Shown: positions 1 through 7,118 of the stretch, in pieces
How positions within the stretch are numbered: the stretch's first letter is position 1
Layout: each line of letters starts with the position of its first letter
Virus record (IMG/VR): IMGVR_UViG_2740892229_000001
Span: 1 to 7,118 of that record
Source of the DNA: a virus
Lineage: Duplodnaviria > Heunggongvirae > Uroviricota > Caudoviricetes
Strand: one strand, 5' to 3'
Length of the DNA stretch: 7,118 nt
The notes under the pieces: model-generated
The model's input: the letters and a program-made list of their open reading frames with translations, nothing else
What the model was told of the DNA's origin: nothing
Database searches by the model: none
Translations under genes and position numbers: made by a program

Positions 1-54
1 GTCGCTCGTAACTAAACAGGAGCCGACTTGTTCTGATTATTGGAAATCTTCTTT

Positions 55-81
55 GCCCTCCAGTGTGAGGGCGATTTTTTT
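55..81 (+). terminator. Rho-independent terminator-like hairpin upstream of the first gene
   Basis: Stem GCCCTC (55-60) / GAGGGC (67-72) with 6-nt loop CAGTGT, followed by GATTTTTTT with a 7-T run (75-81). It sits immediately before the RBS GGAGGA (85-90) of the 94..1062 gene. Confidence 0.55.
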
Positions 82-93
82 GACGGAGGATAT

Positions 94-1062
94 ATGAGTG
101 AAGTAACAGATTTAGTTGTTATTGAAAAAGCAAATGCAATGACTGTATTTCAGTCTGCCGACCAGATTGAAGAAATCCTTCAAAAGGTTGAACGTGAAGT
201 TATGTCCTTTGTGCCTGATATCACAACGGCAAAGGGCAGAAAGGAGATCGCTTCTCTGGCGTATAAAGTTGCGCAGACGAAAACATATCTCGATGGTCTT
301 GGCAAAGACCTTGTTGCTGAACTGAAGGAAATTCCAAAGCTAATTGATGCCAACCGCAAGACAGTGCGTGATCGACTTGATGAGCTGAAAGCCAAGGCGC
401 GCCAGCCTCTTACTGATTATGAGGATGAACAGGCACGGATTAAAGCCGAAGAAGAAGCTAAGGCAGCAGCTGAAGCTCTCGCAAAGCAAATTGAGTCTGA
501 CCATGAAATAGCTATTTTGATGGATCGCGAATTTGACCGCCAAAGAGAAGAGGCAAGACTCAAAGCGGAGCAGGAAAAGCGAGAGCATGAAGAACGCTTA
601 AAAAGAGAAGCTGAAGAGAAAGCCAGAGCAGAAGCCGAAGCAAAGGCAAAAGCCGAAATTGAAGCAGCAGCAAGGCGAGAAGCAGAAGCTAAGGCCGCAG
701 CGGAACGTGCAGAGCGTGAACGCATTGAAGCCGAGCAACGAGCACAGCGCGAAGCAAAAGAGGCAGCAGAACGAGCTGAAAGAGAAAAGCAGGCAGCAAT
801 TGAAGCAGAACGCAGAAAAGCACAGGAGGAGGCTGAACGAATCCGTCGCGAGGCTGAAGCAAAAGAGCAAGCCAGAATAGCAGAAGAAAAAAGAATCAAG
901 GACGAAGAAGAGCGTAGAGCAAAGGATAAAGCTCACCGGAAAGAAGTAAATAACAAAATACTTGCTGACCTTATCAAGGTTGGTGCATCAGAAGATGTTG
1001 CTAAAAATATCATAACAGCCATCGTAAAAGGCGAAGTATTCGCAACAAAAATAACCTACTAA
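94..1062 (+). CDS. Hypothetical phage coiled-coil protein (globular N-terminus, long E/A/K/R-rich repeat region, short C-terminal domain)
   Basis: ORF-track frame 40..1062; preferred start is ATG 94 with RBS GGAGGA at 85-90, since the TTG start at 40 would read through the terminator hairpin at 55-81. The middle third is low-complexity (AEAEAKAKAE / REAEAKAAAERAERE type heptads). No family confidently recognised. Confidence 0.6.
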   Translation: MSEVTDLVVIEKANAMTVFQSADQIEEILQKVEREVMSFVPDITTAKGRKEIASLAYKVAQTKTYLDGLGKDLVAELKEIPKLIDANRKTVRDRLDELKAKARQPLTDYEDEQARIKAEEEAKAAAEALAKQIESDHEIAILMDREFDRQREEARLKAEQEKREHEERLKREAEEKARAEAEAKAKAEIEAAARREAEAKAAAERAERERIEAEQRAQREAKEAAERAEREKQAAIEAERRKAQEEAERIRREAEAKEQARIAEEKRIKDEEERRAKDKAHRKEVNNKILADLIKVGASEDVAKNIITAIVKGEVFATKITY

Positions 1063-1086
1063 TAAAACCAACATAAGGAACCACCC

Positions 1087-1218
1087 ATGATTTACGCAAT
1101 CGCGGGAGGCGCTCGCATGGGTGCCTTCCAACTAAATGAATCTTTACTTGAACGAATCACCCGTAAATTACGTGACGGATGGAAAAGAGTTGAGGTCTTA
1201 TTATGCGCAATGAAATAG
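1087..1218 (+). CDS. Small hypothetical protein (43 aa)
   Basis: ATG 1087 preceded by AAGGA (1075-1079) at 7-nt spacing; translation MIYAIAGGARMGAFQLNESLLERITRKLRDGWKRVEVLLCAMK; stop TAG 1216-1218. Below the ORF-track size cut-off; hand-translated. Confidence 0.4.
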   Translation: MIYAIAGGARMGAFQLNESLLERITRKLRDGWKRVEVLLCAMK

Positions 1219-1355
1219 CCATCAATCACCAGATACTTCGTGCTGCACAAAACAAAGCAGTAATAGCCAGATTTATTGGTGATTCCAAAATGTGGCTTGA
1301 AGCAAATAAAGCGATGAAATCAGCTATCAACCTTCCATGGTATCGCAGGAAATGA
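1203..1355 (+). CDS. Small hypothetical protein (50 aa)
   Basis: ATG 1203 preceded by GAGGT (1192-1196); translation MRNEIAINHQILRAAQNKAVIARFIGDSKMWLEANKAMKSAINLPWYRRK; stop TGA 1353-1355. Overlaps the previous small ORF by 16 nt. Hand-translated. Confidence 0.4.
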   Translation: MRNEIAINHQILRAAQNKAVIARFIGDSKMWLEANKAMKSAINLPWYRRK

Positions 1356-1522
1356 GTTTTACAGATAACTGGTCAGACGAAGAATTCATTCGTCAGATGA
1401 AAGAATTAATCGGTAACGAAGGAGATATTCATGTCACTTGCAACCACAGTGAAGGAGAGCAAGTTACAGAGGCGCATGTACACGCAGCAGGCGTTAATGT
1501 ATCGCCAGAAGGGAGATCGTGA
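1352..1522 (+). CDS. Hypothetical small protein (56 aa), uncertain
   Basis: Internal ATG 1352 of ORF-track ORF 1337..1522, forming an ATGA overlap with the stop of the 1203..1355 ORF. The Shine-Dalgarno is poorly spaced (AGGA 2-3 nt from the ATG), the C-terminal half is H/V/G-rich, and it overlaps 1431..1601 out of frame for 92 nt. Confidence 0.25.
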   Translation: MSFTDNWSDEEFIRQMKELIGNEGDIHVTCNHSEGEQVTEAHVHAAGVNVSPEGRS

Positions 1523-1601
1523 AGGTGTTCGCGTATTTTTGAATGCGGCAAAGACTGAAGTATTAAATCAGCGTTATTTCCTTGGGCCATGTCCATTCTG
1601 A
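1431..1601 (+). CDS. Small hypothetical protein (56 aa)
   Basis: Strong RBS GAAGGAG (1418-1424) 6 nt before ATG 1431; translation MSLATTVKESKLQRRMYTQQALMYRQKGDREGVRVFLNAAKTEVLNQRYFLGPCPF; stop TGA 1599-1601, 8 nt before the SSAP start. Not in the ORF track (below size cut-off); hand-translated. Confidence 0.5.
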   Translation: MSLATTVKESKLQRRMYTQQALMYRQKGDREGVRVFLNAAKTEVLNQRYFLGPCPF

Positions 1602-1609
1602 GGTGAATT

Positions 1610-2317
1610 ATGGATTTGAACAAATTCGATGAGCCATTCAGCCCTGAAGATATCGAATGGCGAATACAGCAAAGCGGTAAAACACGCGATGGCAAGGTGT
1701 GGGCTATGGTGCTGGCTTATGTCACGAACCGGGCAATCATGAAGCGCCTGGACGATGTTTGCGGCAAAGCAGGATGGCGCAATGAATACCGCGATATTCC
1801 CAACAACGGCGGAGTTGAATGCGGCATATCAATCAAGATTGATTCCGAATGGGTAACCAAATGGGATGCTGCTGAAAACACGCAGGTAGAAGCCGTCAAA
1901 GGTGGTCGTTCCGGTGCAATGAAGCGCGCTGCCGTTCAGTGGGGAATCGGTCGGTATCTGTATAACCTTGAGGAAGGTTTCGCACAAACATCTCTCGATA
2001 AAAAGCAGGGGTGGCACAGGGCAAAACTGAAGGATGGAACAGGGTTTTACTGGCTCCCTCCAACGCTGCCCGGCTGGGCAATCCCAGCATCAGATAACAA
2101 ACCATCACCAGAAAATACCAACCAGAAATCTCCATCGGTTGACTGCGAACAAATCCTGAAAGACTTCAGCGATTATGCATCGAAAGAAACTGATAAGAAA
2201 AAACTCATCGAGCGTTATCAGCGTGACTGGCAATTAATGGCTGGAAACGAGGAGGCGCAGGCTAAATGCGTTCAGGTAATGAACATCAGAGTTAACGAGC
2301 TAAAACAGGCGGCATAA
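1610..2317 (+). CDS. Rad52-superfamily single-strand annealing protein (Sak/Erf-like phage recombinase)
   Basis: 235-aa ORF with RBS GAGGTG at 1600-1605. Contains the segment KGGRSGAMKRAAVQWGIGRYLY, which matches my recollection of the conserved DNA-binding core of Rad52/Sak-type annealases. Its position directly upstream of ssb is typical of phage recombination modules. Family assignment is from memory, not a search. Confidence 0.75.
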   Translation: MDLNKFDEPFSPEDIEWRIQQSGKTRDGKVWAMVLAYVTNRAIMKRLDDVCGKAGWRNEYRDIPNNGGVECGISIKIDSEWVTKWDAAENTQVEAVKGGRSGAMKRAAVQWGIGRYLYNLEEGFAQTSLDKKQGWHRAKLKDGTGFYWLPPTLPGWAIPASDNKPSPENTNQKSPSVDCEQILKDFSDYASKETDKKKLIERYQRDWQLMAGNEEAQAKCVQVMNIRVNELKQAA

Positions 2318-2791
2318 ATGGCAAGCAGAGGCGTAAATAAGGTGATCATTATTGGTCGCCTTGGGCATGATCCAGAAATCAGATATTCACCATCAGGAAC
2401 GGCATTTGCAAACCTTACAGTTGCTACGTCAGAACAATGGCGTGATAAGCAAACTGGAGAGCAAAAGGAGCAGACGGAGTGGCACCGCGTGGTAATGAGC
2501 GGGAAACTGGCAGAAATTGCCAGCGAATATCTGCGAAAAGGCTCTGAGGTTTATCTTGAAGGCAAATTGCGGACAAGAAAATGGCAGGATCAAAGCGGAC
2601 AGGATCGGTTCACTACTGAAGTCATCGTGGGCGTTGGTGGAACTATGCAAATGATTGGTGGCAAGCAAGGAGGCAATGAACAGTCTTCACCTCAGCGAAA
2701 TAACGGTCAGCAACAAAGACAGCAATCTCAGCAGCATGGGAATCACAGCGAACCACCTATGAACTTCGACGATTCGGATATTCCGTTCTAG
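2318..2791 (+). CDS. ssb: Single-stranded DNA-binding protein (phage-encoded SSB)
   Basis: 157 aa. The N-terminal OB fold aligns closely to E. coli SSB ([70 protein letters not shown]), followed by a G/Q-rich linker and the acidic tail [12 protein letters not shown]. Start ATG 2318 directly abuts the SSAP stop (TAAATG). Confidence 0.95.
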
Positions 2792-2800
2792 GAGATGAAT

Positions 2801-3280
2801 ATGAAAATCTGCTCAAGATGCCATCAACAGAAGGAAGAAAGGGACTTTCAAATCAGAAGAGCATCCAGAGATGGATTAACTGCCGCTTGCCGGGCTTGCC
2901 TGGCTGAATACGACAAAGAACGCGCTGGATTGCCACATCGAGTATCAGCAAGGAGAGAATATCAATCATCGGAACGCGGAAGAGAACGGTGTAACGCAGC
3001 CAAAAAGCGGTTCATTCAGAGCAACCCATGGAAAAGAAAAGCCCACATCATTGTGGGTAATTTTTTGCGCGACGGTAAGCTAATCCGACCACCACAATGT
3101 GAGTGCTGCGGATCAGAATGTAAACCACAGGCGCACCACTGCGACTACAGCAAACCAACCGATGTGATGTGGCTCTGCAAGTCATGTCATGTCGAGTGGC
3201 ACAAACATAACAAACCTATCTACCCAGACGAGGAACCAGTAACTCTCCCCTTCCCTCGTCACGCTATTCACGCAATTTAA
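2801..3280 (+). CDS. Cys-rich HNH-like zinc-finger protein (putative HNH endonuclease-family protein)
   Basis: ORF-track frame 2795..3280; ATG 2801 preferred because AGGAG (2790-2794) is then 6 nt upstream. The C-terminal segment CECCGSECKPQAHHCDYSKPTDVMWLCKSCHVEWH fits the HNH beta-beta-alpha-metal pattern (CxxC ... HH ... D ... LCxxCH..H). The N-terminus has a second Cys cluster (CSRCH ... CRAC). Confidence 0.5.
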   Translation: MKICSRCHQQKEERDFQIRRASRDGLTAACRACLAEYDKERAGLPHRVSARREYQSSERGRERCNAAKKRFIQSNPWKRKAHIIVGNFLRDGKLIRPPQCECCGSECKPQAHHCDYSKPTDVMWLCKSCHVEWHKHNKPIYPDEEPVTLPFPRHAIHAI

Positions 3281-3293
3281 TCAGGAGAAAATC

Positions 3294-3587
3294 ATGCCAG
3301 CGCCTCTGTATGGTGCGGATGACCCGCGCCGCTGTTCCGGCAATTCCGTATCGGAGGTGCTGGATAAATTCAGAAAAAACTACGACCTGATAATGTCGCT
3401 ACCGCAGGAAACGAAAGAGGAAAAGGAATTTCGCCATTGTATATGGCTTGCAGAGAAAGAAGAACGCGAGCGAATTTACCAGACATCAATCCGACCATTC
3501 CGCAAAGCCACATATACCCACTTCCCTGAAATTGACCCGCGCCTGCGTAATTACCGCTCACGCTATGGCGCTATCAGTAATGACTGA
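3294..3587 (+). CDS. Hypothetical protein (97 aa)
   Basis: ORF-track ORF; RBS AGGAG (3283-3287) 6 nt before ATG 3294. Charged and hydrophilic; no family recognised. Confidence 0.6.
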
Positions 3588-3597
3588 GGAATTTACC

Positions 3598-3765
3598 ATG
3601 AGAGGACTTGCATACAATCCAGGAATTCTTCCGGCAGAAATGATTATTCGCCAACGCGTAAGGCCAATGCCATCGAGAGAGGAATTGCTTAAGAGAAATA
3701 GTTTCGGTTCTGTTAACGACAACAAATATCTGAATGCGATGTGGCGCAAAGGAGGCAACCAGTGA
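3598..3765 (+). CDS. Small hypothetical protein (55 aa)
   Basis: Internal ATG 3598 of ORF-track frame 3448..3765, chosen because it follows the upstream stop (3585-3587) and has GAGGA (3586-3590) at 7-nt spacing. Translation [55 protein letters not shown]. Confidence 0.5.
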
Positions 3766-4460
3766 GCAAGATTGACTATCAGGTACTGCGTGAGGCAGCA
3801 GTAGCAATTGAAACAGTAGCAACGCCTCAAAAATTGCTGGCATTTCGTATGAAAGTCACACCTCAGGTTGTGCTGGCATTGTTGGATGAACGGGAAAGAA
3901 ACCAGCAATACATCAAACGCCGCGACCAGGAGAACGAGGATATTGCGCTTACGGTTGGGAGGCTGCGCGTTGAGCTGGAAGGCAAAGACAGCAAAATAGC
4001 CAATCTTACCGCCGAACGCGATGCTCTTCGCGAAGGTGAGATAGGCGACGCCAGGCATAGCAACACACGGGCCGCAGCTGATATCTACTTCCAACTGGTC
4101 GAGGAGTGCGAAATTCCTGCTGGCGGATCTCTGGTCGAGTACGTTGACGATATGCGCGAGAAGCTGGAAGCCGCAGAGAAGCGCATTGCAGAACTGGAAG
4201 CACGGGAAATAAAACCAGCCAAAGGCGAAGTTCTTGTCGTTGTCTCTGGTTTTACTGGTTGCGGGAAAAGCGCCATTGCCGGGGAAATAGAAATTGCGAT
4301 GAAAGCTATTGGTGTGCCGGTTCAATGGACTAATGGCGATGCAGAAAAGCATATGACCGGCGCTGACTGGCTGACAGCGATTGAGATGTACAAACCAACT
4401 GTGCGCATCGTGGAAGTTAATGTGCCACGCGCCGCTGGCATTCGCATCAAAGGAGAGTGA
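3762..4460 (+). CDS. Coiled-coil phage protein, possibly Ead/Ea22-like, with a short alpha/beta C-terminal domain
   Basis: ORF-track frame 3741..4460; GTG 3762 preferred because AAAGGAGG (3748-3755) lies 6 nt upstream and it gives a GTGA overlap with the upstream stop. N-terminal [12 protein letters not shown] plus coiled-coil stretches ([39 protein letters not shown]) resemble, from memory, the Ea22 family of lambdoid accessory proteins. C-terminus carries a Walker-A-like string GFTGCGKS. Confidence 0.45.
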
Positions 4461-4461
4461 T

Positions 4462-4671
4462 ATGGCTATTGCCGCAAGTTACACCATGCATCTCTATTGT
4501 GACTGCCGCCAGTGTACGGAAGGTGTATATCCAGTGCCAGACTTCGGTGAGTATATCGGTACGTCATGGTCTGGTTGTGCAAAAGAGGCGCGCAAGGATG
4601 GCTGGCGAATAAGCAAAGACAAAACGCGTGCTTTTGCGCCCGGGCATAAAGTTTTGAGGATTAACAAATGA
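4462..4671 (+). CDS. Small Cys-cluster protein (69 aa), possible zinc-ribbon
   Basis: Internal ATG 4462 of ORF-track frame 4381..4671; AGGAG (4451-4455) 6 nt upstream; starts 1 nt after the upstream stop. Translation MAIAASYTMHLYCDCRQCTEG...SGCAKE...; CxCxxC plus a distal Cys and His. Confidence 0.5.
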   Translation: MAIAASYTMHLYCDCRQCTEGVYPVPDFGEYIGTSWSGCAKEARKDGWRISKDKTRAFAPGHKVLRINK

Positions 4672-5588
4672 CCACTATTACCAAAGAGCGACTGCTGACA
4701 ATCAAGCAGTGGCGCGAAACATACGGACCTGGTAGCAACGTTGTACTGCCAGCAGAAGAAGCGGAAGAACTGGCACGGATTGCTCTGGCAGCGCTGGAAG
4801 CTGAACCTGTTCTGTATCAGTCCTGCACTCGCCCCACTTGGAATAGCGGTGTTCCGTGGACGGAATGGAAAGAACGTAGTCGTGAGGGCTACGAAAACGA
4901 TTTGCGCTTTACAGACACGCCTGACCATGCCGGTTGGATAAACAAATGCCGAAAACTATATACCACTCCGCCAGTTCCTGTAATACAGGCTGATGTCGCG
5001 CAGGCAATTGAAAAACTCAAACGGAAATTAGTGGAATGCAATCGCTATAACTACTGCGCAGATGCAGTTAAGGGCGTTGAGTATGCCTGCCACGCTGCCA
5101 TGCTTCAGGGTAGCCAACCTGTAAGCCAAACTTACAAGTTTCCAGTTAATACACCTTGCCAGGATGCGCCAGCCCATATCTGGCTGCAAACAGCTGGAGT
5201 ATGGCCAGAAGATGGCGAGTTAAGCGAATTAACGTGGTGCAGCCACAATCAGCACCATGATGACACGCTATATGTTCGAGCTGACCTTGTGAATGGCAAC
5301 TATCCGGTAACTCCGGATGGTTGGATAAGCTGTAGTGAGCGAATGCCTGTAATTGGCGAGCTAAATTGGAGAACTAGTTTTCCTTTGCTGATTACGTGTG
5401 AGATCGGCGTTATACCTGCTTATTACGGCTTTGTAAGCATTAATGGTGAAAGACATTATGGCTTTATGGAGAGCTTTAAATACGGAGATGAGCACGGCAA
5501 CCACCCTCAAACTAATGAATATGGTCTGATTAGCAATGTAACCCACTGGATGCCGCTGCCAGAACCGCCGGAGCAGGATGGTGAATGA
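4668..5588 (+). CDS. DUF551-domain phage protein
   Basis: 306 aa; ATG 4668 gives an ATGA overlap with the upstream stop; GAGGA (4656-4660) 7 nt upstream. The C-terminal ~90 aa end in ...NVTHWMPLPEPPEQDGE, matching my recollection of the DUF551 signature (W-x-PLPEPP) common in lambdoid prophage accessory regions. The N-terminal ~200 aa is not recognised. Confidence 0.6.
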   Translation: MTTITKERLLTIKQWRETYGPGSNVVLPAEEAEELARIALAALEAEPVLYQSCTRPTWNSGVPWTEWKERSREGYENDLRFTDTPDHAGWINKCRKLYTTPPVPVIQADVAQAIEKLKRKLVECNRYNYCADAVKGVEYACHAAMLQGSQPVSQTYKFPVNTPCQDAPAHIWLQTAGVWPEDGELSELTWCSHNQHHDDTLYVRADLVNGNYPVTPDGWISCSERMPVIGELNWRTSFPLLITCEIGVIPAYYGFVSINGERHYGFMESFKYGDEHGNHPQTNEYGLISNVTHWMPLPEPPEQDGE

Positions 5589-5674
5589 TGCCGCCAGTTA
5601 AAGTTGTGATTATCACTTTGGTGATGATAGTGATTGCGAGAATCATGTCTGGTGAAATTGGGTGGATATGGTAA
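5588..5674 (+). CDS. Putative 28-aa hydrophobic micro-protein (single transmembrane helix)
   Basis: ATG 5588 overlaps the DUF551 stop (TGATG; an in-frame ATG at 5585 is also possible). Translation MPPVKVVIITLVMIVIARIMSGEIGWIW; stop TAA 5672-5674. Hand-translated; not in the ORF track. Confidence 0.3.
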   Translation: MPPVKVVIITLVMIVIARIMSGEIGWIW

Positions 5675-5721
5675 TGGCTAAGGCAGCAGCAGAGCGCAAC
5701 TAACAATCCTCGCACTAGCGG

Positions 5722-5734
5722 GGATTTCTTTTAT
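5722..5734. repeat. Left copy of a 13-bp direct repeat GGATTTCTTTTAT flanking the 5746..6546 gene
   Basis: Exact 13-mer GGATTTCTTTTAT at 5722-5734, repeated at 6550-6562; both copies are preceded by GCG(G). Confidence 0.5.
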
Positions 5735-5745
5735 ATGGGGATAAT

Positions 5746-6546
5746 ATGACCATCCACTTTCACGGCAGCCCAATATGGGGGGATGAGCATGCCCCTACAG
5801 ATATGCTGATTAAAGCCCTTTACCGTGATGGTGGGGCTTTTGTTTCATTTGCCAGACCAGAGCAGATGAAAAAGATTGCCATGTTCCCTTGTGATATACG
5901 CCTTGATAACGGCGCTTTTAGCGACTGGATGAAAGCATTAAAGAAAGGCACTCCGGTAGAGTGGAGTAAGAGGCGAGCAAAATTCTACGACTTTGTTGGG
6001 AAGTGGTTCAGCAGAATTGAATGGTTTCTTATACCTGACGTTATCGAAGGGACAGAGGCAGAAAACGACGAGCAGATTGAGTTGGTTCCTGATTGGCTAA
6101 AATCAAAAGCGGTTCCGGTCTGGCATACCGACGAATCAATTGAACGTCTTTTACGCCTTTCTGGCAAATTTGAATGGGTGGCGATTGGATGCTGCGGCCC
6201 ACACAGGCACATACGCTCTAAATGGTGGGAACAGAGAATGGATGAAGTTTTCACTGAGCTTTATATCAATCGTAATTTGAAAGTGAAAATTCATGGTCTT
6301 CGAATGCTCGACGTGAGAGTTCTTGGTATGTATCCGTTCGCCAGTGCGGATTCTACTAATGTTGCTGTTAACGTACCGAAGACAGAGAAGCGATTTCCTG
6401 AGATTACTGACAAACTGGCACGTACAGCTGTACTTCGCGCTGCTATTGAAAAGGTGCACCCGCCATCGATATCAGCATGGGTAGACAGAAAGATGAGAGA
6501 GCCGGCGCAAGCCGGTTTTTTATTTGAATTCACCGACGCCGCTTAA
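5746..6546 (+). CDS. TGT-fold (tRNA-guanine transglycosylase-like) protein, candidate DpdA-like DNA 7-deazaguanine transglycosylase
   Basis: 266-aa ORF, clearly coding. Motifs occur in the same order as the queuine-TGT barrel as I remember it: HFHGSPIWG (cf. TPCFMPVGT), FPCDIRLDNGAFS with Asp at 5905-5907 (cf. ILTDSGGFQ), FLIPDVIEG with Asp at 6037-6039 (cf. MIFDEC), WVAIGCCG from 6187 (cf. GYAVGGL), and a later ASADSTNV. The C-terminal CxCxxC...H zinc module of canonical TGT is absent. Functional call is inference only. Confidence 0.45.
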   Translation: MTIHFHGSPIWGDEHAPTDMLIKALYRDGGAFVSFARPEQMKKIAMFPCDIRLDNGAFSDWMKALKKGTPVEWSKRRAKFYDFVGKWFSRIEWFLIPDVIEGTEAENDEQIELVPDWLKSKAVPVWHTDESIERLLRLSGKFEWVAIGCCGPHRHIRSKWWEQRMDEVFTELYINRNLKVKIHGLRMLDVRVLGMYPFASADSTNVAVNVPKTEKRFPEITDKLARTAVLRAAIEKVHPPSISAWVDRKMREPAQAGFLFEFTDAA

Positions 6547-6549
6547 TGC

Positions 6550-6562
6550 GGATTTCTTTTAT
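6550..6562. repeat. Right copy of the 13-bp direct repeat GGATTTCTTTTAT
   Basis: Exact 13-mer at 6550-6562, 4 nt after the stop of the 5746..6546 gene and immediately before the terminator hairpin. Confidence 0.5.
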
Positions 6563-6565
6563 CTG

Positions 6566-6590
6566 AACTCGCTACGGCGAGTTTTGTTTT
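6566..6590 (+). terminator. Rho-independent terminator after the TGT-like gene
   Basis: Stem AACTCGC (6566-6572) / GCGAGTT (6577-6583), loop TACG, followed by TTGTTTT (6584-6590). Confidence 0.6.
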
Positions 6591-6603
6591 ATGGAGATGA
6601 TAA

Positions 6604-6771
6604 ATGCACTTCCGAGTCACAGGTGAATGGAATGGAGAGCCATTCAACAGAGTTATCGAAGCAGAGAACATCAACGACTGCTATGACCACTGGATGATAT
6701 GGGCGCAGATAGCACATGCAGAAGTAACCAATATTCGAATTGAAGAACTGAAAGAACACCAAGCCGCCTGA
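6604..6771 (+). CDS. Small hypothetical protein (55 aa) between the moron and xis
   Basis: RBS GGAGA (6593-6597) 6 nt before ATG 6604; translation MHFRVTGEWNGEPFNRVIEAENINDCYDHWMIWAQIAHAEVTNIRIEELKEHQAA; stop TGA 6769-6771. Hand-translated; not in the ORF track. Confidence 0.5.
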   Translation: MHFRVTGEWNGEPFNRVIEAENINDCYDHWMIWAQIAHAEVTNIRIEELKEHQAA

Positions 6772-6784
6772 TGGCGGTTTTTTC
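6763..6784 (+). terminator. Rho-independent terminator overlapping the stop of the 55-aa gene
   Basis: Stem GCCGCC (6763-6768) / GGCGG (6773-6777), loop TGAT containing the stop codon, followed by TTTTTT (6778-6783). Confidence 0.55.
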
Positions 6785-6828
6785 TTGCCTGATTTACAGG
6801 TTCGATTCCCTATTCGGAGATAGCACTC

Positions 6829-7029
6829 ATGCAACACGAACTACAGCCTGATTCACTGGTTGATTTGAAATTCATCATGGCCGATACTGGCTTCGGTAAG
6901 ACCTTCATCTATGACCGGATTAAGTCCGGCGACCTGCCTAAAGCCAAAGTTATCCACGGGCGAGCAAGATGGTTATATCGTGATCATTGTGAATTCAAAA
7001 ATAAGCTCTTAAGCCGCGCCAATGGGTAA
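6829..7029 (+). CDS. xis: AlpA-family excisionase / DNA-binding protein (Xis-like)
   Basis: 66 aa; RBS GGAGA (6816-6820). LVDLKFIMADTGFGKTFIYDRIKSGDLPKAKVIHGRARWLYRDHCEF fits the AlpA/Vis-type winged-helix pattern (helix with TG, IY..IK.G.LPK, GR..W...D). Position at the 3' end of a lambdoid early-left operon, with a further ORF opening at 7022 that overlaps its stop. Confidence 0.7.
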   Translation: MQHELQPDSLVDLKFIMADTGFGKTFIYDRIKSGDLPKAKVIHGRARWLYRDHCEFKNKLLSRANG

Positions 7030-7118
7030 AATAGCGGGTAAAATATTTCTCACATCTAAAAAACACCATTCCAATCAATCCCCTGCCGCGTCAAGTAGAT
7101 GTCTGCAGGGGACACCAT

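Follow-up and report, generated by a model that had tools for sequence, protein, structure and literature searches.

Gene content of the block

The window (the whole 7,118-nt stretch of DNA that was analysed) contains, downstream of a phage ssb gene, five open reading frames on the + strand that together span positions 2801..4671 and were confirmed by an ORF check of the window. These are, in order, an HNH ORF (2801..3280, +; 159 aa); abc2, encoding anti-RecBCD protein 2 (3294..3587, +; 97 aa; PF11043); a gene for a small DUF2737 protein (3598..3765, +; 55 aa; PF10930); a gene for an Ead/Ea22-like protein (3762..4460, +; 232 aa), whose GTG start overlaps the preceding stop as GTGA; and a gene for a Cys-rich protein of PHROG 926 (4462..4671, +; 69 aa), which overlaps the next gene, encoding a DUF551 protein, as ATGA. 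The phage ssb gene (2318..2791, +) codes for a protein of 157 aa that ends in ...NFDDSDIPF (PF00436, 2.1e-38). The genes are tightly packed: ssb and the HNH ORF are separated by 9 nt, the spacings between the five ORFs are 13, 10, −4 and +1 nt, and that into the DUF551 gene is −4 nt. Every start is preceded, at a distance of 6–8 nt, by a Shine-Dalgarno sequence (in gene order AGGAG, AGGAG, GAGG, AGGAGG and AGGAG). The ORFs, coordinates, Shine-Dalgarno sites and close spacing of the initial annotation are thus all borne out.

All five ORFs match PHROG families at E ≤ 1e-36, three of the five score above the Pfam gathering threshold, and each of the exact proteins falls in a 90% cluster with between 93 and 1262 members; we therefore regard them as genes and not as chance ORFs. 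Two long antisense ORFs, 3558..4352 (−) and 4494..4928 (−), gave no match in a family search. RefSeq/PGAP leaves the HNH ORF unannotated in this genome, as does RefSeq in the best 5 of the ~100 E. coli genomes that bear the gene, and begins the Ea22-like gene at position 3807; the start at 3762 is supported by homology of the N-terminus (MSKIDYQ...) and by the AGGAGG Shine-Dalgarno sequence. A promoter scan identified nothing promoter-like within the block, the terminator-like hairpins found there by a terminator scan fall solely inside coding sequence, and the window as a whole gave zero matches to Rfam (E ≤ 0.1), with neither a group I intron near the HNH gene nor a known sRNA.

Source prophage and relatives

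The whole window matches E. coli 2013C-4991 at 100% identity and belongs to an Sf6/HK620-type P22-like prophage, which carries P22-type capsid, portal and gp4/gp10 genes. N, cIII, kil, a Rad52-type annealase gene (1610-2317) and ssb lie upstream of the block, with torI/xis and then dsdC downstream. Sf6 genes 33-17, HK620 hkaM-hkaC and P22 erf...xis are collinear with this arrangement. Lying between the recombination genes and xis, the block makes up the distal, 'ea' (early-left accessory) part of the PL operon, in agreement with the lambdoid accessory region to which it had initially been assigned. Gene order and spacing suggest that the cassettes of this segment would be co-transcribed rightward from PL toward xis and translated by coupling. 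A PADLOC scan gave a single match, the xis/AlpA-like protein ('mad1'), which is generic and excisionase-like.

Sf6 genes 28-21 and HK620 hkaL-hkaE present the same series of annealase, ssb, gp26 HNH, abc2, DUF2737, ead/Ea22-like gene, small ORF, DUF551 gene and xis, with DNA identities of 95–98% across the shared parts, and Sf6 gp26 is 100% identical to the HNH protein described here. Sf6 differs in having two additional genes (24 and 22) and another Ea22 variant, whereas HK620, which uses Sak4, is without the HNH gene. Where HK620 has hkaF and P22 has eaI, this prophage has the 69-aa gene. P22 also differs in its annealase, which is Erf, in place of the Rad52-type annealase with a phage SSB seen here, and no abc1 homologue is present between the annealase gene and abc2 in this prophage.

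No phage record spans 80% or more of the block, the best spanning 58%, and just one of 5426 E. coli genomes spans at least 80% of the window. Of 80 Abc2-anchored loci, 78 contain the DUF2737 gene, nine the HNH gene, and five each the Ea22 C-terminal domain and the 69-aa gene. With such differing counts, the five genes do not form a single coupled unit, and the cassettes assort independently; the coupled block of the initial annotation stands as regards spacing but not as a unit, and the comparison of gene content that it had proposed reveals a variable content among relatives.

The HNH protein and its family

The HNH protein is predicted to be a ββα-Me endonuclease of the Sf6 gp26 / I-KsaII family. 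A helical linker joins its N-terminal CxxC...CxxC zinc ribbon to the C-terminal HNH motif. In 29 homologues, extending down to 34% identity, C100, C103, H112, H113, D115, H130 and H134 are invariant and C126 is nearly so; the ββα-Me motif may be accompanied by a ββα-Me fold, as the structural model suggests, and the earlier HNH-like label is appropriate. Pfam, NCBIfam and PADLOC scans of the protein returned nothing, the Pfam HNH families match neither it nor any of the 29 homologues, and searches of the PDB with its sequence, or with a profile of the 29 homologues, gave chance-level matches at most. The zinc ribbon matches a PHROG designated 'Lar-like restriction alleviation' weakly (7.5e-7), over the CxxC...CxxC ribbon only.

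I-KsaII, from polA of Staphylococcus phages K and A3R, is 35% identical to the HNH protein over its whole length (E 2e-29) and shares the zinc ribbon, the linker and a C-terminal ...AHH.DY.KP....WLC..CH pattern. It is annotated as encoded in a group I intron inside polA, whereas the gene described here is free-standing, intronless and located at the 3' end of ssb. The family is represented in 559 phage records, mostly at less than 60% identity, from unrelated virulent and temperate groups that include phages of Vibrio, Erwinia and Bacillus and the Staphylococcus Kayvirus phages, and its members lie in unrelated contexts, among them the polA group I intron and a 145-kb Pectobacterium phage. A look-up of 90% clusters placed SSB sequences together with the HNH protein, which is probably a clustering artefact arising from fused or chimeric gene calls.

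An HNH cassette in the 3' end of ssb

In blastn comparisons of the window with two HNH-less relatives (L005 and L015), homology stops past ssb nt 455 and restarts at position 3235 (CCAGTAACTCTCCC...). The segment between, 2762..3234 (+), is an inserted cassette relative to these genomes, and comprises a recoded ssb tail with its stop, a Shine-Dalgarno sequence and the first ~145 HNH codons. The junction or 'boundary' sequence that follows, 3235..3293 (+), holds a remnant of the ssb C-terminal extension (PVTLPFPRHAIHAI and a stop codon) together with the Shine-Dalgarno sequence of abc2; it is 100% identical to L015 across 69 nt, whereas the L015 ssb gene is elsewhere only 72% identical at the DNA level. 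The final 14 aa of the HNH protein come from the former ssb extension. Between the two ssb alleles, the last 27–30 nt contain ~10 differing positions and a 3-nt indel, and the preceding 455 nt are 97% identical; the recoded tail is restricted to the HNH-bearing allele, with junctions at ~2762 and 3235, and the empty allele reads ...GATTTTGACGACGATATCCCCTTTGCACCAGTAAC.... The HNH cassette brings its own recoded ssb tail and stop and reads out into what was formerly the ssb extension.

The two kinds of phage differ at the C-terminus of SSB. HNH-less phages, in at least 297 E. coli genomes (an HNH-less prophage is carried, for instance, by strain 2013C-4974), have an SSB of 168–171 aa with the tip ...DDDIPF capped by a 15-aa extension (APVTLPFPRHAIHAI), and in HNH-bearing phages the 157-aa protein ends in a free ...DIPF. 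The ...DDDIPF tip of SSB is its canonical partner-binding tip.

The slot between ssb and abc2 is found in four states: empty, with the HNH gene, with a 3'-5' exonuclease gene, or with both. Among E. coli genomes, 99 have the HNH gene and at least 297 the empty-site junction, and an HNH variant with 47% identity fills the same slot with the same tail. Because its cassette is polymorphic for presence or absence at the 3' end of ssb, the HNH gene is, from its sequence, best read as a free-standing homing-type endonuclease, and it matches homing genes in its homology to a mobile-intron endonuclease, in its presence or absence at one precise site with a change of the presumed target, and in its sporadic distribution. 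Such a cassette would most likely be kept and spread through cleavage of the empty ssb allele in co-infecting relatives and subsequent repair by recombination.

An alternative is that the HNH protein is a working part of the phage recombination module, nicking or cutting DNA and providing ends for Abc2-modified RecBCD, the Rad52-type annealase and SSB. It would be in keeping with such a role that the gene sits between ssb and abc2, that in the Abc2-anchored loci it occurs solely alongside the Rad52-type annealase and this type of ssb, that the same slot is alternatively occupied by a 3'-5' exonuclease gene, and that in a Vibrio phage and a Hafnia prophage, too, homologues adjoin ssb or exonuclease genes. 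The gene is nevertheless dispensable, since it is missing from 16 of the 25 sampled Rad52-type loci and about three quarters of the sites bearing this junction are empty; this, the unrelated contexts of its relatives, and a recoded flanking ssb tail of the kind typical of homing cassettes make a role in recombination unlikely.

Ea22-like and 69-aa proteins

The Ea22-like label given initially agrees with the match of the 232-aa protein to PF13935 (2.1e-18; 67.7 bits vs a cut-off of 27; residues 2-121), and the protein is 72% identical to HK620 HkaG and 36% identical to P22 EaD. Its conserved N-terminus is followed by a central Ead_Ea22 region, then by a C-terminal module and last by a conserved end. 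The N-terminal and central regions and the operon position are shared with Ea22 of lambda and Phi24B and with P22 EaD, and a variable C-terminal domain is known in the family; the solved C-terminal domain of lambda Ea22, in contrast, is unrelated to the module present here. [quoted passage not shown]

This module (4218..4436, +; 73 aa) has a Walker-A-like GFTGCGKS motif and a VRIVE strand, and is found in 446 representative clusters, as a C- or N-terminal part of proteins of up to 623 aa, the longer of which have no informative Pfam partner domains. The Walker A signature G-x-T-G-x-G-K-S is invariant in 11 diverse representatives. Profile comparison with the PDB gave weak matches (E ≥ 0.01) to UvrA, gluconate kinase and APS kinase, covering the strand-loop-helix only; the Pfam matches are below cut-off, and VRIVE is a possible Walker B motif. 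The similarity of this short module to P-loop domains is thus at the level of Walker A only.

A pro-lysogenic role has been published for the Ead/Ea22 family (PMC7093339, PMC10834534), and by analogy with lambda and Phi24B Ea22 the protein would modulate the decision between lysis and lysogeny; since its C-terminal domain is unrelated to that of lambda Ea22, the analogy is one of family only. The protein's own contribution would lie in the swapped 73-aa module with its Walker-A motif.

The 69-aa protein belongs to phrog_926 (9.2e-37), a family also represented in Stx phages and virulent Ackermannviridae, with an invariant Y12 C13 D14 C15 C18 ... H62 K63. It is probably a small α/β protein that binds zinc through C13/C15/C18/H62. 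Its AF2 model (pLDDT 77) has no informative fold match; Pfam, NCBIfam and PADLOC yielded nothing, and a PDB sequence search gave chance-level matches or none. P22 EaI and HK620 HkaF were considered as homologues and rejected, with 17–24% identity and no common motif; what they share with it is position.

Abc2 and the DUF2737 protein

The 97-aa protein, to which no function had been assigned initially, is Abc2, with matches over its full length to PF11043 (6.2e-65; 215.9 bits vs a cut-off of 25; 1-97/97) and to phrog_656 (4.1e-55). It is nearly identical to P22 Abc2, differing by 7 mismatches in 97 residues from chain A of PDB 8B1T, P22 Abc2 on RecBCD (phmmer, 2.8e-59), and resembles the P22 protein (8B1T/8B1U) in length, in the retention of Pro68 (within ...SIRPFRK), and in the location of its gene downstream of a phage annealase gene. 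[quoted passage not shown] As judged by this close similarity, the abc2 gene is a genuine host-takeover and anti-RecBCD factor, and its product would recruit RecBCD for the Rad52-type annealase working with the phage SSB.

The 55-aa protein is a member of PF10930 (7.4e-30; 103 bits vs a cut-off of 25; 1-51/53) with equivalents in P22 (orf56), HK620 (hkaI), Sf6 (gp23) and HK97 (gp38) at 71–93% identity; a PDB sequence search gave chance-level matches or none. Both this protein and the 69-aa protein had been listed as lacking a function, and although families have now been found for them, neither gave a functional signal. The core motif of DUF2737 by itself is present in ~470 further phage records, mostly virulent Guernseyvirinae, and in the two records inspected it lies between the lysis genes and terminase. 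As these phages have a related core motif without abc2, DUF2737 need not act through Abc2.

Interpretation of the block

We interpret the block as a string of independently exchangeable cassettes in the distal 'ea' segment of the PL operon of an Sf6/HK620-type P22-like prophage, and not as one system, with a probability of roughly 0.7. The block is ordinary and already known, consisting of freely shuffled non-essential early genes. It has little weight as a discovery, in that its genes and their arrangement are those of the long-sequenced Sf6, HK620 and P22, and abc2, its only clear host-takeover gene, is already structurally characterised.

The initial annotation had proposed that these are host-takeover or anti-defence genes, which holds for Abc2 through its anti-RecBCD activity; nothing ties the other four to anti-defence. 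That the block is an anti-defence or host-takeover island, in which at least one of the four non-Abc2 proteins directly inhibits a host defence such as restriction-modification or BREX, we consider improbable, although its location beside abc2 is a recognised accessory-gene hotspot (and the abc2 neighbourhood is handled as an 'accessory region' in published screens), and its genes are expressed early, are non-essential, vary in presence and have small products. Moreover, both DUF2737 and the 69-aa family extend to virulent phages, as broadly useful counter-defence genes often do, and Sf6 has a Lar-like gene in the same region. The weak 'Lar-like' match of the HNH protein is, however, limited to its zinc ribbon, and beyond this the profile and structure searches recommended initially revealed no likeness to characterised anti-defence proteins: the DUF2737, 69-aa, HNH and Ea22-like proteins have no sequence or fold match to any of the Lar/Ral/Ocr/ArdA or a similar type in the PDB, Pfam, NCBIfam or BFVD. 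When the supplements of two accessory-gene screens were searched with N-terminal peptides and family names, Abc2, as a control, was the only one of the five proteins among the genes tested, and DUF2737 and Ea22 appeared solely as neighbourhood annotations; and the published phenotype of the Ea22 family is a different one.

It is quite improbable that DUF2737 is an obligate partner of Abc2 in a two-gene RecBCD-modifying unit: its gene directly follows abc2 (by 10–11 nt, or with one gene inserted) in 78 of the 80 Abc2-anchored loci and also adjoins it in P22, HK620 and Sf6, and the phage records with Abc2 and with full-length DUF2737 are nearly equal in number (225 and 221), but Abc2 was the sole phage gene expressed when the Abc2-RecBCD(-PpiB) complex was purified and its structure determined (PMC9836394), the ~470 genomes with the core motif lie outside the groups where Abc2 is found, and the linkage alone may stem from a shared recombination block.

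Going beyond the reading as exchangeable cassettes, one could propose that the HNH cassette actively homes to the end of ssb and alters SSB by its insertion or, separately, that the DUF2737 or the 69-aa protein is a counter-defence factor. We give this a low probability; if true, a selfish HNH element would toggle the engagement of the host SSB interactome by the phage SSB. The label that now fits the HNH gene is that of an I-KsaII-family homing-type endonuclease gene at the 3' end of ssb. For screens of lambdoid accessory genes, widespread candidates that are cheap to test are the abc2-DUF2737 pair, the 69-aa Cys protein and the Walker-A module found in Ea22-like proteins.

Source prophage and gene order

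Positions 5305519-5312635 (minus strand) of the E. coli 2013C-4991 chromosome (NZ_CP027355.1) match the 7118-nt window at 100% identity; there the surrounding prophage carries P22-type portal, scaffold, major capsid and gp4/gp10 DNA-stabilisation genes and is adjoined by dsdC. All of the real genes of the window are on the + strand. They are, in order, a gp33-like gene (94-1062), cIII, kil, two small ORFs with PHROG 'recombinase' matches, a Rad52/22-type annealase (1610-2317), ssb (2318-2791), an HNH gene (2801-3280), abc2 (3294-3587), a DUF2737 gene (3598-3765), an Ead/Ea22-like gene (3762-4460), a 69-aa gene (4462-4671) directly followed by the DUF551 gene, a DpdA/TGT-like gene (5746-6546), and then a 55-aa gene and torI/xis. 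Together they form the early-left (PL) operon of a phage of lambdoid or P22-like type, and their order follows that of Sf6 genes 33 to 17, HK620 hkaM to hkaC, and P22 erf to xis.

The charged, Ala/Glu/Lys/Arg-rich 322-aa protein encoded at 94-1062 (+), upstream of cIII, is a homologue of Sf6 gene 33 (PHROG 1376) that PGAP labels 'coiled-coil domain-containing' or 'TolA'; a 2026 preprint reports triggering of the OLD abortive system by a 'Gp33' of the HK75 recombination locus, possibly a member of this family. Downstream of the block only one intergenic gap is of any size, the 157 nt between the DUF551 and DpdA-like genes, and it contains a terminator-like hairpin and T-run at 5705-5726 (+).

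The five small ORFs between ssb and the DUF551 gene

The five small ORFs of the block are genes and not chance ORFs: each has a PHROG family match (E ≤ 1e-36), three of the five proteins exceed the Pfam gathering score, the 90% clusters holding the exact sequences have 93-1262 members for all five, and long antisense ORFs of the region gave no family match. All lie where the initial annotation placed them, and the close spacing and Shine-Dalgarno sites that it described are confirmed, with gaps of 9 nt (ssb to HNH), then 13, 10, -4 and +1 nt within the block, and a 4-nt overlap with the DUF551 gene; AGGAG, AGGAG, GAGG, AGGAGG and AGGAG precede the respective starts by 6-8 nt.

RefSeq/PGAP leaves the HNH ORF (2801-3280) unannotated in the source genome. 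Of the other HNH-carrying genomes, the five with the best matches likewise show no RefSeq feature at that position. The same annotation starts the Ea22-like gene at 3807, versus the SD-preceded GTG at 3762, and splits a continuous 306-aa DUF551 ORF (4668-5588) into a 'pseudogene' and a shorter CDS.

A mosaic of separate cassettes

The window's proteins were scored in 80 IMG/VR loci anchored on near-identical Abc2. DUF2737 is present in 78, HNH in nine, the Ea22 C-terminal module and the 69-aa protein in five each, and the DpdA-like protein in one. The Ea22-like gene has a constant 5' end (MSKIDYQ...), which is the site of a 'boundary sequence' annotated in Sf6, and a constant 3' end, with variable middles between them. 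On the locus counts and these constant ends, the five genes are separate cassettes whose adjacency here is incidental.

No phage record covers ≥ 80% of the block, the best being Bas106 at 58%, and among 5426 complete E. coli genomes the source genome alone covers ≥ 80% of the window. The gene families and regional order are already known from phages whose sequences are two decades old. Abc2 shares 96% identity with its Sf6 and HK620 counterparts, and further E. coli prophages and Stx phages also contain the Ea22-like variant and the 69-aa gene; the rarity is limited to the particular gene combination.

Abc2 and DUF2737

The 97-aa protein encoded at 3294-3587, previously left without an assignable function, is Abc2: it has a full-length PF11043 match (6.2e-65), differs at 7 of 97 aa from P22 Abc2 in the RecBCD-bound structure (8B1T), and retains Pro68. 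Abc2 is a known host-takeover protein, and in P22 is thought to take over RecBCD on behalf of the phage recombinase (PMC9836394).

The DUF2737 protein (PF10930, 7.4e-30) is 71% identical to P22 orf56, 89% to HK620 HkaI and 93% to Sf6 gp23, and in the 78 loci that carry it the gene lies immediately after abc2 or is separated from it by a single inserted gene; Abc2 is found in 225 phage records versus 221 with full-length DUF2737. Beyond the groups where Abc2 was found, about 470 more phage genomes contain the DUF2737 core (about residues 23-51); most of them are virulent Guernseyvirinae (Jerseyvirus, Kagunavirus). In the two such loci inspected, L086 (3441-3596) and L087 (3456-3626), the core-motif gene lies in a small-gene cluster between lysis genes and terminase. 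We found no literature on DUF2737 function.

The HNH gene and the ssb junction

The HNH protein is 100% identical to Sf6 gp26, and has no Pfam model or PDB sequence match even with a 29-sequence profile. Its homologues keep an N-terminal CxxC...CxxC ribbon and the invariant residues C100-x2-C103 ... H112-H113-x-D115-Y ... W-L-C126 ... H130 ... H134 (C126 nearly so), and an AlphaFold2 model (pLDDT 93) has a β-β-α element at residues 110-136. The family spans 559 phage records from unrelated phages, mostly at < 60% identity and in diverse contexts. One member (35% identity, E 2e-29) is KsaII, an endonuclease encoded in the polA group I intron of Staphylococcus phage K/A3R (PMC5618024), whereas no intron was detected around the HNH gene in the window.

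A second, 100% identical HNH copy lies at 416448-416881 of NZ_CP027355.1, presumably in another prophage. The protein's 90%-identity cluster also contains 157-aa SSB sequences; since these have no similarity to the HNH protein, they are probably a clustering artefact, from fused or chimeric gene calls.

Among Rad52-type relatives the ssb-abc2 slot is either vacant or occupied by the HNH gene, by a 3'-5' exonuclease gene, or by the two together. HNH-less alleles (loci L005, L012, L015 and L017) encode an SSB of 168-171 aa ending ...DFDDDIPF-APVTLPFPRHAIHAI*, where APVTLPFPRHAIHAI is a 15-aa extension beyond the canonical C-terminal ...DDDIPF tip. In HNH-bearing alleles the SSB ends ...NFDDSDIPF*, so that the window's ...DSDIPF tip is free, and the HNH ORF ends ...PDEE-PVTLPFPRHAIHAI*; the relevant window segments are 2738-2791 and 3235-3280. 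Homology between alleles is lost after ssb nucleotide 455 and regained at window position 3235, and the cassette between these breakpoints brings its own, differently coded ssb tail. The HNH ORF thus runs into the former ssb extension, which accounts for the contiguous 14-residue stretch common to gp26 and an SSB that was noted long ago in Sf6, and also for the low pLDDT at the end of the HNH model. Of 5426 E. coli genomes, 99 carry the HNH gene and at least 297 the empty junction (extended SSB allele). An HNH variant of only 47% identity also sits in this slot and ends in the same tail.

Junction anatomy, presence/absence, the scattered family and KsaII homology together point to a free-standing homing-type endonuclease cassette, most likely selfish; the less probable rival is a nuclease of the phage recombination module. 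Such a cassette would act by cleavage and super-Mendelian inheritance, both of which we infer. We give a probability of about 0.15 to the further proposal that it homes into the ssb 3' end and thereby toggles the ...DIPF tip of the phage SSB between capped and free forms. Given how SSB tips are generally recognised, the extension would be predicted to mask the partner-binding tip. If true, the proposal would neatly exemplify how a selfish element can change what its host gene encodes.

In locus L088, a related prophage, ssb lies between two different HNH genes (2060-2527 and 3001-3468): the upstream one belongs to PF13392 HNH_3, the downstream one is the gp26-family variant of 47% identity. 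This suggests that ssb is a repeated target of endonuclease cassettes.

The Ead/Ea22-like and 69-aa genes

The 232-aa Ead/Ea22-like protein matches PF13935 (2.1e-18) at residues 2-121 and is 72% identical to HK620 HkaG and 36% to P22 EaD. Ea22 of lambda and Phi24B favours lysogeny, and the C-terminal domains of the family are variable (PMC7093339, PMC10834534). The C-terminal module here, unrelated to that of lambda Ea22, comprises 73 highly conserved residues (about 153-225; window 4218-4436) that include a VRIVE strand and the invariant motif G-x-T-G-x-G-K-S. In all, 446 representative clusters contain the module, placed at the N- or the C-terminus of proteins of up to 623 aa, and it is 60-68% identical across clusters (proteins P0395-P0466) whose members are otherwise unrelated and have no other recognisable Pfam domain. 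This Walker-A-bearing module is a mobile domain; its likeness to solved P-loop proteins is confined to the Walker A element (E ≥ 0.01).

The 69-aa protein (PHROG 926, 9.2e-37) has homologues in 433 phage records, among them those of Stx phages and of virulent Ackermannviridae. Its invariant residues, Y12 C13 D14 C15 C18 ... P60 H62 K63, suggest a CCCH metal site; structure prediction (pLDDT 77) gives a small alpha/beta fold for which no informative structural neighbour was found. The gene occupies the eaI/hkaF place, but homology with P22 EaI and HK620 HkaF was rejected.

Proposed host-takeover and anti-defence functions

The block had been proposed to consist of candidate host-takeover or anti-defence genes in an accessory hotspot. 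The hotspot, with host-directed genes, is borne out, and published accessory-gene screens handle the abc2 neighbourhood as such. The functional interpretation is partly supported, because host takeover is demonstrated for abc2 alone, where it was already known; the HNH gene most likely is a selfish element, the phenotype published for the Ea22 family concerns lysogeny, and nothing points to defence interference by DUF2737 or the 69-aa protein, neither of which came up in the supplements searched for those screens by N-terminal peptides and family terms.

Downstream of the block, the 266-aa 'hypothetical' protein encoded at 5746-6546 (+) matches PHROG 887 'queuine tRNA-ribosyltransferase' (4.8e-102), with no Pfam, NCBIfam or PDB sequence match. 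A DpdA-like enzyme of 7-deazaguanine DNA modification is a possible identity, which would make its gene a more plausible anti-restriction candidate than anything within the block. Homologues are present in 106 phage records, in one of which the match region also spans a gene annotated as 6-carboxytetrahydropterin synthase.

Follow-up and report, generated by a model that had tools for sequence, protein, structure and literature searches.

A lone dpdA-type gene inserted between the two terminator-like hairpins of a conserved lambdoid linker and flanked by a 13-bp direct repeat

Gene content of the locus

The window, by which we mean the whole 7,118-nt stretch of DNA analyzed here, is found in the genome of Escherichia coli strain 2013C-4991 (NZ_CP027355.1, 5305519-5312635, minus strand) with a sole difference of 1 nt, and it corresponds to the early-left (exo-xis) region of a lambdoid prophage integrated at argW/dsdC. 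Its first part contains cIII, kil, a Rad52-family recombinase, and SSB, followed by an unannotated ORF for an HNH-type endonuclease, abc2, DUF2737, and Ead/Ea22. After these come a DUF551/EaA protein, the dpdA-type gene, and the homolog of lambda orf55, and the window ends with a TorI-type excisionase and the attR core beside dsdC. The cII, repressor, and N genes are located upstream of the window in the prophage record. The first-pass annotation of this DNA described the genes between 1087 and 5674 as tightly packed, joined by overlaps or by gaps of at most 13 nt, which is only roughly right, as RefSeq leaves gaps of 75 nt (1355 to 1431) and 41 nt (3765 to 3807). The ORF at 2795-3280 has no RefSeq annotation. 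The wider gaps reported on both sides of the dpdA-type gene, 71 nt upstream and 57 nt downstream, are right provided that the 28-amino-acid ORF at 5588-5674 is accepted.

These two gaps share an identical 13-mer, GGATTTCTTTTAT, which occurs exactly twice in the window, both times on the plus strand (Table 1), and which grows to 16 nt if one mismatch is allowed (ATG versus CTG). Between the left copy and the ATG of the gene there are 11 nt, and the right copy starts 3 nt past its stop codon; a placement at both gene boundaries had been noticed from the sequence. None of 200 shuffles contained two matches to the 13-mer pattern. The pair alone had been judged weak and its placement at both gene boundaries notable, and our estimates agree with this judgment, with some identical 13-mer pair present in 45% of the Markov simulations of a 7.1-kb window (mean, 0.8) versus an expectation of about 5e-5 for an identical 13-mer common to these two particular gaps. 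At the end of the gene lies a weak hairpin (6539-6551), the last GG of which are the first bases of the right 13-mer.

TABLE 1 Features in and around the dpdA-type gene of the window
Feature	Position	Strand	Description
TAA opening the conserved linker	5701..5703	+	Linker starts TAACAATCC straight after the unrelated upstream gene ends
HP1, terminator-like hairpin	5705..5726	+	AATCCTCGC-ACTA-GCGGGGATT; 9 pairs, loop of 4, T-rich tail
Left 13-mer, GGATTTCTTTTAT	5722..5734	+	Last 5 nt of the HP1 3' arm, plus T-tail
Inserted cassette, 815 bp	5735..6549	+	Absent from isogenic L058/L080
GGGGA	5737..5741	+	Likely RBS of the inserted gene
DpdA-like (TGT-superfamily) ORF, 266 aa	5746..6546	+	
Hairpin and T6 within the ORF 3' end	6496..6521	+	Encodes EPAQAGFLF; -17.2 kcal/mol, z -5.1
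Weak 4-bp hairpin, CCGC-TTAAT-GCGG	6539..6551	+	Stop codon in loop; -6.8 kcal/mol, z -1.6, not significant
Right 13-mer, GGATTTCTTTTAT	6550..6562	+	Flank TTAATGC/GGATTTC constant in cassette-bearing loci of the exact-13-mer scans
HP2, terminator-like hairpin and T-tail	6565..6590	+	Homologous to predicted lambda t4
RBS (GGAG) and lambda orf55 (lambdap35) homolog	6593..6771	+	Usual post-linker gene; phrog_676
Terminator-like hairpin past orf55	6761..6780	+	Homologous to predicted lambda t5

Empty sites and the 71-nt linker

The proposed check on the repeat, that related phages lacking the gene should hold a single copy of the 13-mer, gave a clear answer. One copy is present at the empty sites of Sf6, HK140, and lambda (between ea8.5 and orf55, with one mismatch), as well as in the IMG/VR loci L058 and L080, and an empty linker with one 13-mer was also found in more than 70 IMG/VR loci. 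L058 and L080 are the most informative, as they carry the flanks of the window on both sides; they align to 5546-5737 and then from 6550 onwards, and 16 nt of the subject are shared by both alignments. The resulting indel of 828 bp is made up of the 815-bp cassette and one copy of the 13-mer. We can thus uphold the earlier suggestion that the gene was acquired independently of its surroundings, and the single-copy empty sites together with the exact 828-bp indel indicate that the two copies of the repeat derive from one sequence. The cassette brought very little apart from the ORF, its entire 5' noncoding DNA being an 11-nt leader (5735-5745), with 3 nt following the stop codon.

Where the gene is absent, two hairpins that flank the cassette in the window, HP1 and HP2, are contiguous (TAACAATCCTCGCACTCGCGGGGATTTCTTTTAT CTGAACTCGCTACGGCGAGTTTTGTTTTATGGAG) and form a linker of 71 nt, counted from the upstream stop codon through to the base preceding the next start codon. 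Its order is the upstream stop codon TAA, HP1 with its T-tail GGATTTCTTTTAT, HP2 with its T-tail, and the RBS of the next gene. The TAA is the stop codon of the upstream gene in most relatives, and here it ends a 9-codon remnant ORF with its ATG at 5674. This linker was identified at 3341 places in 2299 of the 5426 complete E. coli genomes (about 42%) and in 260 phage records. Depending on the phage, at least 9 unrelated gene ends precede the linker and at least 6 genes follow it. It is short and conserved with nonhomologous modules on both sides, and it behaves as a conserved boundary or linker element of the kind proposed for lambdoid mosaicism (PMC3029335). The first-pass annotation had offered a mosaic junction sequence as one explanation of the 13-mer, which fits in the sense that the 13-mer is within a linker joining many unrelated modules; the 13-mer is not a free-standing junction sequence but part of the HP1 hairpin and its T-tail.

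HP1 had not been remarked in the first-pass annotation, although the left 13-mer belongs to it. It folds with -13.1 kcal/mol (z -4.5) and is homologous to predicted lambda t3. The hairpin that had been described downstream of the gene is real, with a stem at 6565-6584 followed by TTTTGTTTTAT (-11.9 kcal/mol, z -3.95). HP1, HP2, the hairpin inside the 3' end of the ORF (6496-6521), and the one at 6761-6780 all consist of a GC-rich hairpin followed by a T tract, as terminators do, and the sequences of HP1, HP2, and the post-orf55 hairpin have been predicted as the lambda terminators t3, t4, and t5 (Bloch et al. 2014, PMC4195576). Covariation in HP1 and HP2 gave about 95% (94.8%) of cells paired with 0 compensatory changes, the sequences being too conserved, and the Rfam search returned only a subthreshold match to STnc130 on the opposite strand.

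Identity and relatives of the inserted gene

The ORF matches phrog_887, "queuine tRNA-ribosyltransferase" (E value of 5e-102), a family that PHROGs places in the category "moron, auxiliary metabolic gene and host takeover." Its protein shares 98.5% identity with HK106 gp29 and 57-58% with that of Salmonella phage 7-11 and its close relatives. The HK106 protein (YP_007151699) is listed as DpdA in the "DpdA-only" group (Hutinet et al. 2019, PMC6884629), so that the kind of gene involved is already known. Phages of this group have been suggested to use preQ0 of the host, and in phage 7-11, dADG was reported on about 0.02% of G (PMC6884629). Searches of the protein against Pfam, NCBIfam, PADLOC, and the PDB sequences gave no matches, even with a profile, while fold comparison recovered the TIM barrel of the TGT type; as the other sequence searches were empty, the assignment to TGT comes from the fold comparison and PHROGs only. 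The gene is a predicted DpdA-type 7-deazaguanine DNA transglycosylase of the "DpdA-only" kind, and its likely role, judged from the sequence, would be the insertion of host-made preQ0, a 7-deazaguanine, into the DNA of the phage.

The nearest relatives share 77% DNA identity and 80-86% protein identity, and the similarity is confined to the ORF (5746-6542), beginning at 5746 or, for PEAT2, at 5737. In these relatives, which belong to other genera, the gene is found within tightly overlapping operons in unrelated contexts. In two of them (PEAT2 and L282), it comes directly after a YhhQ/Vut_1 preQ0-transporter gene, and in the Pantoea-type relatives (L340 and L345), it follows a terminator as a stand-alone unit. 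We considered whether the leader GGGGATAATATGA could be a 3' remnant of a yhhQ-like gene (PEAT2 has GGGGATGAAGTGA) and whether the T-tail before the gene could be native to the donor (Pantoea L340 has TTTCTTTATATGAGG), and we rejected both, as RBS and T-tract constraints explain the likeness.

Neither IMG/VR nor the GTDB representative genomes contained this ORF start behind any other upstream sequence, and in the JGI metagenomes, the only candidates for another left junction were two unrelated chance matches. Across IMG/VR, the GTDB representatives, and the JGI metagenomes, no near-identical donor copy with other junctions was found, and the protein-based locus search for a donor recovered only one Pantoea relative with 70% identity. 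With no donor found, the mechanism and polarity of the event are discussed below as conditional.

Distribution of the cassette

We collected 35 sequences (34 fetched loci and the window) with at least one cassette junction, 25 of them with both. The spacing between the repeats is 828 bp in 25/25 of the loci with both junctions, with identical junction sequences, and the right flank TTAATGC/GGATTTC is constant in all the cassette-bearing loci from the exact-13-mer scans. In HK106, the right 13-mer has drifted to GGGTTTCTTTTAT. The neighbors of the cassette vary, as at least 8 different flanks occur upstream of it and at least 5 downstream. A cassette with 95-100% identity is carried by 82 of the 5426 complete E. 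coli genomes (about 1.5%), and among sequenced phages, it is present only in HK106. Locus L280 is a deletion derivative that has lost most of the cassette; hit H145, which resembled an alternative context of the cassette 3' end, is a deletion derivative and not such a context. All copies of the cassette share one junction pair, which argues for a single insertion event.

Transcription of the inserted gene

The first-pass annotation interpreted the locus as a promoter-gene-terminator moron, and this architecture is not supported. The terminator-like hairpin placed at 6566-6590 belongs to the recipient, no promoter match was found, and another terminator-like hairpin precedes the gene. HP2 is linker DNA that is present at the empty sites, in lambda, and in about 2300 E. 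coli genomes, and it cannot be regarded as the gene's own terminator. This holds a lesson for annotation, namely, that a terminator-like hairpin beside an accessory gene need not be that gene's. A consensus scan found no sigma-70-like site on the plus strand near 5589-5745, although weak promoters, or those that need an activator, would escape so crude a scan. The GC content of the cassette (0.44-0.47) is not distinct from that of the flanks (0.44-0.52). Of the features by which morons are defined (PMC3594210), the locus thus shows the extra DNA, and a promoter of its own was not detected.

We therefore consider it unlikely that the gene is a classical moron, an autonomous unit that has a promoter in 5675-5745 and a terminator to itself and is transcribed in the repressed prophage to the benefit of the lysogen. 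Such a reading could draw on the additional DNA separating genes that are neighbors in relatives, on the PHROGs category of the family, on the strong hairpin with T6 at the 3' end of the ORF, which could be a terminator belonging to the gene, and on the stand-alone copies behind a terminator in L340 and L345. Against it, no sigma-70 match precedes the gene on the plus strand, the cassette brought only 11 nt of upstream DNA, the terminator at 6565-6590 is the recipient's, there is no contrast in GC content, and an enzyme that modifies phage DNA would be expected to be active in lytic growth. The hairpin at 6496-6521, which had gone unremarked, travels with the gene but sits in conserved coding sequence (EPAQAGFLFEF), and in the relatives with 77-86% identity, its stem is kept with overlapping ORFs directly after it. 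In PEAT2, the corresponding position is occupied by a true terminator whose loop contains the stop codon. This hairpin may be a terminator or attenuator of the cassette itself, or it may be merely a coding feature.

The gene lacks a detectable promoter and has the terminator-like HP1 ahead of it, which suggests that dpdA would be read from pL under N antitermination, with transcription occurring early, upon induction or infection. This read-through from pL is probably the mode of expression, as the gene lies behind HP1 in the pL operon, N is present, and BTP1 carries a dpdA of a different lineage tightly packed in the same operon. For the lone dpdA genes behind a terminator in the pL operon, present in about 1.5% of complete E. 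coli genomes, we would expect N-dependent expression early in the lytic cycle and phage DNA that is partially modified with 7-deazaguanine by use of the host's preQ0.

Origin of the insertion and of the repeat

The anatomy of the locus, the empty sites, the constancy of the junctions, and the variety of the neighbors are direct observations, and the recombination mechanism and the direction of the event are inferred as follows. In an ancestor, the 815-bp cassette would have landed between HP1 and HP2 of the 71-nt linker, and the 13 bp at the end of HP1 would have been duplicated, giving the order HP1-13mer, cassette, 13mer-HP2. The duplication would be explained most simply by two staggered crossovers, one to the right of the T-tail and the other to the left. 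A single event could have produced both by way of two recipient copies or a circular intermediate, or the crossovers could have followed one another as separate events. Later, homologous recombination in nearby genes and in the linker halves on either side would have carried the cassette from one lambdoid prophage to another. We regard one insertion followed by this kind of spread, through the linker halves and the neighboring genes, as the likely history of the cassette. The phage encodes a Rad52-type recombinase, and recombinases of this type have been described as driving mosaic formation on short or diverged homology (PMC3945230).

Novel joints within or beside the linker occur at several positions, and crossovers inside identical sequence leave no trace. 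Joints were identified at the 5' edge of the 13-mer (L044 type, 19 loci), directly past it (L240), 2 nt past it, downstream of the cassette (L244), 5 nt past it (L119 and L266), just ahead of HP2 (10 loci), and past the HP2 stem (L029 and L218). The scan that yielded the 5'-edge joints selected that position, while the HP2-anchored sample is unbiased and has its breakpoints at several linker positions. We accordingly regard a preference of breakpoints for this 5' edge as unproven and propose no hotspot there.

A transposase is probably not the source of the duplication, as modules other than the cassette are likewise joined, in related phages, at the T-tail or close to it. We considered the case in which a transposase-like enzyme or a site-specific recombinase acting in trans made a staggered cut at the T-tail, which would turn the repeat into a 13-bp target-site duplication and the linker into a dedicated capture site. 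The exact direct repeat around an insert that is precise at both ends is what such an enzyme would leave, and several unrelated modules are joined at or near the same 13-mer; however, the cassette has no terminal inverted repeats, no recombinase or transposase gene, and no second ORF. Moreover, among the junction classes examined, no second cargo is flanked by a duplicated 13-mer, all the cassette copies have one junction pair, which implies one event, and the breakpoints in the linker lie at several positions. We find the action of such an enzyme quite improbable here. The broader idea that the T-tail between the hairpins is a preferred capture site, taking up single-gene cassettes each with a 13-bp duplication by a specific process, is in our view very improbable. 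That process might consist of terminator- or hairpin-directed breaks or of a trans-acting nuclease or recombinase, and if the idea were true, a ubiquitous lambdoid linker would act as an integron-like docking site for accessory genes.

The polarity could also be the reverse, with the cassette arrangement being ancestral and the empty linker arising by deletion between the 13-mers. Direct repeats of 13 bp can mediate precise deletion, and L280 is an existing derivative in which most of the cassette has been deleted. However, the uninterrupted linker is about 40 times commoner (3341 places versus 84) and the phages that carry it, lambda among them, are far more diverse; the origin of the repeats would still have to be explained, and the closest relatives of the gene are in unrelated contexts in other genera. 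This makes reversed polarity extremely doubtful, and insertion into the intact linker is the direction that we retain. Lastly, a chance match of two T-rich intergenic stretches has next to no probability, as about 45% of random windows of this size contain some identical 13-mer pair but only about 5e-5 such pairs are expected for these two gaps, and the empty-site alignments, with their single copies and exact 828-bp indel, already refute it.

Comparison with known systems

Insertion of dpdA into the linker of the early-left operon is a rare case of an acquisition that is fully resolved, with both junctions, the 13-bp duplication, and isogenic empty sites all visible. It is nonetheless an ordinary gene gain in the accessory region of a lambdoid phage, and it leaves the current views on phage mosaicism unchanged.

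The moron concept (Juhala et al. 2000, Hendrix et al. 2000, reviewed in PMC3594210) describes well one side of the locus, as lambdoid morons are likewise extra DNA, in this case a single gene, set between genes that adjoin each other in relatives, horizontally acquired and found in varied backgrounds. The dpdA-type gene differs from them in that we detected no promoter belonging to it, the terminator downstream is the recipient's, and the GC content is not distinct. It also differs in its location within an N-antiterminated early-left operon, where expression from the repressed prophage is not obvious.

Boundary sequences at gene borders of lambdoid phages were described for HK620 (Clark et al. 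2001, cited in PMC3029335), and they appear as "bsq" features in the Sf6 record. Like them, the linker is a short conserved sequence running from stop codon to RBS between nonhomologous modules and offers homology for module exchange. However, it is not among the bsq features annotated in the stretch of the Sf6 record that we inspected, it consists of two tandem terminator-like hairpins, and in the window an insertion, with its duplication of 13 bp, has broken it in two, which goes beyond serving as a crossover point.

With the "DpdA-only" group (PMC6884629), the window shares a protein 98.5% identical to that of HK106 and the lack of preQ0 synthesis genes within the window. The YhhQ/Vut_1 transporter gene found directly upstream of dpdA in PEAT2 and L282 is missing from the window. 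The insertion architecture does not form part of that work (PMC6884629) and is described here.

HP1, HP2, and the post-orf55 hairpin are, bar point changes, the same as lambda t3, t4, and t5 (PMC4195576), and they occupy the same positions around orf55. The difference lies in the spacing, as t3 and t4 are contiguous in lambda, whereas their counterparts in the window are 828 bp apart with dpdA between them, and all of these are predicted terminators.

A second copy of the cassette and the reading frame of dpdA

The cassette (the insert that carries the dpdA-type ORF) occurs twice in this strain. A second prophage (L281; NZ_CP027355.1, 409633-417447), which adjoins sbcB, contains a copy with 100% identity to that of the window, within an early-left region that is also identical, the proteins from Rad52 to DUF551 having the same accessions; the integrase and attachment module differ between the two prophages. 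This sequence comparison suggests that the coresident prophages have exchanged DNA recently.

The window and the RefSeq record differ solely in a run of G residues at 5777-5782, within dpdA. The window has six, leaving the 266-amino-acid ORF intact, while the record has five, and because of the resulting frameshift, PGAP calls a 256-amino-acid protein starting at the ATG at 5775. Six residues are also found in the second cassette copy of the same genome. The discrepancy stems from a homopolymer error in the assembly or else from a genuine frameshift.

The coding 3' end of dpdA contains a strong hairpin, the stem of which is identical in relatives at 77 to 86% identity, with all the changes in its loop being synonymous. 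In PEAT2, a phage with a related dpdA gene, a real terminator is found at the equivalent spot, with the stop codon inside the loop. The C-terminal tail of dpdA may have evolved through terminator read-through.

Cassette loss and variation of the linker flank

In the prophage L280 (NZ_OZ040950.1, positions 2430 to 2590), a deletion fuses a truncated DUF2737 gene to the final 88 nt of the dpdA cassette, and therefore, the cassette can be lost via deletions independent of the 13-bp repeats. The left flank of the linker (the conserved element with hairpins HP1 and HP2) is also found in other versions. In nine loci (e.g., L289, approximately 10340 to 10420), HP2 is preceded by TTTTCTTTTATCT and, upstream of that, by a hairpin with another sequence, CCCGC-CGAGT-GCGGG, and in another 10 (e.g., L287, approximately 13000 to 13080), an unrelated multigene module abuts HP2 on its upstream side. 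In the window, the TAA at the start of the linker closes a 9-codon ORF (MAKAAAERN*), which overlaps the stop codon of the preceding 28-amino-acid ORF. Longer genes of other phages (L058, L080, and L118) terminate in the same AAERN-TAA. The small ORF looks like what is left of an upstream gene after truncation.

Other ORFs and their annotation

The Cys-rich ORF between ssb and abc2 has no annotation in the RefSeq record, where these two genes are therefore separated by a gap of 502 nt; its product may be a free-standing homing-type endonuclease. The ORF ending in DUF551 is split in RefSeq into a pseudogene fragment and a separate DUF551 gene. Of the two ORFs downstream of kil, at most one is likely real; the ATGA overlap at 1352 proposed in the first-pass annotation relies on the first of them.

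Features of the window and their annotation
Feature	Position	Strand	Description
ORF downstream of kil	1352-1522	+	Overlaps next ORF, different frame
ORF downstream of kil	1431-1601	+	Annotated in RefSeq; PHROG 1723 match
161-aa Cys-rich ORF	2795-3280	+	HNH-like motif; PHROG 2340 "endonuclease," E 2e-48
306-aa ORF	4668-5588	+	Single, uninterrupted; C-terminal DUF551
28-aa ORF	5588-5674		
9-codon ORF	5674-5703		
Hairpin + T6	6496-6521		Within coding 3' end of dpdA

The enterobacterial sRNA STnc130 (Rfam) gave a weak, subthreshold match at 6752-6879 (26 bits at E 0.31; gathering threshold, 55), spanning the orf55-xis intergenic region on the opposite (-) strand.

Follow-up and report, generated by a model that had tools for sequence, protein, structure and literature searches.

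Phage DpdA enzymes exchange guanine in DNA for a 7-deazaguanine base. A 7,118-nt stretch of caudoviricete DNA (IMG/VR record IMGVR_UViG_2740892229_000001, positions 1 to 7,118; hereafter the window) raises the question of whether one gene of this kind, standing alone in a lambdoid prophage, encodes such an enzyme, and on what that enzyme would act. The gene and its putative ribosome-binding signal are:

5746..6546, + strand: DpdA-family (phage DNA-guanine transglycosylase-like) gene, 266 aa, ATG start; orthologue of HK106 gp29
5737..5741, + strand: Shine-Dalgarno-like GGGGA, 4 nt 5' of the DpdA-like ATG, read from the sequence

The gene family, its DpdA assignment and the solitary state of the gene are already known, since a near-identical orthologue from phage HK106 has been published as DpdA and is annotated in RefSeq. 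That orthologue, gp29 (YP_007151699), is 98.5% identical to the window protein (four amino-acid differences) and is the same gene, placed alike among lambdoid phage genes (ea/DUF551-type on one side, xis-int on the other) and likewise unaccompanied by phage preQ0 genes; the window copy lies in a prophage at the dsdC/torI end, whereas gp29 lies in the HK106 genome. Supplementary Data 1 of the 2019 catalogue lists gp29 as a DpdA that is the sole deazaguanine gene of its phage, and HK106 accordingly falls in the third group of that study, the DpdA-only phages, which are the largest DpdA-encoding group (76 of 182 viruses) (Hutinet 2019, PMC6884629). In the network of the same study, singleton DpdAs of gamma-proteobacterial phages stood apart as their own cluster, with a function that "will require more studies" (Hutinet 2019, PMC6884629). 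DpdA-only phages are also the least understood DpdA group. The only paper on prophage or solitary DpdAs that we found in the literature since 2019 concerns Pantoea phage MED16, and we found no published test of HK106 or of any lambdoid or P22-like prophage copy. Our analysis adds that the closest relatives outside E. coli usually have a two-gene Vut-DpdA module, that the family includes fusions to QueD and to DNA methyltransferases and shares a conserved catalytic set across about 1900 clusters, and that the cassette is exactly delimited and is matched by empty sites.

Family, fold and kinship of the protein

The family assignment is carried by profile comparisons. Within PHROGs, which are clusters built on remote homology, the window protein falls in phrog_887, "queuine tRNA-ribosyltransferase" (E 4.8e-102), together with Salmonella phage 7-11 gp032 and MS1 gp6 (E 6e-68), a Dp-1-type DpdA encoded last in a QueC-QueD-QueE-FolE-Vut operon. 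An exhaustive profile search returned 1914 cluster representatives at 50% identity, indicating a large family. A profile of 99 members matched both MS1 gp6 (hhalign 98.8%, E 1.4e-16) and the DpdA of phage CAjan (hhalign 98.9%, E 3.4e-17, 172 columns), whose deletion abolishes all dPreQ0 in CAjan DNA (Hutinet 2019, PMC6884629). The gene is a real and well-conserved member of the phage DpdA family, in its singleton cluster.

HMMER-level searches were blank: nothing relevant was found with the protein against Pfam, NCBIfam and PADLOC models, with 33 or 99 family members against Pfam, or in PDB sequences (phmmer and hmmsearch, using the protein and the 33-member and 99-member profiles). These blanks are uninformative, since the validated CAjan DpdA and its homologues likewise carry no Pfam label. 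A search against the Pfam TGT model (PF01702), suggested in an earlier note on this sequence, gave no match and could not have worked, CAjan DpdA being Pfam-blank too.

By fold, the protein has the TGT-like (beta/alpha)8 barrel of phage DpdAs and belongs to the TGT superfamily, but it is not a canonical TGT, because it has neither a match to the family model nor a zinc site. E. coli Tgt scores 560 bits on PF01702 and has a C302/C304/C307/H333 zinc site, whereas PF01702 matched neither the window protein nor any of the 99 family members. The earlier note had remarked on the missing zinc subdomain, and rightly so: Cys occurs only at positions 49, 149 and 150, there is no CxCxxC...H arrangement, and 64 residues follow D202. 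Comparison by hhalign of either family profile with E. coli Tgt yielded 0.4-0.8%, no detectable relation, in a test of a profile against one sequence rather than against a diverse TGT alignment; this null agrees with the literature, in which phage DpdAs have been noted not to group with TGTs. For the MED16 DpdA, 42% identical to the window protein, its authors reported an HHpred score of 99.2% to the TGT of T. maritima. Foldseek against the PDB discriminated weakly, with Cap10 first, generic TIM barrels interleaved and the bacterial DpdA structure (7UI4) tenth. Scores to Cap10, DpdA and ArcTGT were all similar, as expected within one superfamily.

These comparisons bear on the name under which the gene is filed in RefSeq and PHROGs. 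A queuine tRNA-ribosyltransferase would alter the queuosine-type modification of host or phage tRNA during infection and leave DNA alone, and both the superfamily fold and an active-site chemistry that would serve RNA too are compatible with this role. We nevertheless regard it as distinctly unlikely: the name was inherited from superfamily similarity and not from any test, the profile matches to E. coli Tgt and PF01702 fail, and the missing zinc subdomain is the one that stabilizes nucleic-acid binding in TGT/QTRT1. Furthermore, the nearest relatives of known function are DNA-modifying DpdAs, some family members are fused to DNA methyltransferases, E. coli already has Tgt, and the window holds no tRNA gene.

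Among enzymes of the superfamily with other acceptors, Cap10 of type IV CBASS is encoded in an operon with Cap9 (QueC-like) and a CD-NTase. A Cap10-like protein would handle protein-attached 7-deazaguanine or another non-nucleic-acid acceptor in signalling or defence rather than modify DNA. This is very improbable for the window protein, whose sequence-profile similarity is to phage DpdA; Cap9 and CD-NTase genes are absent from the window and 7 kb on either side, the wider prophage likewise lacks them, and PADLOC gave no match. Without either partner, the gene is not a Cap10.

Nor is it part of a bacterial Dpd system. Bacterial DpdA (PDB 7UI4, PF23859) is a 413-aa protein that contains a structural Zn site and Ins8, an insertion of 128 residues, and that depends on the DpdB ATPase; the window protein has no Ins8, Zn site or PADLOC match, PF23859 matched neither it nor any of the 99 family members, and no dpdB- or dpdC-like gene occurs in the annotated prophage region. 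The absence of PF23859, of the Ins8/Zn subdomain and of DpdB/C excludes the gene from that system, and its resemblance to bacterial DpdA is structural only.

The phage enzymes are closer. DpdA1 of CAjan and Dp-1/MS1 has a homologous barrel core and the same D...F, H, H and D motifs, and it too lacks the TGT zinc motif. Identity to the window protein is only about 17-25%, though, and DpdA1 is some 40 residues longer, with about 100 residues past the nucleophile Asp as against 64. DpdA1 genes also lie within FolE-QueD-QueE-QueC(-Vut) clusters, and about 0.3-30% of G is exchanged in the DNA of their phages, whereas the window gene is solitary. Two solitary DpdAs from phages with analysed DNA belong to the same family: gp032 of Salmonella phage 7-11 shares 58% identity with the window protein, and the MED16 DpdA 42% over 96% of the protein; both identities extend over at least 89% of the length, and both proteins belong to phrog_887. 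Like the window phage, 7-11 and MED16 have no preQ0 synthesis genes; they differ in being lytic phages of other hosts, whereas the window gene belongs to a temperate lambdoid prophage of E. coli.

A candidate outside the superfamily was also considered. The H4-x-H6 pair where strand 1 ends, His and Asp residues on later strands, and weak TatD_DNase matches in three family members had prompted a reading as a TatD/amidohydrolase-type metal hydrolase, which was rejected: hhalign to E. coli TatD gave 1.5%, and the HxH of such enzymes is not conserved, H4 occurring in only 53 of the 99 members. More generally, it is barely credible that the TGT-like motifs are coincidental and the protein is some unrelated TIM-barrel enzyme, such as an aldolase-like protein or a metal-dependent nuclease of the TatD/amidohydrolase type, given profile matches to two DpdAs at E 1e-16 to 3e-17 and family associations with Vut and QueD that are specific to 7-deazaguanine metabolism.

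Predicted active site and reaction

The TGT reading in the earlier note had started from five sequence strings, and these are present in the order it gave: HFHGSPIWG (residues 4-12), LDNGAFS (53-59), IPDV (96-99), AIGCCG (146-151) and ASADSTNV (199-206). Their conservation across the 99-sequence family alignment, which reaches down to about 25% identity, argues that they are not chance. D98, H127, H183 and D202 are invariant in it, and D54, A57, P97, G148, L185, R186 and S203 are conserved in at least 92% of sequences. The putative catalytic positions are encoded at:

5905..5919, + strand: D54-N55-G56-A57-F58 codons, predicted general acid/base Asp and base-stacking Phe, end of beta3
6034..6039, + strand: P97-D98 codons, predicted base-recognition Asp after beta4
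6124..6126, + strand: H127 codon (VPVWH), invariant His at the end of beta5, 99/99 members
6292..6303, + strand: H183-G184-L185-R186 codons, strand beta7; H183 99/99, L185 92/99, R186 93/99
6349..6354, + strand: D202-S203 codons (SADS), predicted catalytic nucleophile Asp, end of beta8

LDNGAF, in which D54, A57 and F/Y58 are each found in 98 of 99 members, has LDSGAF (CAjan DpdA) and VDSSAY (MS1 DpdA) as its aligned counterparts, and its position (end of beta3, D..xxx..F) suggests that D54 and F58 are equivalent to D95 and F99 of Salmonella Montevideo DpdA (SmDpdA). D98 (99/99) aligns with the D of SLDVIPG in MS1 DpdA and may be the analogue of SmDpdA D130, while H127, aligned with H132 of CAjan (LPCFH) and H138 of MS1 (IPVFH), would correspond to SmDpdA H181. 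Around H183 the motif KIHG lines up with KLHAF in CAjan and KVHGF in MS1; H183 is likely the hydrogen-bond partner of the nucleophile, by analogy with Cap10, in which the H226/D248 pair has a spacing resembling that of H183/D202. The putative nucleophile D202 (99/99; S203 98/99) aligns with CAjan D206 (SCDSS) and MS1 D217 (SADST), and its apparent counterpart in SmDpdA is D256, which inactivates that enzyme when changed from D to A. The equivalences to D95, D130, D256 and H181 of 7UI4 were drawn from strand positions and not from superposition. Three active-site Asp residues and the conserved His of phage DpdAs were found both in the 99-member alignment and in the CAjan and MS1 motifs. Profile homology to phage DpdAs, the barrel fold and these conserved residues together support the TGT-superfamily/DpdA reading of the 266-aa protein.

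The protein is probably a minimal phage DpdA, a TGT-superfamily (beta/alpha)8-barrel DNA-guanine transglycosylase that acts on phage DNA by base exchange. We infer its DNA substrate, the identity of the base, the timing of expression and the biological benefit along the following lines. The enzyme would be made from the N-antiterminated pL transcript on induction or infection, would bind replicated duplex phage DNA and would flip a target G into the mouth of the barrel. Attack of D202 on C1' of the target deoxyguanosine, with acid catalysis by D54, would displace guanine, and a free 7-deazaguanine base (preQ0 or the amide ADG) would resolve the covalent intermediate. The earlier note had found no QueC, QueD or QueE partner, and tblastn bears this out for the window; tblastn and annotation together detected no QueC, QueD, QueE, FolE or Vut homologue in the window, the 21-kb surrounding prophage or the HK106 region. 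With no preQ0 synthesis genes and no transporter of its own, the phage must rely on the host for the base, presumably through the queuosine pathway (FolE-QueD-QueE-QueC) or through salvage by host YhhQ.

The expected product, by analogy with two solitary-DpdA phages, would be sparse and probably motif-specific dADG/dPreQ0, at tens to hundreds per million nt, rather than bulk replacement. Phage 7-11 DNA contains dADG at 50 per 1e6 nt, about 0.02% of G (Hutinet 2019, PMC6884629). MED16, which encodes dpdA alone, has 354 dADG per 1e6 nt (~0.13% of G) and trace dPreQ0. Both dADG values were obtained by LC-MS/MS, with no knock-out tying gene to modification in either phage, and the MED16 authors saw a minimal effect of dADG on the restriction enzymes tried. 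In mycobacteriophage Orion, a singleton DpdA in a host with no preQ0 pathway was accompanied by no modification (Hutinet 2019, PMC6884629), which fits dependence on the host.

A discrete cassette in the early-left operon

The window corresponds to a lambdoid prophage of E. coli 2013C-4991 that adjoins dsdC and has a TorI excisionase gene at its end, differing from it by one base. All window genes lie on the + strand, downstream of cI-N-cIII-kil, and encode a Rad52-family annealing protein, SSB, an Abc2-type anti-RecBCD protein, Ead/Ea22, DUF551, the DpdA-like protein, a 55-aa lambda-p35-like ORF and TorI. The window is thus an N-antiterminated early-left (pL) operon, and the early-left placement given in the earlier note holds for the DpdA-like gene.

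Further features of this region were recorded. A 340-aa ORF (40-1062, + strand) has a long, charged, Ala/Glu/Lys/Arg-rich stretch of coiled-coil type and no Pfam family, and is annotated in some genomes as "cell envelope biogenesis protein TolA" or "coiled-coil domain-containing protein". A 161-aa Cys/His-rich ORF (2795-3280, + strand), flanked by ssb and the anti-RecBCD gene, contains several CxxC motifs as well as CECCG, HHC and CKSCH; it has no Pfam match and no RefSeq CDS (a gap at 9791-10294 of the surrounding prophage locus, L012), and may be an unannotated zinc-finger or HNH-like protein. ARAGORN found no tRNA genes in the window. At about 6800-6811, just upstream of torI, is GGTTCGATTCCC, a sequence typical of tRNA T-arms, which may be a relic of a tRNA-associated attachment region.

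At a nucleotide identity of at least 95%, the DpdA-like gene occurs in 82 of 5426 complete E. coli genomes, always on the chromosome and mostly annotated as "hypothetical protein". E. coli 2013C-4991 (NZ_CP027355.1) has a second, identical copy in another prophage next to sbcB. The two lambdoid prophages, at sbcB and dsdC (413136-413936 and 5305519-5312635), encode identical proteins in their immunity and early-left regions (the cI-like protein, N, Rad52, SSB and others share WP accessions), which include the two copies of the DpdA-like gene.

Several sequence elements frame the gene or lie within it:

5705..5737, + strand: upstream terminator-like hairpin (5705-5726) and T-tract, overlapping the left repeat copy
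5722-5737, + strand: left direct-repeat copy (16 nt), GGATTTCTTTTAT(A/C)TG, which with the right copy brackets the RBS and ORF
5777..5782, + strand: G6 homopolymer in codons 11-13; one G less gives a frameshift
6496..6521, + strand: terminator-like GC hairpin and T-run (40-nt element 6485-6524) within the last codons of the ORF
6550..6565, + strand: right direct-repeat copy, GGATTTCTTTTAT(C)TG, 15/16 identical to the left; right cassette boundary

Both repeat copies lie 3' of a small GC hairpin, to which they supply a T-tract, so that each resembles a terminator. We searched E. coli genomes with a synthetic empty-site query, made of the left flank through a single repeat copy joined to the right flank, and 18 genomes matched over at least 80% of its length, mostly in one alignment piece. 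The upstream hairpin and one repeat copy are also found at the empty sites, and the junction in NCTC8623 (L093 500-600), the sole one aligned base by base, consists of exactly one repeat copy. The bracketing repeat and the empty sites with a single copy show that the gene forms a module of 828 bp, which is gained or lost at a short repeat located between the DUF551 and lambda-p35-like genes. A second 40-nt terminator-like element (6747-6786), past the next small ORF, is 70% like that at 6485-6524; both have a GC hairpin and T6.

The earlier note had called the gene a moron, which is only partly right: the cassette is discrete and has empty sites, but we found no promoter-like site upstream on the + strand, so this is not a classical promoter-gene-terminator moron. 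Expression should therefore depend on N-antiterminated pL transcription, that is, on lytic growth. This matters for the alternative that the gene serves lysogenic conversion or defence, being expressed from the prophage to mark the host chromosome or to hamper incoming deazaguanine-modified phages rather than to protect its own phage. An accessory cassette at the xis/att end, gained and lost between related prophages, sits where conversion genes typically lie; bacterial DpdA supplies the modification side of a restriction-modification system; and modification in solitary-DpdA phages is too low to block the common restriction enzymes tried. Even so, such a role appears unlikely, because a gene with no promoter-like site and a terminator-like hairpin just upstream should be silent in a repressed lysogen, there is no DpdD-K-like restriction partner nearby, and homologues also occur in the strictly lytic phages 7-11 and MED16.

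Purifying selection acts on the gene, as shown by a dN/dS of 0.12 against HK106 and 0.06 against an 87%-identical homologue, with synonymous sites saturated in the more distant pairs. The sole difference between the window and NZ_CP027355.1 is G6 versus G5 at 5777-5782; the G5 record has a frameshift at codon 12, and PGAP starts a 256-aa product there at an out-of-frame ATG (5775). In the other 2013C-4991 copy the run is G6. The difference could be a sequencing error or an on/off (inactivation) site of slippage.

Relatives and the possible use of a sparse mark

A neighbourhood survey of 79 IMG/VR loci, together with gene fusions in the family and one further phage neighbourhood, ties the family to 7-deazaguanine bases and to a DNA substrate through independent associations with Vut, QueD and DNA methyltransferases. 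All 29 loci with E. coli-type copies (at least 98% identity) have a solitary gene, and none has a Vut_1 gene. In 20 of 25 loci at 57-87% identity (L039-L063, L078), a gene for a Vut_1 (YhhQ-family) membrane protein ends exactly at the start of the DpdA-like gene. This Vut_1 is of the same short type as CAjan gp41 (30% identity, E 4e-6), which sits inside the CAjan preQ0 cluster, and it matches NCBIfam queuosine-precursor transporter models weakly, below cutoff. YhhQ itself has been cited as a preQ0 transporter (Hutinet 2019, PMC6884629). A search upstream of the gene in the window found no decayed Vut transporter, and the HK106-type lineage appears to have dispensed with it.

Fusions point in the same direction. 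A 76%-identical homologue (P0006), in the same lambdoid position just upstream of int and after a Vut_1 gene, carries a C-terminal Dam-type DNA methyltransferase (L009 5540-7383; also L010, L011 and L047). Another family member (P0125) has an N-terminal D12-class N6-adenine DNA methyltransferase fused to the DpdA-like domain, and a third (P0196) is a QueD (PTPS)::DpdA-like fusion; in Caulobacter phage DMCA a QueD gene directly precedes the homologue. The window's own prophage has a separate Dam-type methyltransferase in its nin region (L012 621-1148), 49% identical to the fused domain of P0006. None of the 79 loci showed a QueC, QueE or FolE gene within 8 kb, suggesting that the family as a whole relies on a host-made or imported precursor; in the published scheme, it is the lack of 7-deazaguanine synthesis and transport genes that defines the "singleton" class (Hutinet 2019, PMC6884629). 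Homologues at ~35% identity have ead/Ea22-like genes as neighbours in temperate phages of the P22-like and Stx-converting kinds (BTP1, SPN3UB, Stx1a_EH2115; H146, H159-H160, H154-H155), so solitary DpdA-like genes are widespread in accessory early regions of enterobacterial temperate phages.

What remains of interest, and it is modest, is the role of sparse dADG in solitary-DpdA phages. More speculatively, and with considerable doubt, the solitary DpdAs of temperate enterobacterial phages might lay down a sparse, motif-specific dADG/dPreQ0 mark that serves some purpose other than bulk anti-restriction. Such a mark could allow evasion of one defence system, act as an epigenetic signal for replication or packaging, or label host DNA on induction, with precursors drawn from host or gut-derived queuosine. 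In that case the empty sites and the frameshift-prone G6 would be signs of a trade-off against host glycosylases active on deazaguanine DNA; a preprint on glycosylase defence deals with host enzymes attacking modified DNA, not with the DpdA-like gene. The HK106-type gene is a convenient system for these questions, since it belongs to a tractable lambdoid phage of E. coli K-12-type hosts for which queC, queD, queF, tgt and yhhQ mutants exist: it would allow one to ask whether one gene and the host queuosine pathway suffice, which base is inserted, and what use a sparse modification has.
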